DNA from: Escherichia phage FP43
Length of the DNA stretch: 64,000 nucleotides
Reading direction: 5' to 3' (one strand)
Sequence record: MN648445
Part shown: positions 1 through 64,000 of the stretch, one piece after another
Layout: every line of letters starts with the position of its first letter
How positions within the stretch are numbered: the first letter of the stretch is position 1
The notes under the pieces: generated by a model
Database searches by the model: none
The model's input: only the letters and a program-made list of their open reading frames with translations
What the model was told of the DNA's origin: nothing
Translations under genes and position numbers: made by a program

Positions 1-2247
1 TTCATTTGCTTTATAAATATCAAGAGTATAATGGTTCCACAAGGTTCCTTCTTCAATAAGTCCGGAATCAGAATTAACACTGGTACGGTCAGAAGAATCA
101 AAATGAGTTTTAATTTTCAGTGGAGTCGAGATACGAGTATCATCAGTTCCAGTATCAAATTCAACTTGCGTAGCAATTTCGGCTATGCCGGATAATCCTT
201 CCGTAGCTTTCCTATCATTTAACGTCTTAGGCGTTACTGCACGTGTATAATCAGTCCCAGCATTAGTTTCTGCTTGCGTAGCAATTTCAATTAAACCAAT
301 ACGTCCATCAGTAGAAGTTTTCTTATGTAGTGTTTCAGGAGTTACTACAGCGTGAGAATAACCTGCTTGTGATTGACCAGCAATTACTTCACTATCAACA
401 GCTAAAATTACTGCACCTTGTTGAGCATAAGTTGCTTTATATTGGTCAAGGGCTTTAGGAGAAATAGTTAAATTATTTACGGTTTTATTATAAACGTTAG
501 TGCCTGCAGCCCCACGAGTTTCAGCAGGAGTAGCAGAAGTAGTTGATACATATTTAACTATACCAGACAGTGTTTCAGAACCCTGACGTGCCTGTAATTT
601 CTTAGGTGTAATAATCGTTGTGTCATCAAGACCAGCATCGGTTTCAACCTGAGTAGCAATTTCAGCAAGACCACGACGAGTTTCAGTTGCTGTACGCTCA
701 TTTAATTTTTTAGGCGTAACAATAGTATCGTCCACAAATGCTGCTGTGGAATTCTGGTTAACTTGTGCTGTTGTAGCAATTTTAGCGATACCACGTCGAG
801 CTTCAGTTGCTGTACGATTTGCCAACGTTTCAGGAGTAATAGCCACTTCTTTAGCTGGAGTATTCTCTAAATCAACATTTGCTTGCGCTTGAGTAGCAAG
901 AGCAATAACACCTAAACGAGCTCGTGTAGCATCAGTTCCAGCATCGACACGTTCTACGGTTGGGACGTTTTGTTGAACAACCCAATAACGTGTACCAGCA
1001 ACGGTGTCTTCGATATACGCTAATTCTAATACAGGAACATATGAAGTAGTGCCATTGAATTCTAGTTCAGTAACAGAGACCCATTGAGCATCAGGTGGAT
1101 ATTCAGAACGTTTAGGGAACTGAAGCAATGCAACAGTGGAAGCAATTGTATCACCTTCGGCAGCTTTAATTTTTACTGTTTGGCCTTTACGCATGTAGTT
1201 CATTGAAATTTTAACAGTGTCACCACTCAAAATTCCGGTAGGCAGCGTAAGATTAATAGTTCCGGTTGTAGCGTTATTTGTGCCAAAGATAAGAACTTCT
1301 TCATTTGGACGAATATTTGAATCCGCACGGATAATACGAAGACGCGATTTCTGGTCGCCTTCCCATATACGCCATAAACTATTTGCAGCATCAAAAACAA
1401 AAAACGCGTCAGAGTCATTTCTGCCTTCAGCAATATGAGTCCCGACTTCACCAATAGACGTTGTATCATCAAATGTTTTAACAATTGTATGATACAGTGG
1501 GTTTAATCTATCTAAATCGACTAGGCTGATTATATCACCATTGTTAGCATTACGTGGAAGTGTAATGTTGATTGGTGCTGCACTAGTAAAACGACGAACG
1601 ATAAAATCATTTGCTTGTGCTTGATATGGTGTCGCAGGTGTAACAGTGATTGATTCTTTACCATAATCGGTAATATACATCTGCCACAAACGATTACTAA
1701 ACACAAACAATAGTTGTGAACGTGGGCGCGTCATTAAAACCGTACGAACTTGTTCACCTCTAAAGTTTAAAATACTCTGTACAGACGCGTTAATCTGTAC
1801 TTTAACTGTCCCGGTTCGTCCACCAATATCAGCCAAAACAACAGTATCACCATCAACTGGAGTATTTGGCAATGTAAAAACCATATCATTGCCGGCCCCA
1901 GTGTTAACCGAAATCGATTCACCTGAAGAAAGTTGATAAGTCCCAGAAGCGACAGTTATCCATTGTGCATCAGTACGAACTGCACGCCATTGTAAAAGGT
2001 TAAATGCCCCGGAAGGAGACACGATATCATTTATTGCTTGATATAAACGGTTGTCATAAAGAACAACAAATCCTTTGTTGTATCCACGCGTAGAATCATA
2101 TACTTGAACGGTGTTTTCTTGTACCAGGAAGTCAACGTTTACGCCATCAGTACCTACTGTACGGTCGGCTAATGCTACGTTAACAATCTTGTCGCCACCG
2201 GCGTCCAGACCGTCTTCGGCTCTGAACTTACGTTTGATGTCGGCCAT
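1..2247 (-). CDS. 34: Long tail fiber proximal subunit gp34, N-terminal ~749 codons (partial; continues beyond window start)
   Basis: Minus-strand ORF from ATG at 2247 with no stop in window; translation begins MADIKRKFRAEDGLDAGGDKIVNVALADRTVGTDGVNVD, matching T4 gp34 N-terminus by recall; divergent from rnh as in T4. Confidence 0.85.
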   Translation of the reverse strand, partial: MADIKRKFRAEDGLDAGGDKIVNVALADRTVGTDGVNVDFLVQENTVQVYDSTRGYNKGFVVLYDNRLYQAINDIVSPSGAFNLLQWRAVRTDAQWITVASGTYQLSSGESISVNTGAGNDMVFTLPNTPVDGDTVVLADIGGRTGTVKVQINASVQSILNFRGEQVRTVLMTRPRSQLLFVFSNRLWQMYITDYGKESITVTPATPYQAQANDFIVRRFTSAAPINITLPRNANNGDIISLVDLDRLNPLYHTIVKTFDDTTSIGEVGTHIAEGRNDSDAFFVFDAANSLWRIWEGDQKSRLRIIRADSNIRPNEEVLIFGTNNATTGTINLTLPTGILSGDTVKISMNYMRKGQTVKIKAAEGDTIASTVALLQFPKRSEYPPDAQWVSVTELEFNGTTSYVPVLELAYIEDTVAGTRYWVVQQNVPTVERVDAGTDATRARLGVIALATQAQANVDLENTPAKEVAITPETLANRTATEARRGIAKIATTAQVNQNSTAAFVDDTIVTPKKLNERTATETRRGLAEIATQVETDAGLDDTTIITPKKLQARQGSETLSGIVKYVSTTSATPAETRGAAGTNVYNKTVNNLTISPKALDQYKATYAQQGAVILAVDSEVIAGQSQAGYSHAVVTPETLHKKTSTDGRIGLIEIATQAETNAGTDYTRAVTPKTLNDRKATEGLSGIAEIATQVEFDTGTDDTRISTPLKIKTHFDSSDRTSVNSDSGLIEEGTLWNHYTLDIYKANE
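130..900 (-). repeat. Degenerate tandem coding repeats inside gp34 (repeated R-x-T-E-x-R-R-G-I/L-A-E/K-I-A-T-Q units)
   Basis: Recurring DNA motif gcttgcgtagcaatttc / gagtagcaatttcagc / tgtagcaattttagcgatacc at roughly 100-150 bp intervals; protein-domain repeats, not a mobile element. Confidence 0.6.
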
Positions 2248-2277
2248 TCGTTTTTCCTTTATTGTTTCAATAATACT

Positions 2278-2285
2278 TATTTATA
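2278..2285 (-). promoter_or_regulatory. Late promoter (TATAAATA) for gene 34
   Basis: Exact TATAAATA on minus strand about 30 nt upstream of gene 34 ATG. Confidence 0.6.
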
Positions 2286-2288
2286 CCA

Positions 2289-2318
2289 GTTTACGCTTTC
2301 AAATGAGTGTGTTACTAT
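2289..2318 (+). promoter_or_regulatory. Early promoter upstream of rnh
   Basis: GTTTAC (2289-2294), 18-nt spacer, TGTGTTACTAT -10 region (2313-2318), about 30 nt before rnh ATG. Confidence 0.6.
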
Positions 2319-2350
2319 AGACAAGTTGACTAACTGAACAAGAGGTTCAT

Positions 2351-3268
2351 ATGGATTTAGAAATGATGTTGGATGAAGATTACAAAGAAGGTATTGCACT
2401 TGCCGACTTTAGTAACATTGCGTTGGCAGCCGCATTAAACAACTTTGAAGATGGCGATAAAATTACTGTTCCAATGGTTCGCCATGTAATATTGAATTCA
2501 ATTCGTAAAAACGTAGTGATGTTCCGTAAGCAAGGCTATACAAAATTTGTATTGTGTATGGATAATGCTACTTCAGGTTATTGGCGACGTGACTTTGCTT
2601 ACTATTACAAGAAAAATCGCAAAACCGATCGTGAAGCTTCAAAGTGGGATTGGGAAGGATATTTTACTGCACTCCATCAAGTTGTTGATGAGATTAAGAA
2701 ATACATGCCATACGTTGTAATGGATATTGACAAGTATGAAGCGGATGACCATATCGGTGTATTAACTAAATATTTGTCATTAGCTGGTCATAAGGTATGT
2801 ATTGTTGCATCAGATGGTGACTTTACACAATTACACAAATATCCTAACGTTAAACAGTGGTCGCCACCACAGAAAAAATGGGTTAAAATTAAGAATGGTT
2901 CTGCTGAAATTGATTGCATGACTAAAATTCTTAAAGGCGACCGTAAGGATGGTGTTGCATCTGTTCGAGTTCGTGGTGACTTCTGGTTTACTCGAGTTGA
3001 AGGTGAACGAACTCCAAGCATGAAAACATCAATTATTGAAGCAATTGCTAACGACCGTTCTCAAGCTGAAGTATTATTAAGTGCAGAAGAATATAAACGG
3101 TATCAAGAAAATTTGGTTCTCATTGATTTTGATTATATCCCTGATAATATTGCTTCAACCATTATAGAGTATTATAACTCGTATAAACAACAACCTAAAG
3201 GCAAGATTTATTCATACTTTGTAAAATCTGGTCTTTCTAAATTAACAAGTGTAATTAATGAATTCTGA
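2351..3268 (+). CDS. rnh: RNase H (5'-3' exonuclease / flap endonuclease)
   Basis: 305-aa ORF, same length as T4 RNase H; N-terminus MDLEMMLDEDYKEG matches T4 by recall. Confidence 0.9.
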   Translation: MDLEMMLDEDYKEGIALADFSNIALAAALNNFEDGDKITVPMVRHVILNSIRKNVVMFRKQGYTKFVLCMDNATSGYWRRDFAYYYKKNRKTDREASKWDWEGYFTALHQVVDEIKKYMPYVVMDIDKYEADDHIGVLTKYLSLAGHKVCIVASDGDFTQLHKYPNVKQWSPPQKKWVKIKNGSAEIDCMTKILKGDRKDGVASVRVRGDFWFTRVEGERTPSMKTSIIEAIANDRSQAEVLLSAEEYKRYQENLVLIDFDYIPDNIASTIIEYYNSYKQQPKGKIYSYFVKSGLSKLTSVINEF

Positions 3269-3275
3269 GGTAAAC

Positions 3276-3545
3276 ATGGCTAAGAAAGAAGCAGTTGAAT
3301 TTAATCAAGATGTGCATGGTGAAGAACTGGCTAAACTAGTCAAGGAAGCTTCCGATAACAAACTTAAAATTTCTGGTTATAATGAACTGATTAAAGACAT
3401 TCGTACTCGTGCTAAAGAAGAGCTTGGTGTCGATGGAAAAATGTTTAATCGTTTGTTAGCTCTTTATCATAAAGATGCTCGTGACCAATTTGAAGCTGAA
3501 AACGAAGAGGTAGTCGAGCTTTATGACACAGTTTTCACTAAGTGA
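3276..3545 (+). CDS. dsbA: Double-stranded DNA binding protein DsbA (late transcription enhancer)
   Basis: 89 aa from ATG 3276 (MAKKEAVEF...), RBS GAGG upstream; matches T4 DsbA length and sequence by recall; track ORF start 3258 is an upstream in-frame ATG. Confidence 0.85.
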   Translation: MAKKEAVEFNQDVHGEELAKLVKEASDNKLKISGYNELIKDIRTRAKEELGVDGKMFNRLLALYHKDARDQFEAENEEVVELYDTVFTK

Positions 3546-3861
3546 TATTAAACCGGTTGATGAGGCCGGTTTATCTGAACAAGAATTAGCAGTAAAACAT
3601 GATAAAGATGATATCGCTAAATTGCTTGACCGCCAAGAAAACGGATTCATTATCGAATCTATGGTTGAACAATTTGGTATGTCTTATTTAGAAGCAACAA
3701 CTGCTTTCTTGGAAGAAAATTCTATTCCAGAAACACAATTTGCTAAATTTATTCCTACAGGAATTGTTGAAAAAATTACAAGCGAAGCAATTGACGAAAA
3801 CATGCTTCGCCCATCAGTTGCTCGTGGTGAAAAAACTAATACGTTAGATTTCTTATTATGA
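3523..3861 (+). CDS. 33: Late transcription accessory protein gp33
   Basis: 112-aa ORF MTQFSLSDIKPVDEAGLSEQEL; same length and sequence pattern as T4 gp33; synteny. Confidence 0.85.
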   Translation: MTQFSLSDIKPVDEAGLSEQELAVKHDKDDIAKLLDRQENGFIIESMVEQFGMSYLEATTAFLEENSIPETQFAKFIPTGIVEKITSEAIDENMLRPSVARGEKTNTLDFLL

Positions 3862-4511
3862 TTAAAATACGCATGCCTCCTGATGGAGAACGTTATATTA
3901 ACGGAAAATCGGTATACAAACTATACTTGATGTGCAAACAACATTTTAATGGTCGGTATGACGTAATCAAATATAACTGGTGCATGCGTGTTTCGGATAA
4001 TGCGTATCAAAAACGCCGAGATAAATATTTCTTTGAAAAACTAGCAGAGAAATATAAATTGAAGGAACTCACCTTGATATTCATAAGCAACTTAGTTGCT
4101 AACCAAGACGCATGGATTGGTGAGATATCAGACGCTGATGCATTAGTTTTCTATAGGGAATATATTGGACGTCTCAAACAAGCTAAAGAGACGTTTGCCG
4201 AAGACGTACGTAACATCTACTATTTCAGTAAGAAAGTTGAAGTTAGTGCGCTTCAAGAGATATTTGATTATAATAACAACGTTCAGTCGAGCTACATATT
4301 CAAATTGCTACAAAGCAATATAATTTCATTTGAAACCTTCTTGTTGTTGGATTCATTCTTGAATATTATAGATAAGCATGACGAACTTACTGACAATTTA
4401 GTCTGGCAAAATTATTCTACAAAATTAAAGGCATATCGAAAAATACTTCAAATCGATGGAAATGCTGCTAAGAAATTGTTCATAGAAACAATCAAATCAT
4501 GTAAGTATTAA
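3858..4511 (+). CDS. 59: Helicase loader gp59
   Basis: 217-aa ORF MIKIRMPPDGERYINGKSVYKLY, same length as T4 gp59; ATGA overlap with gene 33 stop. Confidence 0.9.
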   Translation: MIKIRMPPDGERYINGKSVYKLYLMCKQHFNGRYDVIKYNWCMRVSDNAYQKRRDKYFFEKLAEKYKLKELTLIFISNLVANQDAWIGEISDADALVFYREYIGRLKQAKETFAEDVRNIYYFSKKVEVSALQEIFDYNNNVQSSYIFKLLQSNIISFETFLLLDSFLNIIDKHDELTDNLVWQNYSTKLKAYRKILQIDGNAAKKLFIETIKSCKY

Positions 4512-4540
4512 GCTTTATTTCTTGTGTGTTAAAATTACTT

Positions 4541-4548
4541 TATAAATA
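4541..4548 (+). promoter_or_regulatory. Late promoter (TATAAATA) upstream of gene 32
   Basis: Exact TATAAATA 80 nt upstream of gene 32 ATG. Confidence 0.5.
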
Positions 4549-4555
4549 AATCATA

Positions 4556-4627
4556 CCAGCTACGAGGTATAAGTGTCGTAGCAACCAACTGTAAATAAAT
4601 TAAATAATCTAAATAAAGGTAAATATA
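4556..4627 (+). promoter_or_regulatory. Gene 32 5' leader: probable autoregulatory translational operator (stem/pseudoknot plus A/U-rich tract)
   Basis: Stem gctacg...cgtagc (4559-4582) followed by long A/U-rich unstructured run aaataaattaaataatctaaataaaggtaaatata ending at ATG; architecture of the T4 gp32 operator. Confidence 0.5.
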
Positions 4628-5527
4628 ATGTTTAAACGTAAATCTACTGCTGACCTCGCTGCTCAAATGGCTAAACTGAACGGTAACAAAGGTTTCTCTT
4701 CAGAAGATAAAGGCGAATGGAAGCTGAAGCTAGATGCATCAGGTAATGGTCAAGCGGTAATTCGTTTCCTGCCAGCAAAAACTGATGACGCACTACCATT
4801 TGCAATTCTTGTTAACCACGGTTTCAAGAAAAATGGTAAATGGTATATTGAAAATTGCTCTTCTACACATGGTGATTACGACTCTTGTCCTGTATGTCAG
4901 TACATTATTAAAAATGACCTGTACAATACCAACAAAACTGAATATTCTCAACTGAAACGTAAAACTTCTTATTGGGCTAATATTCTGGTTGTTAAAGACC
5001 CTCAAGCTCCAGATAACGAAGGTAAAGTATTTAAATATCGTTTCGGTAAAAAGATTTGGGACAAAATCAATGCAATGATTGCAGTTGATACCGAAATGGG
5101 TGAAACTCCGGTTGATGTTACTTGCCCGTTTGAAGGTGCCAACTTCGTTCTGAAAGCTAAGCAGGTTTCCGGTTTTAGCAACTATGACGAATCTAAATTC
5201 TTGGGTCAATCTGAAATTCCTCGTATTAATGACGAAGCATTCCAGAAAGAACTATATGACCAGATGGTAGACCTTACTACTTTGACGGCTAAAGACCAGT
5301 TCAAATCCTTTGAAAAATTAAATGAATCTTTCGCTAAGGTTCTTGGTACTGCCGCTCTTGGTGGTGCAGCAGCTGCCGCAGCTTCTGTTGCAGATAAAGT
5401 TGCTTCTGACCTCGACGATTTTGATAAAGACATGGAAGCCTTTAGTTCTGCAAAAACTGAAGATGACTTCATGAGTTCCTCGTCTTCTGACGATGGCGAC
5501 CTCGATGACCTGTTAGCTGGTCTATAA
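4628..5527 (+). CDS. 32: Single-stranded DNA binding protein gp32
   Basis: 299-aa [39 protein letters not shown]; acidic C-terminal tail; near T4 gp32 length (301 aa). Confidence 0.95.
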
Positions 5528-5533
5528 TAAATT

Positions 5534-5555
5534 GGGAGACTTCGGTCTCCCTTTT
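5534..5555 (+). terminator. Rho-independent terminator after gene 32
   Basis: Hairpin GGGAGAC-TTCG-GTCTCCC followed by TTTT. Confidence 0.75.
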
Positions 5556-5583
5556 GGGCATCTGTAACTTACCTAAAAAAGTT

Positions 5584-5612
5584 GTTTACTTCCTCCAAGG
5601 ACATGATACTAT
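5584..5612 (+). promoter_or_regulatory. Early promoter
   Basis: GTTTAC, 17-nt spacer, GATACTAT; conserved downstream leader CAACAACATGAGGAAAT before ATG 5642. Confidence 0.6.
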
Positions 5613-5641
5613 AGACCTATCAACAACATGAGGAAATCAAG

Positions 5642-6028
5642 ATGGAAATCGGAAAAACTTATATCATTAACCCTTTATTTAAAGATGACTTTGTCCAAGA
5701 AGCTCCACGCAATAACAGCCGGATGCTAGATTTGATCGAGAAACATGGCCCAAGTTTTGTTGTGGAAGAAGATGAATATGATGGCGACGGCTACAACGTA
5801 GTATGTGTAACCATGGAAGATGGCACAGAATGTTCTGCTGGCGGTCCGGCAGAAACTTATTTTGAAATTTATCCTGACGAGTTCAAATACTTCAACGAGG
5901 TGACTTTAGAAAAGCCTCAACCTATTGACGAAGGTATAGTTTTAGGTGTAACAAAAATTCATTGTGTCGTGGATGAAACTAACGTTGACGAAATCATCGA
6001 ACTTTTGCAAAAAACTTTTAAAAAGTAG
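5642..6028 (+). CDS. Hypothetical protein (paralog A of tandem pair)
   Basis: 128-aa ORF MEIGKTYIINP...HGPSFVV; clear sequence similarity to next ORF; own promoter and RBS GAGGAAA. Confidence 0.6.
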   Translation: MEIGKTYIINPLFKDDFVQEAPRNNSRMLDLIEKHGPSFVVEEDEYDGDGYNVVCVTMEDGTECSAGGPAETYFEIYPDEFKYFNEVTLEKPQPIDEGIVLGVTKIHCVVDETNVDEIIELLQKTFKK

Positions 6029-6066
6029 TATACAAAAAGATAGGACTATGTTATAGTAGTCCTATC
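6028..6066 (+). promoter_or_regulatory. Promoter-like element with perfect 10-bp inverted repeat (GTATAC variant -35)
   Basis: GTATAC at 6028-6033; inverted repeat GATAGGACTA (6039-6048) / TAGTCCTATC (6057-6066) around TGTTATAG; followed by CAAAACAAATGAGAGGAAAT leader. Confidence 0.4.
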
Positions 6067-6089
6067 AAAACAAATGAGAGGAAATCAAA

Positions 6090-6452
6090 ATGAAAATTGG
6101 AAAAACTTATATCATCAATCCAGAATGTAAAGCTATCTTCGCCAATGAATGCCCACAAAACGCCGATATGCTGGCTTTGATTGAGCTTCATGGTCCTAGT
6201 TTTGTTGTAAAAGACATGAACACAGATTATGATGATGATAAATGTGTAACCCGTGTAACTATGCGAGACGGTACTGAATTCGGTTTTGATGGTAAGCCAG
6301 GTTCATATTTTGAGCTTTATGATGATGAGTTTAAACACTTCATCGAGGTATCTCCAGAGTCTATTTCTAAACAATCACTCATCTTTGAAGTGACTACGGA
6401 AAATGCTCGAGATGTGATTGCAGAAATTAAAGAAATTTTTGGAATAAAATAG
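6090..6452 (+). CDS. Hypothetical protein (paralog B of tandem pair)
   Basis: 120-aa ORF MKIGKTYIINP...HGPSFVV; paralogous to 5642..6028. Confidence 0.6.
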   Translation: MKIGKTYIINPECKAIFANECPQNADMLALIELHGPSFVVKDMNTDYDDDKCVTRVTMRDGTEFGFDGKPGSYFELYDDEFKHFIEVSPESISKQSLIFEVTTENARDVIAEIKEIFGIK

Positions 6453-6489
6453 TATACAACAGAGTAATGGTGTGATACTATTACTCTGT
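6452..6489 (+). promoter_or_regulatory. Early-type promoter with -10 inside hairpin loop (GTATAC variant -35)
   Basis: GTATAC 6452-6457, 18-nt spacer, GATACTAT 6474-6481; perfect inverted repeat ACAGAGTAAT (6459-6468) / ATTACTCTGT (6480-6489). Confidence 0.45.
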
Positions 6490-6517
6490 CAAAACAAATG
6501 AAGCAACGGAGAATAAA

Positions 6518-6766
6518 ATGAAATTACAACGCCAAAGCATTAACGATTCTGAAGTTAAAGGCAAATGGTACTTCAACATCCTTGATAAAGATGCTGAACT
6601 CCTTGAACAAGCTGAAGCAGCTTTACGTGAAATGGGCTGGAATGAAGAATGTGATGGATGTCCACTTTATGAAGACGGCGAAAGCGCAGGATTCTGGATT
6701 CACCACTCCGACGTTGAAATGTTCAAAGCTGATTGGAAAGTTGTTAAAGCAAATCTGAGGAAATAA
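6518..6766 (+). CDS. Hypothetical protein
   Basis: 82-aa ORF with RBS GGAG; positional equivalent of T4 frd.x ORFs. Confidence 0.5.
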   Translation: MKLQRQSINDSEVKGKWYFNILDKDAELLEQAEAALREMGWNEECDGCPLYEDGESAGFWIHHSDVEMFKADWKVVKANLRK

Positions 6767-6768
6767 AA

Positions 6769-8544
<1,776 letters not shown>

Positions 8545-8545
8545 A

Positions 8546-8800
8546 ATGATTTTACGTTTTATTAATTCATATGGCACCACAATTTTTGAAATGAAAAATC
8601 CAAGTGAACTGGATATCCCTTCACCGAATAGTGAAATCACAGTTAAAGGTGAACGATTCATTTGCCATTCACATGAACGAATTTATGAATATCGTGAATT
8701 TTGTGGTGGATTCGGTATGGAAAAAGAGCCTCTGGTTTATTTCGATATTACAGTCTTGACTCCTAAAGAATATGAAGAAATTATTGCTGAGGATAATTAA
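8546..8800 (+). CDS. Hypothetical protein
   Basis: 84 aa from ATG 8546 immediately after td stop. Confidence 0.45.
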   Translation: MILRFINSYGTTIFEMKNPSELDIPSPNSEITVKGERFICHSHERIYEYREFCGGFGMEKEPLVYFDITVLTPKEYEEIIAEDN

Positions 8801-8829
8801 CGCTTCAGTTTAAAAGTGTATAATAAATT

Positions 8830-8852
8830 AACGGGATAAATACTATCCCGTT
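8830..8852 (+). other. Perfect 9-bp inverted repeat hairpin in nrdA upstream region
   Basis: AACGGGATA-AATAC-TATCCCGTT, preceded by TATAAT at 8819-8824. Confidence 0.4.
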
Positions 8853-8887
8853 TGGAGTAATGATTACTAACCTATGCTGAGGAATAT

Positions 8888-11143
8888 ATGCAAGTAACTA
8901 AGAGTAGTGGTGTAAGCCAGAATTTTGATGCACAAAAAATTATCCAAGTCTTAACTTGGCAATGTGAAGGAACACAAATCGACCCATATGAATTGTACGA
9001 AGAAATTAAGACCCATCTTGTCGATGGGATGAGCACCAAAGATATCCAGAAGATTTGTATTAAAGTTGCAGCTAACTTGATTTCTGTCGAAGAACCTGAC
9101 TATCAATATGTTGCCGCTAAAGGATTAATGTTTGCACTTCGTAAAGATGTATATGGGCAGTTTGAACCGCCTGCTTTTATCGACCATATTTCTTACTGTG
9201 TTAATGAAGGCAAATATGACCCTGAGCTGTTGTCTCAATATTCAGCAGAAGAAATCATTTATCTCGATTCACAGATTAAACATGAACGAGACTTTGATCT
9301 GACTTATGCTGGTGCTATGCAGCTTAAAGAAAAATATCTAGTTAAAGATAAAACAACTGGGAAGATTTATGAAACTCCACAGTTTGCTATCATGGCTATT
9401 GGCATGGCCTTACATCAAGACGAAACTCATGACCGTTTGAAACATATTATTCGTTTTTATGATGCCGTTTCTACTCATCAAGTTTCATTGCCAACCCCAA
9501 TTATGGCAGGTGCTCGTACTCCAACTCGCCAGTTCTCTAGTTGTGTAGTTATTGAAGCCGGTGATTCGTTAAAATCTATTAACAAAACTTCAGCATCAAT
9601 TATTGAATATATTTCTAAACGAGCTGGTATCGGTATCAACGTTGGTATGCTTCGTGCAGAAGGTTCTAAGATCGGTACGGGTGAAGTTCGACATACAGGT
9701 GTTATTCCATTCTGGAAACATTTCCAAACTGCAGTAAAATCTTGTTCTCAAGGTGGTATTCGTGGTGGTGCTGCTACAGCGTATTATCCGATGTGGCACT
9801 TAGAAGTAGAGAACCTGTTAGTTCTGAAAAATAACAAAGGCGTGGATGAAAACCGTATTCGACATATGGACTACGGAATTCAGATTAATGACCTTATGAT
9901 GGAACGCCTTGGTAAAAATGATTATATTACTTTATTTAGCCCTCACGAAATGTCAGGCGAACTATACTACTCGTTCTTTGAAGATCAAGATAAATTCCGT
10001 GAGCTTTATGAGAAAGCTGAAAAAGACCCAACAATCAGAAAGAAAAGAATCAAAGCACTAGAACTCTTTGAATTGTTCATGACTGAACGTTCTGGCACTG
10101 CTCGAATTTATCCACAGTTTGTTGATAACACGAATAACTACACTCCATTTATTCGTGAAAAAGCTCCAATTCGACAGAGTAACTTATGTTGTGAAATCGC
10201 TATTCCAACTAATGATGTGAATGGTCCTGATGCTGAAATTGGATTGTGCACATTATCTGCTTTTGTATTAGATAAATTTGATTGGCAAGACCAAGATAAA
10301 ATTAATGAACTTGCTGAAGTACAAGTACGTGCACTTGATAACCTGTTAGACTATCAAGATTATCCGGTTCCAGAAGCTTTAAAAGCTAAAAAGCGTCGAA
10401 ACCTAGGTGTCGGTGTTACGAACTATGCCGCATGGTTAGCTTCTAACTTCGCTTCATATGAAGACGCTAACGATTTGACTCATGAATTGTTTGAGAGATT
10501 GCAATATGGCCTTATCAAAGCATCAATCAAACTCGCCAAAGAAAAAGGATGTTGCGAGTATTATTCAGACACTAAATGGTCTAGAGGCGAATTACCTATC
10601 GACTGGTACAATAAAAAGATTGACCAAATCGCAGCCCCGAACTACGTCTGTGACTGGGAAGAACTTCGAGCTGAACTCAAAGAACATGGAATTCGTAACT
10701 CAACGTTGTCTGCACTCATGCCTTGTGAGTCAAGCAGTCAAGTATCGAACTCTACAAACGGGATTGAGCCACCACGCGGCCCAGTAAGTATTAAAGAATC
10801 TAAAGAAGGCAACTTCCGACAGGTTGTTCCTAATATCGAACATAACATGAGTCTTTACGACTATGCGTGGAAACTTGCTAAGAAAGGTAATAAACCTTAT
10901 TTGACTCAAGTTGCTATCATGTTGAAATGGGTGTGCCAATCTGCTTCTGCTAATACTTACTATGACCCTGCAGTATTTGAGAAAGGTAAAGTGCCAATGT
11001 CAGTAATGCTTGACGATCTGCTTTACTTCTGGTACTTTGGTGGAAAAAACCTCTACTATCATAACACTCGTGATGGGTCAGGTACAGATGACTATGAATT
11101 AGAAACACCTAAAGCTGAAGATTGTTCTGCTTGTAAGCTTTAA
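8888..11143 (+). CDS. nrdA: Aerobic ribonucleoside-diphosphate reductase alpha subunit
   Basis: 751-aa ORF; class I RNR large subunit (T4 NrdA 754 aa); synteny td-nrdA-nrdB. Confidence 0.95.
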   Translation: MQVTKSSGVSQNFDAQKIIQVLTWQCEGTQIDPYELYEEIKTHLVDGMSTKDIQKICIKVAANLISVEEPDYQYVAAKGLMFALRKDVYGQFEPPAFIDHISYCVNEGKYDPELLSQYSAEEIIYLDSQIKHERDFDLTYAGAMQLKEKYLVKDKTTGKIYETPQFAIMAIGMALHQDETHDRLKHIIRFYDAVSTHQVSLPTPIMAGARTPTRQFSSCVVIEAGDSLKSINKTSASIIEYISKRAGIGINVGMLRAEGSKIGTGEVRHTGVIPFWKHFQTAVKSCSQGGIRGGAATAYYPMWHLEVENLLVLKNNKGVDENRIRHMDYGIQINDLMMERLGKNDYITLFSPHEMSGELYYSFFEDQDKFRELYEKAEKDPTIRKKRIKALELFELFMTERSGTARIYPQFVDNTNNYTPFIREKAPIRQSNLCCEIAIPTNDVNGPDAEIGLCTLSAFVLDKFDWQDQDKINELAEVQVRALDNLLDYQDYPVPEALKAKKRRNLGVGVTNYAAWLASNFASYEDANDLTHELFERLQYGLIKASIKLAKEKGCCEYYSDTKWSRGELPIDWYNKKIDQIAAPNYVCDWEELRAELKEHGIRNSTLSALMPCESSSQVSNSTNGIEPPRGPVSIKESKEGNFRQVVPNIEHNMSLYDYAWKLAKKGNKPYLTQVAIMLKWVCQSASANTYYDPAVFEKGKVPMSVMLDDLLYFWYFGGKNLYYHNTRDGSGTDDYELETPKAEDCSACKL

Positions 11144-11196
11144 GACTTTTGATTATAATTTACTCATGGATGAGTTAAAACTAAGTGAGAAATATA

Positions 11197-12375
11197 ATGA
11201 GTACAGTTTTTAACACACAACAAGTCGATGTTTTGAATGAACCGATGTTCTTTGGTTCTGGTCTTGGTATTGCGCGTTATGATATTCAACGCCATAAAGT
11301 TTTTGAAGATTTGACCGAAAAGCAATTGTCATTTTTCTGGCGCCCCGAAGAGGTAAACTTGATGTTGGACTCTGCGCAGTTCAATAAGCTTCCTCAGTTC
11401 CAACAGGACATCTTTACAAACAATCTTAAGTATCAATCATTATTAGATTCTATCCAAGGCAGGGCCCCATCTGCGGTACTTATGGCACTGATTTCTGACC
11501 CTTCATTAGATACATGGGTTGCAACATGGACATTCAGTGAAACTATTCACTCTCGTTCGTATACTCATATTATGCGAAATCTTTATACAGACCCATCTAA
11601 GGTATTTGATGAGATTGTATTAGACGAAGCAATCATGAAACGAGCTGAATCAATAGGTAAATATTACGATGATGTTCTGGTTAAAACTCGTTATTGGGAA
11701 AACGCTAAAGCTGATATCGAATACCAAAAAGAAATTAATGCAGACGAAGACGTTATTGAAGATGCTATTGAGCATGAGACATATTGGAAGCGTGAGCTAA
11801 TGAAATCTCTTTACCTCTGCCTCCATGTAATCAACGCGTTGGAAGCTATTCGTTTTTACGTATCATTTGCATGTACTTTCAACTTCCATAAAAATATGGA
11901 AATTATGGAAGGTAATGCAAAGATTATGAAGTTCATTGCTCGTGACGAACAACTCCACCTCAAGGGTACTCAGTACATTATCCGTCAACTTCAATCTGGT
12001 ACTGATGGTGATGAGTGGGTTCAAATTGCTAAAGAATGCGAACAAGAAGCAGTTGATATTTTTATGGAAGTAAATAGACAAGAGAAGGAATGGGCTGCAC
12101 ACCTCTTTAAAGACGGTACATGTCCAGGTATCAATACGCAGAGTATGTGTGCTTTTGTCGATTACTTGACTGTGTCTCGTATGAAACAGTGTGGTTTGCC
12201 ATGCCCAATCACTGATGCTCCGACCAAGCATCCGTATCCTTGGATTCGTGAATATCTGAACTCCGATTTAGTTCAAGCAGCTCCTCAGGAAGTTGAAATC
12301 AGTTCTTATCTTGTCGCACAAATTGATAATGATGTAGACCAAAATGTAATCAATTCATACAAAAAATATTTCTAA
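11197..12375 (+). CDS. nrdB: Ribonucleoside-diphosphate reductase beta subunit, uninterrupted (no intron)
   Basis: 392 aa from ATG 11197 (MSTVFNTQQVDVLNEPMFFGSGLG...); matches T4 NrdB by recall; contiguous ORF; track start 11185 is a GTG extension. Confidence 0.9.
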   Translation: MSTVFNTQQVDVLNEPMFFGSGLGIARYDIQRHKVFEDLTEKQLSFFWRPEEVNLMLDSAQFNKLPQFQQDIFTNNLKYQSLLDSIQGRAPSAVLMALISDPSLDTWVATWTFSETIHSRSYTHIMRNLYTDPSKVFDEIVLDEAIMKRAESIGKYYDDVLVKTRYWENAKADIEYQKEINADEDVIEDAIEHETYWKRELMKSLYLCLHVINALEAIRFYVSFACTFNFHKNMEIMEGNAKIMKFIARDEQLHLKGTQYIIRQLQSGTDGDEWVQIAKECEQEAVDIFMEVNRQEKEWAAHLFKDGTCPGINTQSMCAFVDYLTVSRMKQCGLPCPITDAPTKHPYPWIREYLNSDLVQAAPQEVEISSYLVAQIDNDVDQNVINSYKKYF

Positions 12376-12379
12376 GGAC

Positions 12380-12400
12380 GGGACTTCGGTCCCACTTTAT
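12380..12400 (+). terminator. Hairpin after nrdB (weak terminator or processing site)
   Basis: GGGAC-TTCG-GTCCC followed by ACTTTATT. Confidence 0.4.
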
Positions 12401-12401
12401 T

Positions 12402-12812
12402 ATGAAAGATATTGCCGCCGAATATTCCTTTATTAAATATACAGAATTGGAGCTATTAGAAGATGCAACAATTAAAACAGTTGATGTCCCTAATAAGAAA
12501 AATGTCATATACGCTATTGCTATAGATGACGAACTTGTGTATATTGGTAAAACCAAGAATTTAAAGAAACGCATTAACTATTATCGAACAGCCATAAATC
12601 GAAAAGACCAGACTTCAGATTCAAGAAAATCACTTATGATTTTGGATGCCTTAATGCAAGGCAAAAAGGTTGAATTCTGGGCCCGCCAATGTTTTGACCT
12701 TTCAGTCACCAACGAACTTGGTTCAATGACCATCGCAACAATGGACCTTGAAGAACCGCTTTTTATCAAAAAGTTCAACCCGCCTTGGAATATCCAACAT
12801 AAGAAAAAGTAG
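12402..12812 (+). CDS. denA: Endonuclease II (GIY-YIG family)
   Basis: 136-aa ORF, same length as T4 DenA; GIY-YIG-like motif VIYAIAIDDELVYIGKTKNLKKR; synteny between nrdB and rnlA. Confidence 0.8.
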   Translation: MKDIAAEYSFIKYTELELLEDATIKTVDVPNKKNVIYAIAIDDELVYIGKTKNLKKRINYYRTAINRKDQTSDSRKSLMILDALMQGKKVEFWARQCFDLSVTNELGSMTIATMDLEEPLFIKKFNPPWNIQHKKK

Positions 12813-12841
12813 TTTACACACCACAAGGATTGTGGTATAAT
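12812..12841 (+). promoter_or_regulatory. Early promoter upstream of rnlA
   Basis: GTTTAC 12812-12817, 18-nt spacer containing inverted repeat CCACAA/TTGTGG, TATAAT 12836-12841. Confidence 0.6.
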
Positions 12842-12858
12842 TTAAAAAAACTAACTGA

Positions 12859-13992
<1,134 letters not shown>

Positions 13993-13994
13993 TG

Positions 13995-14024
13995 GTTTAC
14001 AAACACCAAGGAAGGTGTTACTAT
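13995..14024 (+). promoter_or_regulatory. Early promoter
   Basis: GTTTAC 13995-14000, 18-nt spacer, TACTAT 14019-14024. Confidence 0.55.
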
Positions 14025-14054
14025 GGCTTTTATCAATAACACGAGGAGAAAATT

Positions 14055-14555
14055 ATGAATATGCAATTGATTACTAATGATATGGTCGTAACCGCTTTTG
14101 GAGACACAACTGACGGAATCCGAGTCTTTAAGAAAGGACGTCCAGTTGGTTATCTTACTGACCTACGTGTTACACTGGCCAAAAATCTTAAAAAGAAAGT
14201 AAAACAAAAAGAGTATTCCACCCGATACGCTGAAGAGAAACGTGAAGCAATGCCGGAAGCAGTTAATGCCATGGTAGAATTTCTTCAAAACAATTTGACT
14301 AAATATGACGCTAATGTTTTCGTTAATATTAGTCAACCAAACGTACATATCGCAGGTATAAAATTCTACATTATTTGCGACCCTCTTACCGACAAATTCA
14401 ACCGCCTCGGAATTTCAAGTCCATATCATACAGCAGAAGAGTTGTGTGTATTGTTTGAATCGTACAAAATCCAGTGTGATGGTTTGAAAACCGTTCTTAT
14501 CAATGGATTATCCCGAGATGAAATCATTGAGATTATTAAAACATGCTTAAAGTAA
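14055..14555 (+). CDS. alc: Probable Alc (host transcription shutoff) by position and size
   Basis: 166-aa ORF between rnlA and the spanin pair, where T4 alc (167 aa) lies; sequence identity not verified. Confidence 0.45.
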   Translation: MNMQLITNDMVVTAFGDTTDGIRVFKKGRPVGYLTDLRVTLAKNLKKKVKQKEYSTRYAEEKREAMPEAVNAMVEFLQNNLTKYDANVFVNISQPNVHIAGIKFYIICDPLTDKFNRLGISSPYHTAEELCVLFESYKIQCDGLKTVLINGLSRDEIIEIIKTCLK

Positions 14556-14899
14556 ATCCAATTTATGCTATAGTAGCAGCTTTTGCTCTAGTTTCTACGG
14601 TAACAATAGTTGTCTTAAACAACAAAGTTGATTCGTTGAATACTGAATTAGCTTCTGTTAAAAAGACCGCTAAAAACAATGCTAAAGTATTAGACGACTT
14701 CAAAGCTCAATATCAGTCAATCGAAGAAATGACTTACAAGAATCGTGTTTTAGTTGACCAACTTAAGGCCGAAAATGAAAAGCTCCGTAAGGATTCGAAG
14801 AAGAAGAACGTGGTGGCAAGTAAACCAGGATTGGTCGAAAAACAAATCAACAAGTCCTTCGATTCCTTTGCAGAAGACCTCAGGAAGCTCTCAGAATGA
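14543..14899 (+). CDS. pseT.3: Inner-membrane spanin component (i-spanin), PseT.3-like
   Basis: 118-aa ORF with N-terminal hydrophobic anchor (PIYAIVAAFALVSTVTIVVL) followed by charged coiled-coil-like region; overlaps next ORF. Confidence 0.6.
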   Translation: MLKVNPIYAIVAAFALVSTVTIVVLNNKVDSLNTELASVKKTAKNNAKVLDDFKAQYQSIEEMTYKNRVLVDQLKAENEKLRKDSKKKNVVASKPGLVEKQINKSFDSFAEDLRKLSE

Positions 14900-15186
14900 T
14901 TAAATTAACCGCAGTTGTATTATCTATTGGTATTTTGGCTGGATGTGCCCAGGATGTGCCCTTAAGCCCTAAAGAAACTTTACATCCGCCATGGCCTGAA
15001 TCTATTGTTGAATATAACCAGAAATGGCAAGTAAAGGTTATTGATGGTAATCCATGGGTTGGAATGCCATTTGAAGACTCTCAAGAATTTCGTATCTGGT
15101 TAAACGACGTAAAAAGATATGTACATGACCAGAAGACTATGATATGTTATTATCGTAGTGGTTTAAAAGAGGAAAAATGCCAATGA
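14896..15186 (+). CDS. pseT.2: Outer-membrane lipoprotein spanin (o-spanin), PseT.2-like
   Basis: 96-aa ORF with signal peptide and lipobox ILAGC; ATGA overlap with i-spanin. Confidence 0.65.
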   Translation: MIKLTAVVLSIGILAGCAQDVPLSPKETLHPPWPESIVEYNQKWQVKVIDGNPWVGMPFEDSQEFRIWLNDVKRYVHDQKTMICYYRSGLKEEKCQ

Positions 15187-15401
15187 CTAAAGAACAGCAT
15201 GAATACATTAAAGGGCTTATCTATGAATCTGAAATGGCGGCTATGATTTATGGGCGCCAGATTCAACGATTAGAATCTTTGCCTCCGACTAATGACCGCT
15301 TGTTAGTTCAGTCTCGTGCTAATCTGAAAAATGAATATCAGAATAAGTGGGCAGTAGCGACTAAAGCTCTTCACGAGTATATTGAATCTTTAGTAAAATA
15401 G
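15177..15401 (+). CDS. Hypothetical protein (PseT.1 position)
   Basis: 74-aa ORF overlapping o-spanin end. Confidence 0.45.
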   Translation: MPMTKEQHEYIKGLIYESEMAAMIYGRQIQRLESLPPTNDRLLVQSRANLKNEYQNKWAVATKALHEYIESLVK

Positions 15402-15436
15402 TTTACAAACTCTCAGGAGCAGAGTATAATGCTCCT
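15401..15436 (+). promoter_or_regulatory. Early promoter with inverted repeat flanking -10
   Basis: GTTTAC 15401-15406, 18-nt spacer, TATAAT 15425-15430; AGGAGC (15415-15420) / GCTCCT (15431-15436) inverted repeat. Confidence 0.6.
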
Positions 15437-15458
15437 ATGGATAATTGAGGAAATCTAA

Positions 15459-15757
15459 ATGAAAACATTACTAGAGAATTACATCAAACGGTCTGATGAG
15501 TATATTGATATCTGCCGTGGAATGTCACTTGGCAATTATGACAAAGATGCAGCAAAGGCACTAGATGAAGCAGGTAAAGCTCTTCGTAAAGCTGCTAAAG
15601 AAAAAGGGTTGGATTTGCAACAACTCAAAAGTCATATGATTAAATTTATTTCTTCAAACGTTAGAAGTACGTCAATTAATAAAAACGTTGCTGAAATTAA
15701 TAAAGACCGGCGCGAGCATAACATTCGTATTCTTGAAATTTTCTTAGGAATAAAATA

Positions 15758-15758
<1 letters not shown>
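15459..15758 (+). CDS. Hypothetical protein
   Basis: 99-aa ORF, RBS GAGG. Confidence 0.45.
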
Positions 15759-16844
<1,086 letters not shown>

Positions 16845-16845
<1 letters not shown>

Positions 16846-17036
16846 TGAAACGATTATATGAAGTGATTGAGGCCATCGAACAGCATAAAGAATATTTGTT
16901 TGTAGCCTGGCCTTTAGTAAATGGACAGTTCGGTATTGATGTGCTGGACTATGAGCATGAAGAACGTTTGGACGGTGGTATATTTGATAACGTCGACCAG
17001 GCAATTGAATGGTTAAATGAAAACTATGTACGATAA
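16845..17036 (+). CDS. Hypothetical protein
   Basis: 63-aa acidic ORF, ATGA-type overlap with pseT stop. Confidence 0.4.
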
Positions 17037-17241
17037 ACATCATGAAATCGAAGATGAAGCATACAAAATGCTTCGTAAACTAGTGGGACTTAATATGAGT
17101 CCTACATTAATCAACAAACTCGCAGGAATTCGTAATGATCTGAATACTCGTTACAAAGGCGAATATCATGTAGAGTTTGTTCCTGTAGGTGAACCGACCG
17201 AGCGATTTGTTGTTCGAGTTAAAGTAAATACTGTACACTGA
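17017..17241 (+). CDS. Hypothetical protein
   Basis: 74-aa ORF overlapping previous ORF end. Confidence 0.4.
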   Translation: MKTMYDKHHEIEDEAYKMLRKLVGLNMSPTLINKLAGIRNDLNTRYKGEYHVEFVPVGEPTERFVVRVKVNTVH

Positions 17242-17248
17242 GGTAATT

Positions 17249-17524
17249 ATGTTCCCAACTTATTCTGAAATTGTAAAGGTAGTCTTCAGTCAGATTATTG
17301 CTAATAATATGTTTGAAGTGCTTGATAATGCAGCCGAACTCAGAGTTCATGCTCAACTAACTCATGTACTCAATGCTTTGCTCCCAGACCAAGTAGATTC
17401 TATTGCTATTACTCTTCTCCCTGGGTCTGCACACGTCATAGTGGTATTTGATCTTGACGGCGATTTAGTTATCCAATGTGATATCAATTTCGGTACACAA
17501 AAAATTGAATGCAAAGCAATTTAA
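17249..17524 (+). CDS. Hypothetical protein
   Basis: 91-aa ORF. Confidence 0.45.
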   Translation: MFPTYSEIVKVVFSQIIANNMFEVLDNAAELRVHAQLTHVLNALLPDQVDSIAITLLPGSAHVIVVFDLDGDLVIQCDINFGTQKIECKAI

Positions 17525-17526
17525 TG

Positions 17527-17556
17527 GTTTACAACATGGTGGAGTTGTGATACTAT
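17527..17556 (+). promoter_or_regulatory. Early promoter
   Basis: GTTTAC 17527-17532, 18-nt spacer, TGTGATACTAT 17546-17556; leader CAACAAATGAGGAAAT. Confidence 0.6.
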
Positions 17557-17584
17557 AACTCTACCAACAAATGAGGAAATAGAA

Positions 17585-17821
17585 ATGCTAAGTGAAAACC
17601 CAATTACAGTACACGAATTTCAGATTAAAGTAAAAGAATTTGCTCAAGCACTCATCAATAAAGTGTCTGAACGTTTCCAAGATGCAACATTACGAGTTAT
17701 TCAAGAATCTCCACGTTCTTTTCTCATAATCGTTAATCCTAAAGATGGTGACCAAATTACTAATCTTAAATTAGGCAGTGATGGTCTTGTTGAAGCAACT
17801 CGAGTATATGGAACACTATAA
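17585..17821 (+). CDS. Hypothetical protein
   Basis: 78-aa ORF with GAGGAAA RBS. Confidence 0.45.
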   Translation: MLSENPITVHEFQIKVKEFAQALINKVSERFQDATLRVIQESPRSFLIIVNPKDGDQITNLKLGSDGLVEATRVYGTL

Positions 17822-17941
17822 TGAGAGCTATCTCATTACTATCGAGAATGGTCATAAATCTGAGCACTACCAACTTAGCCTATCTAATCCGGTTAAAGGT
17901 ATTGTTGAATCAGAATCTGTTTATATCTCCTAAGGATTGTT

Positions 17942-18934
17942 ATGTTACCTGTCATCAGAAAACTTATTTCTCCAAAAGAACTGGCTGAGATTATTCCTTT
18001 GTCGGAAGCTTACGCATCACAAGTGGCTTCTCATCGCGAACAAGTTAATTCGATTATGAACGGTGAAGACCCACGCAAACTTATTGTTGTAGGTCCTTGT
18101 TCAATTCATGACCCTATTGCTGCTGTTGAATACGGCAAACGTCTGGCTGAACTTCAAACTCGTCTTCCTAATGTTCTGTTAGTGATGCGCGTTTATTTTG
18201 AAAAGCCTCGAACTACCGTAGGTTGGAAAGGTCTTGTAAATGATCCATATCTTGACGGAAGTTTTGATATGAACCACGGTCTTATAGTTGCACGAACATT
18301 GTGTCGTAAACTTCTACGTATGGGACTTCCATTAGCAACTGAAGTATTAGACCCATTCACGATTAAGTATCTTTCTGGTATTTTCTCATGGGTTGCTATT
18401 GGCGCCCGTACGACTGAAAGTCAGACACATCGTGAAATTGCTTCGGGTCTACCGATGTGCGTAGGCTTCAAGAACGCAACCAATGGTTCTATTAAAGTAG
18501 CTACAGACGCGATGTATAGTGCCGCCTGGCCTCATCGGTATATGGGTATGGACGTCGATGGTACTGTAGGCATTGTTGAAGCTGAAGGTAATCAGAATAC
18601 GCATATCGTATTGCGTGGCGGGACCAACGGCCCGAACTATCATTCTTCTGATATTCAAGAAGCTTCTAACAAAGCAAGGGCAGTAGGTCTGAATCATTAT
18701 GTAATGGTTGACTGTAGCCATGCAAACGCTGATGGGCATTATAGCAATCAAATTGGTATTGGTAAAAATTTAGCAGCTAATGATTTGGTCAAAGGAATTA
18801 TGATAGAATCATTCCTACATGAAGGAAATCAAAAAATTTCCGATAATATGTCCTATGGCGTTTCCGTTACCGATGCGTGCATCAGTTGGGAACAAACTAA
18901 AGAGCTGTTAACTTATATTAATAAGGTTCAATAA
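17942..18934 (+). CDS. 3-deoxy-7-phosphoheptulonate (DAHP) synthase, class I (AroG/AroF/AroH-like)
   Basis: 330-aa ORF with motifs VGPCSIHDP, LVMRVYFEKPRTTVGWKGL, IGARTTESQTHRE, GFKNATNGSIKVA, DCSHANA, ESFLHEGNQ, TDACISWE that align along E. coli AroG as recalled; RBS AAGGA; stop overlaps cd start. Confidence 0.85.
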   Translation: MLPVIRKLISPKELAEIIPLSEAYASQVASHREQVNSIMNGEDPRKLIVVGPCSIHDPIAAVEYGKRLAELQTRLPNVLLVMRVYFEKPRTTVGWKGLVNDPYLDGSFDMNHGLIVARTLCRKLLRMGLPLATEVLDPFTIKYLSGIFSWVAIGARTTESQTHREIASGLPMCVGFKNATNGSIKVATDAMYSAAWPHRYMGMDVDGTVGIVEAEGNQNTHIVLRGGTNGPNYHSSDIQEASNKARAVGLNHYVMVDCSHANADGHYSNQIGIGKNLAANDLVKGIMIESFLHEGNQKISDNMSYGVSVTDACISWEQTKELLTYINKVQ

Positions 18935-19515
18935 TGAAAGCTAGCACATACCTTCAGATTGCATATCTGATTTCTCAAGAATCAAAATGTTGTTCATGGA
19001 AAGTTGGCGCAGTCATTGAAAAAGATGGGCGCATTATTTCTACTGGGTATAACGGTTCACCTGCAGGTGGCGTTAACTGTTGCGAACATGCATCTGAAAA
19101 TGGTTGGTTGAAGAATAAACCAATCCCAGTCATCGTTGCTGGGCATAAAGAAGGCACTACAGCATTTGGACGGGCCGATAATTTTGTTTTGGCTAAAGAA
19201 CATCGGGCTGCTCATAGTGCATGGTCTGCCAATAACGAAATCCATGCGGAACTGAATGCAATTTTGTTTGCAGCTCGTAAAGGTAATTCTATTGAAGGTG
19301 CTACGTTGTATACGACACTTTCTCCATGTCCTGATTGCACTAAAGCTATTACACAGTCAGGTATTAAAAAGGTTGTATATGCAGAATTATATGACCGATC
19401 TCCTGAAAATTGGGCAGACATTCTTAAACAAGCTGGTATTGAAGTAATTCAGTACTCTCGTAATAATCTTCGTTCTCTGAATTGGGAACAAATCCGAAAC
19501 TTTTGTGGTGAATAA
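18934..19515 (+). CDS. cd: dCMP deaminase
   Basis: 193-aa ORF, same length as T4 Cd; zinc-binding deaminase motifs HAELNAI and PCPDC. Confidence 0.9.
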   Translation: MKASTYLQIAYLISQESKCCSWKVGAVIEKDGRIISTGYNGSPAGGVNCCEHASENGWLKNKPIPVIVAGHKEGTTAFGRADNFVLAKEHRAAHSAWSANNEIHAELNAILFAARKGNSIEGATLYTTLSPCPDCTKAITQSGIKKVVYAELYDRSPENWADILKQAGIEVIQYSRNNLRSLNWEQIRNFCGE

Positions 19516-19516
19516 T

Positions 19517-19813
19517 ATGATTTTAACTGAACAAGAAACTATGGTTCTTCGTGAACGTATTAAAACTATTCTGTCTGTAGGCGTTCATTGTGTTGTATTT
19601 GAAAAGGCTAACGGTGATGTTCGTACGATGTTTGCCTCCCGTGATGAACTTGAAGTCAAATACGAAAATAACAATCCGGCAACAGAAGTTCGTTATGAAC
19701 CTCGTGAATCAGTTCGAGCATTCGATACCAAGTTAGGCCAGTGGCGTTCTTTCCGCCTTGATAAAGTAATTTCGGTTGATGGTACTCCGGTAGAACGTTT
19801 GCTTCTTATGTAA
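19517..19813 (+). CDS. Hypothetical protein
   Basis: 98 aa from ATG 19517 directly after cd stop; track ORF begins at upstream GTG 19505. Confidence 0.45.
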   Translation: MILTEQETMVLRERIKTILSVGVHCVVFEKANGDVRTMFASRDELEVKYENNNPATEVRYEPRESVRAFDTKLGQWRSFRLDKVISVDGTPVERLLLM

Positions 19814-19840
19814 TATGCTTTACGAATAGTATGGTATTAT
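19813..19840 (+). promoter_or_regulatory. Probable middle promoter (MotA box) for gene 31
   Basis: ATATGCTTTA with TGCTT at 19816-19820, 12-nt spacer, TATTAT at 19835-19840. Confidence 0.45.
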
Positions 19841-19870
19841 TAATCTATCGACAAACAACAAGGAAATAAG

Positions 19871-20203
19871 ATGTCTGAAGTACAACTCCCAATTCGTGCT
19901 GTTGGTGAATATGTCATTCTGGTTTCTGAACCCGCTCAAGCAGGTGATGAAGAAGTTACCGAATCAGGACTTGTGATTGGTAAACGTGTTCAAGGTGAAG
20001 TTCCTGAACTATGCGTAGTTCATTCTGTAGGTCCTGATGTTCCTGAAGGTTTTGTTGAAGTCGGTGATTTGACTCCACTACCAGTTGGACAAATTCGAAA
20101 TGTTCCACATCCATTTGTGGCTTTGGGACTTAAACAACCTAAAGAAATTAAACAGAAATTCGTAACATGCCACTATAAAGCTATTCCGTGTCTTTATAAG
20201 TGA
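19871..20203 (+). CDS. 31: Head assembly co-chaperonin gp31 (GroES functional analogue)
   Basis: 110-aa [36 protein letters not shown] matches T4 gp31 by recall. Confidence 0.9.
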
Positions 20204-20327
20204 TATAAATAACTATATGAAGAGAACACTCTTCTAAGCGGTAGCCTACAACTGAGAGACTTGTCGAAAGAAGGTGAAATTCAGACGAACGTGGCTACTA
20301 AATATTATCTCGAATTGAGAATTTAAA

Positions 20328-20576
20328 ATGATTAAACAATTACAACACGCTCTTGAACTGCAACGCAACGCATGGAATAACGGTCACGAAAACTACGGCG
20401 CGTCAATTGATGTTGAAGCCGAAGCACTGGAAATCCTGCGTTATTTCAAACACCTGAATCCTGCTCAGGCTACTCTGGCTTCTGAACTGGAAGCTAAAGA
20501 TGAATTGAAATATGCTAAGCCTCTGGCTTCTGCAGCACGCAAAGCAGTTCGTCATTTTGTTATTACCCTTAAATAA
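20328..20576 (+). CDS. rIII: Probable lysis inhibition accessory protein RIII
   Basis: 82-aa ORF at the position and size of T4 rIII. Confidence 0.65.
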   Translation: MIKQLQHALELQRNAWNNGHENYGASIDVEAEALEILRYFKHLNPAQATLASELEAKDELKYAKPLASAARKAVRHFVITLK

Positions 20577-20870
20577 GTTTTAGGTGATTCGCTACCTTAG
20601 TGCGGCTAGAAAATCGAGGAGCCGTCGAACTGTCTGATTAATGATTTGCGAATCATTATAGTTTTAAGACCCCGGCAGTTTTACGGTGTACCTCTTGAAT
20701 GTATTTTATACTATCACGCGTCAGAAAAAGGTTATCTGTCTAAGTCGTGGTTGGTATGATGACGGGTTTATGGTTATCCTGTCGTTAAATATCCAAAACC
20801 TATGTTCCCCTTGAGGGCTTGCGCAGGCAATGTCAATAAGTCCTGCATTTTCATTTAAAGAGAATTTATA

Positions 20871-21050
20871 ATGGCAAAACAAGCTAAAGCAAAGAAAGCA
20901 GTTGAAAAGAAAGTTGATGGTACCTCTAAACGCGCTGGATACAAGCGTGGGTCGAACTCTCGTATTAATCAAACAGTTGAGAAGATCATGCGCAGAGCAC
21001 GTGCAGTTCTTCGAGATGATGCTTCTCGTTTTGGAAAGGTTGTTGCATAA
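20871..21050 (+). CDS. Small lysine-rich basic protein (59 aa), unannotated in the ORF track
   Basis: ATG 20871 to TAA 21048-21050; MAKQAKAKKAVEKKVDGTSKRAGYKRGSNSRINQTVEKIMRRARAVLRDDASRFGKVVA; followed at 6 nt by a strong terminator. Confidence 0.45.
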   Translation: MAKQAKAKKAVEKKVDGTSKRAGYKRGSNSRINQTVEKIMRRARAVLRDDASRFGKVVA

Positions 21051-21055
21051 TTTTA

Positions 21056-21077
21056 GGGAGACTTCGGTCTCCCTTTT
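21056..21077 (+). terminator. Rho-independent terminator
   Basis: GGGAGAC-TTCG-GTCTCCC followed by TTTT; identical stem-loop to the gene 32 terminator. Confidence 0.75.
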
Positions 21078-21109
21078 GTGCGTTTAGGGCAGAAAAAGTT
21101 TAAAAAGAT

Positions 21110-21138
21110 GTTTACTCTCCTGTAGGATGTGTTACTAT
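21110..21138 (+). promoter_or_regulatory. Early promoter
   Basis: GTTTAC 21110-21115, 17-nt spacer, TGTGTTACTAT ending 21138. Confidence 0.6.
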
Positions 21139-21180
21139 AGACTTGTACCATCTAATCAATAAAACAACCTGGAGAACAAA

Positions 21181-21549
21181 ATGAAAATCAATCTGAACTC
21201 ATACATCAAATGTAAAGACCACGACGGTTATAAAGCTATCGAAATTAAAGAATTCCAGTGGATGTTATACAAAGAGCAATTTGAGATCGTAAGTTGTATG
21301 ACCCCTGAAGGTCCTTCAAATGATTTCTCTTGGAAAATTGTGTTAGCAAACTTTTTCACAGGTGACACATACGAATTAAAAACTATTATTACAGGTAAAA
21401 TTCGCTCAGAAACATATGTTGACGAAGAAACTGGTTACTCTGAAGATGTCACATGGTATCAAAATGGACGCATTACAGCAGATAACCTGATCGAAAAAAT
21501 GAAAGCCAAAGGTGTTTTAAATTTAGACAATTGGATTAAAGTTGCATAA
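21181..21549 (+). CDS. Hypothetical protein
   Basis: 122-aa ORF with own promoter and RBS GGAG. Confidence 0.5.
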   Translation: MKINLNSYIKCKDHDGYKAIEIKEFQWMLYKEQFEIVSCMTPEGPSNDFSWKIVLANFFTGDTYELKTIITGKIRSETYVDEETGYSEDVTWYQNGRITADNLIEKMKAKGVLNLDNWIKVA

Positions 21550-21553
21550 AACA

Positions 21554-21593
21554 GTTTACTTTGGTACAGGTTATGTTATTATAGACCTGTACC
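21554..21593 (+). promoter_or_regulatory. Early promoter with -10 embedded in the loop of a perfect 8-bp inverted repeat
   Basis: GTTTAC 21554-21559; GGTACAGG (21563-21570) / CCTGTACC (21586-21593) flanking TTATGTTATTATAGA containing TATTAT. Confidence 0.6.
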
Positions 21594-21623
21594 AACAAAC
21601 AACTTAAACATCTGGAGAATAAA

Positions 21624-21989
21624 ATGAACTACATCAACTTCGAACGCAAATATGTTTCTAACGGTATCGCTGGTTCTTCTGAAGTTATTTGCTTATGGAA
21701 ACATAAAAATGGTTCAGTATGTGAAATTGAGCAGTATATGACTCCTAATTACGTTTATATGCGATTTGAAAATGGCATCACGGTTTCAATCACGATGGAA
21801 GGTTCCAACTTCAAAATTGCATTAGATGACGATTTCCGTCAGCGTGATTTAGGTACTCATCCTTGCTGGAATGGTGATAATCGTAAACTTCTGGTTAAAA
21901 CTTGGATTCGTCATATCCTGAGTAACCGAGCTAAACCTGAACATCTCGAAGCAATCTTTGATGTAGTTCTTAATGAATTCGATATCTAA
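21624..21989 (+). CDS. Hypothetical protein
   Basis: 121-aa ORF with RBS GGAG. Confidence 0.5.
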   Translation: MNYINFERKYVSNGIAGSSEVICLWKHKNGSVCEIEQYMTPNYVYMRFENGITVSITMEGSNFKIALDDDFRQRDLGTHPCWNGDNRKLLVKTWIRHILSNRAKPEHLEAIFDVVLNEFDI

Positions 21990-21997
21990 TTTAACTG

Positions 21998-22011
21998 GGA
22001 GCTTCGGCTCC
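21998..22011 (+). other. GC-rich UUCG-loop hairpin without U-tract
   Basis: GGAGC-TTCG-GCTCC between ORF 21624 stop and ORF 22025 RBS. Confidence 0.35.
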
Positions 22012-22024
22012 TACTGAGGAAATT

Positions 22025-22639
22025 ATGTTTAAAGTTAATACTTTTTATAAAATGAATTTTAAAAATGGGGATATTACTCCACGCCTTAAAAACATGTTCT
22101 CATATGACCTTATCGAGCCTTTTGAAGTTTTAGAAGTTACTGATGCCGGCTCAGTTTGTGAAATTAGAACTTCTGAAGGTAAAATTTATCAGGCAGGTGT
22201 CGGTAAATTCAGTAATTGTTTTACTTTAATATTCTCGACTGATTTAGATGAGCATTTTATTGAATGTCCTAACCCTAAGGTCTATGAAGTTCCACATCAA
22301 GAAATTAAGAAAAATGGACCGCACGAATATACGAAGGTTGAAACTCCTCACGGCGTGATGTGGCGTCATAACTCTCCTTTTGGAAGTAAAGGAACATTTG
22401 CTCAACTGGCTAAGCCCTACGACGATGAAAAATATGTAGTAGTCCTTTTATCTGAACAGGGTACTCAAGACCGTGGATGTCAACGAAGTGGTTTACTAAG
22501 TGAACTCGAAGCTCATAACCGAGCACGTGAATTCGTTGAGAAAAATCCTGGTTCTGAAGCTCTAGTCATGAAAGCAATTACTCAATATATCACTGCTCAA
22601 CCTGTTGTTCATCCGGTAGAAATTAATTTCATTAAGTAG
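22025..22639 (+). CDS. Hypothetical protein
   Basis: 204-aa ORF, RBS GAGGAAA. Confidence 0.5.
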   Translation: MFKVNTFYKMNFKNGDITPRLKNMFSYDLIEPFEVLEVTDAGSVCEIRTSEGKIYQAGVGKFSNCFTLIFSTDLDEHFIECPNPKVYEVPHQEIKKNGPHEYTKVETPHGVMWRHNSPFGSKGTFAQLAKPYDDEKYVVVLLSEQGTQDRGCQRSGLLSELEAHNRAREFVEKNPGSEALVMKAITQYITAQPVVHPVEINFIK

Positions 22640-22669
22640 TTTACATCCAAGGACGGATTAGAGTATAAT
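22639..22669 (+). promoter_or_regulatory. Early promoter
   Basis: GTTTAC 22639-22644 overlapping upstream stop codon, 19-nt spacer, TATAAT 22664-22669. Confidence 0.5.
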
Positions 22670-22695
22670 GATTTCTTTACTAAGTGGAAAAAAAT

Positions 22696-22893
22696 ATGAA
22701 ATTTTTAATAGCACAAACAGTCCAATTAAAAGGTGTTGGAATTCCTGGGGTGATTTTTAAAGTTCTCCCTGAATTTAAAACCAGCGCTGGAATTATCAAT
22801 GAAGCGTATGCTGTTCAATGGGTTGATTGGACTTCTGACATACGTATGGGTAAAGAGTTATCTCCTATTAAAGGGTTGAAACATGTTGAATAA
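22696..22893 (+). CDS. Hypothetical protein
   Basis: 65 aa from ATG 22696 (track starts at GTG 22684). Confidence 0.4.
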   Translation: MKFLIAQTVQLKGVGIPGVIFKVLPEFKTSAGIINEAYAVQWVDWTSDIRMGKELSPIKGLKHVE

Positions 22894-23095
22894 ATTAATC
22901 CAGAAATTGTTAGGTACAGAAATGGTTGAAGTTACGTATCGTGTGACTGATGTAAGCCCATGGACCCGAAAAGTTGAACCATATACTAAAACAATTAAAA
23001 TGCTGAAATATGACAGTGGATTATCTATCAAAGACCGTCTACCGGCTTATGGTCATTGGGCTGATGTTGAAATTATAAGTGTTAAAGATGTCTGA
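22883..23095 (+). CDS. Hypothetical protein
   Basis: 70-aa ORF overlapping neighbours at both ends. Confidence 0.4.
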   Translation: MLNKLIQKLLGTEMVEVTYRVTDVSPWTRKVEPYTKTIKMLKYDSGLSIKDRLPAYGHWADVEIISVKDV

Positions 23096-23546
23096 GTTAG
23101 AGATAAGAAGCAATTTCAAGTGGCCGTCATGTGCATTAAGTAACTTTGCTCAATGGCCTTTTGTTATGGATGGTATTCAATTCGGAGGTCTTGAAGGATT
23201 TCTCCAAGGATGTAAGGTGAAAAATGTTGAACAACAAAGACGTATATTTGGGTTGTCTGGATTGGCCGCACAGCAAGCTGGAAGGTCTTATGCAAGAGCT
23301 CAGGACCGTGGGACTCTCTTCTGGTTAGGAGTTCCATTTTCAAGATACTCCGAAGCGTGGAAAGAATTATACACAAATGCATATTTTGAAGCCGCGATCC
23401 AAAACAAGGGGTTTCGTGATGCCTTACAAGCCTCTAAAGGAAAAATTTTGAAGCACAGCATGGCCAGCCACCTAACAAAAGATGATACAATACTAACTGA
23501 AGATGAATTTATTGACGTGTTAAACCTATTAAGAGACTCTTTATGA
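23088..23546 (+). CDS. NADAR-domain (YbiA-like, DUF1768) protein; putative ADP-ribose-linked N-glycosidase / de-ADP-ribosylating hydrolase
   Basis: Motif LSNFAQWPFVMDGIQFGGLEGFLQGCKV parallels the YbiA-family signature FSNFAAWP..DG...SEHYFQAQKF as recalled; ATG 23088 overlaps upstream stop (alternative GTG start 23079); ATGA overlap with the downstream HAD ORF. Confidence 0.65.
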   Translation: MSELEIRSNFKWPSCALSNFAQWPFVMDGIQFGGLEGFLQGCKVKNVEQQRRIFGLSGLAAQQAGRSYARAQDRGTLFWLGVPFSRYSEAWKELYTNAYFEAAIQNKGFRDALQASKGKILKHSMASHLTKDDTILTEDEFIDVLNLLRDSL

Positions 23547-24358
23547 AGCCTACTATTTTGACTGATATTGATGGTGTATGTTTAAGTTGGCAATCTGGAC
23601 TTCCTTATTTTGCCCAAAAATATAATCTTCCATTAGAACATATTTTAAAAATGATTCAGGACGAAAAATTTATTTCTCCTGGTAAACTGTTCAATACCGA
23701 TGATAACCTCGGTAAACAATTAATAGAAAAATATAATCGCTCTGATTTTATTCGTTACTTAGCGCCTTATTCGGATGCTCTTCGAGTTATCAATAAACTA
23801 AAAGAAGACTATAATTTTGTAGCCGTGACGGCGCTAGGTGATTCAATTGATGCTCGATTGAATAGACAATTTAATTTGAATGCTTTGTTCCCAGGCGCTT
23901 TTTCTGAAGTAATGATGTGTGGTCATGATTCGTCAAAGGAACAATTATTCGAACTAGCTAAAACAAAATATAACGTGATTTGTTACGTTGACGATTTAGC
24001 TCATCACTGTGACCATGCGGCAGAAATTCTTAATGTACCGATTTATTGGTTGGCCCGTGGTGAACGTGATGATATTCCTCGCACTGCACAACGTGTACAC
24101 ACGTGGGATGATATTGAATCTCGTTTGGTTCCACCCGAGCATAATTCAGATTCAGATCGTGAAGACCTTTTAAAACGATTGGCGGATTTGCTTAAAGAAT
24201 CAGGTGCAACAAGCCCAGGTGCATGGCCTAATCAAATTGGCGCTCCGTCGAATCCGTATACTTGGCGAACTCCAGGACCAACCGATATGCAGCCATGGTG
24301 GACGATTCAAAACTTTCCTTTAGATTCGTCCAAATGGACTTGGTCTATAAATTGTTAA
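23543..24358 (+). CDS. HAD-superfamily phosphatase-like protein with Trp/Pro-rich C-terminal tail
   Basis: 271-aa ORF; N-terminal motif ILTDIDGV (HAD motif I, DxDG) and later YVDDL; C-terminal ~60 aa rich in W and P (PGAWPNQIGAPSNPYTWRTPGPTDMQPWWTIQNFP). Confidence 0.55.
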   Translation: MKPTILTDIDGVCLSWQSGLPYFAQKYNLPLEHILKMIQDEKFISPGKLFNTDDNLGKQLIEKYNRSDFIRYLAPYSDALRVINKLKEDYNFVAVTALGDSIDARLNRQFNLNALFPGAFSEVMMCGHDSSKEQLFELAKTKYNVICYVDDLAHHCDHAAEILNVPIYWLARGERDDIPRTAQRVHTWDDIESRLVPPEHNSDSDREDLLKRLADLLKESGATSPGAWPNQIGAPSNPYTWRTPGPTDMQPWWTIQNFPLDSSKWTWSINC

Positions 24359-24367
24359 GGGCTAATT

Positions 24368-24637
24368 ATGTTTGTAGTTCATGATATTACAGATGGCAAA
24401 AACACCACACGTGACTACGGTCATGTTAACATGTTCTTTCGAGACTGGCCGGTGTTTCGTTCAGTAAAAGACGCAGAAATATTTAAAGAGTGTGTTGAAC
24501 AAGGGTTCATCTACATTTCAGAATATTATGTTGAAGGACTCGGTAAATGGATTACCACTTATCAGAAAACGCTGAAATCGCTTCTAGATGAAGTGGCTTA
24601 TAATAGAACCGTAACCAAAATCGAGGACATCAAATGA
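24368..24637 (+). CDS. Hypothetical protein
   Basis: 89-aa ORF; ATGA overlap with DNA ligase start. Confidence 0.45.
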   Translation: MFVVHDITDGKNTTRDYGHVNMFFRDWPVFRSVKDAEIFKECVEQGFIYISEYYVEGLGKWITTYQKTLKSLLDEVAYNRTVTKIEDIK

Positions 24638-26127
24638 TTTTAGATATTTTAAACCAAATAGCTGCGATCGGTTCTACTAAAACAAAACAAGAAATCCTTA
24701 AGAAAAATAAGGACAACAAATTACTTGAACGTGTGTATCGTTTAACATATGCACGTGGTATCCAGTATTATATTAAGAAATGGCCAGGACCAGGTGAAAG
24801 GTCTCAAGCGTATGGTCTTCTTGAATTAGATGACATGTTGGATTTTATTGAGTTCACATTAGCCACTCGTAAACTCACTGGTAATGCTGCAATTAAAGAG
24901 CTCATGGGTTATATCGCTGACGGTAAACCTGATGATGTAGAAGTCCTTCGTCGTGTAATGATGCGAGACCTTGAAGTAGGTGCTTCAGTGTCTATCGCGA
25001 ATAAGGTGTGGCCTGGACTTATTCAATTGCAGCCACAGATGTTAGCATCTGCATATGATGAGAAATTGATTACTAAAAATATTAAATGGCCTGCATTTGC
25101 CCAATTAAAGGCAGATGGTGCTCGTTGTTTCGCTGAAGTTCGCGATGATGGCGTTCAATTCTTTTCTCGTGCCGGTAACGAATACCATGGTCTTACTCTA
25201 TTAGCAGATGAACTAATGGAAATGACTAAAGAAGCTCGTGAAAGACACCCTAATGGGGTTTTAATCGACGGTGAATTAGTTTATCATTCATTTGATATTA
25301 AAAAGGCTGTGAGCTCAGGAAATGACCTGTCGTTCTTATTTGGCGATAATGAAGAATCCGAAGAAGTACAAGTTGCAGACCGTAGCACTTCAAATGGTTT
25401 AGCAAATAAATCTCTTCAAGGGACTATTTCTCCTAAAGAAGCGGAAGGTATGGTTCTTCAAGCCTGGGACTATGTTCCTTTAGATGAAGTCTACTCTGAT
25501 GGCAAAATTAAAGGTCAGAAATACGATGTTCGTTTTGCTGCTCTTGAAAATATGGCTGAAGGCTTTAAGCGAATTGAGCCAATTGAAAATCAGTTAGTTC
25601 GTAATCTTGACGAAGCTAAAGTGGTTTATAAAAAATATGTTGACCAAGGTCTTGAAGGTATTATCCTTAAAAACCGTGATTCATATTGGGAAAACAAACG
25701 CTCTAAGAACCTAATTAAATTTAAAGAAGTTATTGATATCGCTTTAGAAGTTGTAGGATACTACGAACACTCTAAAGACCCTAACAAATTAGGTGGTGTC
25801 GAACTCGTATCACGTTGTCGTCGTATTACAACCGATTGTGGTTCAGGGTTTAAAGATACAACTCATAAAACAGTTGATGGTGTAAAGGTTCTTATTCCTT
25901 TAGATGAGCGTCATGATTTAGACCGTGAACGATTAATGGCTGAAGCTCGTGAAGGTAAATTGATTGGACGTATTGCTGATTGCGAATGTAATGGTTGGGT
26001 TCATTCTAAAGGACGTGAAGGCACTGTAGGTATTTTCCTTCCAATTATTAAAGGGTTCCGTTTTGATAAAACAGAAGCGGATTCATTTGAAGACGTATTT
26101 GGACCGTGGTCCCAGACAGGTTTATAA
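24634..26127 (+). CDS. 30: ATP-dependent DNA ligase
   Basis: 497-aa ORF MILDILNQIAAIGSTKTKQEILKKNKDNKLLERVYRLTY; adenylation lysine motif KADGAR; matches T4 ligase by recall. Confidence 0.95.
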   Translation: MILDILNQIAAIGSTKTKQEILKKNKDNKLLERVYRLTYARGIQYYIKKWPGPGERSQAYGLLELDDMLDFIEFTLATRKLTGNAAIKELMGYIADGKPDDVEVLRRVMMRDLEVGASVSIANKVWPGLIQLQPQMLASAYDEKLITKNIKWPAFAQLKADGARCFAEVRDDGVQFFSRAGNEYHGLTLLADELMEMTKEARERHPNGVLIDGELVYHSFDIKKAVSSGNDLSFLFGDNEESEEVQVADRSTSNGLANKSLQGTISPKEAEGMVLQAWDYVPLDEVYSDGKIKGQKYDVRFAALENMAEGFKRIEPIENQLVRNLDEAKVVYKKYVDQGLEGIILKNRDSYWENKRSKNLIKFKEVIDIALEVVGYYEHSKDPNKLGGVELVSRCRRITTDCGSGFKDTTHKTVDGVKVLIPLDERHDLDRERLMAEAREGKLIGRIADCECNGWVHSKGREGTVGIFLPIIKGFRFDKTEADSFEDVFGPWSQTGL

Positions 26128-26315
26128 TGAAAGCTTATTTAGAAACAGTTATTGTAGCTAAGAAGGATGGTGGAGATGTTTCCACCTCTTGCTCTCAGAT
26201 TATATTAGATTTTCCTAATAACGATTCCTATCATATTTTTATGGACAATTTCGATAAGTACGAAAAAGGCTCTAATTTTGAAGTTTATCGTACTTTGCTT
26301 CCGATTGTGGATTAA
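26127..26315 (+). CDS. Hypothetical protein
   Basis: 62 aa from ATG 26127 (TAATG overlap with ligase stop). Confidence 0.4.
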   Translation: MKAYLETVIVAKKDGGDVSTSCSQIILDFPNNDSYHIFMDNFDKYEKGSNFEVYRTLLPIVD

Positions 26316-26334
26316 GAGCCTTCGGGCTCTTTTT
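26315..26334 (+). terminator. Rho-independent terminator
   Basis: AGAGCC-TTCG-GGCTCT followed by TTTT. Confidence 0.7.
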
Positions 26335-26370
26335 GGCATAAATATAAATTATTACTAAAAGGAAAACACT

Positions 26371-28458
26371 ATGTCTGAACAATTAAATGAAGTGTTTGAA
26401 TCTGAAGGCAGTCTTCCTGTCGTCAATTTGAACCCTAAAGCTAAAGTTCCACAAGTCTGGAAAATTGGTGATATCGATACAAATATTGTAGTTCGTTTAT
26501 TCTCTTACCTTTCCGAAGGCGACGCTGTAAAACAAGTTAAACTTGGCGACAAATACGCTCATGTTGTTATTATGAGTCTGTCTGAAAAGGGTAATCTCGC
26601 TGAATTGAAAAATGGCCTTGGTCCTGCTCCTATTGATGCAATCAACACCATTTTCAATACAGTGTATGAACAGGTTAAAGCTCTTCGTATGGATGCAGTT
26701 CTGTTCCGATTCCCTACCAAGAAATTGAAAGGACGTGGACAACAACTTCAAACTCTTCTTGCTCGTCTAGTTTCTACTAAAACCGGTGGTCGTTTTAAAG
26801 TATTGTCTGCAATGTATCAATTCACAGGTAAACACACCTATGTGATGATGGTTCGTAAAAATGCCAACATTGAAGATATTAAAGGCATCCCTAACATTAA
26901 CACAGAGTTGTACACGAAAGTAGATTCTGATGTTGGCGAAGTTTATGTGAGTAAAAAGACTGGTGAAAAGGTCACCAAAGAAACGGCTATCGCTGGTTCT
27001 ATTGCTGCTGTAGAAGAAAAACGTAAAGATAAGCCTGTTATTGCTCGTACTAAAATTTCTCGTCGTGCTATTGCAGCAAGTCAATCTTTAGAAGCTGACC
27101 GACAAGAAGGTGAGTTATTCCAGAAATACGAAAATTCTGCTAAAGAAGTTAGTGGCCCGGCTACAGCTGAATTACTTCCTGAAGCATATGAAATTGTACT
27201 AGCCCAAGCATCGTCCACAGCAAAAGGCACTTTAGTTGCTGATATCGAAAATAAGATTTATAATCGTATTGATGAATCCTTTAAATTTGCCGATGAAGTT
27301 TCTTATGGTAGTGTTATTAAGCCGACTTTAGAAAAGTTTGCTAAGAAAATTAAAACTGAAAAAACAACATCTGTTAAAGCATTATCTGCTTTTGTTGAAG
27401 CTGCAAATGAAATTGCAGACTCTATTAAAGACGAATGGTTTGAAGATTTTAGACGTGATAATTTCCAACTGCCTGACGACGTTTTAGCTGAAGTATCTGA
27501 AAGAACTTGGAAACAACGTAAATCAGCGTTCTTGTCTAATGTGATGTATACTTATGCCCGAGAATCGGCTAGAGGCACCTTTAATATAACAATGAATCGG
27601 GACCCTAAACAATACTCTGTTGCTGAAAAACGAGCTATTCGTGAATATGCCTCTTCTGCGTATACCGATATCAATAATATGTTGTTAGGTCGTTATAAAC
27701 CGGATTTTTATGATGTTGCGGATGAAGATGAAGTTAAACGCGCTATTGATGGTCTTGATTCGGCGTTTTTAAATGGAGACCGTTTACCTGAAGGACTAAC
27801 GTTATATAGAGCTCAGTCTATCAGAATGCCTATTTACGAAGCAATGGTTAAAAATAAGGTATTCTACTTCAGAAACTATGTTTCCACTTCACTAGCTCCT
27901 ATTATTTTCGGTGGGTTTAAAGAGAACGTTGCCCTTGGACTTGCTCCTGAAGAAGTTCGCAAAGAGCTTAACATTGACAATAATGACGAAGGTGTTACTA
28001 TTTCTCCTAGTCAAGTAAGAACAGCTATGCATGCACCAGAACAAATCCGTGTTAACGTTGGATGGGCTATTGATGGCGCCCATAAAGTTAACGTGATTTA
28101 TCCAGGACAGTTGAGTAATCACCCTAATGAGCAAGAAATTATTTTGCCTAGAGGCATTCTCTTGCAGATAAATAAAATTACAGATGCGTCATCTGATACT
28201 GGTGCAGGTTTAGAATCCAACCTTAAATTTATTCAAGCTGAAGTTATGTCCTCAGACCAGTTGGATGAAGCCGTCATTTATGATGGTGATGTTCTCATGG
28301 AAACAGGCGAGGTGGTTGCTATGACGGGTGAAATCGAATCAGATGAGCCGGTATCGTTCTCCTCATTTGTAGAAAAAACTAGTGCACCTAAAGGTTTGAA
28401 ATTGTTAGCATCTTTAATGGATTTAGAATCAGTTCCGTTTAAATTTGTCCAAGGATAG
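26371..28458 (+). CDS. alt: ADP-ribosyltransferase Alt
   Basis: 695-aa ORF; C-terminal region with ART-like segment (GLTLYRAQS, VFYFRNYVSTSL); C-terminus MPYKFVQG-like ending (SVPFKFVQG); synteny next to gene 30. Confidence 0.85.
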   Translation: MSEQLNEVFESEGSLPVVNLNPKAKVPQVWKIGDIDTNIVVRLFSYLSEGDAVKQVKLGDKYAHVVIMSLSEKGNLAELKNGLGPAPIDAINTIFNTVYEQVKALRMDAVLFRFPTKKLKGRGQQLQTLLARLVSTKTGGRFKVLSAMYQFTGKHTYVMMVRKNANIEDIKGIPNINTELYTKVDSDVGEVYVSKKTGEKVTKETAIAGSIAAVEEKRKDKPVIARTKISRRAIAASQSLEADRQEGELFQKYENSAKEVSGPATAELLPEAYEIVLAQASSTAKGTLVADIENKIYNRIDESFKFADEVSYGSVIKPTLEKFAKKIKTEKTTSVKALSAFVEAANEIADSIKDEWFEDFRRDNFQLPDDVLAEVSERTWKQRKSAFLSNVMYTYARESARGTFNITMNRDPKQYSVAEKRAIREYASSAYTDINNMLLGRYKPDFYDVADEDEVKRAIDGLDSAFLNGDRLPEGLTLYRAQSIRMPIYEAMVKNKVFYFRNYVSTSLAPIIFGGFKENVALGLAPEEVRKELNIDNNDEGVTISPSQVRTAMHAPEQIRVNVGWAIDGAHKVNVIYPGQLSNHPNEQEIILPRGILLQINKITDASSDTGAGLESNLKFIQAEVMSSDQLDEAVIYDGDVLMETGEVVAMTGEIESDEPVSFSSFVEKTSAPKGLKLLASLMDLESVPFKFVQG

Positions 28459-28487
28459 TTTACAAACACATGGATGTGTGATACTAT
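28458..28487 (+). promoter_or_regulatory. Early promoter
   Basis: GTTTAC 28458-28463 overlapping alt stop, 18-nt spacer, TGTGATACTAT; leader CAACAACATGAGGAAA. Confidence 0.6.
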
Positions 28488-28516
28488 CATCCCATCAACA
28501 ACATGAGGAAAACGTT

Positions 28517-28810
28517 ATGAAATCTATGCTTCGCTTTAATGGTCAAGAACTAGTAGTTGAAGATGCTATCCCAGCGGATGATGTTTTTAACGAAGCTGTG
28601 ATTGACGAATTGAATCGAGTATTCCCGGGTGCATTCCATATTGCTATGGAACCTCTTAAAAACTTTCGTGACCCTGAGCACACTGATCAAATTTTTATCG
28701 GTGTACTGACAGGTCATTTAGAAACAGAGGTACCAATGGTCGTATTAGTTAAATACTCTAAAGATGATACTCCATTCCGAGCACCAGCATTTCTTTCATT
28801 CCGTAAATAA
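28517..28810 (+). CDS. Hypothetical protein
   Basis: 97 aa from ATG 28517; track ORF starts at upstream in-frame ATG 28445 that overlaps alt. Confidence 0.45.
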   Translation: MKSMLRFNGQELVVEDAIPADDVFNEAVIDELNRVFPGAFHIAMEPLKNFRDPEHTDQIFIGVLTGHLETEVPMVVLVKYSKDDTPFRAPAFLSFRK

Positions 28811-28819
28811 ACCCCTAAA

Positions 28820-28842
28820 GGGAGACAACGTCTCCCTTTTTT
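28820..28842 (+). terminator. Rho-independent terminator (convergent junction with gene 54)
   Basis: GGGAGAC-AAC-GTCTCCC followed by TTTTTT. Confidence 0.75.
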
Positions 28843-28843
28843 C

Positions 28844-29806
28844 TTATAGACCTAAAACTCTTGAGGTAGAATTCACCATACCTGTCATTGTGTTTATATT
28901 AGACACACCTCCAGCGGTCCCACCTAATCTAGAAAGTCTTGATACTGCACTTCCTAGCCCAGAATCATTTTGATTATTCCCAAACATTCCTGAAACGCTA
29001 CTAATAAGTCCTGATTCCAGCCATTCTAAAGCAGCCTGTCTATTTACAGCACCTGATTGCATAACGCGATAAGCAAATGTTACATCAAAAACTGTTATCT
29101 GATTATCACCATCATACGTTAACTCAGGAGAAGAGACACTAACAGGAATACATCCAGTGAACATGACAGCGGTATGTGGTAAACCATTTCGCGCATGTAA
29201 ATTAACCTGAATATCTGCTTCGACGTCTTGTGGTAAAGCGCGAAGACCTGTTACAGGGTCTTGGACCGAGTTTACCCAGTCTTGCATTGCTCTAAAGTTA
29301 GATGCTTCGGAATCCATTCTAAAGCTTATTACTAATGGGTCCATTTCTCTGCCGGTAATTCGGATGTTCGGGGAGTTATAGTTGAAATCCGTTTCATAAG
29401 ATAATCGGTTCTCAGGCATTTTTACAGAATAAATCATTAAACCTGTATTATTATACGCCATATTGAAGAAGTCTATCAGATAAGATCCTACCGTGAACTC
29501 ACCTAACAAGCTTTGTACCGTACGTTGGCTCATTGCTCCAATCAGATATTTACTTATACCTGATTTTCGAATTAATTTCTGTGTTCCTGCTGTAATCAGG
29601 GTTGTTACGCCCTGATTGATATCACCTTGAGTTAATCCTAACCAATCAGAATCCAACCCTAAGTTATTATAAGCAAAACTACCAATTGACGAAATTAGTG
29701 AAGATGATTTGGTCGATGGCGTAGTAGCAAATACACAACTAAACATATTGTTTCGTTGGAAATCTGCATTTATAGCTTGGTTATTAAATTCTTCTAAAGA
29801 GTACAT
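28844..29806 (-). CDS. 54: Baseplate tail tube initiator gp54
   Basis: 320-aa ORF, same length as T4 gp54; synteny 54-48-29. Confidence 0.85.
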   Translation of the reverse strand: MYSLEEFNNQAINADFQRNNMFSCVFATTPSTKSSSLISSIGSFAYNNLGLDSDWLGLTQGDINQGVTTLITAGTQKLIRKSGISKYLIGAMSQRTVQSLLGEFTVGSYLIDFFNMAYNNTGLMIYSVKMPENRLSYETDFNYNSPNIRITGREMDPLVISFRMDSEASNFRAMQDWVNSVQDPVTGLRALPQDVEADIQVNLHARNGLPHTAVMFTGCIPVSVSSPELTYDGDNQITVFDVTFAYRVMQSGAVNRQAALEWLESGLISSVSGMFGNNQNDSGLGSAVSRLSRLGGTAGGVSNINTMTGMVNSTSRVLGL

Positions 29807-30915
29807 TAGAAAGTCCCCGCATAAAGTGAAGAACGGTTTAATGTAATAATTTCTCGCATTGTTATCTCTAACGTAAATGTTGACGGTAAGTTAGGAGCAA
29901 CAGCGAGACCATTAAATTGTCCATTTGGAGTTTTATCAAAACGTACACTTTGAATTTGACATGGGCCAAATACATCAGTTAACCCGTCAAATTTAGATGT
30001 ATAACCAAAGTTTTTAACCATCCAAATTGTAGGGTTGCTTACAACTAATACATTTGTTAATGACGCAGTAATCTTTTCAAACAATGTCTTATTTTTTACT
30101 GCATCATCTGGCGTCATAGGCTCAATAAACGTTGAACGGTACCATTCGTCTAAATAACTTTTAATCTCTTGGGCGTACTGTGATTTACCGGTCTCACCAT
30201 ATGAGAAATAGTTAAAATACTGGTAAATGTTTATAATAGCCATAAGGTCTTCAGTTGAACGTGGAGTTAAATCCCATGTAAAGACTTTAGTACGGTTCTC
30301 AGCACCGCCATACATACTACGAGAAGTCGTATAAATCTGTTCGTTATTATCGGCCATAAGCCCTTGAGTAATAGAATCTAATGCACCAAAGACTGCAGTG
30401 GAAGCAATGTTACTTAAAACACCTGTAGCAGTACCTCCACCTTTAGTAATAAGGCTATCACCGATATCATTAAAACGATGCGAAGTTGTATCAACGTCAG
30501 ATTTGGAACGTGGCAAAAGTATATTAGCAACAGGAGTTTTATTTATAGTAGACTTATTAGCTCCGGCAGGAAGCAATCCATTTGAGAATTTAGTCACTGC
30601 ATCTTTCACGTTATCAGTTAAATCTGATATGATACCATTAGATGAAGTCCCGGCGTATGCCGGACGTAAATTCCTGAGGGATCCTGAATCGCGTGCAGAC
30701 ATATTGTACGCGGTAAATAATAATCCATTCTTATAAAGGTCTGTTACCTGGAAGTCTCCTGTGGAGTCATTTCCGGCTGCTCTTCCTGTAGGAAATTGAG
30801 CAACATAAGTTTTAGTAGTTGTTTCGGTTTTAGTGCTTTGCCCAGCACTTTCTGAGACTGGGATTGCTTTATTTAAATCCTTTGCATCTACTACTATTTC
30901 TTTTACACTAATCAT
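29806..30915 (-). CDS. 48: Baseplate tail tube cap gp48
   Basis: 369-aa ORF (T4 gp48 364 aa); synteny. Confidence 0.85.
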   Translation of the reverse strand: MISVKEIVVDAKDLNKAIPVSESAGQSTKTETTTKTYVAQFPTGRAAGNDSTGDFQVTDLYKNGLLFTAYNMSARDSGSLRNLRPAYAGTSSNGIISDLTDNVKDAVTKFSNGLLPAGANKSTINKTPVANILLPRSKSDVDTTSHRFNDIGDSLITKGGGTATGVLSNIASTAVFGALDSITQGLMADNNEQIYTTSRSMYGGAENRTKVFTWDLTPRSTEDLMAIINIYQYFNYFSYGETGKSQYAQEIKSYLDEWYRSTFIEPMTPDDAVKNKTLFEKITASLTNVLVVSNPTIWMVKNFGYTSKFDGLTDVFGPCQIQSVRFDKTPNGQFNGLAVAPNLPSTFTLEITMREIITLNRSSLYAGTF

Positions 30916-30923
30916 AATAATCC

Positions 30924-32696
30924 TTAATTAACACCGGTGGCATGGAAAATTCCAGGAGCCGTTGTACTTGTTACAGGGGTCATATTCTGGACTACGGTAT
31001 TCTTTTTGACGACATTATTTGTGTTACTAATCGCCGCTACCGGTTGCTGTTGTTTAGATTCAGAAGCACGTCCTTTCTCTATTGACTGAACTTGTTTTGC
31101 TTCCGGAGATTTAGTCGAAGATTCAGGCTTAACTGTTGTCTGAGCCTTTTTGGCTTCAGCCATTTTATTATTTAGCTTTTCAAATCTAGCATCTATTTCC
31201 TTTTTAACAACAGGAGTTTTATTAAGTTCAGGGTCTTTAATAAGTTTACTTAAATCAGCATAAGACTTCTCGACGTTTTTAGCATTTTCCGGATTAGTCA
31301 TATCGATTTTATCGATATAATCCTCAAATCTAACCAGTGCAGCACGAGTTTCATTCGCTTTTATATACGCCTCTTTACGTTCCTCTTCAGGTAACTCTTT
31401 TAATTTTGCTGATTCCGCAGCGCGCTCATCACTTGTACTAAACTCTTCTTTATTGTCGTTACCACGAACCCAGTTAGTAACGAATGTTTTGCCGCGTTGT
31501 AACATATCAAGACCTTTAGAAACGGTTCCTAATTCCCCGTCGTCACGCTTCATTTGATATTTAGCGACTTTCTCTTGGTCTTCTTTCTTTAATTTGTTCC
31601 CAGTAGTTTCTTGGAATCCTTCTAAAGCACGTCCTTCTATTTCGTCTGCGGTATCACCAAAACCTATAGCACGCAATATAGACGCGGAGAGTTTAGCCAT
31701 TCCTAATTGAATTAGTTCACCTAAGTTCATTAATGCTGTTCCTACACCTTTGACAATAGCAACGGTTAAACCACCCCAGTCTCCGGCTTCCCACAATTGT
31801 TTTATCGAGTCAATAGAAGTGAATATATCGCTTAAGAATTTACCCCACTCTTTAGCTTCATCGGAGAATTTAGTAAAGTTTTCATCAAATAAATCCCAGG
31901 CAGAAGTGAACTTGTCAGTCCAATATTTGAAATGGACTATCAATAAATCAATACCGATAACAATACCAAGAATAAGCGCGGCCATTTTTGCTGCTTCAAT
32001 AGCGGCCGTTATAGTGTATTTGAAAAGCATTCCAGCAATTCTGTCTGAAATTGATATTGATTTATTAAACCCGGTTTGAACTGTTTTGGTGAGCATTGCG
32101 ATTTTATCGCTCAATTTAAAGCTAATTCCGCCTTTAGAATCGGAAGTAGAATTAGCACTTTCTTGAACCGGGGTTGGGAAGAAATCTTCGTCTGGCTTAT
32201 TATCAATCTTTTCAGGTGTAGGTAATGCTTTAAACAACTCATCAGAAGTTTCATTCTCAACCACTTTAACAGGTATTGCGTTCTCAATTACTTCAAGAGA
32301 GGTGCCTCCTGTATTTTGAATAGCGGTAGATGCTTGTAATTTTTGCTCTAACAATGTAGCTAATCGGTCTAACTTAGAGCTTATTGCACTAGAAACTTCG
32401 TTTATACTTTTAGTGACTTCAGTTTGTTTTTCAATAACTTCTGCGATAAGCTCTGTGCCTTCAGCAGTATTATCTGTCGAATTCTTTAAGTCTCCAATTG
32501 ATTCAATAATTCCATTGCCTTTATCTTCTACACTTTGTGATGTGAGTTCAGACGCGGCTTGGACATCGTCTAGTTTTGATGAAATGTCATTCAATGCTTC
32601 TAATGAATCGGTAGCTGCTGTTGCAGCTACTTTTTGTGGTTTATTATCGGCAATGACCTTATTTCTACGCATGGATTTCATTTCTTCAGGTTTCAT
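30924..32696 (-). CDS. 29: Tail length tape-measure / baseplate hub protein gp29
   Basis: 590-aa ORF, same length as T4 gp29. Confidence 0.85.
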   Translation of the reverse strand: MKPEEMKSMRRNKVIADNKPQKVAATAATDSLEALNDISSKLDDVQAASELTSQSVEDKGNGIIESIGDLKNSTDNTAEGTELIAEVIEKQTEVTKSINEVSSAISSKLDRLATLLEQKLQASTAIQNTGGTSLEVIENAIPVKVVENETSDELFKALPTPEKIDNKPDEDFFPTPVQESANSTSDSKGGISFKLSDKIAMLTKTVQTGFNKSISISDRIAGMLFKYTITAAIEAAKMAALILGIVIGIDLLIVHFKYWTDKFTSAWDLFDENFTKFSDEAKEWGKFLSDIFTSIDSIKQLWEAGDWGGLTVAIVKGVGTALMNLGELIQLGMAKLSASILRAIGFGDTADEIEGRALEGFQETTGNKLKKEDQEKVAKYQMKRDDGELGTVSKGLDMLQRGKTFVTNWVRGNDNKEEFSTSDERAAESAKLKELPEEERKEAYIKANETRAALVRFEDYIDKIDMTNPENAKNVEKSYADLSKLIKDPELNKTPVVKKEIDARFEKLNNKMAEAKKAQTTVKPESSTKSPEAKQVQSIEKGRASESKQQQPVAAISNTNNVVKKNTVVQNMTPVTSTTAPGIFHATGVN

Positions 32697-33226
32697 TCAA
32701 GCAATCCAATAATTTCTGCTATACCCTTAATAGGGCCATTAGGGCCTGGAATAGCAATGGTTGTCGAAAGGTCTTCTGCCCATTTGATTACAAAAGCAGG
32801 CATCTCAAGGAAAGAAATTTCTTTCTCTTCGTCATTAACTTTTATTAAGCAATTTGATAGCATTTCACTGATTGTAGCGAATTGTTCAAATTTGCCTGGG
32901 GGTCTAAAATAAAAAGTATTACCTTGAAATTGGAATTCTGTTCGTTGGCATACATAGACGTCATCTAGTTTATAAGTGAATCCATCTTTTTCAACTTCAG
33001 ACTTAAGTTTGTTATTAAATTCCAATATGTGTAGACATGCAAAATCAAAATCTGCCGGACTCATATTTTTACAAATAGAATCAGCTAAGATTTTCATGTT
33101 TTCGTCAGGACCTTTAACGTCCTTTAAAAGATTATAATGTTTGAGCCCCAATTTGGGAATCATTACCTTTTTATTAGACTGTGGTAGAATTATTTTCTTT
33201 AGAGGTAGAATCAGATTTAAGTTCAT
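32693..33226 (-). CDS. 28: Baseplate hub distal subunit gp28
   Basis: 177-aa ORF as in T4; 5' end overlaps gp27 3' end by ~50 nt so the true start may be an internal ATG. Confidence 0.75.
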
Positions 33227-34346
33227 TTTTAACCTTAACTGGGTTAACAGGTTCTAACACCATTGAGTTGGTAAACATGTACAGATGAGTTTGTGAGTTG
33301 TTATTTGATAACTCATGAATAACTTCATCCACGTAAAATTCGGATTTGAATTGGTTCTTTTGGTCAACAAATATAATTTTAGTAGCAGGCGTTATGTTAA
33401 AATTGCCTGTAGTAGTGCATTTAGCATAACCGTCGTATTGAGCCATTGTCTGAAGACGACTTGCTTCTTCAAATCCATTACGATAGGTCATTTCAGAATA
33501 TCCACCAGATCTTGACACAAGAATAGCATTATCACCATCACCTGTAACAATAACCGGAATAGATGTATCTAAAAATGAATGGGCGAATATTGTGGCGTTT
33601 TTAATAGGGTCTCTTGTAAATTGGTTGGCTTTAGTCATCCAGGTGAAATCCCATACTAATGGATACTCAAGCTCTTGAATATACTGACCTACGGTATTTG
33701 GCTCACCTACAATCATCTTAATGCCTTCCTGACCAATAAGAGTATCATAGTCAATCATGTTTACGCCTAAAATATCTTGCCATACGAATACGAACTTATC
33801 ACTCGCTGTAGCAAGTCCTAATTCTCTGACATATGCCAAATAATCATCAAATGTGCTTGTCCAAGGAATATCAGGAACATAAGCATTAATAGTGTTTATT
33901 GGCGGAGTAATTAACGTACGGTCTTTGTATATGACACCTAGCATTTCACGTATAGATTCGCCTGCGTCTGGGAAGAATGGTCGCCCAAATTTAAGGTTCT
34001 CTATAGAATGTATTGTTCCAAGCTCAATTGCAATAATATTGTCACCTTTTGAGTCCACAGACACAGAATAATGTCTACATCCGTAAATTCGAGTTCTAAC
34101 TTGGAGAGGTGTGTTTGAATTTGAAACAGAGATTTGGACTATCTGTCTACCATCCATTTTAGTGTGGATGTTTTTAGTGTCATAAAATTGAAGAATCCCT
34201 TCATTTCTTCCATATAGTGAATCTCGCATGGTTAAAGTTGTTATTGTTGCTGCGAGTTCAACGTATCTATTTTCTTGCCAAGCCGAATAATCTTGGTATA
34301 ATTTAACGCTTAAGTTAGGATATCCTGGACGTTGGAATACTGTCAT
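33174..34346 (-). CDS. 27: Baseplate hub subunit gp27
   Basis: 390-aa ORF (T4 gp27 391 aa). Confidence 0.85.
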
Positions 34347-35095
34347 TTTTTATGGTCCTTTTCTACTAATGTTAAAGCAATACCACGTTCAACAGGAATC
34401 ATTTGCATAATAGAATCCAATGTGTATTGACTCTTTACTAGTGAATGGTTTATCTGATAGAATGTAAAAATCTCATCAGGGTTAACTAACAATTTAAAAA
34501 CCTCTAAGATATCAGTATATGTTTTAACATGGCGTTCACAACAACCTAATCTAAGGGTCAAATTAATAGGGTTCATAGAAGCAATAACCTTCTCGAGAGA
34601 GTCAATGTCTATTGCTTCTATTACTTGGATTTGGTTCTCTTCAGTCAAATCATTCCATGGGTACCATTCATCATTATAATATATTTCTTTTATGTTTTCA
34701 CTTATCATTAATGCTTTATTGTCATAAAACTTTTCAGGGAAAGAAAAACGTATTTTTATACCAGCAACATCAAGTTCAGGTTCGACTAGTTCTTTTTGAT
34801 ATATCTCAAATGGTGCAGTTTTTTCTTTAGAGCATTTAGGGCAAGTGAAAATAACGGGAACTTTTGTTTTGCCTATAGATCCTGCAAAAACTTGCAGGAA
34901 TATAAATGGTTGCCATGTTTTAGGGTACTCGCCAAAATAATCATCAATCAGATCGGCAATTATTTCTTTTTGTTCTTGCGGCGAACGATGTTCGATATCA
35001 TTTCTAACTAGTAAAAAGTCTCTATAATCCGCCACAGTGAACGGCTTAAAACGATGAACACCATCCGGTAATTTACAACGAATTATATTAGCCAT
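34343..35095 (-). CDS. 51: Baseplate hub assembly catalyst gp51
   Basis: 250-aa ORF (T4 249 aa); divergent from gene 26. Confidence 0.8.
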
Positions 35096-35112
35096 AATTA
35101 CTCCTTTTCTAT

Positions 35113-35120
35113 TATTTATA
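35113..35120 (-). promoter_or_regulatory. Late promoter (TATAAATA) for gene 51
   Basis: Exact TATAAATA on minus strand 17 nt upstream of gene 51 ATG, followed by AAGGAG RBS. Confidence 0.65.
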
Positions 35121-35124
35121 AATA
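35117..35124 (+). promoter_or_regulatory. Late promoter (TATAAATA) for gene 26
   Basis: Exact TATAAATA on plus strand 18 nt upstream of gene 26 ATG, AAGGAG RBS; overlaps the gene 51 late promoter in the palindrome TATTTATAAATA. Confidence 0.65.
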
Positions 35125-35142
35125 CACAATAAAGGAGTTAAC

Positions 35143-35769
35143 ATGTACAAATATACGTTTACCGTACGTTTAGGTGATAAAGAAGTGAATTGTAGGGCCT
35201 TTACTTTAAAAGAATATTTAGGGCTCATAGGTGCTCGGGCTACTGGTACTATTGAATCAGCAGTGAACAATATTATCACTAATTGCTCTAACGCTAAAAA
35301 CTTGACTAAACAAGAAGCCGAGTTATTGTTGGTAAATCTGTGGGCACATTCATTAGGTGAAGTGAATCAAGAACACACCTGGAATTGTTCCTGTGGGCAT
35401 TCATTTCAAGTCTATATGAATTTATTGCACACTCAATTAGATGAACAGGCCGATCCCTGGTATTCGTTCAGCGGTATTAAAATTAAGTTCCGTCAACCTA
35501 AATTATTTGATGATAAAAATATCGCATTAATGATTGCTTCATGTATTGAGGCCGTTTTTGTCAATGGAGAGTCCATCCCTGTTGAAGATTTAACTGAAGC
35601 AGAAATAAACGACCTTTATGGCCTTATAACGGAAGATGACATGATCAATATTAAAAATCTTTTAGTATCACCATCAATTTATCTAGCAACCCCTATTAAA
35701 TGTCCCAAATGTGGGGCGTCACACGTTCACACAATACGAGGCCTCAAAGAATTCTTTGAGTTACTATAA
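35143..35769 (+). CDS. 26: Baseplate hub subunit gp26
   Basis: 208-aa ORF, same length as T4 gp26. Confidence 0.8.
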   Translation: MYKYTFTVRLGDKEVNCRAFTLKEYLGLIGARATGTIESAVNNIITNCSNAKNLTKQEAELLLVNLWAHSLGEVNQEHTWNCSCGHSFQVYMNLLHTQLDEQADPWYSFSGIKIKFRQPKLFDDKNIALMIASCIEAVFVNGESIPVEDLTEAEINDLYGLITEDDMINIKNLLVSPSIYLATPIKCPKCGASHVHTIRGLKEFFELL

Positions 35770-36167
35770 TGTCTAATATCAATAAACTTTATTCAGATAT
35801 CGACCCAGAAATGCGTATGGATTGGAACAAGGACGTTGCTCGTTCTGTAGGACTTCGTTCTATTAAAAATAGTCTTCTTGGCATAGTGACAACTAGAAAA
35901 GGCTCACGCCCCTTCGACCCTGAATTTGGATGCGATTTGGTTGATGAACTTTTCGAGAACATGACACCACTTACAGCCGATACTATTGAGCGTAATATCC
36001 AGGCAGCTGTTCGTAACTATGAGCCACGCATCGACAAACTTTCTGTAAGTGTAACGCCAGTATATGATGACTATACAGTTATAGTAGAGATTAGATTTTC
36101 AGTCGTAGACAACCCTGATGATATCGAACAAATCAAACTTCAGTTAGCATCAAGCAATAGAGTGTAA
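35769..36167 (+). CDS. 25: Baseplate wedge subunit gp25
   Basis: 132-aa ORF MSNINKLYSDIDPEMRMDW, same length as T4 gp25. Confidence 0.85.
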   Translation: MSNINKLYSDIDPEMRMDWNKDVARSVGLRSIKNSLLGIVTTRKGSRPFDPEFGCDLVDELFENMTPLTADTIERNIQAAVRNYEPRIDKLSVSVTPVYDDYTVIVEIRFSVVDNPDDIEQIKLQLASSNRV

Positions 36168-36192
36168 TGCTTCAAGGCAACCTATGTATAAT
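36166..36192 (+). promoter_or_regulatory. Probable middle promoter (MotA box) for uvsY
   Basis: AATGCTTCA with TGCTT at 36168-36172, ~12-14-nt spacer, TATAAT 36187-36192. Confidence 0.5.
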
Positions 36193-36247
36193 GGTTTTAG
36201 GTCCTTCCGATACAGCCGGGAGATTATTAGTTAAAAGAGAGAACATT

Positions 36248-36661
36248 ATGAAGCTGGAAGATTTACAGGAAGAGTTAGACGCAGACTTAGCTATTGATAC
36301 GACAAAGTTGCAATATGAGACGGCGAATAATGTTAAGTTATACAGCAAATGGCTACGTAAGCACTCATTTATTCGTAAAGAAATGTTGCGTATAGAGACT
36401 CAGAAGAAAACTGCTCTAAAAGCAAGATTAGACTACTACTCGGGACGAGGTGATGGTGATGAATTCAGTATGGACCGATACGAAAAATCTGAAATGAAAA
36501 CTGTCCTGGCCGCAGATAAAGATGTGCTTAAAATAGAGACTACTTTACAATACTGGGGAATTTTACTTGAGTTCTGTAGTGGTGCACTTGACGCAGTTAA
36601 GTCTCGTAGTTTTGCACTTAAACATATCCAGGATATGCGAGAATTTGAAGCGGGGCAATAA
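36248..36661 (+). CDS. uvsY: Recombination mediator UvsY
   Basis: 137 aa from ATG 36248 (MKLEDLQEELDADLAIDTTKLQYETANNVKLYSKWL...); matches T4 UvsY by recall; track ORF from 36167 is an upstream extension. Confidence 0.9.
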   Translation: MKLEDLQEELDADLAIDTTKLQYETANNVKLYSKWLRKHSFIRKEMLRIETQKKTALKARLDYYSGRGDGDEFSMDRYEKSEMKTVLAADKDVLKIETTLQYWGILLEFCSGALDAVKSRSFALKHIQDMREFEAGQ

Positions 36662-36885
36662 TGCGTTATTCAATTGAAGATGCCTTTAATAATGATGAAG
36701 AATTTGAAACAGAAATTAAATTCTTAATGGAAAAGTATCGTCTACGACGTCAGGATATTCGTATCCTGGCAGACCACCCTTGTGGTGAAGACGTCCTTTA
36801 TATTAAAGGGAAGTTTGCTGGGTATATCGACGAGTATTTTTATACAAAAGATATGGGTATCGATATGTGCATGCGAGTGGTATAA
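36661..36885 (+). CDS. Hypothetical protein (uvsY-adjacent ORF)
   Basis: 74-aa ORF, ATGA-type overlap with uvsY stop. Confidence 0.5.
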   Translation: MRYSIEDAFNNDEEFETEIKFLMEKYRLRRQDIRILADHPCGEDVLYIKGKFAGYIDEYFYTKDMGIDMCMRVV

Positions 36886-36888
36886 ATA
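36881..36888 (+). promoter_or_regulatory. Late promoter (TATAAATA) upstream of small ORF 36918
   Basis: Exact TATAAATA 30 nt upstream of ATG, followed by AGGAGG RBS. Confidence 0.55.
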
Positions 36889-36917
36889 GATATGTAATTT
36901 CAACTTAGGAGGCAATC

Positions 36918-37085
36918 ATGTCAGATAAGATTTGTGTTGTCTGTAAAACTCCAATCGATTCTGCATTGGTTGTTGAAACAGACAAAGGTCCAGCACATCC
37001 TGGTCCTTGTTATAATTATGTCCAACAATTGCCGGTTTCAGAAAGTTCAGAAGAGCAATTGAACGAAACCCAACTTTTACTATAG
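36918..37085 (+). CDS. Small Cys-containing protein (55 aa), unannotated in the ORF track
   Basis: ATG 36918 with AGGAGG RBS; MSDKICVVCKTPIDS...HPGPCYNY; ends just before a bidirectional terminator; preferred over the overlapping minus-strand track ORF 36916..37122. Confidence 0.5.
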   Translation: MSDKICVVCKTPIDSALVVETDKGPAHPGPCYNYVQQLPVSESSEEQLNETQLLL

Positions 37086-37099
37086 TGTTACCTTTTTTG

Positions 37100-37142
37100 C
37101 CTATGGTTTTTGGCCCTTCCAAAAAGGTCGGGCCTTTTTTAA
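37100..37142. terminator. Bidirectional terminator region between convergent transcripts
   Basis: GC-rich inverted repeat GGCCC...GGGCC flanked by T-runs on both strands. Confidence 0.45.
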
Positions 37143-37376
37143 TTAGAAGTCTTCTTCCTCATCCTCATCATCGTCGCCTTCAAGTTCGGCACGCTTACCT
37201 GCTAAGGCATCCCTGACAGAAATATCATCTGTATCTTTTAATTCCGTTTCTTTTATACGTTTCTTATAATAAGCTTCCAATTCTTCAAGCCCTTCTAAGG
37301 TATGACAACTAGCAATTTTACCCATGAATTCGTCAATAGATGCTTCGTATAAAAATTGTTTAAATTCAAGTACCAT
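37143..37376 (-). CDS. uvsW.1: UvsW.1-like small acidic protein
   Basis: 77-aa ORF with acidic C-terminus immediately downstream of uvsW, as T4 uvsW.1 (76 aa). Confidence 0.6.
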   Translation of the reverse strand: MVLEFKQFLYEASIDEFMGKIASCHTLEGLEELEAYYKKRIKETELKDTDDISVRDALAGKRAELEGDDDEDEEEDF

Positions 37377-37387
37377 TTTTATCTCCT

Positions 37388-37403
37388 AAGGGCCGAAGCC
37401 CTT
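37388..37403 (-). other. Hairpin between uvsW and uvsW.1 overlapping the uvsW stop codon
   Basis: AAGGGC-CGAA-GCCCTT. Confidence 0.35.
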
Positions 37404-38916
37404 ATAAATTAATTGTTTTCATTACATAGTTAAATTTCTCATCAGCGTAACGCTGGATACGATCAATACCGTGTTTTAACAAGTAATTAAGATGAGTATA
37501 CTTCTTTTTAGTATTTAATGATTTAGGTTTTACACCTGCGTCATCGATGAGATCCCAAACTGTAGCAACGGCTTTAGAACCATGCTTACGAAGCACACGA
37601 CCTACTGTTTGAAGTACGATAATTTTTGATTTAACACCATGGGCAAAAATAACATGATGAAGATTCTTGACTGAAATACCAGTAGAGAATACTCCATATG
37701 ATGCGACAATAATAATGCCTTTACCATTTTCTGCCATGACTTTAAGCGCGTTACGTGTTTCGGTATCAACTTCACCTGATACGTAATAAACTTTTTCGTA
37801 TCCAAGCTCTTTAATAGCTTCAAATATTTCTTTACCATGTGTAACATGTTTAAACATTACAAAGGCGTTCTCGTCTTTCTTAGCCAATTTGACTGAAAGT
37901 TGAGCAATCCACTTTGTACGACGTTTTAGTCCGGTAATAATTTTAACTTCTTCTTGGTATGTTTTACCTTTTAATTTAACAGTGAATTCGTCCGGATAAC
38001 GAAGGAAAATACTATTAATCTTAAGCTCAGTTACTTGACCGTCTTCCGTTAATTTAGACGTGCTAACAGGACGGAAGATTTCGCCGAACATACCTACGTA
38101 CTGCATTACATTGGCTTTTCCGTCTCTTAATGAGCCGGATAAACCGAATTTAAACATGCAATTATTTAATCCTGAGATGATTGAAGAAATACTTTTGCCT
38201 GTTGCTAAGTGGCATTCATCGTTCATCATCATACCGAACTGAGAGAACCATTCTTTAGGCTGCTTAACTACCGTTTGCCATGTGCCAACAATAATTAGAG
38301 CGTCGTTTTTAGATTTGTCAGCTTTATCAGCACCACCACCAATTTTCTTAATCATCGAATGACTAAACAAGCGATAATCAACAAAATCATTAGCCATCTG
38401 GGTTGTCAATGCTGTTGTAGGGACGATAATGAGAATTTTACCTTCATAGTTCTCTAAATAATACCGAGCTAAAAGTGCTTGGATTAGTGATTTACCTGCT
38501 GATGTCGGAAGGTTTAAAATTCGACGACGATTAACTAGACCTTCATATACTGCATCTTTTTGATACCAATGTGGTTCGATTTTGGCGTTGCCTGAATAAA
38601 TTTCTTGTTTAGAAAGCCATGCGTCAAAATCTTCCCTGGTAAGGTCTTCAGTCTCAAAGATTTTAGGGTCAATCCATACAGAATAACTCATATTGTTACA
38701 GAACTTTTTTATTTGTCCTACAAGTCCATACGGTAACAAACGATTGTAATCTAAAAGTCGAATTCTACCATCCCATTGCCCATAGCGATATTTTGGGTTA
38801 AATTTATACCCGTCAGCTTCAAAGCTAAAAAAGTCACGAAGTTCGTAAAACGTACTTTCGTCGCATTCAATGCGAACGTGACTAAAATCATGAAAATGTA
38901 CTTTAATGTCAGTCAT
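37402..38916 (-). CDS. uvsW: RNA-DNA / DNA-DNA helicase UvsW
   Basis: 504-aa ORF with helicase motifs NLPTSAGKS (Walker A) and DECH; MTDIKVHFHDFSHVRIECDESTFYELRDFFSF matches T4 UvsW by recall. Confidence 0.95.
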   Translation of the reverse strand: MTDIKVHFHDFSHVRIECDESTFYELRDFFSFEADGYKFNPKYRYGQWDGRIRLLDYNRLLPYGLVGQIKKFCNNMSYSVWIDPKIFETEDLTREDFDAWLSKQEIYSGNAKIEPHWYQKDAVYEGLVNRRRILNLPTSAGKSLIQALLARYYLENYEGKILIIVPTTALTTQMANDFVDYRLFSHSMIKKIGGGADKADKSKNDALIIVGTWQTVVKQPKEWFSQFGMMMNDECHLATGKSISSIISGLNNCMFKFGLSGSLRDGKANVMQYVGMFGEIFRPVSTSKLTEDGQVTELKINSIFLRYPDEFTVKLKGKTYQEEVKIITGLKRRTKWIAQLSVKLAKKDENAFVMFKHVTHGKEIFEAIKELGYEKVYYVSGEVDTETRNALKVMAENGKGIIIVASYGVFSTGISVKNLHHVIFAHGVKSKIIVLQTVGRVLRKHGSKAVATVWDLIDDAGVKPKSLNTKKKYTHLNYLLKHGIDRIQRYADEKFNYVMKTINL

Positions 38917-38945
38917 GTCAAATTACCATGTAATAAATATAGTTA

Positions 38946-38953
38946 TATTTATA
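38946..38953 (-). promoter_or_regulatory. Late promoter (TATAAATA) for uvsW
   Basis: Exact TATAAATA on minus strand 29 nt upstream of uvsW ATG. Confidence 0.45.
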
Positions 38954-38966
38954 ATGAGGAAATACT

Positions 38967-39635
38967 ATGATCGATAAAGACTATATTGAAGAGTTACGTG
39001 CTCTTTCTGATAAAAAGGAAGCCAAAGCTAAACTGTTTGAATATGCGGAACAATTTGGCATTAGTGTTAAGAAAACAAAATCATTCGATAATATTGTTAT
39101 TGATATCGAAGAAGCTCTTAACGCACTGGCTGATGAACCATTACCTGAAACTGATGGATTATCTATCACCGATTTAATTACTGCAGCAGATGATGTGGAC
39201 GGTGTTAATTTCACCAACGAAGAGGTTAAAGAAGAAGCTATTCTGTTGTTTGATTCTCCAACAGAACAAGTTGAAGTATTAGAAGTTGTCGAACAAGAAA
39301 AAGAATTCGACCATGATAAATTCGAAGAAGCAATTACTCAGGTTGTTGAATCTGAAAAAGAGCCTGAGTCAGAGGTAAATAAAGAAGTAAAATTTGTTCT
39401 GCCTGAAAATTTTAGTCCTACACTCATTAAATTAGGCAAAGGCCCAGGGTATGTTACTGTTCCTTGGTGGATTTATCAATGGATAGCCGAAACCCCAGAT
39501 TGGAAATCTCGCCCAACTAGTTTTGTACACGCTTCTGCTCACCAAACATTATTTAGCTTAATTTATTATATTAATCGCGATGGATCAGTTCTAATTCGTG
39601 AAACTCGTAATTCTTCTTTCGTAACATTAAAATAA
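38967..39635 (+). CDS. inh: Probable inhibitor of prohead protease Inh
   Basis: 222-aa ORF at the position of T4 inh (226 aa) beside hoc; acidic central region. Confidence 0.55.
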   Translation: MIDKDYIEELRALSDKKEAKAKLFEYAEQFGISVKKTKSFDNIVIDIEEALNALADEPLPETDGLSITDLITAADDVDGVNFTNEEVKEEAILLFDSPTEQVEVLEVVEQEKEFDHDKFEEAITQVVESEKEPESEVNKEVKFVLPENFSPTLIKLGKGPGYVTVPWWIYQWIAETPDWKSRPTSFVHASAHQTLFSLIYYINRDGSVLIRETRNSSFVTLK

Positions 39636-39644
39636 GGATAACTT

Positions 39645-41063
39645 ATGGCTTTTACAGTTAATATAAATCCTAAAACACCTACTGGAGTTATAGGACAGAC
39701 CCAGCAGTTTACTGCCACACCTAGTGGTCAGGCTGAAGGTGGAACTATTACATATGCTTGGACTTTGGATGGTGTTCCGCAAGATGGAGCTGAAGCAACT
39801 TTTAGTTATGTACTAAAAGGACCTGCCGGTCAAAAGACTATTAAAGTAGTTGCAACAAATACAGTTCCAGAAGCTGAAGCTGAAACAGCAGAAACTACTG
39901 CAACTATCACAGTTAAAAATAAAACTCAGACAACTACTCTGGCTATAACTCCTGATAGCCCTGCTGCTGGAGTAATCGGAACAGCTGTTAAATTTACTGC
40001 GGCTTTAGCTTCTCAACCGTCAGGCGCATCTGCTACGTATCAATGGCACGTTGACGGTTCTCCTGTGAGCGAAGCAACTTCTGCTACATTCAATTACACT
40101 CCTACCACAAGCGGAGTTAAAAAAATTAAATGTGTAGCCCAAGTGACGGCAACAGACTATGACACAAAAGAAGTTACTTCTAATGAAGTATCACTGACTG
40201 TTAATAAAAAGACACAGACAACTACCTTGGCAGTAACTCCTGATAGTCCTTCAGCTGGAGTAATTGGAACCCCAGTTCAATTTACTGCTGCCTTAGCTTC
40301 TCAACCGGCTGGAGCGTCTGCTACGTATCAGTGGTATGTAGATGATTCACAAGTTGGTGGAGAAACTAACTCTACATTTAATTATACTCCAACTACAAGT
40401 GGAGTAAAAAGAATTAAATGCGTAGCCCAAGTAACTGCTGAAAATTACAATGAAAAGGAAGTTACTTCTAATGAAGTATCATTAACGGTTAATAAGAAGT
40501 CAATGAATCCACAGGTTACATTGACTCCTCCTTCTATTAACGTTCAGCAAGATGCTTCAGCTACATTTACCGCTAATGTCACTGATGCTCCAGAAGAAGC
40601 GCAAATTGAATATTCATGGAAGAAAGATTCTTCTCCTGTAGAAGGGTCAACTAATGTATATACCGTTGATACTTCATCTGTTGGAAGTCAAACTATTGAA
40701 GTGACTGCCATCGTTACTGCAGATGACTATGATAGCAAAACTATTACAGCAGAAGGTCAAGTTCAAGTGACTGATAAAGTTGCTCCGGAACCAGAAGGTG
40801 AATTACCTTATGTTCATCCTCTTCCACATCGTACTTCAGCTTACATCTGGTGCGGTTGGTGGGTTATGGATGAAATCCAAAAAATGACTGAAGAAGGTAA
40901 AGATTGGAAAATTGACGATCCAGATAGTAAATACTACCTGCATCGTTATACGCTTCAGAAGATGATGAAAGACTATCCGGAAGTTGATGTTCAAGAATCA
41001 CGTAATGGATACGTCATCAATAAAACTGCTTTAGAAACTGGTATCATCTATACATATCCATAA
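39645..41063 (+). CDS. hoc: Head outer capsid protein Hoc with tandem Ig-like domains
   Basis: 472-aa ORF with repeated ~95-aa Ig-like modules and a conserved C-terminal capsid-binding region; longer than T4 Hoc (376 aa). Confidence 0.8.
   Translation: MAFTVNINPKTPTGVIGQTQQFTATPSGQAEGGTITYAWTLDGVPQDGAEATFSYVLKGPAGQKTIKVVATNTVPEAEAETAETTATITVKNKTQTTTLAITPDSPAAGVIGTAVKFTAALASQPSGASATYQWHVDGSPVSEATSATFNYTPTTSGVKKIKCVAQVTATDYDTKEVTSNEVSLTVNKKTQTTTLAVTPDSPSAGVIGTPVQFTAALASQPAGASATYQWYVDDSQVGGETNSTFNYTPTTSGVKRIKCVAQVTAENYNEKEVTSNEVSLTVNKKSMNPQVTLTPPSINVQQDASATFTANVTDAPEEAQIEYSWKKDSSPVEGSTNVYTVDTSSVGSQTIEVTAIVTADDYDSKTITAEGQVQVTDKVAPEPEGELPYVHPLPHRTSAYIWCGWWVMDEIQKMTEEGKDWKIDDPDSKYYLHRYTLQKMMKDYPEVDVQESRNGYVINKTALETGIIYTYP
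39925..40505 (+). repeat. Tandem duplication of ~290 bp inside hoc (Ig-like domain repeats)
   Basis: Near-identical protein segments TTLAITPDSPAAGVIGTAVKFTAALASQP...SNEVSLTVNKK repeated twice, with a third diverged copy. Confidence 0.7.
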
Positions 41064-41069
41064 TCGTAA

Positions 41070-41096
41070 GGGGCTTCGGCCCCTTTCTTCGTTTTT
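41070..41096 (+). terminator. Rho-independent terminator after hoc
   Basis: GGGGC-TTCG-GCCCC followed by T-rich tract TTTCTTCGTTTTT. Confidence 0.7.
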
Positions 41097-41164
41097 AAAG
41101 CATACAAAACACAACTTGAGATTGATGTATATAATGGCACAAACCAAATAATACGGGATCGATT

Positions 41165-41359
41165 ATGAGAGCTGAAGTTGAAGTTTATACATTACATGAG
41201 GCGGGATTTTCATTCGTAGAAATTGCTCAAAAAATTGGTTTACAACCTAAAGAAGTTGGATTACTATGGACTAAAGCCGAGACAGCTCGGTCAAAGTTTA
41301 AAGCAAAAGAAAAAGTTGTATACCGTAAACGTTTGATTAACAAAAAGGTGAAGAAATGA
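41165..41359 (+). CDS. Small basic protein with helix-turn-helix-like segment
   Basis: 64-aa ORF; GFSFVEIAQKIGLQPKEV resembles an HTH; Lys/Arg-rich C-terminus. Confidence 0.4.
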   Translation: MRAEVEVYTLHEAGFSFVEIAQKIGLQPKEVGLLWTKAETARSKFKAKEKVVYRKRLINKKVKK

Positions 41360-41607
41360 GTTTTGCACAGGAATTAAGAGAAAGGGCTCTGGCCACTAAG
41401 GCCAATTTGTTGAGTGATTTTATTACTAACTTCTCTGTGATGGCAGAGAAAGCCGCTGACAAAGGCCAGACACAATTCACGTACTATCCGTCAAAGAATG
41501 ATTTAACTATCACCGAGCAAATCGGTCAATGGCTTCGTGATAACGGCTTTCAGTACAAAATTAATCACGACCAACGTGATGGACATTGGATAGAAATCAA
41601 GTTCTAA
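41356..41607 (+). CDS. Hypothetical protein
   Basis: 83-aa ORF with ATGA overlap. Confidence 0.4.
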   Translation: MSFAQELRERALATKANLLSDFITNFSVMAEKAADKGQTQFTYYPSKNDLTITEQIGQWLRDNGFQYKINHDQRDGHWIEIKF

Positions 41608-41635
41608 TATGCTTTACATTTTTTGATGGTATAAT
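41607..41635 (+). promoter_or_regulatory. Probable middle promoter (MotA box)
   Basis: ATATGCTTTA with TGCTT 41610-41614, ~13-nt spacer, TATAAT 41630-41635. Confidence 0.45.
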
Positions 41636-41726
41636 GAATCTAGGTTCTATCCATTCAAATTAAACATCGGGTCGGAGATAGAGTCTCTGCTAATTATTTT
41701 GATATTATTATTTATAATGGTGATTT

Positions 41727-42725
41727 ATGTTTAAGAAATACAGCAGTCTTGAAAACCACTACAACTCTAAGTTTATTGAAAAACTCTACACTAATGGTTT
41801 GACTACTGGTGTTTGGGTAGCACGTGAGAAAATCCACGGGACCAACTTCTCGTTAATAATTGAACGTGACAATGTCACATGCGCCAAGCGCACAGGCCCT
41901 ATTCTTCCAGCAGAAGATTTTTATGGTTATGAAATCGTACTCAAGAAGTATGATAAAGCTATTAAAGCCGTTCAGGAATTCATGTACACAGCTCGAGCCG
42001 TATCATATCAAGTATTCGGTGAATTCGCTGGTGGTGGAATCCAGAAAGGTGTTGACTACGGTGAAAAAGATTTTTATGTGTTCGATATCCTTATCAATAC
42101 AGAAAGTGGTGATAATACGTATTTGACCGATTACGAAATGCAAGATTTCTGTAATGAATTCGGTTTTAAAATGGCACCAATGCTTGGTCGTGGAACATTT
42201 GATTCTCTTATCATGATTCCAAATGACCTTGATTCCGTCTTAGCCGCTTATAACGCTACGGCATCGGAAGACCTTGTCGAAGCAAATAATTGCGTATTTG
42301 ATGCTAATGTTATTGGTGATAATACTGCAGAAGGTTATGTTCTGAAGCCTTGTTTCCCTAAATGGCTGCCAAACGGTACTCGTGTAGCGATTAAGTGCAA
42401 GAACTCTAAATTCAGTGAAAAGAAAAAGTCTGATAAGCCTATTAAAACTCAGGTTCAATTAACTGAAATTGACAAAAACTTGCTTGATGTTCTAGCTTGT
42501 TATGTTACACTAAATCGTGTTAACAATGTGATTTCTAAGATTGGGACAGTAACGCCAAAAGATTTCGGTAAAGTGACTGGATTGACTGTTAAAGATATTC
42601 TAGAAGAAACTTCTCGTGAAGGTATTGTATTAACATCATCCGATGACCCGAGTCTTGTTAAGAAAGAATTAATTAGAATGGTGCAAGATGTTCTGCGTCC
42701 TGCATGGATTGAATTAGTATCATAA
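41727..42725 (+). CDS. rnlB: RNA ligase 2
   Basis: 332-aa [24 protein letters not shown]...EKIHGTNFS (ligase KxHG motif); matches T4 Rnl2 by recall. Confidence 0.9.
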
Positions 42726-42754
42726 CAAAAAAAGGGACCTTACGGTCCCTTTTT
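42726..42754. terminator. Bidirectional rho-independent terminator between rnlB and gene 24
   Basis: A-run, GGGACC-TTAC-GGTCCC, T-run. Confidence 0.75.
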
Positions 42755-42757
42755 CGT

Positions 42758-44041
42758 TTATTCATCTATAATAATTTTAGGCAATTTAACACCGAGTAAA
42801 ACAGACAAGTCTGAACGTCCTGCCATTTTATCCATGTCCCCGCCATCAATTACTCTCGCTTCTTTTTCATCTTTTGCTACTGTGTAAGGATTTGCTGATA
42901 AAGCATATCTAACCAATAAACCTATAGACGGTTGTAAGCTTTCCGGATCAACTACAACTTTAAATGCACCGACATGTTCCGGGTCGTCTAAATCCATTCC
43001 TTCAGTGTATGGAGCATAAAAGATGGACCCTACAATCTCTTTTTCGCCGATATTTTCTACAACACCCACAATAACATAATCTAACGGACTGTTGGTATCG
43101 CAGTAAAGAGGTAATCCATTTGCCAAGAATCCATAAGCATTTTGTGAAAGATACTTATCATCTTCCGGCTTATGTTTTAACCAACCAGAAGCAGCAAGAA
43201 TAGCAGCTGCACGAGCTGAAGCTACGCAAAACGTTGCAGTATAAGTTGACTCTTTTTGGATATGCGAAACCATTTCACACACCATTCGATATAACGAACG
43301 ACCTGCTTCCGGAGCAGATGCATAACTCAAGTCAATAAATCCGGTGTCAGTAATTCCAGTAACTTTATAACGTTTAGATACAGTAATTAAAGACTGAAGA
43401 ATATCTTTATTAATTTCATCAGCCATTTCAGTAGCAAGCAAATCTTCTAAGAAGTTAGGGGCATCAAATCCATTCGCTTCTAAATCTTGCGCTAATTCAA
43501 CCGTGAGGCCGGTTTTAAGTTTACGAGATTTGACTGAAGTTTGCCATTTATTAATCTGGAATCTTGCATCAGAAATTTCGCTACCAGAGCTTTCAAATTT
43601 GCTTGTTACCGCTGCATCTGAAAATAGCCGTACCTTTAAATGAACGACCGCAATCTGAAGAGCTAATTCTAGATCACTTTCCTGAATATCTGCAAACGGC
43701 GTATCTTCTAACACTTTATAGACGATATTATTATATTTGAAAAAATCACCTTTATTTAGTGTGACTTTTGATTCTTCTGTGAGCTCAGTAATTTTTTCTC
43801 GGTCTACATATCCAGCTTCGCCTGCATAAGTAGCACCAGTTTTAAATGTTAATTCGTTGTCTGGGTTAAGATATTTAATACCATAAAAAGCAGCAACAGG
43901 TTGATTAGTTCTTTGTGTTGCCACAATGTCAGAATATATTAATTTAGTCGTAGCGCGAGTCAAAGCAACGAGATTTGGGCGACCGATTGAGTTGCTAGTA
44001 GACGTTGTAGATTCACGCAATAATTTTTGGATTTTACTCAT
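42758..44041 (-). CDS. 24: Head vertex protein gp24
   Basis: 427-aa ORF, same length as T4 gp24; gp23-like fold sequence. Confidence 0.95.
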   Translation of the reverse strand: MSKIQKLLRESTTSTSNSIGRPNLVALTRATTKLIYSDIVATQRTNQPVAAFYGIKYLNPDNELTFKTGATYAGEAGYVDREKITELTEESKVTLNKGDFFKYNNIVYKVLEDTPFADIQESDLELALQIAVVHLKVRLFSDAAVTSKFESSGSEISDARFQINKWQTSVKSRKLKTGLTVELAQDLEANGFDAPNFLEDLLATEMADEINKDILQSLITVSKRYKVTGITDTGFIDLSYASAPEAGRSLYRMVCEMVSHIQKESTYTATFCVASARAAAILAASGWLKHKPEDDKYLSQNAYGFLANGLPLYCDTNSPLDYVIVGVVENIGEKEIVGSIFYAPYTEGMDLDDPEHVGAFKVVVDPESLQPSIGLLVRYALSANPYTVAKDEKEARVIDGGDMDKMAGRSDLSVLLGVKLPKIIIDE

Positions 44042-44067
44042 TGCATTTTTCCTTATGTGATATAGAT

Positions 44068-44075
44068 TATTTATA
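44068..44075 (-). promoter_or_regulatory. Late promoter (TATAAATA) for gene 24
   Basis: Exact TATAAATA on minus strand 27 nt upstream of gene 24 ATG. Confidence 0.65.
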
Positions 44076-44081
44076 AAGATT

Positions 44082-44111
44082 GTTTACAACGTATTTGGTA
44101 TGTGATACTAT
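44082..44111 (+). promoter_or_regulatory. Early promoter inside the late head-gene block
   Basis: GTTTAC 44082-44087, 18-nt spacer, TGTGATACTAT ending 44111. Confidence 0.6.
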
Positions 44112-44141
44112 AGACTTATCAACTACAGAGGAGTAAACAAA

Positions 44142-44411
44142 ATGACTAAAGCACGTTTCTTACGAGATACTTTAAAAGTTCTGGAAGCTGAAGCAGTTAA
44201 GTTAGTAGAAAAATATGGTGCAAAAGTTAATGGTAATGCCTTCAACAAAGTATGGATGAAAGTTGATTCTGAAGCTCGAGCTAAAGGTTATTGGGCCACT
44301 GATAAACTTGCATCATTCAAAAACAAAGACGGTTCTCCAGCATATGTCCAAGAAGGTATGCCTAATTGGCAAAATATTTTGAAAACTTACATCGAAATTG
44401 CACAGAAATAA
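44142..44411 (+). CDS. Hypothetical protein encoded antisense to the surrounding late genes
   Basis: 89-aa ORF with RBS GAGGAG and its own early promoter, between genes 24 and 23. Confidence 0.5.
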   Translation: MTKARFLRDTLKVLEAEAVKLVEKYGAKVNGNAFNKVWMKVDSEARAKGYWATDKLASFKNKDGSPAYVQEGMPNWQNILKTYIEIAQK

Positions 44412-44439
44412 AACCAAAAATGGGAGACCGAAGTCTCCC
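44411..44439 (-). terminator. Rho-independent terminator for gene 23 transcript
   Basis: GGGAGAC-CGAA-GTCTCCC (reverse complement of the gene 32 terminator stem) followed on minus strand by ATTTTTGGTTT. Confidence 0.7.
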
Positions 44440-44463
44440 AAAATAAGATTTAATCAATTAAGA

Positions 44464-46032
44464 TTAGATGCCTTTTACATATACACGGCGGAAGTAAGCG
44501 TTCTTACCAAGGCTGTTCAGGATAGACGGCATACCGGACTGGATGCGAGCACCTGGAGCCTGCAGGGAACTTTCAGCAAACGGGTTAACACCGATACCGT
44601 AACGAGTTTTAAAGCCCATTACCGGCTGGAAGTTCTTAGGATCGGAACCACGCAGTGGGGTAAGTGCAACGTAAGGAGCATAGTAGATACCTGCATCCAT
44701 TTCGTTAGCGCCTTTGTAACCAACGGTGAAGTAATCCTGTTTAGCATACTGGTCGATGTATACGCGGTATTTACCACCAAGTACACCGGCAAATACAGAC
44801 TTAGTAGTGTCGGTATTAAAACCAGAAGCCAGACCCTGTGCAGCGTAAGAAATACCAGTATCAACTGAAGCCAGTACGTTAACTACGTTACGGGAAGCGA
44901 TAATGAAGTTACCTTCACCACGACCGGTTTGACGAGCAATTTCAACTGCTTCTTTATCAATCTGGAACAACAGAGATTTAAAGCTTTCACCGGCCCAACG
45001 AGCACCACGGATATCAATCGGGTCCTGGAAGTCAAATACACCAGCTTTAGAACCCGGAGTCAGGGTCATACCGGATTTACCAACCTGTGCTGAGTAGTTA
45101 ATCCAATCAACAACTTCACGGTTGATTTCTAGCATAATTTCTGTAGCCAGAATACCGCTCAGTTCAGCATCAGCATCCATACCGTGTACTGCACGGAGGT
45201 CTTGTGCTAATTCGATAGAGTAAGCAGCTTTCAGCTGGCGAGATTTAGCTTCGATAACTTGTTTATCGATACGGAAGCCCATTTCATTCCATGGGTTATC
45301 GGTAGAACCGTTGAAACCTTCCTGGAGTTCAGCGATAGAAGTAGCCATACCTTCAGCGATTTCTACCAGTGCACCGGCTTCCATTTGTTTCTTAACTTCT
45401 GCATCTAATTTAGCTGCATCAGTTGCACCAGAATCAAGTGTTACGACAGCAGAAGCTTGCAAATATACAGTACCAGTTTCTTGGAAGAAGTGAGTATAGA
45501 TATCACCTACAACAGTAGTAGTGTCAGCAGCCAGAGCTGGGAATTTCTTAGCAGCACCCTGACCAGAGAACATCGCGTCTGGGGCATACATCGGATGGAA
45601 AGCTTCTTTAGCGCCAGCAGCGATAGGGTCTTTACCATATACTGCACGGAGAGCAAATACCTGACCGGTCGGGCTGTTCATAGGCTGAACACCACAAATA
45701 TCAAAAGCGATCAGATTAGGAATAGCACGACGAACCATACCCATAACTGCCGGCCCAATTTGGGTTACTGCACCAGAGGTTTGACCTGCTGCGATGTTCT
45801 GAGCATTATAACCATGGTCACCACCAATTTCAGCTTCGGTCAAGAAAGAACCAAATGCCTGAGCGATTTTCTCGTCTTTATATTCAGGGGATACTTCGAA
45901 ATCTTTTTCCTGGTTTTCGAAGATTTTAGCGATAATAGCCTGCTTGCTATTAGCGATTTCCGGCAGGCCTTCACCTTCCAGCAGTTCTTTCCATTTGTCT
46001 ACGAGCTGAGCTTTAGTTTTGATAGTAGTCAT
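44464..46032 (-). CDS. 23: Major capsid protein gp23
   Basis: 522-aa ORF MTTIKTKAQLVDKWKELLEGEGLPEIANSKQAIIAKIFENQEKDF matches T4 gp23 by recall. Confidence 0.98.
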   Translation of the reverse strand: MTTIKTKAQLVDKWKELLEGEGLPEIANSKQAIIAKIFENQEKDFEVSPEYKDEKIAQAFGSFLTEAEIGGDHGYNAQNIAAGQTSGAVTQIGPAVMGMVRRAIPNLIAFDICGVQPMNSPTGQVFALRAVYGKDPIAAGAKEAFHPMYAPDAMFSGQGAAKKFPALAADTTTVVGDIYTHFFQETGTVYLQASAVVTLDSGATDAAKLDAEVKKQMEAGALVEIAEGMATSIAELQEGFNGSTDNPWNEMGFRIDKQVIEAKSRQLKAAYSIELAQDLRAVHGMDADAELSGILATEIMLEINREVVDWINYSAQVGKSGMTLTPGSKAGVFDFQDPIDIRGARWAGESFKSLLFQIDKEAVEIARQTGRGEGNFIIASRNVVNVLASVDTGISYAAQGLASGFNTDTTKSVFAGVLGGKYRVYIDQYAKQDYFTVGYKGANEMDAGIYYAPYVALTPLRGSDPKNFQPVMGFKTRYGIGVNPFAESSLQAPGARIQSGMPSILNSLGKNAYFRRVYVKGI

Positions 46033-46049
46033 TTGTGTTAACCTTTAAA

Positions 46050-46862
46050 TTAGAAACGAGATGCGACTTTCGCATATAAACTTACATTAGAATTCTGTTC
46101 TACCTGAGTTGTGGTAGTGTCAACTGCTTCGGCAACAAAATTAAGACCGGCAGCGTCATTGTCAACTGTATTTATACTTTCGGTAATAGCGGCTTCTTCT
46201 TTAGTAGAACCTTTAACCATTTCTACAATAGCAGTTAACTTAGTACCAAATGCGTCAGAATAATCCATACCTTCAACCAGGCCAATAACTTTTTCTTTCT
46301 GAGATTCAGTCAGGTCTTTTACGCTTTCATTAATAGCGGTTTCACGCTGAACGTAATTGATATATGCATCACGTTTGGTAACTTCTTCGAACAAACGAGC
46401 GGTTTCTTCTTTATGTTCGGCCAGCTCTTCTTCCATTTCTGCTACAACATCTACAGATTCTTCTGGAACAACAACGTTATGTTCAACAAACAGTTCTTTC
46501 AGACCACCAAGCATGGATTCGAACAAATCAGCTTTAATGCCTTTATCAACTGCGATTTGGTTTTCTGCGAGCCATTCTTTTGCAAGATGGTCCAGGAATT
46601 TAGAAGCTTGTTCAGCCAATTTTTTATCAGCTTTCTCTTCAGCATCTTCTTTAGCCTTTTCAACTTCTTCTTCGGCTTTTTCGGCGATAGCTTTGATATG
46701 AGATTCAGCTAGTTTGACTGCTTCCTGCTTAACGGTGGCTTCGAATACAGTGCTGAAATTAGCTTTAACGTCCGGAGACAGTTCTACTGATTCGAAAACA
46801 CTATTAAGAGCAACTGAAGTCTCGATATTCTGAGCTTCTTTCAAAAGTTGTTCTTTGATCAT
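46050..46862 (-). CDS. 22: Prohead core scaffold protein gp22
   Basis: 270-aa acidic, Ala/Glu-rich coiled-coil ORF (T4 gp22 269 aa). Confidence 0.85.
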   Translation of the reverse strand: MIKEQLLKEAQNIETSVALNSVFESVELSPDVKANFSTVFEATVKQEAVKLAESHIKAIAEKAEEEVEKAKEDAEEKADKKLAEQASKFLDHLAKEWLAENQIAVDKGIKADLFESMLGGLKELFVEHNVVVPEESVDVVAEMEEELAEHKEETARLFEEVTKRDAYINYVQRETAINESVKDLTESQKEKVIGLVEGMDYSDAFGTKLTAIVEMVKGSTKEEAAITESINTVDNDAAGLNFVAEAVDTTTTQVEQNSNVSLYAKVASRF

Positions 46863-46892
46863 TTTAGTGTCCTGTGGTTTAGATTACATTAT

Positions 46893-46900
46893 TATTTATA
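46893..46900 (-). promoter_or_regulatory. Late promoter (TATAAATA) for gene 22
   Basis: Exact TATAAATA on minus strand 30 nt upstream of gene 22 ATG, overlapping gene 21 stop. Confidence 0.6.
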
Positions 46901-47537
46901 ATGCTTTTAAACTCTCTGCGAGAGCTTTAAATGCTTCATCAGCACTGTTTTTGGTGATTTCCACCGAATTTTCTGATTCTGATATTTGTTTAGGAGTAAC
47001 CCAAGCATCTGGAGCAGAAGGTCCCCATACGGCATCTACACCGACGGTTAATTTAAATCCTTCGTTCACGATACGGTACCCTTTATTGGTGTCGGTTAAA
47101 GAACCAAGACCACGAGAGGAAACACCTGGAATCCAACCAGCTCGTATATTAGCAGCTAATTTATCGCCGGGACCATGGTCACCTTCAATAATTCTAGCAC
47201 GTCCATATACATCGTTTCCTTTCCACCACATATCTTCAATAATGATAGCGGCTTGCATAGGGTCAACATTTGCACGAGGTGGATGATTTAATTCTCCAAG
47301 GGCTTGTTTGGTTGCGACTTGTTCTTTAATATAGTCGCTTACGGCTTTTTCCAAAACATGTTTAGGATATAAACGTTTATTTCGGTTAACAACCTCTGCC
47401 TGAAGAAAAATACCTTCTATATAAAGCCCTGGTTTTAAGCCAGAATCTTTTCCATCATGAGATTCCAACATTGGAACGCCATCAATAATCTCACCGGGTT
47501 GACCCCAAGTTTCAATAAGTAACTCGGGTTTATTCAT
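46896..47537 (-). CDS. 21: Prohead core protease gp21
   Basis: 213-aa ORF (T4 gp21 212 aa); synteny. Confidence 0.9.
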   Translation of the reverse strand: MNKPELLIETWGQPGEIIDGVPMLESHDGKDSGLKPGLYIEGIFLQAEVVNRNKRLYPKHVLEKAVSDYIKEQVATKQALGELNHPPRANVDPMQAAIIIEDMWWKGNDVYGRARIIEGDHGPGDKLAANIRAGWIPGVSSRGLGSLTDTNKGYRIVNEGFKLTVGVDAVWGPSAPDAWVTPKQISESENSVEITKNSADEAFKALAESLKAL

Positions 47538-47962
47538 TAGCTTAATCCTAATGCTTTACGACGTTTAAGAGCTTTTTTACGCTTACGCATGCCTTTAACT
47601 TGGCCTGAAGGGTTAGCTTTTTTAGCTTTAACGACCTTACGAGCGATTTGTCTACGTTTTGCTTTAGAAAGACCGGTTGTTTGGAACGCGTTACGTTCAC
47701 GAGTTTTACGGTCTTTAGTGCGGGTGACTTCACCACGAGAAGAAACATGTTTAACGATAAACTCATTTAACTGTTCTTCATTAATAATGGAAGCCATTGC
47801 AACAGCTAAATCCGTTTCAGTTTCAAGCATGTTCTCGATAATAGTATTTATATCGTCAATATCGAGAGCAGAAGACAATGCATCGATTCGGCCCTGTGCT
47901 TCAGGAATAAGTGCTTCGACATTTTCGAGTACCAATTCATAAGATTCAGGGATAAGATACAT
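47537..47962 (-). CDS. 68: Prohead core protein gp68
   Basis: 141-aa ORF, same length as T4 gp68; basic C-terminus. Confidence 0.7.
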
Positions 47963-48198
47963 TATTCATCGTCCTCATCATCTTCGTCTTCGTCGTCATC
48001 GCCTTCATCAGCGTCGTCTTCCGAAGCTTTAGCTTTCTTTTCTTCTTCAGGTTCTTCGCCTTCAATCAAAAATTGAGAAGCGATTTCTGCTTTGCGTGCT
48101 TCAATCAAACGAACCGTTTTTTCTGCCATTGCACTTTCAAAAAACTTTCGAGTAGCAACGAGGTCGTTTGATTTAATAGCTTGAATTAAATCGTCCAT
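47962..48198 (-). CDS. 67: Prohead core protein gp67
   Basis: 78-aa ORF with poly-acidic C-terminus; T4 gp67 ~80 aa. Confidence 0.7.
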
Positions 48199-49769
48199 TA
48201 AAAATCCTCTTGTTCTTGGTCGGGGTCTTGGAAACGAGCCTCTTTCGACTCTTCTTCAATTTGCTTAGCCTCTTGTTCAATTTCCTCGTCAGACATCTGA
48301 AGAATATCTTTCATAGCTGTTCTGTGAGAAATATATTTACCAATAAATGGTTCGGCCATCTGAAGCATATTAATTCGACGCTCCAGAATCTCAGCATCCT
48401 TTAATTCAGAGAAATAACTATCCCGATGAAATTTTATCTTAATATTATTTATTTCATCATTCCACTCATCTTCTGTAATAATTCCTTTAAGAATTAAATT
48501 AGTTTTAAGCGGGTCTAGGAATATCTCTTCAAATTTATGTTGCAGCTCACGAATAAATTTACCAAATGATAATTCATCTCGTGTAATAGAAGTACCAGCA
48601 TCAAACTGTATACCACCTTGGTCACTTGGAATACGGGTAATAGGAATACGTAAAGCCATATAAAGCGCATTACGGAACCAACGTACATCTTCCATATTTC
48701 CAGTATTATCTGCACCTGGTAATGTGTCAACTTCTGTTACTGCTTTACCATCACGTCGTTGTAACCAATAATCTTCGGTCATCGACATAATATGCTGCTG
48801 GTTTTTAATCTTGCCTGTAGTAGCATCATATGCAATACGGTTTTTCATCGTGTTCATAACATGTTGCATATGTTCTGCTGCTTTTCTTGAAGGCATATTA
48901 CCTGTATCAACGTACCATACACGACGATCGGGAGCGCGAGTAATACGATAAATTACGACGGCATCTTCAAGAAGTTTTAATTGGTTCGCCGGCTTAATAG
49001 CCCGATGCAAATAACCAATGATATTTTTACCACAACAATCAACTAAACCAGAATGGGCATAAACAATCGCGGCTTTAGGGATTTTTATTTTTGTGCCAGC
49101 TTCATATATGCGACCATCACAAGCATAAGATTCGTGTGATGTGTCATAAATGAAATATTCTTTATAACCCTTGACTATTTTAACACCGGCTTCAGTGGTT
49201 GTAATAACTTCACGGACATATTGAACTTGACGTGGGTCTAAACGACGAAGCTCTTTAATACCTTCTTTAGGGCGTTTAGGGTCAATAATTTTATGGAAGA
49301 AAATTCGAGAATCCACATACCAACGTCTAAAATGATCTGAACCTTTACGTTGGAAAGATAAATGATTCAACACTTCGTTAAATTCATCCAACATCATTGA
49401 TTTGATATTTGGACTAAATTTTGTGTTGTCTAAATTTATAGAAACGACTTCTGTATCATCTTCATATACGATAGCATCGGAAACTATTTCAGAGACCGCG
49501 TTATCCACTTCATAGTTCGTCATCAGATTTCGATACGTATCGATTAATTCACGGGTTGATTTGAGCCCTGGTTCTTGACTACCGAACATTCTCTGAAACA
49601 TAGCATTATATGTTTGCTGTGCTTCATTTTCAGATACTTCGTATTCTTTCGCACCGTCGTCCAATTTTGGTGTGGTGATCGATTCTAAATTTTCTTTTTC
49701 TTGGTCTTTGTAATCACGTTCGTCCATTTTTGCCCATGGAGCAAACAAACTTAAGATATTAAATTTCAT
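48198..49769 (-). CDS. 20: Portal vertex protein gp20
   Basis: 523-aa ORF (T4 gp20 524 aa); synteny. Confidence 0.95.
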
Positions 49770-49797
49770 TGTATTCTCCGAATGGGAATTATAGTTA

Positions 49798-49805
49798 TAT
49801 TTATA
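49798..49805 (-). promoter_or_regulatory. Late promoter (TATAAATA) for gene 20
   Basis: Exact TATAAATA on minus strand 29 nt upstream of gene 20 ATG. Confidence 0.65.
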
Positions 49806-49853
49806 TGGACTTCTCCGTCATCACGGGAAGCTGGGGATTTCTCCCCAACCAGA

Positions 49854-50345
49854 TTATTCCCACCAATCAAGAGCAAGAGTTACTTCGAACGTTTCAATCT
49901 CGTTATTGCTGTCCCAATCAAGAGATACTTCGCCAACGTTAGTAGGCCACAAGCCGACAATTTCGACTTCTTTAGTGACCGTTTTAGCATCGCGAGCAAA
50001 TTGGCGAACAATAGCAGACTTTTTATATTCAGCAGGTTTACCACCGGTAATTTCATTACCTTGTCCTGCTGCAATACCTTGCCAATCAACAAATTTCTGA
50101 CGAATGCTATGAGCATCATCGTTCATTACTGTAATAGTCCAATCATCAAATGTACGATCACCGGCCACATTAATTTTACGGTTCATATAAGAAACAGGAA
50201 CCTTTTCAACGATCGCAGCTGGAAGAGCCGTAGCACGACACTGGAAGCTAAAGTTTTGCCCAAGATAAGAGATTTCTACTTCGAACAGGTTAGGGCGAGC
50301 GAAATCACCTGATTCGAAGGCACGAGTTACGTCATCTACAAACAT
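49854..50345 (-). CDS. 19: Tail tube protein gp19
   Basis: 163-aa ORF, same length as T4 gp19. Confidence 0.9.
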   Translation of the reverse strand: MFVDDVTRAFESGDFARPNLFEVEISYLGQNFSFQCRATALPAAIVEKVPVSYMNRKINVAGDRTFDDWTITVMNDDAHSIRQKFVDWQGIAAGQGNEITGGKPAEYKKSAIVRQFARDAKTVTKEVEIVGLWPTNVGEVSLDWDSNNEIETFEVTLALDWWE

Positions 50346-50417
50346 ATTAGCCTCTGTAGTAATATGGGCTTAGGATTAACCAGACGCCCATAGAATTAAT
50401 TTTTAAACGATATAGTA

Positions 50418-50425
50418 TATTTATA
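50418..50425 (-). promoter_or_regulatory. Late promoter (TATAAATA) upstream of gene 19 with long leader
   Basis: Exact TATAAATA on minus strand 72 nt upstream of gene 19 ATG. Confidence 0.45.
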
Positions 50426-50426
50426 T

Positions 50427-50444
50427 GGGCTACCGAAATAGCCC
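50427..50444 (-). other. Hairpin immediately downstream of gene 18
   Basis: GGGCTA-CCGAAA-TAGCCC between gene 18 stop and the gene 19 late promoter. Confidence 0.45.
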
Positions 50445-50457
50445 ATCAGGCGTCTTA

Positions 50458-52440
50458 TTAACCACCTACAGCACCAATCAGTTCGTCGAAATCGGCACCA
50501 GTTGCTGTTGCTACAAAGTTCAACGTAATATAATTTATCGAGCGGGCCGGTTGTAAGTAGAAAGTAGCTACAAATTCATTACGGTCGATAACTGCTGGGG
50601 TGTTATTGGTAGTATCACAAACAACTTTAAAGTTATATACACCACCGAGAGCTTTAATACCCTGTAGATATTGAGAAGTCTCTGTACGGAAAGAAGAACG
50701 GGTAAATGCGTTGTTCAATTCAAACAGGCGATATTTAGATGCTGAACCAATGTTCGTTTTAACCATATTGAACAAACGACGAACGTTAATACGGTCAAAT
50801 GGTGAAGGAACAGAAGTGGCAGTTTTATCACCGTACAGAACATACCCATCACCACCGGTACCAGTAACAGGGTTAATAGCTTCCTGATACAAACGATCAC
50901 GTTGTGCTTGGCGAGTTTCAATTGCAAGCTTAATAACGTTAAGAATTTGTCCACGGTTATAACCGGCAGGAGACATCCAAGGCTGAGAAATATTGTCTGT
51001 GCGAGCACAAAGACCAGCAATATCAGCAGCTAATGGAACCCAACGATTCACATCATTATATTTATCATATTGATATTTATAGTTACCGTCAATAGCGGCA
51101 TAAGTAGAACTTACATTAAAGTTATTATCAGTGTAAGTTCCTGACGCAGTACGCCAATCAACCAGATTATCAACTGCACGATTAACAGGAATACCGACTA
51201 TAGTTGCACGTGGCGGTGAGCAAAGAACCAAGCAATCTTGGCGAGAATCACCAATTGCTACAACATGTTTCTGAACTGTAGAAGCAACTTCTAAAGATTC
51301 ACCTGCACAAGAACCTGCAATAAACAACTGCGCATTAACAGATTCGCGGTCAGCAAACAAATCCCAAGCTTCCATTAAATCGCCAGCGTCAACCGTTTCA
51401 TTAGATGATAAGCCACCGCCAAGTTTGATTACGCCAGAGAAACCTTTTGGCCAACCTTGTGCTGTAGCGAAAATATAATTGCTTGCGCCTTTAGCAAAGA
51501 AATCATCAATAAAGATATTACTACCATAAATATCGCGTTCACCACGTTTAGTAGAAAGAACTACACTCTGGACTACAGCATCGTTACGACGAACGATAAT
51601 TGCATATTGGTCATCAGTTTGTGGGCCATACCCAAAGATTGCTTTAGCAGTAGATGCGCGAGTACCACCATCAGGATAAATTTTTAACTGGGCTGAAGCA
51701 CCTTTGTCGTAGTCTGCTTTAGATACGATTTCAATTTCGAGCTGGTCGCCAAGTTCACCAGGATAAAGAGCAACTACGCCTGGGACACCATATTTTTTAA
51801 TAGATTCTTGGAAAGTTAGAGAAGTAATAGCTTCTTCAGAAGTTTCAACTTCAGTTAACAGAATACCCGAATCGGTTACGATAGAACCAATTGTAATAAC
51901 GCCAGAGAGTCCAGAAGAAGAACTGGCAACTTCGGCGGTCCAGTTAGAACCCAATGCCGGATATTCATTAATTTCTTTTGCACGAGCAATAATTTTACCG
52001 GTTGGGATATAAATGTTAAGAATTTTACCATCGACATCAACTGAAGTGACATAACCATCTGCTTCAACAGTTTCGGTCAAATACTTAACGATAATTTTAT
52101 CACCAACTGCATAGTTACTACCAGCAGCAGAGATTGTGAATTCAATATTGCCTGCTACAGGAGATGAGTTCTTAGCAGTATCACGGTCAACTGCGCGTAC
52201 AACACGAAGGTCATTACCATATTGAAGGAAGTTCATAGCAGACATGAAATAATCTGCTGTATCCGTATTAGGAGTACCAAACATATCAACCAATGCAACT
52301 TCATCAGTGATTTGTTTAATCTGGAATGCAGGTCCCCATTGGAATTTTCCAGCCAAGGCAGCAGTACCAGTGGAGTTATTAACTACAGTACTCTGTACGG
52401 TAGTTTCTTTGAGCTCAACGCCCGGAGAGAGAAGTGACAT
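50458..52440 (-). CDS. 18: Contractile tail sheath protein gp18
   Basis: 660-aa ORF (T4 gp18 659 aa). Confidence 0.95.
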   Translation of the reverse strand: MSLLSPGVELKETTVQSTVVNNSTGTAALAGKFQWGPAFQIKQITDEVALVDMFGTPNTDTADYFMSAMNFLQYGNDLRVVRAVDRDTAKNSSPVAGNIEFTISAAGSNYAVGDKIIVKYLTETVEADGYVTSVDVDGKILNIYIPTGKIIARAKEINEYPALGSNWTAEVASSSSGLSGVITIGSIVTDSGILLTEVETSEEAITSLTFQESIKKYGVPGVVALYPGELGDQLEIEIVSKADYDKGASAQLKIYPDGGTRASTAKAIFGYGPQTDDQYAIIVRRNDAVVQSVVLSTKRGERDIYGSNIFIDDFFAKGASNYIFATAQGWPKGFSGVIKLGGGLSSNETVDAGDLMEAWDLFADRESVNAQLFIAGSCAGESLEVASTVQKHVVAIGDSRQDCLVLCSPPRATIVGIPVNRAVDNLVDWRTASGTYTDNNFNVSSTYAAIDGNYKYQYDKYNDVNRWVPLAADIAGLCARTDNISQPWMSPAGYNRGQILNVIKLAIETRQAQRDRLYQEAINPVTGTGGDGYVLYGDKTATSVPSPFDRINVRRLFNMVKTNIGSASKYRLFELNNAFTRSSFRTETSQYLQGIKALGGVYNFKVVCDTTNNTPAVIDRNEFVATFYLQPARSINYITLNFVATATGADFDELIGAVGG

Positions 52441-52467
52441 TTTAATTCCTCTTAATTTGCTTTATTT

Positions 52468-54793
<2,326 letters not shown>

Positions 54794-55618
54794 TTATTGT
54801 TTTCTAGGACCAGGAGGGGTTGGTGGAGTCGGGATTGGAATATCATGAGTATAAGTTTGTTCAACTTCACCATTCCAATCTTGTGCTTCAACGTCTCTCG
54901 GTTTAATTTCTGTATCAACTGATTCAAAAACGCTGGCGGCTGTTTGAAGGTCTCGTTCATTAGCATGAAAATCAAGATAAGTCGTTTTAATAAGGCCTTC
55001 AGCTGCGCCTACCGGAGGATACATCCATCCATTTACTTCAAATGTTAATGACCACTCTAAACGTCGACGAGATAAATTATCACCGTCTATTTGTTCATCC
55101 ATTGCTGCTGCCATCCATACGACTTTAATATCCCTTTCAAATGGAATATCCTGTCCATATTGCTCAATCATAGTCGTATTAAAATGCGGCTGAAAATATG
55201 GAATAATTTGCTCAACGATTTGGAACATATCATCTTCATAACGAGTAAAGATGCTCAGTTCAAAAATCATTTTAATTGGTGATGGGTTGTATTGGTCTAC
55301 AATATCCTTAGTCGATTTACTCAAAAGAGAGTTATTCAATATATTCGTTTTAAACGTTGGGTTATAAACGAAATCTACCATTTGGAGATTTATACGTGGT
55401 AGAATAGTTTCGACTTTAGCCACATCTTCTTGTGAGTTTATAGAGGTCCATTTATTAAGTTTCATCATAAAGTGCTCTTTAGATGCATACGTAATAGGAA
55501 CTCTAATTAATTTATTGCCTGTAGACAATTGACGGTTAACTTGGATATTTGAAAACAAATCGCCCATCATTGTGATATATCGCCTGAACGACGAGTTGTA
55601 AAAATAGCCAAACATCAT
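54794..55618 (-). CDS. 15: Tail sheath stabilizer / tail completion protein gp15
   Basis: 274-aa ORF (T4 272 aa). Confidence 0.85.
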   Translation of the reverse strand: MMFGYFYNSSFRRYITMMGDLFSNIQVNRQLSTGNKLIRVPITYASKEHFMMKLNKWTSINSQEDVAKVETILPRINLQMVDFVYNPTFKTNILNNSLLSKSTKDIVDQYNPSPIKMIFELSIFTRYEDDMFQIVEQIIPYFQPHFNTTMIEQYGQDIPFERDIKVVWMAAAMDEQIDGDNLSRRRLEWSLTFEVNGWMYPPVGAAEGLIKTTYLDFHANERDLQTAASVFESVDTEIKPRDVEAQDWNGEVEQTYTHDIPIPTPPTPPGPRKQ

Positions 55619-55626
55619 TTCTCCTA

Positions 55627-55644
55627 ACCGGTCTTTCGACCGGT
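55627..55644 (-). other. Perfect 7-bp hairpin just upstream of the gene 15 RBS
   Basis: ACCGGTC-TTTC-GACCGGT between gene 14 stop and gene 15 start. Confidence 0.4.
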
Positions 55645-55667
55645 GTTTGCTTTATCTTATCTATTTA

Positions 55668-56432
55668 TTAATTCATAAACCCGTCATCAAATGGTGAATT
55701 TTGTCTACCACGGTTGTTAACTACTACATATGGTTCAACGTATTCACTTGCCTCTGAATTGATTTGCTCAACTTCAGAATACTCATCGATATTAATGTCA
55801 TGGATACCGTCAAGATTTCTAACAGGGTTAAGTTCCAAGTCACTAAATTCAGGTATATTGATACCTTCATTTTTCTGAAGCACCGGATTGATTTCTTCAC
55901 CAGAGTAAATAAACTTGCCTGCAGTAATTTTACGAATCGCATTTTTACCTACTTGATAGAATGGGTCATATGGTTCAACCCAGTTAATCTCAAACAAACT
56001 GTTGTCCATTGGGAAGTATATTAAATCACCTTCCTTGGGCTCCTGATTGTTGACCTGGTGTTTGAAAAGACCCGGGTTAATAGATAATGTAACTTCGTCT
56101 TGAACTTGCATTCCGAAGTTGCTGAAGAACGATTTCGCTCCTTCATAACCTTCAAATGAGTTCAGATATGCTGCAAATTTCCATGCTTTAGTAAATTTAT
56201 TTTTAAGGTCCTCGCCAAAGATAAGGTCCACAGCAACATATTCACGTGGAACATAAAAACATTCAATACCGCGCATCTGTATGCTTTCTGCCACTAGAAC
56301 ATCAGCTAGGGTTTGACTATTTTCGTATTTGTTGAAGTTCACGTATTTGTTTAAAATCTCGGTCTCATTTGTCTGAGAATACCCATCACGATTTTCTAGC
56401 TTGGCGAAAAGATTTTTATCATAAGTTGCCAT
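55668..56432 (-). CDS. 14: Neck protein gp14
   Basis: 254-aa ORF (T4 256 aa). Confidence 0.85.
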
Positions 56433-56433
56433 A

Positions 56434-57360
56434 TTAACCTACCAAAATACCTGCAGGAGGGTCTAGTAAATATAACTCTTCTCGTAAAGCTTCTTTCTCT
56501 AAACGAGCTTCTTCAATTAATCGAACACCGTCGACAGTGACACCACCCGGTAACATCATACCTTGATGTTTAGCAAGAATTTGTCCGTTAAGCTCTTTAG
56601 CTAATGCAGTTGCATAATCTTTAACCCAGCGGTTGTTATATGCGCCTTGTTTAGTTGCAGGATCTTCACCAACTCGACGTCCTACCAAATTATGGTCTGG
56701 ATTATCATAACGTTCAGAAATAGACCATGAATCACGAGGACCGACCTGACCGTACCCTACTGTATTTCCTACCATCTTATGGGTCTCGATATAAGAGCGA
56801 ACATACGATTCAACGATAATGACATCTTTCTGTCTAAAGTTACCCATTACTTTTAATTGCTCGTTTGCAGAGTTAAACCAAAAATCTGGAAGAGGAGCAA
56901 TCATATCTTGAAGCATACCCATATAAGATACTAATTGAGAATAATACCCGAGATCAGCACCAAAAGCGTTCGGGCCGTAGAATTTACCACAATTACTACC
57001 CATACCACCTGAAACACCGGCCATTCCTAAAAGGAAATCAGTGAACCATGGATAAGTTGCATTACCATCCATTGAAGTAATGGAGCCAACATTTGTTCTT
57101 ATAATTCTTGTTACAGCAAATACGTTAGAACCACGCATATCAAATACGCCGTGACGGTATTTTTCTTCGTCATCAACAAAAAATACATGGAAACCTTTAT
57201 TCAACCCGTCAAAATGGTATTCGCCATAAAGTTCTAACGCTCGTGAAATACAATCATAAATTTGGTCTGTAGTTAATTCAACATTTACAATAGGAGCGCC
57301 TAAACGACGTAATATTACATCCTTTAATTCTTTAGGGTTTTGTGCATTATAACCTGACAT
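56434..57360 (-). CDS. 13: Neck protein gp13
   Basis: 308-aa ORF (T4 309 aa). Confidence 0.85.
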
Positions 57361-57371
57361 ATAAATCCTTT

Positions 57372-57387
57372 AGGGCCCGAAGGCCCT
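57372..57387 (-). other. Hairpin between wac and gene 13 (no U-tract on the coding strand)
   Basis: AGGGCC-CGAA-GGCCCT. Confidence 0.4.
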
Positions 57388-57392
57388 TTTCA

Positions 57393-58841
57393 TTAAGCTG
57401 TAGGAAGTTCAACCCATGCGCCATCTTTGCGAACATAGAATTTACCGTCTGAAGGAGCATCTTCAATATATCCAGCGTCCTTAAGAGTTTGGATTTCAGC
57501 TTCTGCAGCGGCCAAATCAGTTTCAAGAGTAGCAATTCTAGAAGTTAAACCATTAATTGTCGTATCATGACTTTTAACTGTAGGCAATATACCGCGTTCT
57601 TCAACAGTCGAACCATTTGGGTTGGTGCCATTTATAAGAGTATTTAATGTGTTTACAGAACCCTTAATTCCTGTGGAATTAGTCCCAACATCAGTTTGAA
57701 TGTTCTGAATGTCATTACTCATCCCACTGATAGTTCCTTCAAGCTCTCGAGTACGATAAAGCAGAGAGCCGTCTGGTTCCGGTTTCCCACCTGAAGCGTC
57801 AACACCAACTACGTTATTTAACCATGATACATTAAAACGCAGTCCTGACGAAGAATCAGAGCCGACAACAGTGTTCAATGCTCCGATAGCATCAGTATTG
57901 AGTTTAATACGTCCTTGGATTGTAGTAGGCAAATCATCAGCGCCAATGGCAGTTTCTACTGTAGTCAAACGAGGTTTAATACCACCTGATTGATTGAGCT
58001 CAAGATTAATGTCGTTTATTGCTGAACTATTCGCATTAGTTGTAGTAATAATAGAAGTCGTATTAGGATACCCAATAGACTGTTTAATGCCGTCCAAGTC
58101 AGCATTTTGACGCGACAAAGTTAAATCAATACCGGAAAGACGACTAAACACTGGAGTAGTGAAAGAAGTGCGAGGTCCCATTTCTTCGCGCAAGTGTTCG
58201 ACTTCAGTAGTTAAAGAGCCGACGTCAGAATCAGCAAATTTAGTTTCTAGATCAGTTAATCGAACACCGTGGTCAACAATTACGGAGCTATTAGTCATAA
58301 TACGGCGTTTCATACCAGTGCTATCATTTCCTGGAGTAGGAACCCCATTAATATCTTGACCAGTATATTGTCCTAATTCATTTTTAATCCAAAGCAGGTC
58401 GTTACGAACCGTTCTATAAACTGAATCTTTTTCCTGATTATAAACACCAATATCATCAGTATTCGCATCAATATGTTCATTCAAATCATTCAATTCACTA
58501 GCATGGGTTTGAACTGTGACTTTAATGACATCAATATCTTGGGTGTTCTGGCCTATCTGTGCAAGAGCATCAACATCCCCAGAAACATCTAAAATACCTT
58601 GAATAGCTTTGATATCTTCATTGGCCGTATTCAAAGAAGATGCTATAGTTTTAATATTAACATCTAACGCTTCTACGTTACGTTGAACTTCAACAATAGG
58701 ACGGTTCATTACACCTTCAGAACCGTATTTTGTGTCAGCACCTGTTATTTCTTCATCGTTTTTAATCCATTCAATACGACTCTGACCCGCGTCTGGCGGG
58801 CCGTCAACATATGGTAAATCTACCAGAGTTATATCAGCCAT
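57393..58841 (-). CDS. wac: Fibritin (whisker antigen control)
   Basis: 482-aa ORF with coiled-coil repeats and C-terminal foldon-like GYIEDAPSDGKFYVRKDGAWVELPTA. Confidence 0.9.
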   Translation of the reverse strand: MADITLVDLPYVDGPPDAGQSRIEWIKNDEEITGADTKYGSEGVMNRPIVEVQRNVEALDVNIKTIASSLNTANEDIKAIQGILDVSGDVDALAQIGQNTQDIDVIKVTVQTHASELNDLNEHIDANTDDIGVYNQEKDSVYRTVRNDLLWIKNELGQYTGQDINGVPTPGNDSTGMKRRIMTNSSVIVDHGVRLTDLETKFADSDVGSLTTEVEHLREEMGPRTSFTTPVFSRLSGIDLTLSRQNADLDGIKQSIGYPNTTSIITTTNANSSAINDINLELNQSGGIKPRLTTVETAIGADDLPTTIQGRIKLNTDAIGALNTVVGSDSSSGLRFNVSWLNNVVGVDASGGKPEPDGSLLYRTRELEGTISGMSNDIQNIQTDVGTNSTGIKGSVNTLNTLINGTNPNGSTVEERGILPTVKSHDTTINGLTSRIATLETDLAAAEAEIQTLKDAGYIEDAPSDGKFYVRKDGAWVELPTA

Positions 58842-60424
58842 TATTTTACCTTAATGATATAGTTTAAAGAAATGTTCCATGGACGTGTTTCATTTCCAAT
58901 TAATTCAGGACGATTTAATGTATATTTGGAATTTCGTTGTGATGCCGGGTCAATTTCATATCCGTCATTGGTGAAGTATGAACGGTTATCCCAGTCGAGT
59001 CCTTTACGTGTACCAACAAAATTTGATCTACGGGTATTACCGAATGCTCCAGAATCATCATGTTCACCAAAACCGCCAGCATGCTTATGATATGACATCT
59101 GTTGTTTCTGTACTTCACCAACATATCCACCAGTACAACCTACACCTAATCTAGGCTTACCAAACTGGTCATTACCATTAACATTTGGATTTGTTAAGTG
59201 AGAGCCACGACCTGAGCCACGAACAAATAATCCACGCATATCAGGCAAGCCTGGGTTAGAAGAACTACCACCATATCGTGTCCCAATTCTGGAAGCATAT
59301 ACCGGACATTCTGAAGCAGAAACGGTCCCACCGTGACAGAAGCGCCAGTCAGAACTCGGTAAACTATCTGCAGCCCACATTGTAATAGCGCCAACTGGAA
59401 GAATTCGGTCTAATTCATTTTGAGTCACAATACGATTGCCTTGAATATAACCACCGGTCATATTGACATTACCCGTTATATTAGCACCACCAGAACCAAC
59501 CGTCAACGTATTATTAATGCGAAGCGTGCCATTAATAGTTTGTCCGCCTCGTTGGTGGATAACATCAGCATTCCAAGCAAGGGCAGAAGAACCATCACCA
59601 CCTGATTGGTTACCCGCTTGTGTAGTTAAACGAACAACTCCACGTAAAGAAGTTGTAGCCCCACGCCCGTTTAATGTTGCGCCGGTCACTACAACTGAAG
59701 AGTTGTTACTATTTACTTCAGTCTGTGTCCCTAGTTTAACGACGCCTTTATTAGTTTCTGATGCTACTGAATTCATAAAGGTATAAGGTGAAATTGCATA
59801 GCCTTCACGCAGGGTGCCTTGTTGCGCTTGAGCAACTGTAGCCAAACGAACAACACCGGTAATAGATTCGGTGGCGTCACTATTATTTGGAGCAATTTGC
59901 GAAATAAGTTTAATTGCTAATTGCTGGGTTTTTAACGGGGTCATTGCCGTTGTATCGTCAGAACCAGCTAATGCCGCAGCAGAAGTTGAAATTTTAATTA
60001 CACCATTTGTTGCTTCTGTTGACACTTTTGTCTGAAATACATCGTCTATTTTTTGATTCAATTTAAGCGGAGTAATTGATGCATCGTCAATAGTTCCTGT
60101 TACTGCTTCATCTTCAGTAGCATAACGAGTTAAGCCATATTGAGTTTCTGTTGCATTAGGATATTGTAGACGAGCATTCAGCGATGCCGGAGTAACAGCT
60201 TTACTATTATCTAATCCATCAATAACTTCTTGTGGAGTAGCTATTTGAATAATTCCTGGTGTAGTAGTTGTTGCTTCCGGTACACCATTAACACCTGAAG
60301 GAGAAATAGCAGCTAATGCGGCTTGGACATTAGTGACTGTATCTGGAAAATTCGACCCCGTAGGGTCGAATTCAACGTAAATAGATTCATTTGAAACGTG
60401 TTGGTATGTATTGTTATTACTCAT
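58841..60424 (-). CDS. 12: Short tail fiber gp12
   Basis: 527-aa ORF, same length as T4 gp12. Confidence 0.9.
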
Positions 60425-61098
60425 GAGGCTCTCACAAAGTGGTAGAAAACGGTAGGAGTATCATGGTTATCAAGAGTAACCGTTTGGGCACCCAATAAAT
60501 TCCATGTTCCGTATCCGGATTTTGCTTCAGACAAAATTTCTTGCGAAATTGTTACACCAAACGAAGCATATGTTGGCAACACATGACGTTGGTTATCTAA
60601 ATATGTCACCTGAAGTTTATTACCTTCGGATGGATGGTCTTTATAAGAAGAAATAGCGATTTGATTAGCAATGGCTTCTTGTAAAGCTATACGAACTTGT
60701 GCAGTTAATTCGTTATCAGTCATACCTATTGTTGCTTTAACAGCAAGTCCAAATACGTTAATAACGACCGGCGTTCCAGGGGCCAAAGTATCGTCGAGAA
60801 CATCACCAGAAAAAGTCCAATAATCAACTTGTGCTGTACCTTCAGGCGATATGCCTGAAGTGTTTGTGACAACAGTACCAATATCAGCTCGTGCCATATT
60901 ATGGACATCATTTATTGCAGATTCTACGTTAGCATCATAAAAACCGCGAGCTAACTGAGAAATAGTCACGGAACCTACAGCTTGGTTGTTTAAAACATCA
61001 ATTTGAGCTGGATTTTTTCTGTAATTCAAAAAATCGGCATGACGGGAAATAACTCCCGCCTTTGTATTAAGTACAGTCATTATGCAATCCTTACCCAA
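60421..61098 (-). CDS. 11: Baseplate wedge / short tail fiber attachment protein gp11
   Basis: 225-aa ORF (T4 219 aa). Confidence 0.85.
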
Positions 61099-62885
61099 CG
61101 GTATACAGTTATAGATGGCTGAATATTAGTTATAGAACGCGCTGGAACATGAGATCCATTAGTCTTTGCATGGTCTTCACGATATTTAGTGTAAATAGGA
61201 CCTTCTTCATCCGGGTCATATTGGCAACCGCCTATAATTACTGTACCATTATCATCAGAAATAAGAACCTTTTCATCGGTTTGTGTAGCCGGTAAATCAG
61301 CATTTTCTAATGTGATGGTTGTTACACCAACGGTACCACCTGCGGTATGAGTAGGGTTACCATTGACGTCAAGGTCATTATTATTTAATGCAAAATTAGG
61401 ATCGGATGCGTCGTCATTCCAACCTGCTAATACTTTGCCTTGCCCCCAAATTTTCCATGAACCAAAACCTAAATAAGTGGCCGGATTATTAGGGTTAACA
61501 GCATTTTCGTAAATAGTCCCAACAGGATAAATTGTGTCAAATATTGCTGAGATAGTCGAGAATTCACGTTCATACTTAGGAACAGGTTCTACATTAGGCC
61601 ATCCAATTTTATCGAAATCTGTTAATGCAACGTCACCAGTAATTTCAATGTTAGACCCTTGAGAAACATATTTCTCATCAGCGACATCAAGAATTTCTTC
61701 CATTTCAAGAAGAGTTCCTAAATCGTTATTAAACCATGTTATGGTAATAATGTCTTGGTCTTCAAATTGACGGTCAAACAGAATTGCGCTAGGGATATTA
61801 TCAGTATATTCAATCGCATAATCTGTATACGATTGAGTCCATGTCCCACCGAGATTAGCGCATGACTCTTCAGAATCAGCATCCACACCTTCACAACGGA
61901 AAATAGGAGTTCCAACAGTACCCGCTAATTCTTGGAGAATACCATTGAAGCGAACTTCTAATGAATTCGGGTTAGGTGGTTCTGTAGGATTAATACCAAA
62001 TGCTGTAAATGGAATAGACCTGAATGTACTCAAATCAGTGACGTAAATACTTCCGTCAATAGACTTTTTAGCAGTCAATTTACTATCTAAAATGCGAACT
62101 TGGCGACGAGTATATGAACTACGCCACTGAGAAACACCGTCTAGGAATGTCTCAATTTGTACAGTGTCCCCAACATTACATGGTTGGCGTAATCTAATAT
62201 TAAATCCATCGAGTGCAACCAGTTCACCAGGATTAGCGCCTGGAGAACCAAAATCACTATTATCACTGAATACATCACCATAATACAATTCGTTGCCACG
62301 ATGTTTTACGCGAATGTTGTTAACGTTATAAGAGGTACCGTTAAAAACATCCATGAAATCGGTCTGACCTTGGGTTTCAACCAGATATTCTCTACGAGCA
62401 ACATTACTAATGTCAGAGCTAACTATTTTATCAATTTGTTTGTTCTTGATGTATTCCCAACGTCCAGGAGCACAATAAACTAATTCTAAATCAGAGAACT
62501 GAACGTTAATTTCTACCGGAGATGAAGAACCTTTAATCGTGTCCCCGTTTGCCGGAATTAAAGTAACAGGGTTAATGTTCCAAGTTGCAAATACGTCACG
62601 AGCACGAATAACTTTATTATAGTCTGCAATTGTCCCTTTAGGAAGATTTACCGAAACCCGTCCAGAAGTAGTATTAATTGCATAAGATTTACCCCAAGCG
62701 GCCTTAAGATTAAGACCATCAGCCGCATCATAGGTCTTCCATGCACCAGCGGCATAAGGAACTTCACCGTCACCTAATTCATAATAGATTTCGTCAAAGT
62801 TCTCATTTATCTTTTCACCACCTCGACGAAGGTAATCGCCTTGTCCGTCATCAACGACGTTACCAATTTTAATATTTTGTTTCAT
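61080..62885 (-). CDS. 10: Baseplate wedge protein gp10
   Basis: 601-aa ORF (T4 602 aa). Confidence 0.85.
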
Positions 62886-63757
62886 TATTGAGCGACCCCA
62901 ATTTTCTGAGTTGAGATAATTTTAACTGCTGAACGTAATCCAATAATATCGGATGTAATCGTCATAGTAGCAAAGTTGTTAATAATACTAAAGCTAATAT
63001 TAGCAATCTCGTCGGTTTCATCTACATTACCAACTCGCATTACTGCAAATTCGGTAGAAAGAACTTCTGAGTTAATTGTATCTATTAGAATATTTATTTC
63101 GCATGTTTTTATTTTTCTACCATCAGCGGATTGACATGTAACAAGCAATTTAGCCATGTTATAATCCGTGCGATAAAACAGAGGAATAGAAACTGTGTTT
63201 CCTGTAAGACTCCAAGTCCCATCAACAGGAGATTCTTTCTGTCCAAACATGCTATCAGTAGAATAATTCCATACTGAAGTTGGCCCGTTAAGTTCAACAC
63301 AACGAAGAACAACATGAGTATAAGGGGTGGAAATAACAAGATTATTAAGAACACCTTTAATTGAACCGTCAGTTACTTGGATACTTAAAGGATTGTTAAC
63401 AGAAATAGACCCATTAGAGTTTATGAATTCTACAGAGTCACCTAATTCAGGACGGTCAATAATAACAATCACACCACCATCAGAAGCATCAATATCATGC
63501 ATAGTGCCTGGTTTAATAGGAGTTTGATAATCGGCCGCCTTTCCTTTTTGATAATAACCTGTGGCATGAATAGTTTGACCTGTAGGTCCGGTTCCATCTG
63601 CTACGGCCATTTTACGTTGATCGCCAAATGCATTGTAAATAGCGTTGATATCGTCATTTATTTTATTACCACCGTCGAATAAGATATCACCTGTTGAGGC
63701 ATTACCAATTTCGCCGGTATCGATTAATTGTTTAGGAGTTTGCTTAAAAAATGCCAT
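62885..63757 (-). CDS. 9: Baseplate wedge / long tail fiber socket protein gp9
   Basis: 290-aa ORF MAFFKQTPKQLIDTGEIGNASTGDILFDGGNKINDDIN (T4 gp9 288 aa). Confidence 0.85.
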   Translation of the reverse strand: MAFFKQTPKQLIDTGEIGNASTGDILFDGGNKINDDINAIYNAFGDQRKMAVADGTGPTGQTIHATGYYQKGKAADYQTPIKPGTMHDIDASDGGVIVIIDRPELGDSVEFINSNGSISVNNPLSIQVTDGSIKGVLNNLVISTPYTHVVLRCVELNGPTSVWNYSTDSMFGQKESPVDGTWSLTGNTVSIPLFYRTDYNMAKLLVTCQSADGRKIKTCEINILIDTINSEVLSTEFAVMRVGNVDETDEIANISFSIINNFATMTITSDIIGLRSAVKIISTQKIGVAQ

Positions 63758-63789
63758 AATTCTGCCTTTTGTTGTCCGATATTATATTC

Positions 63790-63797
63790 TATTTATA
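63790..63797 (-). promoter_or_regulatory. Late promoter (TATAAATA) for gene 9
   Basis: Exact TATAAATA on minus strand 32 nt upstream of gene 9 ATG. Confidence 0.65.
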
Positions 63798-63800
63798 GAT

Positions 63801-63826
63801 ACAAAAATGGGAGCCCGAAGGCTCCC
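63801..63826 (-). terminator. Rho-independent terminator after gene 8
   Basis: GGGAGCC-TTCG-GGCTCCC on minus strand followed by ATTTTTGT. Confidence 0.7.
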
Positions 63827-63829
63827 TAA

Positions 63830-64000
63830 TTAAAACATAAACAAAATGTTAATTTCTTCTGTTTGGTCCATTGCCATAATAACAGGTGGTCGGTTTTCCA
63901 TATAAATCATTTCACCTGAATGACGTTGCAGGTCTCTAGGGTCGTAATAATCCTTTTCTGCTTTAACATTAGGGTCATTTGGATTTTTCTTAGCTTCTAA
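63830..64000 (-). CDS. 8: Baseplate wedge protein gp8, C-terminal end (partial; starts beyond window end)
   Basis: Open minus-strand frame running to window edge and ending ...MDQTEEINILFMF-stop; assigned by synteny upstream of gene 9. Confidence 0.55.
   Translation of the reverse strand, partial: LEAKKNPNDPNVKAEKDYYDPRDLQRHSGEMIYMENRPPVIMAMDQTEEINILFMF

Follow-up and report, generated by a model that had tools for sequence, protein, structure and literature searches.

The analysed window is a 64,000-nucleotide stretch of Escherichia phage FP43 (MN648445), a Mosigvirus-like phage of the T4 type, and the features described here lie in its hyperplastic region between gene 32 and frd (Table 1). 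Gene 32, which the first-pass annotation placed upstream of two small paralogs, is borne out by its Pfam match. It is a conserved core gene, with 93-98% nucleotide identity to its counterparts in the Mosigvirus phages Mizar and LH01, and forms the left border of the variable region. The hairpin behind it fits the definition of an intrinsic terminator, and a terminator is annotated at the equivalent site in phages ATK47 and e112. Three small genes follow, each with its own upstream cassette: two FRD2-family genes (copies A and B) and a homologue of frd.1, which carries the DUF5417 annotation in T4 as well. The variable-slot ORF to their right begins 3 nt after the frd.1 stop codon and has no cassette of its own; it is missing in Mizar, is replaced by other small ORFs in LH01, ph55 and JK45, and has 68.5% nucleotide identity to the locus of Gaprivervirus RZ. 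An Rfam search of positions 4300-7300 returned one sub-threshold chance match and nothing relevant.

Table 1. Features of the gene 32-frd region, with positions in the window (PeSL, promoter-early stem-loop).
Feature	Position	Strand	Remarks
Gene 32 (ssDNA-binding protein)	4628..5527	+	Pfam gp32 PF08804, 2.1e-60
Gene 32 intrinsic terminator	5534..5556	+	GGGAGAC-UUCG-GUCUCCC then UUUU; MFE -13.4, z -2.9
Cassette 1	5574..5641	+	Early promoter and leader of copy A; without stem-loop
Cassette 1 A-tract	5574-5579	+	
Cassette 1 -35	5584-5589	+	GTTTAC
Cassette 1 TGn	5604-5606	+	
Cassette 1 -10	5607-5612	+	TACTAT
Copy A, FRD2-family, 128 aa	5642..6028	+	Type-1 C-terminal domain (...GVTKIHCVVDETNVDEIIELLQKTFKK)
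Cassette 2, alpha-type PeSL	6026..6089	+	Promoter, stem-loop and leader of copy B
Cassette 2 TAG stop	6026-6028	+	Overlaps the -35
Cassette 2 -35	6028-6033	+	GTATAC
Cassette 2 -10	6052-6057	+	TATAGT
Copy B, FRD2-family, 120 aa	6090..6452	+	Type-2 C-terminal domain (...LIFEVTTENARDVIAEIKEIFGIK); PF03197 2e-21
Cassette 3, beta-type PeSL	6450..6517	+	Promoter, stem-loop and leader; serves the frd.1 homologue
Cassette 3 TAG stop	6450-6452	+	
Cassette 3 -35	6452-6457	+	GTATAC
Cassette 3 -10	6476-6481	+	TACTAT
frd.1 homologue, DUF5417, 82 aa	6518..6766	+	PF17438 3.8e-35
Variable-slot ORF, 112 aa	6769..7107	+	phrog_8592; just left of frd

The coordinates and lengths first given for the two paralogous ORFs are correct, all the motifs quoted for them are present, and the ORFs are indeed paralogous, with 51 identities over 92 aligned residues (BLASTP, E 2e-26). 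Their similarity extends beyond the first residues, yet it is uneven: 55% over the N-terminal 92 aa and only 16% over the C-terminal ~25 aa. Both proteins match Pfam FRD2 (PF03197) over the whole profile and above its gathering cutoff of 29 bits (A with 115.7 bits over profile positions 1-96 of 96, B with 76.9 bits over 2-95), and both also match phrog_622 (5e-36 for A and 3.7e-25 for B). The protein family is thus an already described one, FRD2.

Structure prediction gave similar models for the two proteins, each with a predicted SH3/FeoA-like barrel; the AF2 model of B has a pLDDT of 88.0 and shares its architecture with the AF2 model of A. In both, an SH3/FeoA-like beta-barrel N-terminal domain (residues ~1-88) is predicted to be joined through a floppy linker to a short C-terminal domain of strand-helix form, the type of which differs between A and B. 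Structural neighbours of the models are FeoA/DtxR-type SH3-like barrels, and a BFVD search gave 57 matches with E <= 1e-3, of which those with names are T4-like phage proteins, GoF among them. This placement agrees with the published fold of T4 Frd.2, an early protein for which an LSm/SH3-like model has been reported (PMC12152347). Amber mutants of T4 frd.2 show normal plating (PMC12152347), whereas a CRISPRi-ART screen identified frd.2 as a fitness gene, the sole T4 gene of unknown function scored as fitness-important in this transcriptome-wide knock-down (PMC11879866). Polar effects could be the cause of this conflict. A and B would most likely act as a non-essential but fitness-relevant early factor, the barrel binding a protein or RNA of host or phage origin and the variable C-terminal domain giving specificity.

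All three cassettes contain the promoter boxes recognised by the first-pass annotation, a -35 of GTTTAC or GTATAC and a -10 of TACTAT or TATAGT, separated by 17-18 nt and accompanied by a TGn element (GTTTAC-17-TACTAT in cassette 1, GTATAC-18-TATAGT in cassette 2 and GTATAC-18-TACTAT in cassette 3). They share a common order of A-tract, GTWTAC, 17-18 nt spacer, TGn, TAYWRT, leader, Shine-Dalgarno (SD) sequence and ATG, and in cassettes 2 and 3 the TAG stop codon of the upstream gene overlaps the -35. To call the modules nearly identical was, however, an overstatement, as their pairwise identities are 74%, 63% and 77%, the last being that of cassettes 2 and 3. The conserved leader likewise holds only in part; the exact 13-mer TCAAAACAAATGA is confined to cassettes 2 and 3, while cassette 1 has the variant ATCAACAACATGA. 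The leaders of cassettes 1 and 2 are ATCAACAACATGAGGAAATCAAG and TCAAAACAAATGAGAGGAAATCAAA, that of cassette 3 ends in a GGAG-type SD, and in all three cassettes an SD (GAGGAAAT or GGAGAAT) lies 5-8 nt 5' of the ATG. With up to two mismatches allowed, the 13-mer is not enriched across the window (4 occurrences vs 6.2 expected); other cassettes do share a looser form of the leader, with the consensus ATCAAC(A)ACATGAGGAAAT.

Scanned for generic sigma-70 promoters, the region showed no enrichment (14 vs 11.5), so a T4-specific promoter pattern was needed. Using GT[ATG]TAC-N17-18-TANNNT, we found 18 matches in the window, 16 of them on the + strand, against 4.2 +/- 2.1 when its sequence was resampled with a first-order Markov model. 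The cassette promoters fit T4 early promoters as PMC2988021 describes them, as well as the PST/T4 PeSL consensus TTTACW-N17-TAYWAT (PMC4122927), and we assign all three upstream modules to the T4-type early promoters. No promoter features are annotated at this locus in the T4 GenBank records, and a literature search found no T4 start-site maps. A, B and frd.1 would be independent early transcription units, each with its own T4-type 'UP/-35/TGn/-10' promoter, from which the sigma-70 RNA polymerase of the host should transcribe immediately on infection. The early timing of A and B is suggested by the sequence class of their promoters together with the description of Frd.2 as an early protein (PMC12152347).

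The perfect 10-bp inverted repeat ascribed to every module is present in cassettes 2 (6039-6066) and 3 (6459-6489) and absent from cassette 1. In cassette 2 it reads GATAGGACTA / loop TGTTATAG / TAGTCCTATC, with the -10 inside the hairpin, and in cassette 3 ACAGAGTAAT / GGTGTGATACT / ATTACTCTGT. Folded as RNA, the two hairpins have MFEs of -16.6 kcal/mol (z -5.8) and -17.0 kcal/mol (z -4.1), and 0-1 of 200 shuffles were as stable; the fold of cassette 1 contained no significant hairpin (z -0.68). Hairpins enclosing the -10 occur at four promoters in the window (6028, 6452, 17527 and 21554), all with an MFE <= -16.6, within the lowest 0.2% of the window background. They hold the same position in the cassette, while the arm sequences of the hairpins (at 6039, 6459, 17527 and 21554) are entirely different.

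The pairing is also kept across phages. For the alpha-type hairpin (cassette 2), 98.9% of the cells in an alignment of 9 phages are paired, with AU, GU and GC found at one pair; for the beta-type hairpin (cassette 3), 97.2% of the cells are paired and three pairs show compensatory change. Slid controls are only 27-57% paired, vs 97-99% observed. In a covariation sample of 6-9 related sequences, the compensatory change of the beta type was reached in 8 of 500 shuffles, and that of the alpha type was not distinguishable from shuffles (112/500). Compensatory changes from A-T to G-C occur within both cassette types, and of the cells that depart from Watson-Crick pairing, nearly all are G.U when read on the + strand (9 vs 1 C.A). 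These patterns indicate that the pairing is preserved by compensatory changes and that the structure is under selection.

We find it hardly credible that the hairpins and the likeness of the cassettes are by-products of AT-rich composition and the promoter consensus. Although T4-type early promoters share a long consensus, so that some likeness is expected, and neither the generic sigma-70 scan nor the leader search with two mismatches showed enrichment, chance fits poorly with the fold z-scores and shuffles, with hairpins at the same position of four promoters, and with pairing retained far above the slid controls. Perfect 10-bp dyad symmetry over the -10 is also the classic position for a repressor, and the palindromes might be operators, bound by a dimeric protein that switches the early promoters off or modulates them. 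This seems very improbable to us, as the arms that differ completely among the four hairpins offer no shared half-site or recognition sequence, loop length ranges from 8 to 13 nt, and compensatory, G.U-tolerant variation is the signature of a folded strand rather than a duplex read by a protein.

The role of the cassette 2 and 3 hairpins in RNA is uncertain because they are not canonical intrinsic terminators. Only 4 of the 10 pairs are G-C, the hairpins are followed by AAAACAAATGA / CAAAACAAATGA rather than a U-tract, and a terminator scan of the + strand made no call at either of them. We also considered the cassette 2 hairpin as a minus-strand terminator, as it is followed by TTTTT in that direction, and rejected it; the T-run is the promoter A-tract and is not kept in LH01, ph55 or JK45, nor in cassette 3. 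The 10-bp stem-loop spans the -10 and extends to the predicted start site, so transcripts from a cassette's own promoter would not contain the hairpin. Read-through RNA from an upstream promoter, on the other hand, would have it directly after the upstream stop codon, where we infer that it most likely functions as an attenuator or as a structure protecting the 3' end.

The inverted repeats could instead act mainly at the level of DNA, as cruciforms or as hairpins in single-stranded intermediates that stimulate recombination, template switching or inversion, the overlap with the promoter being incidental to any RNA role. Two metagenome contigs with an identical B protein have the same 12-bp stem enclosing 7-nt loops that are exact reverse complements (TGTGATA vs TATCACA), and this loop inversion abolishes the -10 while the hairpin is retained; this is, however, one inversion case only. 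PeSL stem-loops are known to block sequencing of a single-stranded template, and mini-circles between PeSLs have been detected (PMC2839356). Junctions between genomes do fall at the -10/right-arm core, yet many breakpoints lie outside the hairpins, and G.T wobbles almost only on the + strand fit sense RNA or one DNA strand better than a symmetric cruciform. We regard a mainly DNA-level role as unlikely, albeit compatible with the main explanation given below.

The cross-genome comparison proposed in the first-pass annotation, for which we used GenBank phage records and contigs carrying the exact protein, showed that both the copy number and the order of these genes vary among T4-like phages. 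B is found at >=90% identity (at least 90%) in 21 of the 569 phage records with an FRD2 match; a word-indexed protein search with B returned 5 relatives only, and scans of IMG/VR gave 3 loci for the cassette pattern and 2 for protein A. The window shares the order A-B with Mizar, LH01 and phiEC1 (and the contigs with the exact B protein always have A-B-frd.1); the order is B-A in other Mosigviruses, namely ESh15, ATK47 and ph55. RB69 and JK45 have a single FRD2 copy, T4 and e112 have frd.3 and frd.2, and RZ has two FRD2 copies with another gene between them; A and B thus co-occur, in either order, in a minority of Mosigviruses. Cassette 1 is kept 3' of the gene 32 terminator in all the Mosigvirus loci examined. 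The gene that lies 5' of the same hairpin cassette varies from phage to phage, one Vequintavirinae phage among them: the alpha hairpin cassette is identical beside the triple Frd.2 array of Vequintavirinae phage A7_1, and cassette 3 is homologous to the cassette 3' of frd.2 in T4 and e112, so the beta cassette comes after frd.2 in T4 and after B here.

The locus had been proposed to result from duplication and modular shuffling in a hyperplastic region. Shuffling is supported by the order swaps, by chimeras, by discordant domain trees and by the moved cassettes; a recent in-situ tandem duplication is not, as A and B are long diverged. The trees of the N- and C-terminal domains are incongruent (the T4 protein is 30% identical to A in the N-terminal and 88% in the C-terminal domain), and the relatives P0004 and P0005 are chimeras that combine an N-terminal domain of B type with a C-terminal domain of type 1. 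Compared with Mizar, the window is 100% identical over 6080-6650 and 60-78% identical over the N-terminal domain of A, with breakpoints near 5650 and 5900 that fall within coding sequence. Since some breakpoints are intragenic, PeSLs are not the sole recombination sites. Each gene also retains its own leader in whichever slot it occupies; the leaders travel with the genes, which places the junctions at the -10/start-site core.

For the C-terminal domain of B, the closest copies are A7_1c (52%), from a Vequintavirinae phage, and RZ_2 (44%), from a Gaprivervirus phage, and the nearest whole-length relative of B is P0003, with 72% identity in both domains. These relationships indicate that A and B are long-diverged FRD2 subfamilies with different C-terminal domains. 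They also make it quite improbable that a gene and its promoter cassette were recently copied locally and then diverged, even though A and B are adjacent, in the same orientation and of similar size, both end in a stop overlapping GTATAC and followed by the identical 13-mer TCAAAACAAATGA, and cassettes 2 and 3 are 77% alike. While the flanking DNA is 93-100% identical between phages, A and B have diverged to 55% and 16% in their two parts. The order is reversed in ESh15, ATK47 and ph55; the cassette 2 hairpin shows no sequence relationship to that of cassette 3, and the two have their orthologues in RB69-type and T4-type phages respectively; and the trees show the opposite of A and B of each two-copy phage being sisters.

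We instead favour an assembly from existing modules. The conserved segments of the cassettes, one being the A-rich region of the stop and -35 and the other the -10/start-site core TAYWRTAGNCCTATCAA, would supply short homologies, as would internal motifs of the genes and their conserved first ~10 codons, that the phage recombination system could use to insert, delete, reorder and recombine gene modules. Such exchanges would then have brought two old paralogous alleles together as the A-B pair, with no fresh duplication. Taken whole, an FRD2 pair in early PeSL units with hairpins, shuffled through short homologies and assembled from old alleles, this is probably the best explanation of the locus on the sequence evidence. 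A more speculative extension, which we consider doubtful, is that the hairpins are dual-purpose, marking or protecting RNA 3' ends and also promoting template switching or inversion in DNA, and thereby move Frd.2 modules. If so, the hairpins and the -10/start-site core would move modules within Tevenvirinae and between phage subfamilies, and A and B, distinguished by their C-terminal domains, would be variants of a fitness-relevant early factor that differ in specificity.

The locus is a compact illustration of how the accessory gene set of a T4-type phage is rebuilt, with short regulatory linkers and conserved gene ends allowing promoter-gene modules, and even protein domains, to be swapped. 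As frd.2 is a fitness-scored gene of unknown function (PMC11879866), the natural two-copy, swapped-order and chimeric Frd.2 variants could guide experiments on its binding partner. Current understanding is unchanged; the cassette class and the protein family have both already been described.

On the protein side, the GoF/MotB.1/Frd.2 family with an 'LSm-like fold' (Kim et al. 2025, PMC12152347) has a beta-barrel N-terminal domain, a flexible linker and a small C-terminal domain in common with the models of A and B, in which the N-terminal domain is predicted to be a bent five-stranded antiparallel beta-sheet with SH3/FeoA-like neighbours. On the regulatory side, the hairpins of cassettes 2 and 3 resemble Rho-independent terminators in forming a stable stem-loop right after a stop codon, but on the + strand they have neither the downstream U-tract nor the G-C-rich stem. 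Small variable genes swapped at conserved regulatory linkers are likewise found in the T-even internal-protein (IP) cassettes (Repoila et al. 1994), as these are described in PMC2839356 and PMC4122927; by that description they are flanked by a promoter and a terminator, and they involve another locus and other proteins.

The closest likeness is to the PeSLs, a published gene-shuffling system described in RB49/phi1 (Arbiol et al. 2010, PMC2839356) and in PST/T4 and nt-1/KVP40 (Comeau et al. 2014, PMC4122927); the text of these two papers mentions none of frd, gene 32 and RB69. PeSLs have an upstream stop in an A/T-rich stretch and sigma-70-type -35 and -10 boxes, with a stem-loop that overlaps the boxes or lies between them, and end in an SD and ATG, as do cassettes 2 and 3. 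At the sequence level, the early promoter is present in the cassettes, with boxes ~17 nt apart and an A/T-rich upstream stretch, which in cassettes 2 and 3 adjoins the upstream stop, and all three have an SD and start codon at the 3' end; a stable stem-loop in or beside the promoter is found in cassettes 2 and 3 but is missing from cassette 1, so that the latter amounts to a plain early promoter or 'half' PeSL. PeSLs are present in multiple copies 5' of small ORFs in hyperplastic regions, and here an nhmmer profile of the three cassettes picked out 9 copies across the window (E < 1e-3), every one on the + strand and 5' of an ORF of 78-166 aa, while the 67-nt cassette 2 query matched 1262 places in 325 phage records. 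PeSLs also adjoin indels, replacements and reorderings between close relatives, and the cassettes are similarly sited at such junctions, some of which are intragenic. They differ in detail: the stems of RB49 PeSLs are G-tract/C-tract and those of PST are AGNA/TCNT, whereas the stems here are A/T-rich 10-bp perfect repeats, and the PST stem-loops are described just upstream of the promoter, whereas those here enclose the -10. Despite these differences, their shared architecture and siting identify the cassettes as PeSLs and not as a new kind of element.

The segment is the gene 32-frd region of a T4-type phage, with four small ORFs between gene 32 and frd (see table); T4 itself has the order 32, frd.3, frd.2, frd.1, frd. 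The nearest GenBank phages by DNA are the Mosigvirus-like Mizar, LH01 and phiEC1 (~94.5% identity over 4400-6775), and no GenBank phage record spans the full 5400-7200 query. Between frd.1 and frd lies a slot that is vacant in Mizar and phiEC1, and holds two other small ORFs each in LH01 and ph55 and one in JK45. The 112-aa ORF that occupies it here has its nearest DNA match in Gaprivervirus RZ (68.5%) and is present in 0/8 contigs with the exact B protein. The td gene has no intron in the window, while some otherwise near-identical contigs (L020:3764-5363) carry one with an I-TevI-type GIY-YIG homing endonuclease; td is likewise interrupted in T4 and e112.

Features of the locus and of the related promoters in the window
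Feature	Position	Strand	Remarks
gp33	3523-3861	+
gp59	3858-4511	+
Gene 32	4628-5527	+
Gene 32 terminator	5534-5556		canonical; cassette 1 just after
Cassette 1	5574-5641		upstream of copy A
Copy A	5642-6028	+	128 aa
Cassette 2	6026-6089		upstream of copy B
Inverted repeat, cassette 2	6039-6066		perfect 10-bp; -16.6 kcal/mol, z -5.8
Copy B	6090-6452	+	120 aa
Cassette 3	6450-6517		upstream of frd.1 homologue
Inverted repeat, cassette 3	6459-6489		perfect 10-bp; -17.0 kcal/mol, z -4.1
frd.1 homologue	6518-6766	+	DUF5417
112-aa ORF	6769-7107	+	phrog_8592
frd	about 7097-7687	+
td	7684-8544	+
nrdA		+	3' of td
Early promoter	17527-17583		long hairpin around -10, MFE -16.9
Early promoter	21554-21610		11-bp perfect stem around -10, MFE -19.5; between gp30.8 and gp30.7 homologues, each with own cassette

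The first-pass annotation took copies A and B for paralogs, and this holds (55% identity over 92 aa, E 2e-26, BLASTP). Both pass the gathering score of Pfam FRD2 (PF03197) over the full profile and both match phrog_622. Identity is 55% over the N-terminal ~88 aa vs 16% over the C-terminal ~25 aa.

The same annotation described a nearly identical promoter module with a perfect 10-bp inverted repeat ahead of A, B and the frd.1 homologue. The three modules do align, sharing an A-tract, a -35 of GTTTAC or GTATAC, a 17-18 nt spacer, TGn, a -10 of TACTAT or TATAGT, a short leader, a Shine-Dalgarno sequence (SD) and ATG. However, their pairwise identity is only 74%, 63% and 77%, and folding found no significant structure in cassette 1 (z -0.68), which is a plain early promoter. 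The description was hence right in substance but overstated twice, in the degree of similarity and in giving the hairpin to three modules rather than two.

Such promoters are not confined to this locus. The pattern GT[ATG]TAC-N17-18-TANNNT has 18 matches in the window (16 on the + strand) vs 4.2 +/- 2.1 expected from first-order Markov resamplings, and a search with a profile of the three cassettes recovers nine copies (E < 1e-3), every one of them on the + strand and ahead of an ORF of 78-166 aa. Very stable hairpins surround the -10 at four promoters (6028, 6452, 17527 and 21554; MFE <= -16.6, the lowest 0.2% of the window background), with arms unrelated in sequence but identical in position. 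Across phages, the 67-nt cassette 2 query matches 1262 places in 325 records, several per genome; one of these is LTH01, a 141 kb phage similar in genome size to A7_1. The window cassettes have the UP/-35/TGn/-10 architecture of T4 early promoters (PMC2988021). Their composite layout is that defined for promoter-early stem-loops (PeSLs), in which the stop codon of the upstream gene sits in A/T-rich sequence and the -35 and -10 follow, with a stem-loop between these boxes or overlapping them, ahead of the SD and ATG (PMC2839356). The PST/T4-type PeSL promoter consensus is TTTACW-N17-TAYWAT (PMC4122927). Given these matches in architecture and layout, cassettes 2 and 3 have every PeSL feature recognisable at the sequence level. 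The cassettes belong to a dispersed early-promoter family, the PeSLs.

Two homologous hairpin types occur across phages. The alpha type (GATAGGRCTA...TAGYCCTATC, -10 TATAGT) is found in cassette 2 and 3' of the A-type gene in RB69, JK45, ph55, ESh15 and ATK47; the beta type (ACAGRGTAAT...ATTACYCTGT, -10 TACTAT) is found in cassette 3 and 3' of frd.2 in T4 and e112. In the alpha alignment 98.9% of cells are paired, with one pair appearing as AU, GU and GC, although 112/500 shuffles reach the observed value (not significant). In the beta alignment 97.2% are paired, with three compensatory pairs, and 8/500 shuffles reach the observed value. In slid controls, 27-57% of cells pair. From these alignments, the hairpin appears to be selected as a structure. 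Since the non-Watson-Crick cells, read on the + strand, are nearly all G.U (nine vs one C.A, a small sample), the sense strand may be the one that folds, though this is suggestive only.

Transcription is predicted to start ~7 nt past the -10, within the right arm, and so the cassette's own transcript would lack the hairpin, while read-through RNA would carry it immediately 3' of the upstream stop codon. A canonical intrinsic terminator is ruled out, because there is no U-tract and few G-C pairs. Most likely, the hairpin would act as an attenuator or in 3'-end protection, by analogy with the RB49 PeSLs, for which these roles have been proposed and in part shown (PMC2839356). Two metagenome contigs with the identical B protein (L019 and L020, both at 2849-2931, corresponding to window 6459-6489) share an identical 12-bp beta stem, but the 7-nt loop is exactly reverse-complemented (TGTGATA vs TATCACA); the TGn/-10 is lost and the hairpin retained. 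This inversion suggests that the hairpin may form in DNA in vivo.

The annotation also read the locus as a product of modular shuffling. Gene order is A-B in the window, Mizar, LH01 and phiEC1, and B-A in ESh15, ATK47 and ph55, where the intergenic promoter is lost and the leader retained. RB69 and JK45 have a single A-type copy, T4 and e112 have frd.3 plus frd.2, Gaprivervirus RZ has two copies with another gene between, and the Vequintavirinae phage A7_1 has three in tandem. A B-type protein at least 90% identical occurs in 21/569 phage records with an FRD2 match, and the exact B protein was seen only in the order A-B-frd.1. The N-terminal and C-terminal domain trees conflict: T4 Frd.2 shares 88% identity with A in the C-terminal domain vs 30% in the N-terminal domain, the C-terminal domain of B clusters with copies from A7_1 (A7_1c, 52%) and RZ (RZ_2, 44%), and P0004 and P0005 are chimeras, with an N-terminal domain of the B type and the type-1 C-terminal domain carried by A. 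Identity to Mizar is a patchwork, at 93-98% in gene 32, down to 60-78% in the N-terminal domain of A and 100% over 6080-6650 (cassette 2, B, cassette 3 and frd.1). These comparisons support modular shuffling and argue against recent local duplication. Each gene keeps its own leader in any slot, with divergence right after the common core TAYWRTAGNCCTATCAA, which locates junctions in the -10/start-site portion of the cassette. Further junctions fall at conserved intragenic motifs (about 5650 and 5900), so crossover sites are not cassettes alone.

Several observations accompany this picture. Compared with Mizar and LH01, A has had its N-terminal domain replaced as a local patch, which is nearer to the second-position gene of ESh15; the exact A protein is absent from a 5.8-billion-sequence collection (best match 94%), and the B protein is 100% identical in 23 contigs. 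In A7_1, an alpha-type cassette (2931-3015 of the 5.4-kb locus; 86% over 87 nt, hairpin identical to window 6039-6066) lies directly 3' of the three FRD2-family genes, is preceded by an apparent remnant of a type-1 C-terminal-domain 3' end, and is the sole T4-early-type promoter match there. A hydrophobic, unannotated 22-codon ORF with its own SD occurs in T4 (MFAPYIMAAVMLVCLYLLIKAC, reverse strand, frd.2-frd.1 gap) and ESh15 (MLAPYIMAVVMLVCLYLLIKAC, 2589-2657 of the locus); its first 11 codons recur in two IMG/VR contigs, and it is absent from the window.

AF2 models of A (pLDDT 85.6) and B (pLDDT 88.0) share one architecture. A strand at 6-9 and a helical hairpin at 11-35 are followed by strands to about 87; beyond a linker of low confidence comes a C-terminal helix, which in A has short strands before it. 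The models reproduce what has been described for T4 Frd.2, a member of the GoF/MotB.1/Frd.2 family, in which the N-terminal domain is LSm/SH3-like and the C-terminal domains vary (PMC12152347). Foldseek against viral models gave 57 matches (E <= 1e-3), the named ones being T4-like phage proteins, including GoF; the family is narrow (40 cluster representatives at E <= 1e-3 among 1.84 billion). T4 frd.2 amber mutants plate normally (PMC12152347), yet frd.2 was the only function-unknown gene that a T4 CRISPRi-ART screen scored as 'Fit' (PMC11879866). Our best guess, held with low confidence, is an early, conditionally useful factor whose barrel binds protein or RNA and whose C-terminal domain sets specificity.

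Both PeSL cassettes and FRD2/Frd.2 proteins are of kinds already described. What this locus adds is new at the level of example only: the tandem of A and B in Mosigviruses, with its polymorphic order; chimeric domain combinations in the FRD2 family; A/T-rich 10-bp stems around the -10; loop inversion in one metagenomic variant; and an alpha cassette in a Vequintavirinae phage.

Follow-up and report, generated by a model that had tools for sequence, protein, structure and literature searches.

The window analysed here, 64,000 nucleotides of Escherichia phage FP43 (MN648445), encodes a class I-alpha DAHP synthase (DAHPS) that keeps every catalytic residue and carries a rebuilt allosteric site. 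The enzyme belongs to one AroF-derived clade, long resident in T4-like phages and present in at least six of their lineages, and the residues of this clade suggest that it is probably feedback-insensitive. The evidence from co-occurrence, gene neighbourhood and homology tips towards a role in which the deregulated enzyme would supply prephenate for a U32-linked, O2-independent formation of 5-hydroxycytosine. The gene itself is not new and already carries annotations: PHROG 5045, JS09_0232, phiC120 ORF64 and the KLB31 gene are all the same gene, and phage DAHPS is mentioned in the literature (PMC8022965; PMC11845039). These earlier accounts consist of annotation or of a generic amino-acid hypothesis; the accessible ones treat neither a remodelled inhibitor site nor a connection with U32 and chorismate mutase. 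What is new is the single AroF-derived clade, the rebuilt allosteric site, the co-occurrence with U32 and the independent recruitment of DAHPS elsewhere. Literature searches returned no work on the function of a phage DAHPS, and none connecting prephenate, U32 and phages.

The Gene and Its Transcription Unit

The gene corresponds exactly to a listed open reading frame (Table 1) and lies, as a sequence-only reading of the window had placed it, between pseT (15946-16845) and cd; its immediate 5' neighbour is cd.2, whose product is 96% identical to RB69 Cd.2. The good ribosome-binding site claimed by that reading is present, and an equivalent AAGG(A) precedes the DAHPS genes of PEi26 and Marfa. 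The stop codon does overlap the dCMP deaminase start, within TAATG (18932-18936), and both features fit the proposed co-expression with early nucleotide-metabolism genes. The closest in-frame stop 5' of the ATG is at 17906 and no start codon lies in between, so the short N-terminus is real. It had been put at about 7 residues shorter than that of AroG; the shortening stands, and the actual figures are 8 residues relative to AroG and 9 relative to AroF.

Consensus scanning of the region for promoters and terminators gave match counts not above those of shuffled sequences. Only one promoter match has a meaningful position, and it agrees with the GiZh annotation of an early promoter at cd.3-cd.2; weak on its own, this site is the probable early promoter of a cd.2-DAHPS-cd unit. 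From there to the end of cd, the same scan found no terminator-like site on the + strand. The DAHPS gene would be transcribed early in infection, together with cd.2 and cd.

Table 1. Features of the DAHPS locus and of the encoded enzyme, with positions in the window.
Feature	Positions	Strand	Remarks
Promoter-like site	17528..17556	+	TTTACA-17 nt-TACTAT with TG; 5' of cd.2; consensus scan
cd.2, native 5' neighbour	17585..17821	+	78 aa, DUF7320; Pfam E=1.5e-35, PHROG 1504
Mosigvirus-specific 120-nt spacer	17822..17941	+	Absent from RB69 and mar007P3 in alignment
Shine-Dalgarno AAGGA	17932..17936	+	5 nt 5' of the DAHPS ATG; read from sequence
DAHP synthase CDS	17942..18934	+	330 aa + stop, ATG start; class I-alpha, AroF-derived phage clade
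Cys53 metal ligand (AroG Cys61)	18098..18100	+	Invariant in 29/29 phage clade, 98/98 bacterial
KPRT motif, Lys88-Thr91	18203..18214	+	DAHPS-type substrate motif; invariant 29/29
Rebuilt allosteric segment	18362..18382	+	Ile141 (AroG Pro150), Lys142 (Gln151), Gly146 (Asp155), Ile147 (Leu156)
Pro171 (AroG Ser180, inhibitor-contacting side chain)	18452..18454	+	Pro in 29/29 phage, Ser in 97/98 bacteria
beta6a/6b regulatory hairpin	18539..18583	+	Tyr200 (AroG Phe209), Gly202 (AroG Ser211/AroF Gly212), Ala214 (Thr223)
His260 metal ligand (AroG 268)	18719-18721	+	Invariant in 29/29 phage clade, 98/98 bacterial
Glu289 metal ligand (AroG 302)	18806-18808	+	Invariant in 29/29 phage clade, 98/98 bacterial
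Asp311 metal ligand (AroG 326)	18872-18874	+	Invariant in 29/29 phage clade, 98/98 bacterial
cd (dCMP deaminase)	18934..19515	+	Pfam dCMP_cyt_deam_1 E=1.5e-26, PHROG 174

Family Identity and Catalytic Site

The sequence-only reading described a full-length class I DAHP synthase, and the family scores, which are far beyond chance, bear this out. The Pfam DAHP_synth_1 profile (PF00793) matches with E=5e-75 and 252 bits (cutoff 25.5), the NCBIfam aroFGH equivalog TIGR00034 with 428.5 bits (cutoff 173.2), PRK12755 with 455.9 bits (cutoff 343) and PHROG 5045 with 606 bits, residues 1-330 falling on profile positions 8-337 of 341. The protein stays below the cutoffs of the isoenzyme equivalogs, with 364.5 bits for the AroG model (568) and 386.7 for the AroH model (463). 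Its best PDB matches are E. coli AroF (6agm, 354.8 bits) and AroG (310.8 bits). The AF2 model (pTM 0.87) predicts a (beta/alpha)8 barrel with a beta6a/6b insertion and an N-terminal extension that is 8-9 residues shorter; Foldseek places this model at TM 0.88-0.90 to AroG and NmeDAH7PS (1kfl, 1qr7 and 4hsn).

All seven class I motifs that had been read from the sequence were found, at residues 50, 80, 153, 175, 257, 289 and 310. The Cys, His, Glu and Asp metal ligands are intact as supposed (Table 1), and the PEP/E4P residues (R83, K88-P-R-T91, R156, K177 and R225) are likewise present and invariant across the phage clade; loss of catalytic residues was not found in the alignment of 29 clade and 98 bacterial sequences. 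KDO8P synthases have KANRS in place of KPRT. The protein has KPRT and lacks KANRS, and its NCBIfam matches include no KDO8PS model. These results confirm a class I-alpha DAHP synthase with all catalytic residues intact, predicted from its residues to be competent for the conversion of PEP and erythrose-4-phosphate to DAHP. The phage enzyme shares the class I-alpha fold, the metal ligands, KPRT and the PEP/E4P residues with E. coli AroF (6agm) and AroG (1kfl), and is shorter than both (330 aa versus 350-356 aa). The likeness to AroF includes a Gly at the AroF-type specificity position (AroG Ser211) and 52% identity, and in the NJ tree no bacterial group lies closer than AroF.

The Allosteric Site

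Only seven columns of the alignment of 29 phage-clade and 98 bacterial sequences discriminate the two sets (AroG P150, Q151, D155, L156, S180, F209 and T223), and all seven lie within the segments that bear the aromatic-amino-acid inhibitor site. In AroG, the main chain of the inhibitor binds to Q151 and S180, and a salt bridge of D155 stabilizes the site (PMC9529685). The Gln151 and Ser180 positions are invariant or nearly so in the 98 bacterial sequences; the replacement residues, which include Lys, Pro, Ile and Tyr, are found in 28-29 of the 29 clade members. Relative to AroG, the phage enzyme reads Q151K, S180P, P150I, D155G, F209Y and T223A. The N-terminal segment that holds AroF N8 is absent from all 29 clade members. 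The residues of a bacterial inhibitor site (Gln151, Ser180, Pro150, Phe209 and an N-terminal Asp6/Asp7 or Asn8) are thus not those of the phage protein. The residues now present (Ile, Lys, Gly, Pro and Tyr) are strictly conserved, a pattern that would also fit a new ligand.

Feedback resistance is known for AroG P150L, S180F and F209A/S (PMC9529685) and for AroF N8K and Q152I (PMC11843938); AroG L175D/Q also belongs to the engineered resistant set. The phage clade is substituted at AroG positions 150, 151 (AroF 152), 180 and 209 and lacks the N8 segment. Unlike the engineered changes, those of the phage are natural, multiple and fixed, they bring in Ile, Lys, Pro and Tyr, and the resistance that they would confer is predicted. 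Because inhibitor-contacting residues are replaced and 8-9 N-terminal residues are missing, DAHPS of the phage clade is probably insensitive to feedback. The earlier suggestion that a short N-terminus may alter allostery is thereby supported, and extended to the contact residues.

The Phage Clade and Its Spread

A search of phage genomes, which had been proposed with the sequence-only reading, shows that the gene is widespread. Near-identical annotated copies (95-100% identity) occur in 139 Mosigvirus records, and the gene is annotated in 212 phage records overall, from T4-like genomes; the individually named annotated genes are 99-100% identical in Mosigvirus, and copies from Kanagawa-, Marfa-, Winkler- and Bragavirus are 58-77% identical and occupy the same locus. 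The order cd.2, DAHPS, cd is common to Mosigvirus, Kanagawavirus, Marfavirus, Winklervirus, Bragavirus and a metagenomic T4-like contig. The sequence-only reading had the gene inserted in a hyperplastic pseT-cd gap; with an arrangement shared by at least six lineages, it is no insertion peculiar to this phage. About 1000 other T4-like records that include the pseT-cd region are without the gene. RB69 and mar007P3 do not have it, and it is polymorphic even inside one Mosigvirus species.

The phage sequences are monophyletic in 100/100 NJ bootstraps and stand beside enterobacterial AroF. Their identity to bacterial proteins is at most 55%, and GC3 of the phage gene is 30% versus 51% for aroF. 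Recent capture from a host is ruled out by the low identity, the phage-adjusted GC3 and the monophyly of the clade. Across genera, dN/dS is 0.14-0.19, which indicates purifying selection.

In Mosigvirus, the spacer between cd.2 and the DAHPS gene holds a frame (17823-17930) whose translation is the C-terminal half of a Cd.2 of foreign, Kanagawavirus-like type. Aligned as protein with Cd.2 of PEi26, Marfa and CHI14, it reads SYLITIENGHKS...VESESVYIS against SYLITIEKGEKD...VESVSVYKN. The left junction of the spacer shows microhomology to the 5' end of cd, with a local score of 26 (15.5+/-2.2 in shuffles) that was reached by 1 of 1000 shuffles. These sequence features point to the spacer as a scar of lateral acquisition, by which Mosigvirus would have gained DAHPS from a Kanagawavirus-like phage. 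Secondary deletion in RB69-type genomes is less likely, because the spacer retains the foreign cd.2 remnant and the microhomology junction. The JS09 annotation places a 41-aa hypothetical ORF in the spacer (17808-17933).

Association With U32 and Chorismate Mutase

Among the genomes checked, DAHPS of this clade is confined to phages that have both an arabinosyl-5-hydroxycytosine (Afh) cluster and a U32 gene. Of the large IMG/VR contigs with clade DAHPS, 8/8 also have U32, and U32 is present in 221 records whose host-genus counts parallel those of DAHPS. They are not neighbours: the U32 gene lies more than 100 kb from the DAHPS gene of the window in the genome, outside the window, and at 143822-144982 in JS09. 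Part of the co-occurrence may stem from common ancestry, or from recombination restricted to phages with the same DNA modification. RB69, mar007P3 and the Yersinia phages TG1 and phiR1-RT have U32 without DAHPS, and DAHPS is therefore an optional booster at best.

RB69p050 and Marfa_040 are Peptidase_U32 proteins (PF01136, 42-44 bits; cutoff 22.4). Both retain the Glu/Cys/Cys residues that are essential in RlhA/TrhP, RB69p050 E188/C195/C206 aligning to RlhA E161/C169/C176, and ten cysteines are invariant across the family. Formation of 5-hydroxycytidine by RlhA requires prephenate and the shikimate pathway (PMC5727448), while TrhP provides a prephenate-dependent route beside the O2-dependent TrhO (PMC6599085). 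Both are hydroxylation factors, putative as direct catalysts and with prephenate in a putative role (PMC5727448; PMC6599085). The phage protein resembles them in its U32 domain and its essential Glu/Cys/Cys; a 5-hydroxy-C product fits the phage base, and the requirement that runs from shikimate through chorismate mutase to prephenate matches the phage-encoded DAHPS and chorismate mutase. It differs in its length (~389 aa), in the absence of DUF3656 and U32_C, in forming a subfamily of its own and in its putative substrate, which would be a deoxynucleotide or DNA and not RNA. Among the accessible papers, none gives a function for phage U32, and those on arabinosyl-5-hydroxycytosine phages do not mention U32, prephenate, chorismate or DAHP.

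In 51 phage records, a CM_2 chorismate mutase gene has U32 on one side and the TS-like gene on the other, and in phages with clade DAHPS a chorismate mutase usually lies beside U32. No phage chorismate mutase was detected in Mosigvirus, the lineage of the window. RB69p049, which occupies that position, is unrelated: BLASTP, Pfam and NCBIfam reveal no similarity that would make it a diverged chorismate mutase. Acinetobacter is a strictly aerobic genus. Acinetobacter phage DLP2 has API, AfhE, AfhF and the TS-like gene and is missing exactly the U32-chorismate mutase pair, and no clade DAHPS occurs among Acinetobacter phage records. The TS-like enzyme that makes 5hodCMP in phages works with O2 and flavin (PMC13326640).

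Independent Recruitment in Distant Viruses

DAHPS has also been recruited beside U32 independently, in unrelated viral contigs. Of 38 distant viral U32 loci, 7 have a type I-beta DAHPS gene that adjoins U32; in the other 31, the sequence surveyed on either side of U32 (up to 10 kb each) holds no DAHPS. KPRT is present in all seven I-beta enzymes. Two of them consist of the bare barrel (248 aa) and have no regulatory domain, and five (loci L049, L050, L052, L054 and L062) are fusions of DAHP_synth_1 with a C-terminal CM_2, resembling the bacterial type I-beta DAHPS-chorismate mutase enzymes (Prevotella nigrescens; PMC8408635). The enzyme of the window differs from the fusions next to viral U32 in being type I-alpha and stand-alone. 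No cultured phage with an I-beta DAHPS-chorismate mutase fusion was found. MT837090, a fragmentary human-faecal contig, has such a fusion at its end, and U32 is absent from its 11.6 kb.

Proposed Role and Alternatives

With the catalytic site untouched and the inhibitor site rebuilt, the phage DAHPS would keep feeding the host shikimate pathway and would be active where Phe, Tyr and Trp would shut off the host isoenzymes. Most related genera would use a phage chorismate mutase to turn the extra chorismate into prephenate; in Mosigvirus, this step would fall to host PheA/TyrA. Prephenate would then serve the phage U32 protein, a homologue of the prephenate-dependent pyrimidine C5 hydroxylation factors RlhA and TrhP. 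As the TrhP-type route is O2-independent, it could provide 5-hydroxycytosine for arabinosylated DNA when the O2/flavin TS-like hydroxylase cannot work. The action of U32 on deoxycytidine nucleotides or DNA, and its link to prephenate, we infer by analogy with the bacterial factors. In a wider form, which we advance tentatively as a real possibility, T4-like phages of facultative anaerobes and unrelated uncultured viruses may have genes for a second route to 5-hydroxycytosine DNA that needs no O2, in which a U32-family Fe-S enzyme would use prephenate secured by a deregulated phage DAHPS and, in most lineages, by a phage chorismate mutase.

The sequence-only reading regarded the gene as an auxiliary metabolic gene of aromatic amino acid synthesis. 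The intact enzyme agrees with this, yet amino acid supply is probably not the whole story, given the distribution and neighbourhoods of U32 and chorismate mutase. Taken alone, a generic boost to aromatic amino acids, or to further chorismate products such as folate and quinones, in aid of phage protein and nucleotide synthesis and with no tie to DNA hypermodification, is rather unlikely. It has been published for KLB31 and is also the view of PMC11845039; it would suit an intact, probably deregulated enzyme whose gene sits among early nucleotide-metabolism genes, including the folate-dependent frd and td, and it would suit the lack of a phage chorismate mutase in Mosigvirus. It leaves unexplained why some 1000 T4-like records do without the gene when U32 is present in every clade-DAHPS genome checked, why a dedicated prephenate-forming chorismate mutase lies beside U32, and why DAHPS or its fusions with chorismate mutase adjoin U32 in unrelated viruses. 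At the other extreme, a gene that is a neutral passenger or in decay, and plays no part in infection, is strongly disfavoured: the gene is dispensable, as its absence from RB69 and mar007P3 and its polymorphism in one Mosigvirus species show, but its dN/dS, its invariant catalytic residues, its retention at one locus in at least six lineages and its phage-adjusted composition speak against decay.

Two further alternatives concern the enzyme itself. The allosteric site may have been retuned and not abolished, with Lys142, Pro171, Ile141 and Tyr200 forming a pocket for another effector such as prephenate, chorismate or a nucleotide, which would set flux under a phage-relevant signal. The replacements are nearly invariant (28-29/29) across sequences that are 56-99% identical, with no drift; neither the beta6a/6b hairpin nor the beta0 region has been lost, and the change from Gln to Lys places a positive charge at the position of the inhibitor carboxylate. 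The same residues, however, lie at the tight-dimer interface, where conservation may be structural, the AF2 model is of low confidence at residues 136-159, and a ligand is not inferable from sequence; we regard a retuned site as unlikely. Far less probable is a sink for erythrose-4-phosphate, by whose irreversible consumption the enzyme would pull transketolase flux to pentose phosphates and so to arabinose-5-phosphate for UDP-arabinose, or would itself take arabinose-5-phosphate as a substrate in the manner of a KDO8P synthase. Clade DAHPS is indeed found only in phages with the arabinose (Afh) pathway, which draws on ribulose-5-phosphate (PMC13326640). Against this stand KPRT in place of KANRS, the lack of a KDO8PS model among the matches of the window protein, the scores of the I-beta viral homologue (63 bits for KDO8PS versus 237 for DAHPS) and the Acinetobacter arabinose phages without clade DAHPS; the chorismate mutase partner and the fusions would also be left unexplained. 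Direct arabinose or KDO chemistry is rejected on the motif and the profile matches, and also on the published pathway from ribulose-5-phosphate to UDP-arabinose, which has no PEP or erythrose-4-phosphate step.

Significance

The phage clade may represent a natural feedback-resistant DAHPS, which would be of practical interest for engineering of the shikimate pathway, and natural variants that lack DAHPS exist in RB69 and mar007P3. Distribution and neighbourhoods connect DAHPS and the phage chorismate mutase to the U32 gene within the arabinosyl-5-hydroxycytosine cluster, whose biochemistry is recent and has been worked out only for the O2-dependent route. If the link to prephenate holds, it would explain how gut phages make an anti-restriction modification without oxygen, two orphan genes would gain a function, and genes labelled as auxiliary metabolic could belong to pathways of nucleic-acid modification. 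The DAHPS gene would then be part of DNA hypermodification, and these phages would be the first example of a virus rewiring the shikimate pathway for a co-substrate of nucleobase chemistry.

Identity and context of the gene

The window ORF is almost certainly a DAHP synthase (DAHPS) gene, and its assignment to that family is unambiguous. It matches Pfam DAHP_synth_1 (E=5e-75), the NCBIfam aroFGH equivalog (428.5 bits, cutoff 173.2) and PRK12755 (455.9 bits, cutoff 343), and scores below the cutoffs of the NCBIfam AroG and AroH isoenzyme models. Among solved structures, E. coli AroF scores highest (6agm, 354.8 bits), ahead of the N. meningitidis enzyme (NmeDAH7PS) and AroG. An AlphaFold model built on an alignment of 40 sequences (pTM 0.87) superposes on AroG and NmeDAH7PS with TM 0.88-0.90. 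Its pLDDT falls below 50 only at residues 91-94, 136-138 and 140-159; the stretch 136-159 holds four of the seven clade-specific substitutions described below together with the AIGAR loop, and low values there could reflect conflicting alignment signal or real flexibility. Across 29 proteins of the phage clade (the single AroF-derived group in T4-like phages) and 98 bacterial sequences, including E. coli AroF, AroG and AroH, the metal ligands Cys53, His260, Glu289 and Asp311 are invariant, as are the PEP/E4P residues Arg83, Lys88-Pro-Arg-Thr91, Glu134, Gly154-Ala-Arg156, Lys177 and Arg225. Since the KPRT motif is present and no KDO8P synthase profile matches, that related identity is excluded.

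The sequence-only reading had named the enzyme rightly: the ORF listing puts the gene exactly where that reading did, and all seven motifs that it quoted are found in the protein. The observation was correct, but the gene is not new. Megablast recovers 139 phage records at ≥95% identity, nearly all already annotated as DAHP synthase, AroF or AroG, tblastn recovers 212, and PHROG 5045 ('phospho-2-dehydro-3-deoxyheptonate aldolase') matches over the full length. The domain was noted in the phiC120 genome (PMC8022965), and a Klebsiella phage study counted it among auxiliary metabolic genes, offering a generic hypothesis about aromatic amino acids (PMC11845039). No functional study of a phage DAHPS was found in the literature searched.

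The window comes from a Mosigvirus (JS09-like) genome and extends from gene 34 past rnh, 32, frd, td, nrdAB, denA, rnlA, alc and pseT in the direction of gene 30. Between pseT and DAHPS lie four small cd.x ORFs, the last being cd.2, which a 120-nt spacer separates from DAHPS; cd, gp31.1, gp31 and rIII follow. The N-terminus is fixed by an upstream in-frame stop, after which the ATG is the first start codon, and the terminal TAA overlaps the cd start (TAATG). Early transcription of cd.2-DAHPS-cd probably starts at a promoter-like site upstream of cd.2, and a sequence scan found no terminator from there to the end of cd. The region's best sigma-70-like consensus match (10/12, with TG) lies antisense within DAHPS and is probably a chance occurrence, match counts being below shuffle expectation.

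Features of the DAHPS locus and of related loci outside the window (coordinates without another label are those of the window)
Feature	Coordinates	Strand	Remarks
pseT	15946-16845		upstream of DAHPS
Promoter-like site	17528-17556		upstream of cd.2
cd.2	17585-17821		upstream neighbour of DAHPS
Spacer	17822-17941		Mosigvirus-specific; JS09 annotates an ORF there (17808-17933)
Cd.2-like frame in spacer	17823-17930		C-terminal half of Cd.2
In-frame stop	17906		upstream of DAHPS
Shine-Dalgarno AAGGA	17932-17936	+	read from sequence
DAHPS	17942-18934	+	330 aa, ATG start
Low pLDDT, residues 91-94	18212-18223
Low pLDDT, residues 136-138 and 140-159	within 18347-18418
Sigma-70-like match	18738-18766	-	antisense within DAHPS
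gp31.1	19505-19813		WYL_2 (Sm-like SH3) domain; ordinary for T4-like phages
gp31	19871-20203		Cpn10-like co-chaperonin; ordinary for T4-like phages
U32 gene, JS09	143822-144982		outside window
U32 gene, RB69	NC_004928 26492-27661 (L013:6493-7662)	-	RB69p050
CM gene, Entb_45	L018:6170-6409		79 aa, monofunctional; Pfam CM_2 40.9 bits (cutoff 27)
I-beta DAHPS beside U32	L022:9145-9891; L037:9384-10127; L049, L050, L052, L054, L062		IMG/VR, Logan and ENA viral contigs
ORF directly after U32	L020:9175-9939; L021:9080-9826		~250 aa, no family match
Homing endonuclease gene, PM2	L009:1606-2322		between pseT and DAHPS
Afh genes, DLP2	OP946502.1 21656-25101 (L142)		Acinetobacter phage

A rebuilt allosteric site

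Columns were taken to discriminate the clade when one residue occurred in ≥90% of phage sequences, another in ≥85% of bacterial ones, and the phage residue in ≤5% of bacteria. Only seven of ~340 aligned columns pass: Pro150 to Ile, Gln151 to Lys, Asp155 to Gly, Leu156 to Ile, Ser180 to Pro, Phe209 to Tyr and Thr223 to Ala (AroG numbering), with Gln151 kept in 98/98 and Ser180 in 97/98 bacterial sequences. Gln151/Gln152 and Ser180/Ser181 hold the main chain of bound Phe or Tyr, an Asp155/156 salt bridge stabilises the inhibitor site, and P150L, S180F and F209A/S confer feedback resistance (PMC9529685); AroF N8K and Q152I are also listed as feedback-resistant (PMC11843938). The N-terminal segment containing AroF Asn8 (AroG Asp6/Asp7) is missing from all 29 phage proteins, which have 46-50 residues ahead of the GPCS motif versus at least 56 in bacteria. 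At least five of the seven positions are documented as belonging to the inhibitor site, and the seven include no catalytic residue, so the phage enzyme probably responds little to Tyr, Phe and Trp. Given how strictly the new residues are conserved, the site may instead have been retuned for another ligand.

Evolution of the locus

Phage-clade homologues share 56-99% identity (319-343 aa) and bacterial ones at most 55% (341-388 aa). All 100 NJ bootstraps recover the clade as monophyletic, with enterobacterial AroF as the next group to join. Compared with four other genera, its dN/dS is 0.14-0.19; GC3 is 30%, like that of adjacent phage genes, versus 51% for aroF; DAHPS is therefore an old, selected phage gene. 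Recent capture from a host is rejected on these values, the monophyly and the low bacterial identity. Class I-alpha homologues of 40-47% identity also occur in many 'GVMAG' IMG/VR contigs (L089, L091, L093 and ~30 more loci), where they could be true viral genes or host contamination.

The order cd.2, DAHPS, cd, with zero to two small ORFs before cd, recurs in Marfa (Marfavirus), CHI14 (Winklervirus), Proteus phage PM2 (Bragavirus), PEi26 (Kanagawavirus), EcS1 and a metagenomic T4-like contig. Within Mosigvirus, ~93% of records carry the gene (139/~150); in RB69 and mar007P3, which lack it, cd.2 runs straight into cd, its stop overlapping the cd start. The Mosigvirus spacer is a recombination scar and no real gene: one frame encodes part of a foreign Cd.2 (its C-terminal half), closest to that of PEi26, and the left end has microhomology to the cd 5' end (local alignment 26 versus 15.5±2.2 in shuffled sequence, reached in 1/1000 shuffles). 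The nearest relatives of DAHPS are Kanagawavirus-type proteins (76-77%), and the simplest reading of these sequences is that an RB69-like ancestor acquired a cd.2'-DAHPS-cd block laterally from a Kanagawavirus-like phage. The PM2 locus includes a homing endonuclease gene, a possible vehicle of local gene exchange. One Mosigvirus species is polymorphic for the gene, and the pair LR027383.1 (mar007P3, L005) and OZ035759.1 (Mosigvirus mar005p1) offers ready natural controls.

Association with the 5-hydroxycytosine module

The arabinosyl-5-hydroxycytosine (Afh) cluster is present in every genus with DAHPS; in Marfa the isomerase is missing, but an AfhE homologue is there (43% identity, E=2e-89). 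A direct DAHPS step in the published pathway is rejected, as neither PEP nor E4P is required: UDP-Ara is made from Ru5P by way of A5P, A1,5P2 and A1P, and 5-hydroxy-dCMP by a thymidylate-synthase-like (TS-like), flavin/O2-dependent enzyme (PMC13326640). Between AfhF and the TS-like gene sits RB69p050 (JS09_0134), a Peptidase_U32 (U32) protein (PF01136, 42-44 bits, cutoff 22.4) of which no mention was found in the accessible literature on the pathway. It is 79-100% conserved across genera; ten cysteines are invariant among 28 homologues (47-87% identity), and Glu188, Cys195 and Cys206 align to the essential E. coli RlhA residues E161, C169 and C176 and to those of TrhP. Formation of 5-hydroxycytidine in 23S rRNA requires RlhA, together with Fe-S clusters, aroB/D/E/A/C and the chorismate mutase (CM) activity of PheA or TyrA, with prephenate proposed as hydroxyl donor (PMC5727448); TrhP serves a prephenate-dependent 5-hydroxyuridine route redundant with O2-dependent TrhO (PMC6599085). 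Direct catalysis by RlhA or TrhP and the part of prephenate both have the status of proposals.

The U32 gene turns up in 221 phage records (Escherichia 136, Klebsiella 26, Shigella 14, Serratia 7, Proteus 7, Yersinia 6, Enterobacter 4, Edwardsiella 3, others) and DAHPS has a similar host list (Escherichia 124, Klebsiella 25, Shigella 12, Proteus 7, Serratia 6, Enterobacter 4, Edwardsiella 3). None of the U32 records is from Acinetobacter, yet the arabinose isomerase is encoded in 57 records of phages of that genus. Acinetobacter is strictly aerobic, whereas phages with U32 infect facultative anaerobes. In Acinetobacter phage DLP2, API, AfhE, AfhF and the TS-like gene are contiguous and exactly the U32-CM pair is missing; Enterobacter phage Entb_45 has API, AfhE, AfhF, U32, CM and TS-like genes with overlapping stops and starts. 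Altogether 51 phage records contain this CM (Klebsiella, Serratia, Yersinia, Enterobacter, Edwardsiella, Erwinia and Pectobacterium phages, and also EcS1, Shewanella, Providencia, Morganella and Kosakonia), which adjoins the TS-like and/or U32 gene in every annotated one. No recognisable CM was found in Mosigvirus, where RB69p049 / JS09_0135 at that position are unrelated small ORFs.

All eight large IMG/VR contigs with clade DAHPS (L077-L084) also bear U32 (at the loci L026, L031, L028, L024, L034, L032, L036 and L035). Shared ancestry, or recombination limited to phages with the same modification, could exaggerate such co-occurrence. More distant U32 homologues (37-58% identity) come from unrelated viral contigs, the largest of 466 kb. 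They lie among Tmk, UDG-like, dCMP deaminase and DnaE genes, in many cases with API- and AfhE-like genes adjacent. A type I-beta DAHPS, always with KPRT, stands directly beside U32 in 7/38 of these loci; API- and AfhE-like genes also adjoin several of the seven. Two of the seven are bare 248-aa barrels without the PRK08673 N-terminal regulatory domain (matching profile positions 95-327 of 338), and five are DAHP_synth_1 + CM_2 fusions. Taken with the clade enzyme, which co-occurs with U32, these loci indicate that two DAHPS subtypes, both seemingly without normal regulation, were recruited beside or with the same U32 gene, plus CM. In two huge-phage-like contigs, U32 is followed by mutually similar ORFs (E=3e-87).

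Proposed role

Comparative evidence from two independent lines ties DAHPS to the U32/CM module of the 5-hydroxycytosine pathway. An early transcript would yield cd.2, DAHPS and dCMP deaminase; DAHPS would join PEP and E4P whatever the levels of aromatic amino acids, host AroB-AroC would carry DAHP to chorismate, and CM, phage-encoded in most genera and supplied by host PheA/TyrA in Mosigvirus, would form prephenate. With it, U32 may hydroxylate cytosine C5, in nucleotide or DNA, under limiting O2, and arabinosyltransferases would then decorate the hydroxylated base. A 169-kb genome at 38% GC has ~64,500 cytosines, so that a burst of 100-200 would take, as a rough scale, of the order of 10^7 hydroxylation events in each cell, a large prephenate demand if it is used stoichiometrically. 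RB69, mar007P3 and Yersinia phages have U32 without DAHPS, which would make DAHPS an optional booster. We give prephenate supply for U32 about an even chance of being the purpose of the gene. No earlier publication of the DAHPS-U32/CM link was found in the literature searched. Beyond annotation, what is new is that the whole clade has a rebuilt allosteric site, together with the link to U32 and CM, which stands as a testable hypothesis.

Follow-up and report, generated by a model that had tools for sequence, protein, structure and literature searches.

Conserved RNA pseudoknots resembling type III antitoxins in the rIII–30.9 spacer of T4-like phages

The rIII–30.9 interval

The DNA analysed here is a 64,000-nucleotide stretch of the genome of Escherichia phage FP43 (MN648445), hereafter called the window; the phage groups with Mosigvirus and is RB69/ATK47-like. 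On the + strand, rIII (20328..20576) is an 82-aa open reading frame, annotated as rIII in ATK47, T4 and RB69, and is the upstream cistron of the transcription unit under study. Expression of T4 rIII is driven by early, middle and late promoters (PMC9409239). A first-pass annotation made from the letters alone had described an unusual non-coding gap after this gene, and the gap is borne out: rIII stops at 20576, the next conserved start is the ATG at 20871, and the 294 bp in between (20577-20870) contain no conserved ORF. The stretch 20577-21080 corresponds to T4 130,364-130,785.

The gap is followed by gene 30.9 (also 31.-2; 20871..21050, + strand), encoding a basic 59-aa protein. The first-pass annotation had recorded the same Lys/Arg-rich ORF as unannotated; the ORF is real but already known as gene 30.9 of T4, RB69 and ATK47. 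The protein belongs to phrog_1427 (E=2e-31) and to no Pfam family, is kept in all related loci with an invariant motif SKRAxYKR, and shows the coding signature expected of a gene, with a codon-position diversity of 0.21/0.17/0.37 across 37 distinct alleles. It is not TifA, which is encoded by gene 61.4. The rIII-spacer-30.9 unit ends at an intrinsic terminator (GGGAGAC-TTCG-GTCTCCC-TTTTGT; 21056..21079, + strand). This hairpin, correctly recognised on first reading and missed by a simple terminator scan, has a stem that covaries among relatives (GGACTCC/GGAGTCC, GGGAACC/GGTTCCC) and is annotated in ATK47 and NRG-P0074. A minus-strand ORF at 20721-20972 is spurious, as had been suspected, being broken by stops and frameshifts in T4.

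A spacer of 120–420 bp lies between rIII and 30.9 in 43/43 distinct related loci. Relative to T4, the shared modules of the gap are about 97% identical, compared with 87% for rIII, 91% for 30.9 and 60–70% for neighbouring spacers. The spacer is built as a mosaic from RNA modules on the sense strand, here lettered A to F, whose order varies from phage to phage: D-E-F-A in the window, D-E-A in T4, E-F-A in RB69, and D-E-B-A, A-D-B, B-A or A-B elsewhere. Module A is present in all 43 spacers and module D in 21–24 of the 43, while modules D, E, F and B are each absent from one phage or another.

The evidence for structure in the gap is comparative, not thermodynamic; for the gap as a whole, the raw MFE z-score is an unremarkable −0.6. 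Across related phages, conserved and covarying structure is found in three modules (D, E and A). This covariation lies on the sense strand, and G-U pairs among the covarying positions exclude the opposite strand. The first-pass annotation had offered a small RNA, a long structured 5' UTR or a decayed gene. Structured RNA in the gap is upheld; a self-standing small-RNA gene lacks support, since no conserved promoter and no terminator were found inside the gap; in a promoter scan of the gap no site passed. Rfam covariance models searched against 20000-21700 at E up to 10 gave chance-level matches only, located outside or unrelated to the modules and with nothing above chance in the gap. Eight related loci returned no Rfam match at E up to 1, and a tRNA scan of the region found none. 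The records examined carry no RNA annotation in this spacer, and the literature searched on the spacer, gp30.9 and T4 non-coding RNAs yielded no description of these elements. An ‘ori type 2 repeat’ annotated in ATK47 (window 20851-20860) is an unsupported 10-bp pattern annotation. Likenesses to a C/D-box (UGAUGA), a k-turn and a CRISPR repeat (GTTCCCC; TTCACTGCC in T4) were judged by eye and set aside as short chance matches.

Structure and relatives of the spacer modules

In type III toxin–antitoxin systems, the antitoxin RNA consists of tandem repeats upstream of a ToxN/TenpN endoribonuclease. The toxin cuts the repeats into units, each of which binds and silences it, and phage infection frees the toxin, with the result that infection is aborted. 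Two modules of the spacer, D and A, resemble such units.

Module D (20582..20615, + strand) is a single ToxI-like pseudoknot unit, AGGTGATTCGCTACCTTAGTGCGGCTAGAAAATC, recognised by its similarity to ToxI and by covariation. Stem S1 pairs 20583-20586 with 20593-20596 (4 bp) and stem S2 pairs 20590-20592 with 20602-20604 (3 bp). The 3' tail GCUAGAA includes C27 and U28, and a GAAAAU motif comes next. Mutation of C27 or U28 abolishes ToxI activity (PMC3475682), and GAAAAU is a cleavage-type motif of ToxN (PMC8860590). In the window, the module reads GCUAGAAAAUC, with a tail equal to that of pDEC4E-2 ToxI and a GAAAAUC motif equal to that of pU90-1 ToxI.

BLAST aligns module D to the tandem ToxI repeats of toxN plasmids with 84–89% identity over 33–45 nt. 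These matches are confined to tandem arrays immediately 5' of genes annotated as ToxN/AbiQ toxins, each array comprising 2–15 repeats and residing on plasmids of E. coli and other enterobacteria. In the reverse direction, a natural ToxI dimer used as query matched Mosigvirus genomes at the module D site (89–92% identity, E 3e-4 to 4e-3). Furthermore, a ToxI profile matches 20579-20617 with E=4e-12 within the set of gaps, and this is its sole match in the gap. Scored with the ToxI pairing scheme that we inferred from the description in PMC8860590 (S1 2-5 with 12-15; S2 9-11 with 23-25), 4 natural and 10 phage units have 98% of their cells paired, compared with 27–57% in slid controls. Three pairs carry compensatory double changes, UGC/GCA being replaced by CGC/GCG and CAC/GUG, and an S1 G:C by A:U. 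Judged on these comparisons, module D is regarded as homologous to the bacterial type III antitoxin RNA ToxI.

The window copy departs from natural ToxI in having two loop nucleotides fewer, one of two A-minor adenines among them, and in having no canonical cleavage site directly 5' of the unit; in the T4 copy, one S1 pair is broken and the 3' tail is shortened. A tandem array of at least two units followed by a terminator and toxN is absent at module D: each spacer holds one unit, and the gene 3' of the array is 30.9 (59 aa), which has no ToxN domain. With one D unit per spacer and no toxN, module D is therefore an orphan mimic and not a toxin–antitoxin locus. ToxI-like single units occur in many unrelated phages. 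The 3' half of module E was considered as a second, degenerate ToxI repeat and rejected, the ToxI profile finding module D alone at E up to 100.

Module A (20753..20806, + strand) is the universal module, a TenpI-like H-type pseudoknot supported by covariation and found in 43/43 distinct spacers. S1 pairs GACGGG (20761-66) with CCTGTC (20778-83), S2 pairs GGTT (20772-75) with AACC (20797-800), and the A-rich loop GTTAAATATCCAA occupies 20784-96. Both stems covary among 33 phage variants, S2 also when tested separately. Taken together, S1 and S2 are 82% paired compared with 64% in shuffles (0/500 reach the observed value), and the covariation score is 0.454, with slid controls at or below 0.117. 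Its distance to the 30.9 start ranges from about 60 to over 300 nt; it can precede or follow other modules, and in some spacers it comes right after the rIII stop.

Natural tenpI RNA is described as a first stem, a stretch of A and a second stem that covaries (PMC12283969). In 10/10 plasmid loci, a covariance model built from the phage copies (R1) detects the two tenpI repeats that precede tenpN, and its top 16 matches are all tenpI (best 25.1 bits, E=0.0016). Reciprocally, a model of natural tenpI (R2) detects module A in 14/23 phage loci, with scores of up to 22.5 bits. The natural repeats follow the same plan, with S2 haplotypes GGAA/UUCC, GGAUGUU/AGCAUCC, GAACA/UGUUC and GAGUU/GACUC. Similarity varies among the phage copies: the copy of related locus L041 is 77–81% identical to natural tenpI, while that of the window is weakly similar (68–73%) and differs in S1 sequence. 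The window copy scores 69.5 bits with R1 and 7.7 bits with R2, the latter being the best score within 20500-21100 but not significant across the whole window. These reciprocal matches indicate that the module A family is homologous to the type III antitoxin RNA TenpI, and the assignment of the window copy is transitive, via the phage family. The apparent homology of two modules to ToxI and TenpI is the main point that the first-pass annotation missed.

This locus lacks the natural arrangement, in which a promoter, two repeats and a terminator precede tenpN; module A is single here, and no tenpN adjoins it. Module F was considered as a diverged second TenpI-like repeat and rejected; R1 does not detect it, and F and A have in common only GGTTATC-TGTC. 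A pattern scan of viral contigs for the module A motif found T4-like contigs only, and scans of 185,579 species genomes for the module A and module B motifs gave 0 matches. NCBIfam returned no ToxN or TenpN model. In NZ_CP056218.1, the annotated ORFs are not TenpN; the real tenpN is unannotated and spans the record origin.

Module E (20616..20694, + strand) is a branched rod of about 25 bp supported by compensatory changes. It comprises P1 (20616-19/20691-94), P2 (20621-25/20683-87), P3 (20627-34/20674-81) and the apical hairpin P4 (20639-46/20651-58). Across its stems 99% of cells are paired, compared with 25–63% in slid controls, five pairs are altered on both sides (0/500 shuffles reach this), and invariant G-U pairs assign the module to the + strand. 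The perfect hairpin TAATGATT-tgcg-AATCATTA (20639-20658), seen already on first reading, is real and forms the tip of this 25-bp rod. A GC-rich pairing proposed at the same time, CGGCT (20603-20607) with AGCCG (20620-24), joins arms that are indeed complementary, but the pairing is not conserved: RB69 has no 5' arm and T4 is mismatched. The two arms sit in better-supported structures, namely the ToxI-like unit and helix P2 of module E. Searches of Rfam, plasmids and E. coli genomes gave no match to module E itself.

Module F (20706..20752, + strand) is a two-tier hairpin with an outer stem at 20715-18/20746-49 and an inner stem at 20720-25/20735-40. The inner stem changes from CAGA/UCUG to CAGC/GCUG in L058; with five distinct variants, this support is weak. 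The slot it occupies is variable: it is empty in T4 (a 51-bp indel), and in L049, L050 and L060 it holds module B, a pseudoknotted element of 135 nt found in about 400 phages of Klebsiella, Enterobacter and Escherichia. Module C (20807..20846, + strand), just 5' of the 30.9 ribosome-binding site, consists of two putative hairpins, C1 and C2, with two haplotypes distinguished by eye. C1 is CCCC-TTGA-GGG (20807-17); a C1-like GTACCC..GGGCTTG is found in most spacers and is separable from C2. In C2, GCAGG (20823-27) pairs with CCTGC (20842-46) around a conserved loop, CAATGTCAATAAGT. By eye, this stem is GCAGG/CCTGC in T-even phages and Mosigvirus and AACTGG/CCAGTT in L063 and L054, with the loop unchanged. 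A MotA-box reading of GGGCTTG was rejected: conservation is lacking, and other phages show no consistent -10 after C1.

When modules E, F, A, C and B were compared by BLAST with plasmids and E. coli genomes, the only matches were chance ones in coding regions. Together, modules E, F and C fill over half of the gap and match no antitoxin; they may act as decoys for other systems, or may serve the processing or stability of the array and of 30.9.

Candidate roles of the array

We consider that the spacer is most likely an unannotated RNA counter-defence locus and not junk or a promoter region. More specifically, we favour, with a probability of roughly 0.55, the reading that it carries orphan type III antitoxins acting as decoys and transcribed together with rIII and 30.9. 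The array would be transcribed within the rIII-to-30.9 unit, ending at the 30.9 terminator, and the phage would thereby provide its own antitoxin-like pseudoknots throughout infection. These pseudoknots, possibly after processing, would bind matching ToxN/TenpN and keep it sequestered, or at least buffered, which would protect the infection. The units might also be a seed able to expand or recombine under selection, as in PhiTE. The pseudo-ToxI of PhiTE suppresses ToxN during infection; its wild-type 1.5 repeats are inactive, and expansion is needed (PMC3475682). Antitoxin–toxin pairs are highly specific (PMC5086642). Several observations speak against decoys: D and A are both single copies; T4 is sensitive to E. 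coli ToxIN and escapes via a protein, TifA, not via RNA (PMC10853763), although its copy of D is the one with a broken S1 pair and a shortened tail; the window copy of D is short of two loop nucleotides and of a canonical 5' cleavage site; the module A of the window is only weakly similar to natural tenpI; and E, F and C match no antitoxin. Furthermore, the universality of module A across phages of many hosts could equally mean a phage-factor partner or cis action on rIII/30.9.

Such cis action is the substance of a rival reading, possible although we would bet against it, in which the spacer is a cis-acting intercistronic leader whose folded modules regulate how the rIII and 30.9 mRNAs are translated, processed or stabilised. 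It might include a pseudoknot operator bound by the basic gp30.9, by analogy to gene 32, in which case the antitoxin likeness would reflect ancestry only. Module A always accompanies rIII and 30.9 (43/43 spacers), and neither a promoter nor a terminator was found within the spacer. C2 adjoins the 30.9 ribosome-binding site, where a weak AUUUUC/GAGAAU pairing, seen by eye, might mask the Shine-Dalgarno sequence; the small size and basic nature of gp30.9 make RNA binding plausible; and the T4 gene 32 leader sets a precedent for a pseudoknot operator (PMC3014915). However, a plain leader for 30.9, one of the options raised in the first-pass annotation, is a poor fit, since phages differ in the order of the modules and in how far these lie from the 30.9 start. 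The variable position of module A, about 60 to more than 300 nt away, therefore excludes direct occlusion of the ribosome-binding site. A leader also leaves unexplained why two modules are apparently homologous to two different host antitoxin families, with the toxin-contact tail of ToxI kept, and modules D, E, F and B are dispensable in some phage.

A broader version of the decoy reading, which we regard as rather unlikely, sees the spacer as a general modular RNA counter-defence island. Each module, E, F, C and B included, would decoy a different RNA-neutralised or RNA-guided host defence, and modules would be swapped by recombination according to host range; gp30.9 could then stabilise or load the module RNAs.

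The antitoxin-like units could also be non-functional scars of recombination between T4-like phages and toxIN/tenpIN plasmids in a recombination-prone spacer. The spacer does have a mosaic build and an insertion slot whose content varies, D is slightly degenerate in both T4 and the window, single ToxI-like units turn up in many unrelated phages, and PhiTE-F gained toxI by recombination (PMC3475682). Scars are expected to decay, yet the modules are the best-conserved DNA of the neighbourhood, compensatory substitutions preserve both pseudoknots across genera, and module A is kept in 43/43 spacers; we judge this origin improbable.

We give still less credence to one or more independent small-RNA genes with an internal promoter, acting in trans through base pairing or sensing in the manner of a riboswitch. 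In its A-rich tail, module A is reminiscent of the preQ1-I pseudoknot, but its loop lacks a conserved C for pairing with the ligand. No Rfam match, riboswitches included, was obtained at E up to 10, and preQ1-I and other pseudoknot riboswitches were rejected for module A on these two grounds; the gap also holds no terminator and no tRNA. The TTTTAC/TATACT pair that the first-pass annotation had noted as promoter-like does not hold up, with a spacing of 21–22 nt and a -10 part missing in T4. A weak sigma-70-like match remains in the best alternative register (TTTACG at 20680-85, a 16-nt spacer, TATTTT at 20702-07), but it scores 8/12, below the scan threshold, and is missing in T4. In T4, no middle promoter is mapped in the interval, none being listed between P30.2 and P31 (PMC2988021).

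A decayed protein-coding gene or leader peptide, also floated in the first-pass annotation, can be dismissed as highly improbable: the available small ORFs (37 aa at 20646-20759, 42 aa at 20686-20814 and a 10-codon ATGATG... at 20757) are set against single-base indels separating T4, RB69 and the window, with non-multiple-of-three indels 3' of 20757 and no conserved ORF, loss of the ATGATG...TAA frame (20757) in other phages as judged by eye, no match of small + strand ORFs to any PHROG family, and variation that tracks base-pairing and not codons.

If the decoy reading is true, a whole phage subfamily would possess, as a conserved trait, the RNA mimicry of type III antitoxins that has so far been shown in one Pectobacterium phage. 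The mimicry would also reach a second toxin family, TenpIN, against which no phage counter-measure was found described in the literature searched, and the counter-defence would take the form of an array of exchangeable RNA modules. T4 and its relatives are reference phages for molecular biology and phage therapy, and the decoy reading would offer a rule predicting which T4-like therapeutic phages overcome plasmid-borne abortive-infection systems. Strongly conserved structured RNA flagged by the analysis also amounts to about 135 nt in module B and about 180 nt in modules E, F and C.

Relation to known systems

The ToxI RNAs of P. atrosepticum pECA1039 and E. coli pDEC4E-2 and pU90-1 share with module D a unit of 34–36 nt at 86–89% identity, an H-type pseudoknot with an S1 of 4 bp and an S2 of 3 bp, and the 3' tail GCUAGAA followed by an A-rich cleavage motif. 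Module D differs from them in being single where they have 3–15 tandem repeats, in having no terminator and toxN after it, in a loop shorter by 2 nt and in the missing canonical 5' cleavage motif. TenpI (Nadig et al., 2025, PMC12283969; NZ_CP056218.1, NZ_CP042553.1 and others) has the same pseudoknot plan as the module A family: a GUGG-type stem 1, a loop containing the 5' strand of stem 2, CGU(U/A)AAA...CCAAA in the A-rich loop and a covarying stem 2, with covariance-model matches that are reciprocal between the phage family and the natural repeats. In contrast, module A is a single orphan unit without tenpN, and the window and T-even copies have GACGGG/CCUGUC as stem 1 and a short stem 2, GGUU/AACC, the window copy reaching 7.7 bits.

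Within the same phage group, protein counter-defences (TifA/61.4 against ToxN; Dmd against RnlA) presumably share the neutralisation of an RNase toxin. They are proteins encoded elsewhere in the genome, whereas the rIII-30.9 locus would act as RNA. The gene 32 leader pseudoknot of T4, T2 and RB69 is likewise H-type, covarying and located in a T4-type mRNA leader. It differs in occupying a fixed site, where it nucleates the cooperative binding of gp32 that extends to the ribosome-binding site; module A, unlike it, varies in position and order and has a probable homologue in tenpI.

The pseudo-ToxI of PhiTE (Blower et al., 2012, PMC3475682) resembles module D in being a ToxI-like sequence in a phage intergenic region with no toxin gene. 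The PhiTE RNA is expressed in infection, mimics a type III antitoxin and evades ToxIN abortive infection (PMC3475682). PhiTE is not T4-like, its 1.5 repeats carry the inactivating C27G and U28A, and it is active only after expansion to 4.5–5.5 repeats or toxI capture (PMC3475682). Module D, in contrast, is one full unit that keeps C27 and U28, shows compensatory changes across several genera and lies in a composite array with other RNA modules.

The rIII–30.9 spacer and its neighbourhood

The window comes from a T4-like Mosigvirus. Phages ATK47 and ATK48 match it at 99.7% identity in this region, and many RB69-like phages at 97–98%. Genes are ordered cd, 31.1, 31, rIII, gap, 30.9, 30.8 and 30.7, all on the + strand. 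The gap reported by the first-pass annotation is confirmed: rIII stops at 20576 and no conserved start comes before ATG 20871. The 59-aa basic ORF that follows is real but was wrongly called unannotated, being gene 30.9 (synonym 31.-2), annotated in T4, RB69 and ATK47. It is kept in every related locus with a codon-position diversity of 0.21/0.17/0.37, a coding signature; its product belongs to phrog_1427 (function unknown) and has no Pfam family match. Directly 3' lies the predicted terminator (21056–21079, GGGAGAC-TTCG-GTCTCCC-TTTT), whose stem covaries in relatives and which other annotators also call. The minus-strand ORF at 20721–20972, suspected to be spurious, is indeed broken in T4. 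The perfect hairpin at 20639–20658 is present as the tip of a longer rod (module E), while comparison with relatives supports neither the proposed CGGCT/AGCCG pairing nor the TTTTAC/TATACT promoter.

A spacer of 120–420 bp is kept between rIII and 30.9 in all related loci, in 43 distinct versions. Identity between the window and T4 is 97% in gap segments 20613–20705 and 20757–20870, compared with 88% in gene 31, 87% in rIII, 91% in 30.9, 70% in the 31–rIII spacer and 60% in the 30.9–30.8 spacer; the gap is the best-conserved DNA of its neighbourhood. Because whole-gap folding energy is ordinary (z-score −0.6), the signal is a comparative one.

Inspection and motif scoring of the 43 spacers revealed a mosaic, in which short modules come, go and switch order. 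The window reads D-E-F-A-C, T4 D-E-A-C and RB69 E-F-A-C, and other phages carry D-E-B-A, A-D-B, B-A or A-B. Module A is found in 43/43 spacers, D in 21–24, E and B in 20 each and F in 12. Module F (20706–20752) fills a variable slot that is empty in T4 (a 51-bp indel) and holds the 135-nt module B in other phages. Each gap module is single-copy within the 64-kb window.

Several other features of the window were recorded. The ATK47 annotation places an ‘ori type 2 repeat’ at 20851–20860, just 5' of the 30.9 start, which is a 10-bp pattern match without supporting feature, and a DAHP synthase (AroG-like) at ~17942–18934, just upstream of cd, a metabolic gene unusual for a T4-like phage. Gene 30.8 (21181–21549) has diverged much more than the genes around it (58% nucleotide identity to T4 and 67% to RB69, against 89–96% for 30.7). 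Recurrent T4-type early promoters (GTTTAC...TGnTAnnAT), with short palindromes behind them, lie between the small genes 3' of 30.9 (21100–21140, 21555–21582) and elsewhere (6449, 17524, 28455, 44079; repeat families D4, D5 and D13); we take these to resemble the promoter–stem-loop cassettes of T4-type hyperplastic regions. At 39909–40484, a 288-nt unit is tandemly duplicated, the second copy being 78% identical (repeat family D1).

Module D and the ToxI antitoxin

Searched against 5,426 complete E. coli genomes, the gap gave matches solely for its positions 1–43, all on small plasmids with 2–4 copies per plasmid. These copies form the ToxI antitoxin array: tandem repeats immediately 5' of genes that carry the annotation ‘type III toxin-antitoxin system ToxN/AbiQ family toxin’. 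The ToxI unit reads AGGTGATTTGCTACCTTTAAGTGCAGCTAGAAATTT in pDEC4E-2 (about 5.5 copies) and AGGTGATTCGCTACCTT(T)AAGTGCGGGACGAAAATCT in pU90-1, and the module D unit (20582–20615) reads AGGTGATTCGCTACCTTAGTGCGGCTAGAAAATC. A Klebsiella-phage version of D matches 65 plasmids with 2–15 repeats each. Conversely, natural ToxI as query matched 250 phage genomes, hitting Mosigviruses at exactly the D site with 89–92% identity.

Across natural and phage units, 98% of the ToxI pseudoknot pairs are kept, three of them with compensatory changes; one pair is broken in the T4 type alone. The window copy retains the 3' tail GCUAGAA, including C27 and U28, at either of which a single substitution abolishes ToxI activity (PMC3475682), as well as GAAAAU, the kind of motif cut by ToxN (PMC8860590). 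It is a single copy, minus two loop nucleotides and without the canonical 5' cleavage site, and a ToxI profile search detected no spacer with a second unit. Judged by its sequence, module D is a ToxI mimic.

The ToxI-like units among the 250 phage genomes reach well beyond T4-like phages. Pectobacterium phage DU_PP_I matches at 100% over two repeats, in two places, and further units occur in Salmonella SE131 and Kenya-K42, Escherichia FH3 and EcP-vB, Klebsiella pKMKP103 (about two repeats) and Vibrio JSF10. Mimicry of RNA antitoxins may be widespread. On pDEC4E-2 (NZ_CP038399.1, locus L072), a RefSeq ‘hypothetical protein’ CDS (2480–2707) spans the non-coding ToxI array 5' of toxN.

Module A, a TenpI-like pseudoknot

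Module A (20753–20806) is a pseudoknot. Its hairpin stem covaries in 33 distinct variants (GACGGG/CCUGUC, GUGGAC/CCCCAC, GUCGUGG/CCAGAC, GUCAUGG/CCCGAC), and five hairpin-loop nucleotides form a second stem with nucleotides 3' of a conserved CAAAAC (GUUGG/CCAAC, GAUGG/CCAUC, AGUAG/CUACU, GUGAG/CUCAC, CAAGG/UCUUG), which is short (GGUU/AACC) in the window and T-even type. Overall, 82% of alignment cells are paired versus 64% in shuffles (0/500), and the covariation score is 0.454 versus at most 0.117 with slid partners. G-U pairs assign the fold to the + strand.

According to reviews, every type III antitoxin is an H-type pseudoknot that carries single-stranded tails (PMC5086642); tenpI has a conserved stem 1, an adenosine run and a covarying stem 2, often in two non-identical repeats (PMC12283969). 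The K. pneumoniae plasmid that the latter study names (NZ_CP056218.1) proved to carry an unannotated tenpN ORF (with R36, Y38, R55, H60, G75, D77 and K80), preceded by two repeats, ...GTGGCGGTAGGAATGAGCCCCACGTAAAAAAAACAAGCTTCC... and ...GTGCGGTAGAGTTCGCCACACGTAAAAAATCCAAGACTC..., that follow the same plan as module A and have CCCCACGTAAAA and ATCCAA in common with it.

Nine more tenpN loci were added from E. coli, Edwardsiella, Tatumella, Enterobacter, Klebsiella, Yersinia, Serratia and Pantoea plasmids. A covariance model built from phage module A sequences alone detected tenpI repeats in 10/10 tenpN loci, all on the coding strand just 5' of tenpN; the 16 highest-scoring of its 25 matches were tenpI units (best 25.1 bits, E=0.0016), and two toxIN loci gave nothing comparable. 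Reciprocally, a model built from 15 natural tenpI repeats alone matched module A in 14/23 phage loci, best in phage locus L041 (22.5 bits, E=0.0035) and with 14.2 bits in T4. The phage model gives the window copy 69.5 bits and the tenpI model 7.7 bits, the latter the best in 20500–21100 but not significant and outside the whole-window top hits; the copy's identity to natural tenpI is 68–73%, against 77–81% for L041. From these reciprocal matches, homology between module A and TenpI is well supported at family level; the weakly scoring window copy is a divergent family member, assigned to TenpI transitively.

In K. pneumoniae plasmid NZ_CP056218.1 (L074, − strand, start 287), the TenpN gene (154 aa) wraps the record origin and is for that reason missing from the table; in several other tenpN plasmids, an annotated ‘hypothetical protein’ begins far upstream and engulfs the tenpI repeats (e.g. 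L091, 536–1162).

Other modules and possible function of the array

Module E (20616–20694) is a branched rod of about 25 bp, with 99% of alignment cells paired and five pairs changed on both sides (0/500 shuffles), among them a G:C-to-A:U change in P2, with G-U as the intermediate state, and, in phage locus L057, two compensatory changes at the tip hairpin. Modules F and C (the latter at 20807–20846) have fewer variants; read by eye, their stems carry compensatory changes in the few that differ. Module B, a ~135-nt RNA (GCGGCAAGTGCATGC...GCTAACGGTGTGCAACAGATAAGAGC) not in the window, lies in the spacers of L049, L050, L060 and L037 (spacer positions ~120–255) and in phage JS98 (NC_010105.1, 131218–131354, − strand). 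Each of 407 T4-like genomes (Klebsiella, Escherichia, Enterobacter, Yersinia and Citrobacter phages) carries one copy of it, 90–100% identical across genera and mostly unannotated or labelled ‘hypothetical protein’. Read by eye, its fold comprises three hairpins that covary and a pseudoknot of the kissing-loop type (UGAUGG/CCAUCA, CGAUGG/CCAUCG, CUAUGG/CCAUAG, CAAUGA/UCAUUG). None of E, F, C and B has a match in Rfam, plasmids, E. coli genomes, the fetched TA loci or, at pattern level, 185,579 species genomes; they are structured RNAs without assigned function.

In type III systems, when the labile antitoxin RNA is not replenished, the RNase toxin is freed and infection is aborted. A phage-made antitoxin-like pseudoknot could hold the toxin bound, as the expanded pseudo-ToxI of PhiTE does (PMC3475682). 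Among the mechanisms considered, such toxin sequestration has the best support for D and A, whose expression, processing and toxin binding are inferred. Caution comes from the single copy of each module, from the specificity of antitoxin-toxin pairs (PMC5086642) and from T4 itself, which is ToxIN-sensitive and escapes via the protein TifA (gene 61.4, not 30.9; PMC10853763).

The main rival is a cis-acting leader. For modules C, E and F it may well hold, and the universality of module A could also stem from an action in cis on rIII or 30.9. The gap contains no conserved promoter or terminator and the published T4 middle-promoter list has none between P30.2 and P31 (PMC2988021), which leaves an autonomous sRNA gene without a promoter. 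With early, middle and late promoters driving rIII in T4 (PMC9409239) and a strong terminator placed after 30.9, the RNA array would instead be transcribed together with rIII and 30.9 throughout infection. Non-functional recombination scars, which could leave such a mosaic, are unlikely given the conservation and compensatory changes, and a decayed gene is excluded.

The literature searched, including the 2025 survey of tenpIN and the papers on T4 and toxIN, makes no mention of ToxI- or TenpI-like RNA in T4-like phages or the rIII–30.9 spacer. PhiTE already provides a known case of a phage RNA that mimics a type III antitoxin; what is new is a composite array with a TenpI-like unit conserved across the whole subfamily.

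Follow-up and report, generated by a model that had tools for sequence, protein, structure and literature searches.

Two small open reading frames in Escherichia phage FP43 each follow an early promoter of their own and are bordered by hairpins, an arrangement that raises the question of what the genes encode and whether each is a mobile unit or simply a member of an early operon. The original prediction placed both reading frames at the positions that we recover (Table 1) and read them as self-contained, moron-like cassettes of horizontal origin. We address the question with the whole 64-kb stretch of DNA that contains them, here called the window, and with the corresponding loci of related phages.

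Identity of the locus and its two proteins

The window derives from an RB69-like Mosigvirus, its top DNA matches being Mosigvirus genomes at 98% identity, and the phage is of the virulent T-even type (Straboviridae, Tevenvirinae, Mosigvirus). The gene order, from rIII through 30.9, 30.8 and 30.7 and on to ligase, is that of T4 and likewise of phage SA79RD, whose annotation carries terminators and promoters at these exact positions. The succession of terminator, promoter, 30.8, promoter with hairpin, 30.7 and hairpin is also found in T4. Genes 30.8 and 30.7 are co-located across Tequatro-, Mosig-, Dhaka-, Gapriver-, Winkler-, Karam-, Jiaoda-, Marfa- and Mosugukvirus, and the gene content between rIII and ligase varies among the genera compared. 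The pair is located three reading frames upstream of 30.3/adfN, a known anti-DarTG gene.

The view that both genes are unknown and free of recognisable motifs had to be abandoned, given that they sit at the T4 position and belong to established Pfam families. The 30.8 protein matches Phage_30_8 (PF06019) over residues 2-121 with an E-value of 1.7e-44 and 151.1 bits (cut-off 25), and the 30.7 protein matches Phage_T4_Gp30_7 (PF06919) over residues 1-120 with an E-value of 4e-53 and 178.6 bits (cut-off 27). We find 30.8 in 1037 phage records and 30.7 in 996, so neither gene is a recent arrival. The 30.8 allele is 37.6% identical to the one carried by T4, RB14 and RB32 (38-44% in comparisons with T4 itself) and is 12 residues longer than the T4 protein. 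Gp30.7 is 95% identical to its T4 counterpart (dN/dS of 0.05), whereas the ligases share 64-66%, depending on the alignment; the identity for the 30.9 protein is 94.8%. Profile-profile comparison and BLAST reveal no relation between the 30.7 and 30.8 proteins, which upholds the earlier opinion that they are not paralogous.

Remote homology searches and structure prediction, both proposed at the outset, yielded confident AlphaFold models (pLDDT of 93.6 for gp30.8 and 91.9 for gp30.7) and zero structural matches in the PDB, where neither model retrieved anything in Foldseek at E ≤ 1e-3 and all TM-scores were below 0.3. Searched against BFVD, the gp30.7 model retrieves members of its own family only. 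Searching PDB chains with either protein sequence gave nothing meaningful, NCBIfam gave zero matches for the two proteins, and Rfam gave a single spurious weak match. With the 30.8 profile, an exhaustive HMMER search produced 28 matches among 1.84 billion representatives, nearly all of them comparable in size or fragmentary and shorter. The two long ones, adhesins with SprB and GBS-Bsp repeats, were judged to be repeat noise.

Gp30.8 and gp30.7 are phage-only proteins, and T4 can do without its copies in laboratory hosts: both genes are non-essential by transposon insertion (HIDEN-SEQ supplement) and were scored 'Not Fit' by CRISPRi-ART. Literature searches on the function of either protein found nothing. 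We infer that host takeover or counter-defence would be the likeliest role of both. A more specific picture is possible, though we regard it as doubtful: the two might be immediate-early, host-acting effectors with unseen folds that serve takeover or block an immune system, the swapping of 30.8 reflecting an arms race with a variable target and the near-invariance of 30.7 a conserved one. As phage-only proteins encoded near 30.3/adfN, they are reasonable candidates for defence-system screens.

Signals that frame the two genes

Table 1. Features of the 30.9 to 30.7 region and the reading frame behind it, in window coordinates.
Feature	Position	Strand	Description
Gene 30.9	20871..21050	+	59 aa, pI 11.4 (very basic); phrog_1427
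Intrinsic terminator	21056..21077	+	GGGAGAC-UUCG-GUCUCCC, then UUUU
30.8 early promoter	21110..21138	+	-35 GTTTAC 21110-21115, 17-nt spacer, TGT, -10 TACTAT 21133-21138
30.8 ribosome-binding site	21171..21181	+	GGAGAACAAAA, exact match to the strong RegB/S1 consensus
Gene 30.8	21181..21549	+	122 aa, 'Mosig-type' allele; PF06019, phrog_1507
30.7 early promoter	21554..21582	+	-35 GTTTAC 21554-21559, 17-nt spacer, TGT, -10 TATTAT 21577-21582
Stem-loop across the 30.7 promoter -10	21563..21593	+	arms GGTACAGGT 21563-21571 and ACCTGTACC 21585-21593
30.7 ribosome-binding site	21614..21624	+	GGAGAATAAAA, exact match to the RegB/S1 consensus
Gene 30.7	21624..21989	+	121 aa; PF06919
Intercistronic C(UUCG)G hairpin	21996..22013 (core 21998-22011)	+	U-run absent
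204-aa ORF	22025..22639	+	phrog_17531; ATG 22025

The terminator predicted behind 30.9 proved genuine and shields 30.8 on its upstream side. Its hairpin occupies 21056-21073. It folds at -19.4 kcal/mol (z of -3.9; none of 200 shuffles matched or beat it), and SA79RD carries an annotated rho-independent terminator at the equivalent position. A hairpin followed by a T-run, differing in stem sequence, also lies behind 30.9 in T4, pzk-kv8, Ent31, K65PH164 and PM2. An automated terminator scan missed the element, probably because the stem runs into the T-run. Transcription arriving from upstream would be halted here.

Both early promoters were likewise found where predicted. The strict pattern GTTTAC-N17-TAYWAT occurs three times in the window against 0.08 expected, a relaxed version 15 times against 4.5 expected, and about 11 similar early promoters lie on the + strand. 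The two sites (GTTTACT-N17-TACTAT and GTTTACT-N17-TATTAT) fit the T4/PST PeSL promoter consensus, TTTACW-N17-TAYWAT (PMC4122927). An A-rich, UP-like stretch, GAAAAAGTTTAAAAAGA, occupies 21092-21108 upstream of the 30.8 promoter, whereas only a short TAAAACA precedes that of 30.7. The SA79RD annotation lists this second promoter as a T4 early promoter, and it is 90% identical to its T4 counterpart. As a strong T4-type sigma70 promoter, the first would become active right after infection and give a 30.8 mRNA with a short leader.

The inverted repeat reported at the second promoter is real, and its arms bracket the -10 element. The stem-loop folds at -19.5 kcal/mol (z of -3.5; none of 200 shuffles is as good), and a stem-loop spanning the -10 is kept in eight lineage types with differing stem sequences and z-scores from -3.9 to -6.8. 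In a covariation test, 97.9% of the cells are paired and seven of the ten pairs have changed on both sides, which none of 500 shuffles reaches; the four cells with one-sided changes are all G-C to G-U. This combination of wide retention, covariation and one-sided changes confined to G-U indicates that selection acts on the promoter hairpin as a folded structure.

A palindromic operator in the DNA, bound by a dimeric repressor that might be gp30.7, would also sit across the -10, the classic operator position, and symmetric change in both arms is expected of it too if the half-sites shift jointly with binding specificity and so mimic covariation. The gp30.7 model even displays a conserved basic patch (R72, R74, H79, R87, K92 and R96), but in the Foldseek searches of PDB and BFVD it shows no recognisable DNA-binding fold. 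We consider an operator very unlikely because every one-sided change preserves the RNA pair while breaking DNA symmetry, and because the geometry varies where an operator would have fixed spacing: in Karamvirus-type phages the right arm is shifted downstream by about 25 nt, onto the ribosome-binding site, leaving a loop of about 40 nt, and in Jiaodavirus the geometry is different again.

The RNA hairpin can form only in transcripts that read through from upstream. Polymerase passing beyond 30.8 would transcribe it, with its arms on either side of the -10 of the next promoter. Lacking a U-run, the structure may cause termination or attenuation or simply stabilise RNA; if it attenuates or protects 3' ends in read-through transcripts, it would insulate 30.8 from the 30.7 unit. 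Transcription from the second promoter would begin inside the right arm and yield the 30.7 mRNA.

The GC-rich UUCG hairpin predicted behind 30.7 is present and conserved, being retained with changed stems in T4, Vettismorki, pzk-kv8, Ent31 and K65PH164, but it is probably not a terminator. Taken alone it is weaker than the other two hairpins (z of -1.9; nine of 200 shuffles as good), and its CTTCGG motif is found 28 times in the window against 16.4 expected. Since it has no U-run and is closely followed by a GAGG ribosome-binding site (22016-22019, 2 nt past the full stem and 4 nt past the core) and by an ATG, we regard it as an intercistronic hairpin that leaves 30.7 open downstream; it too may terminate, attenuate or merely stabilise RNA. 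The 204-aa ORF behind it takes the place of T4 genes 30.6 and 30.5, is loosely paralogous to genes flanking 30.7 in other genera, and has no promoter of its own, the nearest next sigma70-like promoter lying at 22640-22669. It is presumably co-transcribed with 30.7, whose mRNA would run beyond the hairpin into it. The idea of independent cassettes therefore survives in part: 30.8 and 30.7 are each served by a separate early promoter, and 30.8 is insulated by a terminator, but 30.7 presumably reads into the next gene.

A feature overlooked earlier is that both ribosome-binding sites, with GGAG 7 nt ahead of each ATG, match the strong RegB/S1 consensus, GG*AGRAYARAA (PMC3014915), at 11 of 11 positions. 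Such sites (GGAGRAYARAA) number three in 64 kb against 0.34 expected, and in RNA started at the gene's own promoter neither the site at 21171 nor that at 21614 is part of a predicted hairpin. The T4 30.7 gene gives an early transcript, and primer extension demonstrated that RegB cuts the GGAG in its ribosome-binding region (PMC9409239); RegB of the RB69 type has reportedly diverged from that of T4 (PMC3014915). With both sites at consensus, a RegB/S1 cut would end translation within minutes and confine the two proteins to a brief early pulse. Start sites, termination efficiency and RegB cleavage in FP43 are proposed from sequence and from the precedent of T4.

Exchange at regulatory boundaries

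Identity to T4 changes abruptly across the locus: it drops at 21038, where the terminator region begins, climbs to 90% at 21555, in the GTTTAC of the second promoter, and drops again near 21992, at the hairpin. Synonymous divergence from T4 follows the same mosaic, with dS of 0.2-0.6 for genes 31, rIII, 30.9, 30.7 and 30.3 and of 1.3 to above 2 for cd, 30.8, 30.2 and ligase, a difference of four-fold or more between neighbours. Constraint, as opposed to recent exchange, may account for part of the low dS in some genes, although the adjoining non-coding DNA is also 95-97% identical to T4.

Other phages preserve individual events. In the Tequatrovirus teqskov, the 30.8 ORF alone is of Mosig type, and its flanks are 95-100% identical to T4. 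Gene 30.8 is missing at three of the 41 other 30.7-bearing loci examined (L037, L041 and L043), and in L041, which also lacks one further gene, the junction falls within a 13-nt ribosome-binding-site repeat, ACGGAGAATAAAA. The original prediction had asked for presence/absence polymorphism of each cassette; 30.8 shows it, and its alleles are swapped between genera. Between 30.8 and 30.7, other genera carry zero to two additional genes. Gene 30.7 is never missing among the Tevenvirinae loci, all of which were selected for carrying 30.7 or 30.8. The pair is nevertheless not universal in T4-like phages, as Krischvirus JSE lacks rIII, 30.9, 30.8 and 30.7. Homologues of 30.8 also turn up in unrelated contexts, and one lies in a phage of the Vequintavirinae.

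These comparisons support the cassettes as exchangeable modules with breakpoints at regulatory elements. Exchange via repeats is apparent from the genome comparison, and the repeated promoter, leader and ribosome-binding sequences would act as homology patches for replacement, deletion or insertion of an ORF. Compared from -10 to +25, the two promoters of one genome are more alike (0.68) than promoters of different genomes (0.53). Within T4 the similarity is just 0.38; concerted evolution is therefore not universal.

Could the locus instead be an ordinary, vertically inherited early operon, in which internal promoters and hairpins are the T4 norm and nothing is exchanged? Both genes do hold the same place across nine genera, and the elements are generic, as the number of similar promoters and CTTCGG motifs in the window attests. 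Vertical descent sits poorly, however, with identity that switches sharply at regulatory elements, with the dS gap between neighbours, with a foreign 30.8 ORF in the T4 backbone of teqskov, with the deletion junction of L041 in a repeated ribosome-binding site and with the 30.8 homologue outside the Tevenvirinae, and we regard it as improbable.

The moron concept comes from work on temperate phages (Hendrix and colleagues), and a classical moron would be a recently acquired, autonomous promoter-gene-terminator unit with a host-directed benefit. Gene 30.8 resembles one in its upstream terminator, own promoter, polymorphism of presence and allele, and lower GC content (33.6% against 38.1% for the window). 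The resemblance ends there: the phage is virulent, which leaves no prophage expression; both genes have long been resident at the locus; the elements that frame them are generic early signals that belong to the phage; neither downstream hairpin has a U-run, and the hairpin behind 30.7 is followed within 14 nt by the ribosome-binding site and ATG of the next ORF; and 30.7 is the first gene of a two-gene unit. This reading is already largely contradicted, and we hold it to be extremely unlikely. Of the earlier description as moron-like and horizontally acquired, the exchange units remain, as the T4 mosaic and teqskov attest; recent acquisition does not.

Comparison with known systems

We conclude that the locus very probably consists of two PeSL-type early cassettes that carry Mosigvirus orthologues of T4 30.8 and 30.7 within the variable rIII-to-ligase region and that would work as proposed above. 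Much of this is known, in that the architecture, the T4 regulation and the PeSL shuffling model have been published and near-identical phages annotated, and the genomic feature itself adds little. Its use is as a clean, well-bounded case of single-ORF exchange with breakpoints in ribosome-binding-site and promoter repeats. It also draws attention to gp30.8 and gp30.7 as small, confidently modelled, phage-only proteins for which we found no structural or functional relatives.

Like the morons of temperate phages, 30.8 and 30.7 are single small accessory genes with their own promoters, flanked by hairpins and, at least for 30.8, variably present; unlike them, they are long-resident genes expressed early in the lytic cycle of a virulent phage, and 30.7 has no terminator downstream. 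C(UUCG)G hairpins between the cistrons of T4 mRNAs were reportedly described by Tuerk and colleagues in 1988, and the tetraloop is common to the terminator at 21056 and the hairpin behind 30.7, a generic element with no notable difference here. With the corresponding region of T4 the locus shares the terminator after 30.9, the two early promoters, the stem-loop at the second promoter and the GGAG sites, and it differs in its diverged 30.8 allele and its 204-aa ORF in lieu of 30.6 and 30.5. Truncaite et al. 2006 (Virology 344:378), as cited in PMC9409239, published how this region is regulated in T4-type phages. In the RegB/S1 inactivation of T4 early mRNAs (PMC3014915, PMC1702504), the shared feature is the full consensus at both sites; cleavage was established by experiment for the T4 30.7 site and is presumed in FP43.

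The nearest relatives are the PeSLs of T4-type phages, whose definition, promoter and terminator assays and tie to insertions and deletions have been described (PMC2839356, PMC4122927; Arbiol et al. 2010; Comeau et al. 2014). As in those elements, we find a T4/PST-type promoter, a stable stem-loop, an AT-rich upstream stretch and, at the 3' end, the start codon and ribosome-binding site of a small gene whose T4 orthologue is non-essential, all in a hyperplastic region and linked to insertions, deletions and replacements between related phages. The stem-loop lies upstream of the promoter for 30.8 and overlaps the -10 for 30.7. Promoter and terminator activity and mini-circles were assayed in the described PeSLs (PMC2839356), whereas the FP43 elements are predicted from sequence. 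The stems differ from the G-run/C-run type of RB49 and phi1, and the genes framed here are widely conserved rather than ORFans.

Genetic context and framing of 30.8 and 30.7

The two small ORFs belong to described T4 families: ORF1 matches Pfam PF06019 (Phage_30_8, E 1.7e-44), and ORF2 matches PF06919 (Phage_T4_Gp30_7, E 4e-53). Genes on the + strand run in the order DAHP synthase, cd, 31.1, 31, rIII, 30.9, ORF1, ORF2, a 204-aa ORF, a 30.4-like gene, 30.3, 30.2, 30.1, and DNA ligase gene 30, and T4 has the same order in the rIII-to-ligase region. The 1.3 kb around 30.8/30.7 are 97.5–98.2% identical to many sequenced Escherichia phages (Mizar, phiEC1, SA79RD, and others), of which SA79RD is classified in Straboviridae, Tevenvirinae, Mosigvirus (RB69-like). 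The SA79RD counterpart of the DAHP synthase gene is annotated as phospho-2-dehydro-3-deoxyheptonate aldolase, Tyr-sensitive, an enzyme of the aromatic-amino-acid pathway that is found here within a virulent T-even-type phage.

All the elements of the original prediction (ORFs, terminator, promoters, inverted repeat, and hairpin) were recovered where it had placed them, and the SA79RD record annotates a terminator and an early promoter at the corresponding positions. The two promoters, at 21110-21138 and 21554-21582, consist of GTTTAC, a 17-nt spacer, and TAYWAT, with TGT directly before the −10, and match the T4/PST consensus TTTACW-N17-TAYWAT of the promoter-early stem-loop (PeSL). The 64 kb contain the strict pattern three times (0.08 expected) and a relaxed one 15 times (4.5 expected), about 11 of these 15 being similar-looking + strand sites. 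The prediction had not included the ribosome-binding sites of 30.8 and 30.7, GGAGAACAAAA and GGAGAATAAAA, both of which fit the 11-nt strong RegB/S1 consensus GGAGRAYARAA (PMC3014915), present three times in the window against 0.34 expected. The third strict promoter, preceded by a hairpin, and the third exact RegB-consensus site lie elsewhere on the + strand and are probably parts of another PeSL-type early cassette.

Features of the 30.8/30.7 region and related elements in the window
Feature	Position	Strand	Remarks
CTTCGG hairpin, then GTTTAC-N17-TACTAT	5540-5612	+	third strict promoter
RegB-consensus ribosome-binding site	6508-6518	+	third exact site
DAHP synthase, 330 aa	17942-18934	+	directly upstream of cd; cd.1-cd.5 at that place in T4
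rIII-30.9 spacer	20577-20870		294 nt, non-coding
Terminator GGGAGAC-UUCG-GUCUCCC, then UUUU	21056-21077	+	-19.4 kcal/mol, z -3.9
ORF1 (30.8), 122 aa	21181-21549	+	
Inverted repeat bracketing -10 of 30.7 promoter	21563-21571 with 21585-21593	+	-19.5 kcal/mol, z -3.5
ORF2 (30.7), 121 aa	21624-21989	+	
UUCG hairpin	21996-22013	+	z -1.9, weaker on its own; no U-run
204-aa ORF	22025-22639	+	stands in place of T4 30.6/30.5
30.3 orthologue (NADAR)	23079-23546	+	96% protein identity to T4, dS 0.47; shallow-divergence mosaic segment

Each gene has its own early promoter, and 30.8 is set off from 30.9 by the upstream terminator, but 30.7 heads a two-gene unit and its cassette is not closed. Because the UUCG hairpin behind 30.7 lacks a U-run and the next ORF's ribosome-binding site (GAGG) and ATG come right after it, it is intercistronic and not a terminator. 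The promoter scan found none ahead of this 204-aa ORF, the next promoter lying at 22640. The ORF has no Pfam family match and belongs to a loose family of 150–204-aa paralogues; five other Tevenvirinae genera (loci L003–L007) have one to three of these around 30.7, each with a hairpin and a GAGGAAA ribosome-binding site in front.

A hairpin across the 30.7 promoter

We compared the sequences preceding 30.7 at 42 loci, the window among them, taken from GenBank phages and IMG/VR. A strong hairpin starts directly after the −35 in every case, and its stem sequence is lineage-specific. The arms are GGTACAGGT/ACCTGTACC in T-even phages, Mosig- and Dhakavirus, GGTGAGAGTC/GACTCTCACC in Winklervirus, GGTGTAGGAGTA/TACTCTTACACC in Marfavirus, GCTGATTGAGTGT/ACACTCAATCAGC in one further group, TTGGGTGGT/ACCACCCAA in Jiaodavirus, and TTGTAGGAGAC/GTCTCCTACAA in Mosugukvirus; in the Karamvirus type (CTCCGTTGTAT/ATACAACGGAG or CTCCGAGGTTT/AAACCTCGGAG), the ribosome-binding site itself serves as the right arm. 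For eight representatives, folding energies range from −17.7 to −24.3 kcal/mol (z −3.9 to −6.8). In an alignment of ten sequences with a common geometry, 97.9% of cells are paired and seven of the ten pairs have changed on both sides, a level of covariation reached by none of 500 shuffles; slid controls are 33–50% paired. On this comparative evidence, we conclude that the hairpin is under selection as a structure.

A palindromic protein operator could also produce such a repeat. The four one-sided changes in the stem, however, all convert G-C to G-U, and together with the variable loop length they favor an RNA hairpin. The predicted 30.7 transcript start, ≈7 nt past the −10 near 21589, falls inside the right arm, so that the hairpin could form only in RNA arriving from upstream. 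This RNA hairpin may act by attenuation, by 3′ stabilization or, in the Karamvirus type, by masking the ribosome-binding site.

Mosaic exchange, loss, and spread

Divergence from T4 differs sharply from gene to gene within 1 kb (21181-21549 versus 21624-21989). The products of 31, rIII, 30.9, 30.7, and 30.3 are 93–97% identical to those of T4 (dS 0.2–0.6), whereas those of cd, 30.8, 30.2, 30.1, and ligase are 44–73% identical with dS saturated; gp30.7 is 95% identical, its neighbor gp30.8 ≈38–44%, and ligase ≈64–66%. Nucleotide identity falls at 21038, the start of the terminator region, stays at 35–60% across the 30.8 promoter and gene, leaps to 90% exactly at the GTTTAC of the 30.7 promoter (21555), and remains high to the end of 30.7 before dropping again at the hairpin. 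Non-coding DNA beside 30.9 is 95–97.5% identical to T4, and the low divergence is therefore not a matter of codon constraint alone. This stretch (20761-20917, in and beyond the rIII-30.9 spacer) is conserved beyond most nearby coding sequence; the spacer carries an insertion of ≈35–50 nt relative to T4 near 20700-20760 and has no Rfam match.

Tequatrovirus teqskov provides a clear exchange of 30.8. It is 95–100% identical to T4 on both flanks, yet from ATG to stop its 30.8 is 72–92% identical to the window and merely 37–65% to T4, with breakpoints at the ribosome-binding site/ATG of 30.8 and at the 30.7 promoter. Gaprivervirus MN01 has the teqskov allele type and JS98 the T4 type. Compared with near-identical Jiaodaviruses, one IMG/VR genome (L041) is missing 30.8 together with the gene behind it, the deletion junction lying within a 13-nt repeat, ACGGAGAATAAAA, common to both cassettes; two further loci (L037 and L043) likewise lack 30.8. 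One or two extra genes of 156–176 aa stand between 30.8 and 30.7 in Winkler-, Marfa-, Karam-, Jiaoda-, and Mosugukvirus and form one loose paralogous family with the 204-aa ORF of the window. Over the −10 to +25 segment, the two promoters of one genome are, in most lineages, more alike (mean 0.68) than promoters from different genomes (mean 0.53), T4 being an exception (0.38 within).

Relatives detected by tblastn occur in 1037 (30.8) and 996 (30.7) phage records, but neither gene is universal among T4-like phages: Krischvirus JSE lacks rIII, 30.9, 30.8, and 30.7. Vequintavirinae phage 4MG encodes a 30.8 homolog (40% identity), and 30.8 also turns up at five IMG/VR loci whose surroundings are unrelated. 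A 183-kb IMG/VR phage (L066, 3501-4739) has 30.8 and 30.7 homologs 520 nt apart, with gene 31, rIII, 30.9, 30.2, and ligase all missing nearby, and the two may travel together as a pair. The view of the cassettes as exchangeable accessory units is thus supported.

The two proteins and their place among known cassettes

Profile-profile comparison and BLAST confirm that the 30.8 and 30.7 families are unrelated, and the PHROGs matching them have no assigned function. Confident AlphaFold models predict a seven-strand meander sheet with three helices for gp30.7 (pLDDT 91.9) and a mainly beta fold with one helix for gp30.8 (pLDDT 93.6). Against the PDB, neither model had a match at E ≤ 1e-3 and all TM-scores were below 0.3; in BFVD, gp30.7 had no match outside its own family. 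An exhaustive search with the 30.8 profile gave 28 hits in 1.84 billion representatives, nearly all similar-sized proteins or shorter fragments. In a type IX secretion adhesin of 1436 aa, 12 SprB repeats matched profile residues 31–73, and in a protein of 826 aa the GBS Bsp-like repeats matched residues 8–67 (hits P0107 and P0113); these are probably beta-hairpin repeat noise.

The T4 orthologs are dispensable in laboratory hosts: both are non-essential in HIDEN-SEQ, with insertions at 28/29 sites (30.7) and 25/25 (30.8), and both scored "Not Fit" in CRISPRi-ART. In one conditional comparison (HIDEN-SEQ preprint, supplementary file 7), T4 30.8 insertions rose about nine-fold, a log2 change of +3.22 that was not significant (p 0.19). 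Early expression timing, this dispensability, phage-only distribution, and a position three ORFs upstream of 30.3, which in T4 is the anti-DarTG1 gene adfN (HIDEN-SEQ preprint), make a role in host takeover or counter-defense plausible, though unproven. Most likely, the two strong promoters would drive immediate-early transcription of 30.8 and 30.7, the terminator upstream of 30.8 and the hairpin in read-through RNA would insulate the cassettes, RegB cutting at the consensus ribosome-binding sites would shut them off fast, and the repeated regulatory sequences would allow evolutionary shuffling.

Both the kind of feature and the family members are known, and sequenced phages nearly identical to this one exist; what remains of value are two orphan folds and a clear case of single-ORF swapping. 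The elements are laid out in T4 as in the window: 30.9 is followed by a UUCG terminator and its T-run, then by 30.8 behind a GTTTAC early promoter, then by 30.7 behind a second GTTTAC promoter whose −10 is flanked by the arms GGTACAGG...CCTGTACC, and finally by a GC-rich hairpin and the next gene's ribosome-binding site. Truncaite et al. reportedly described a terminator, early promoter(s), a stem-loop, and RegB sites that are shared by 16 T4-type phages. The T4 30.7 mRNA is a known early transcript, cut by RegB at GGAG in the ribosome-binding region (PMC9409239, where Truncaite et al. is cited). PeSLs combine an early promoter with a stem-loop that can take several positions, are sited in hyperplastic regions, and have been tied to modular shuffling (Arbiol et al. 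2010; Comeau et al. 2014). The cassettes described here share this general architecture; they contain no novel or recently acquired genes, but T4 30.8 and 30.7, both long known, in a PeSL framing that is likewise known.
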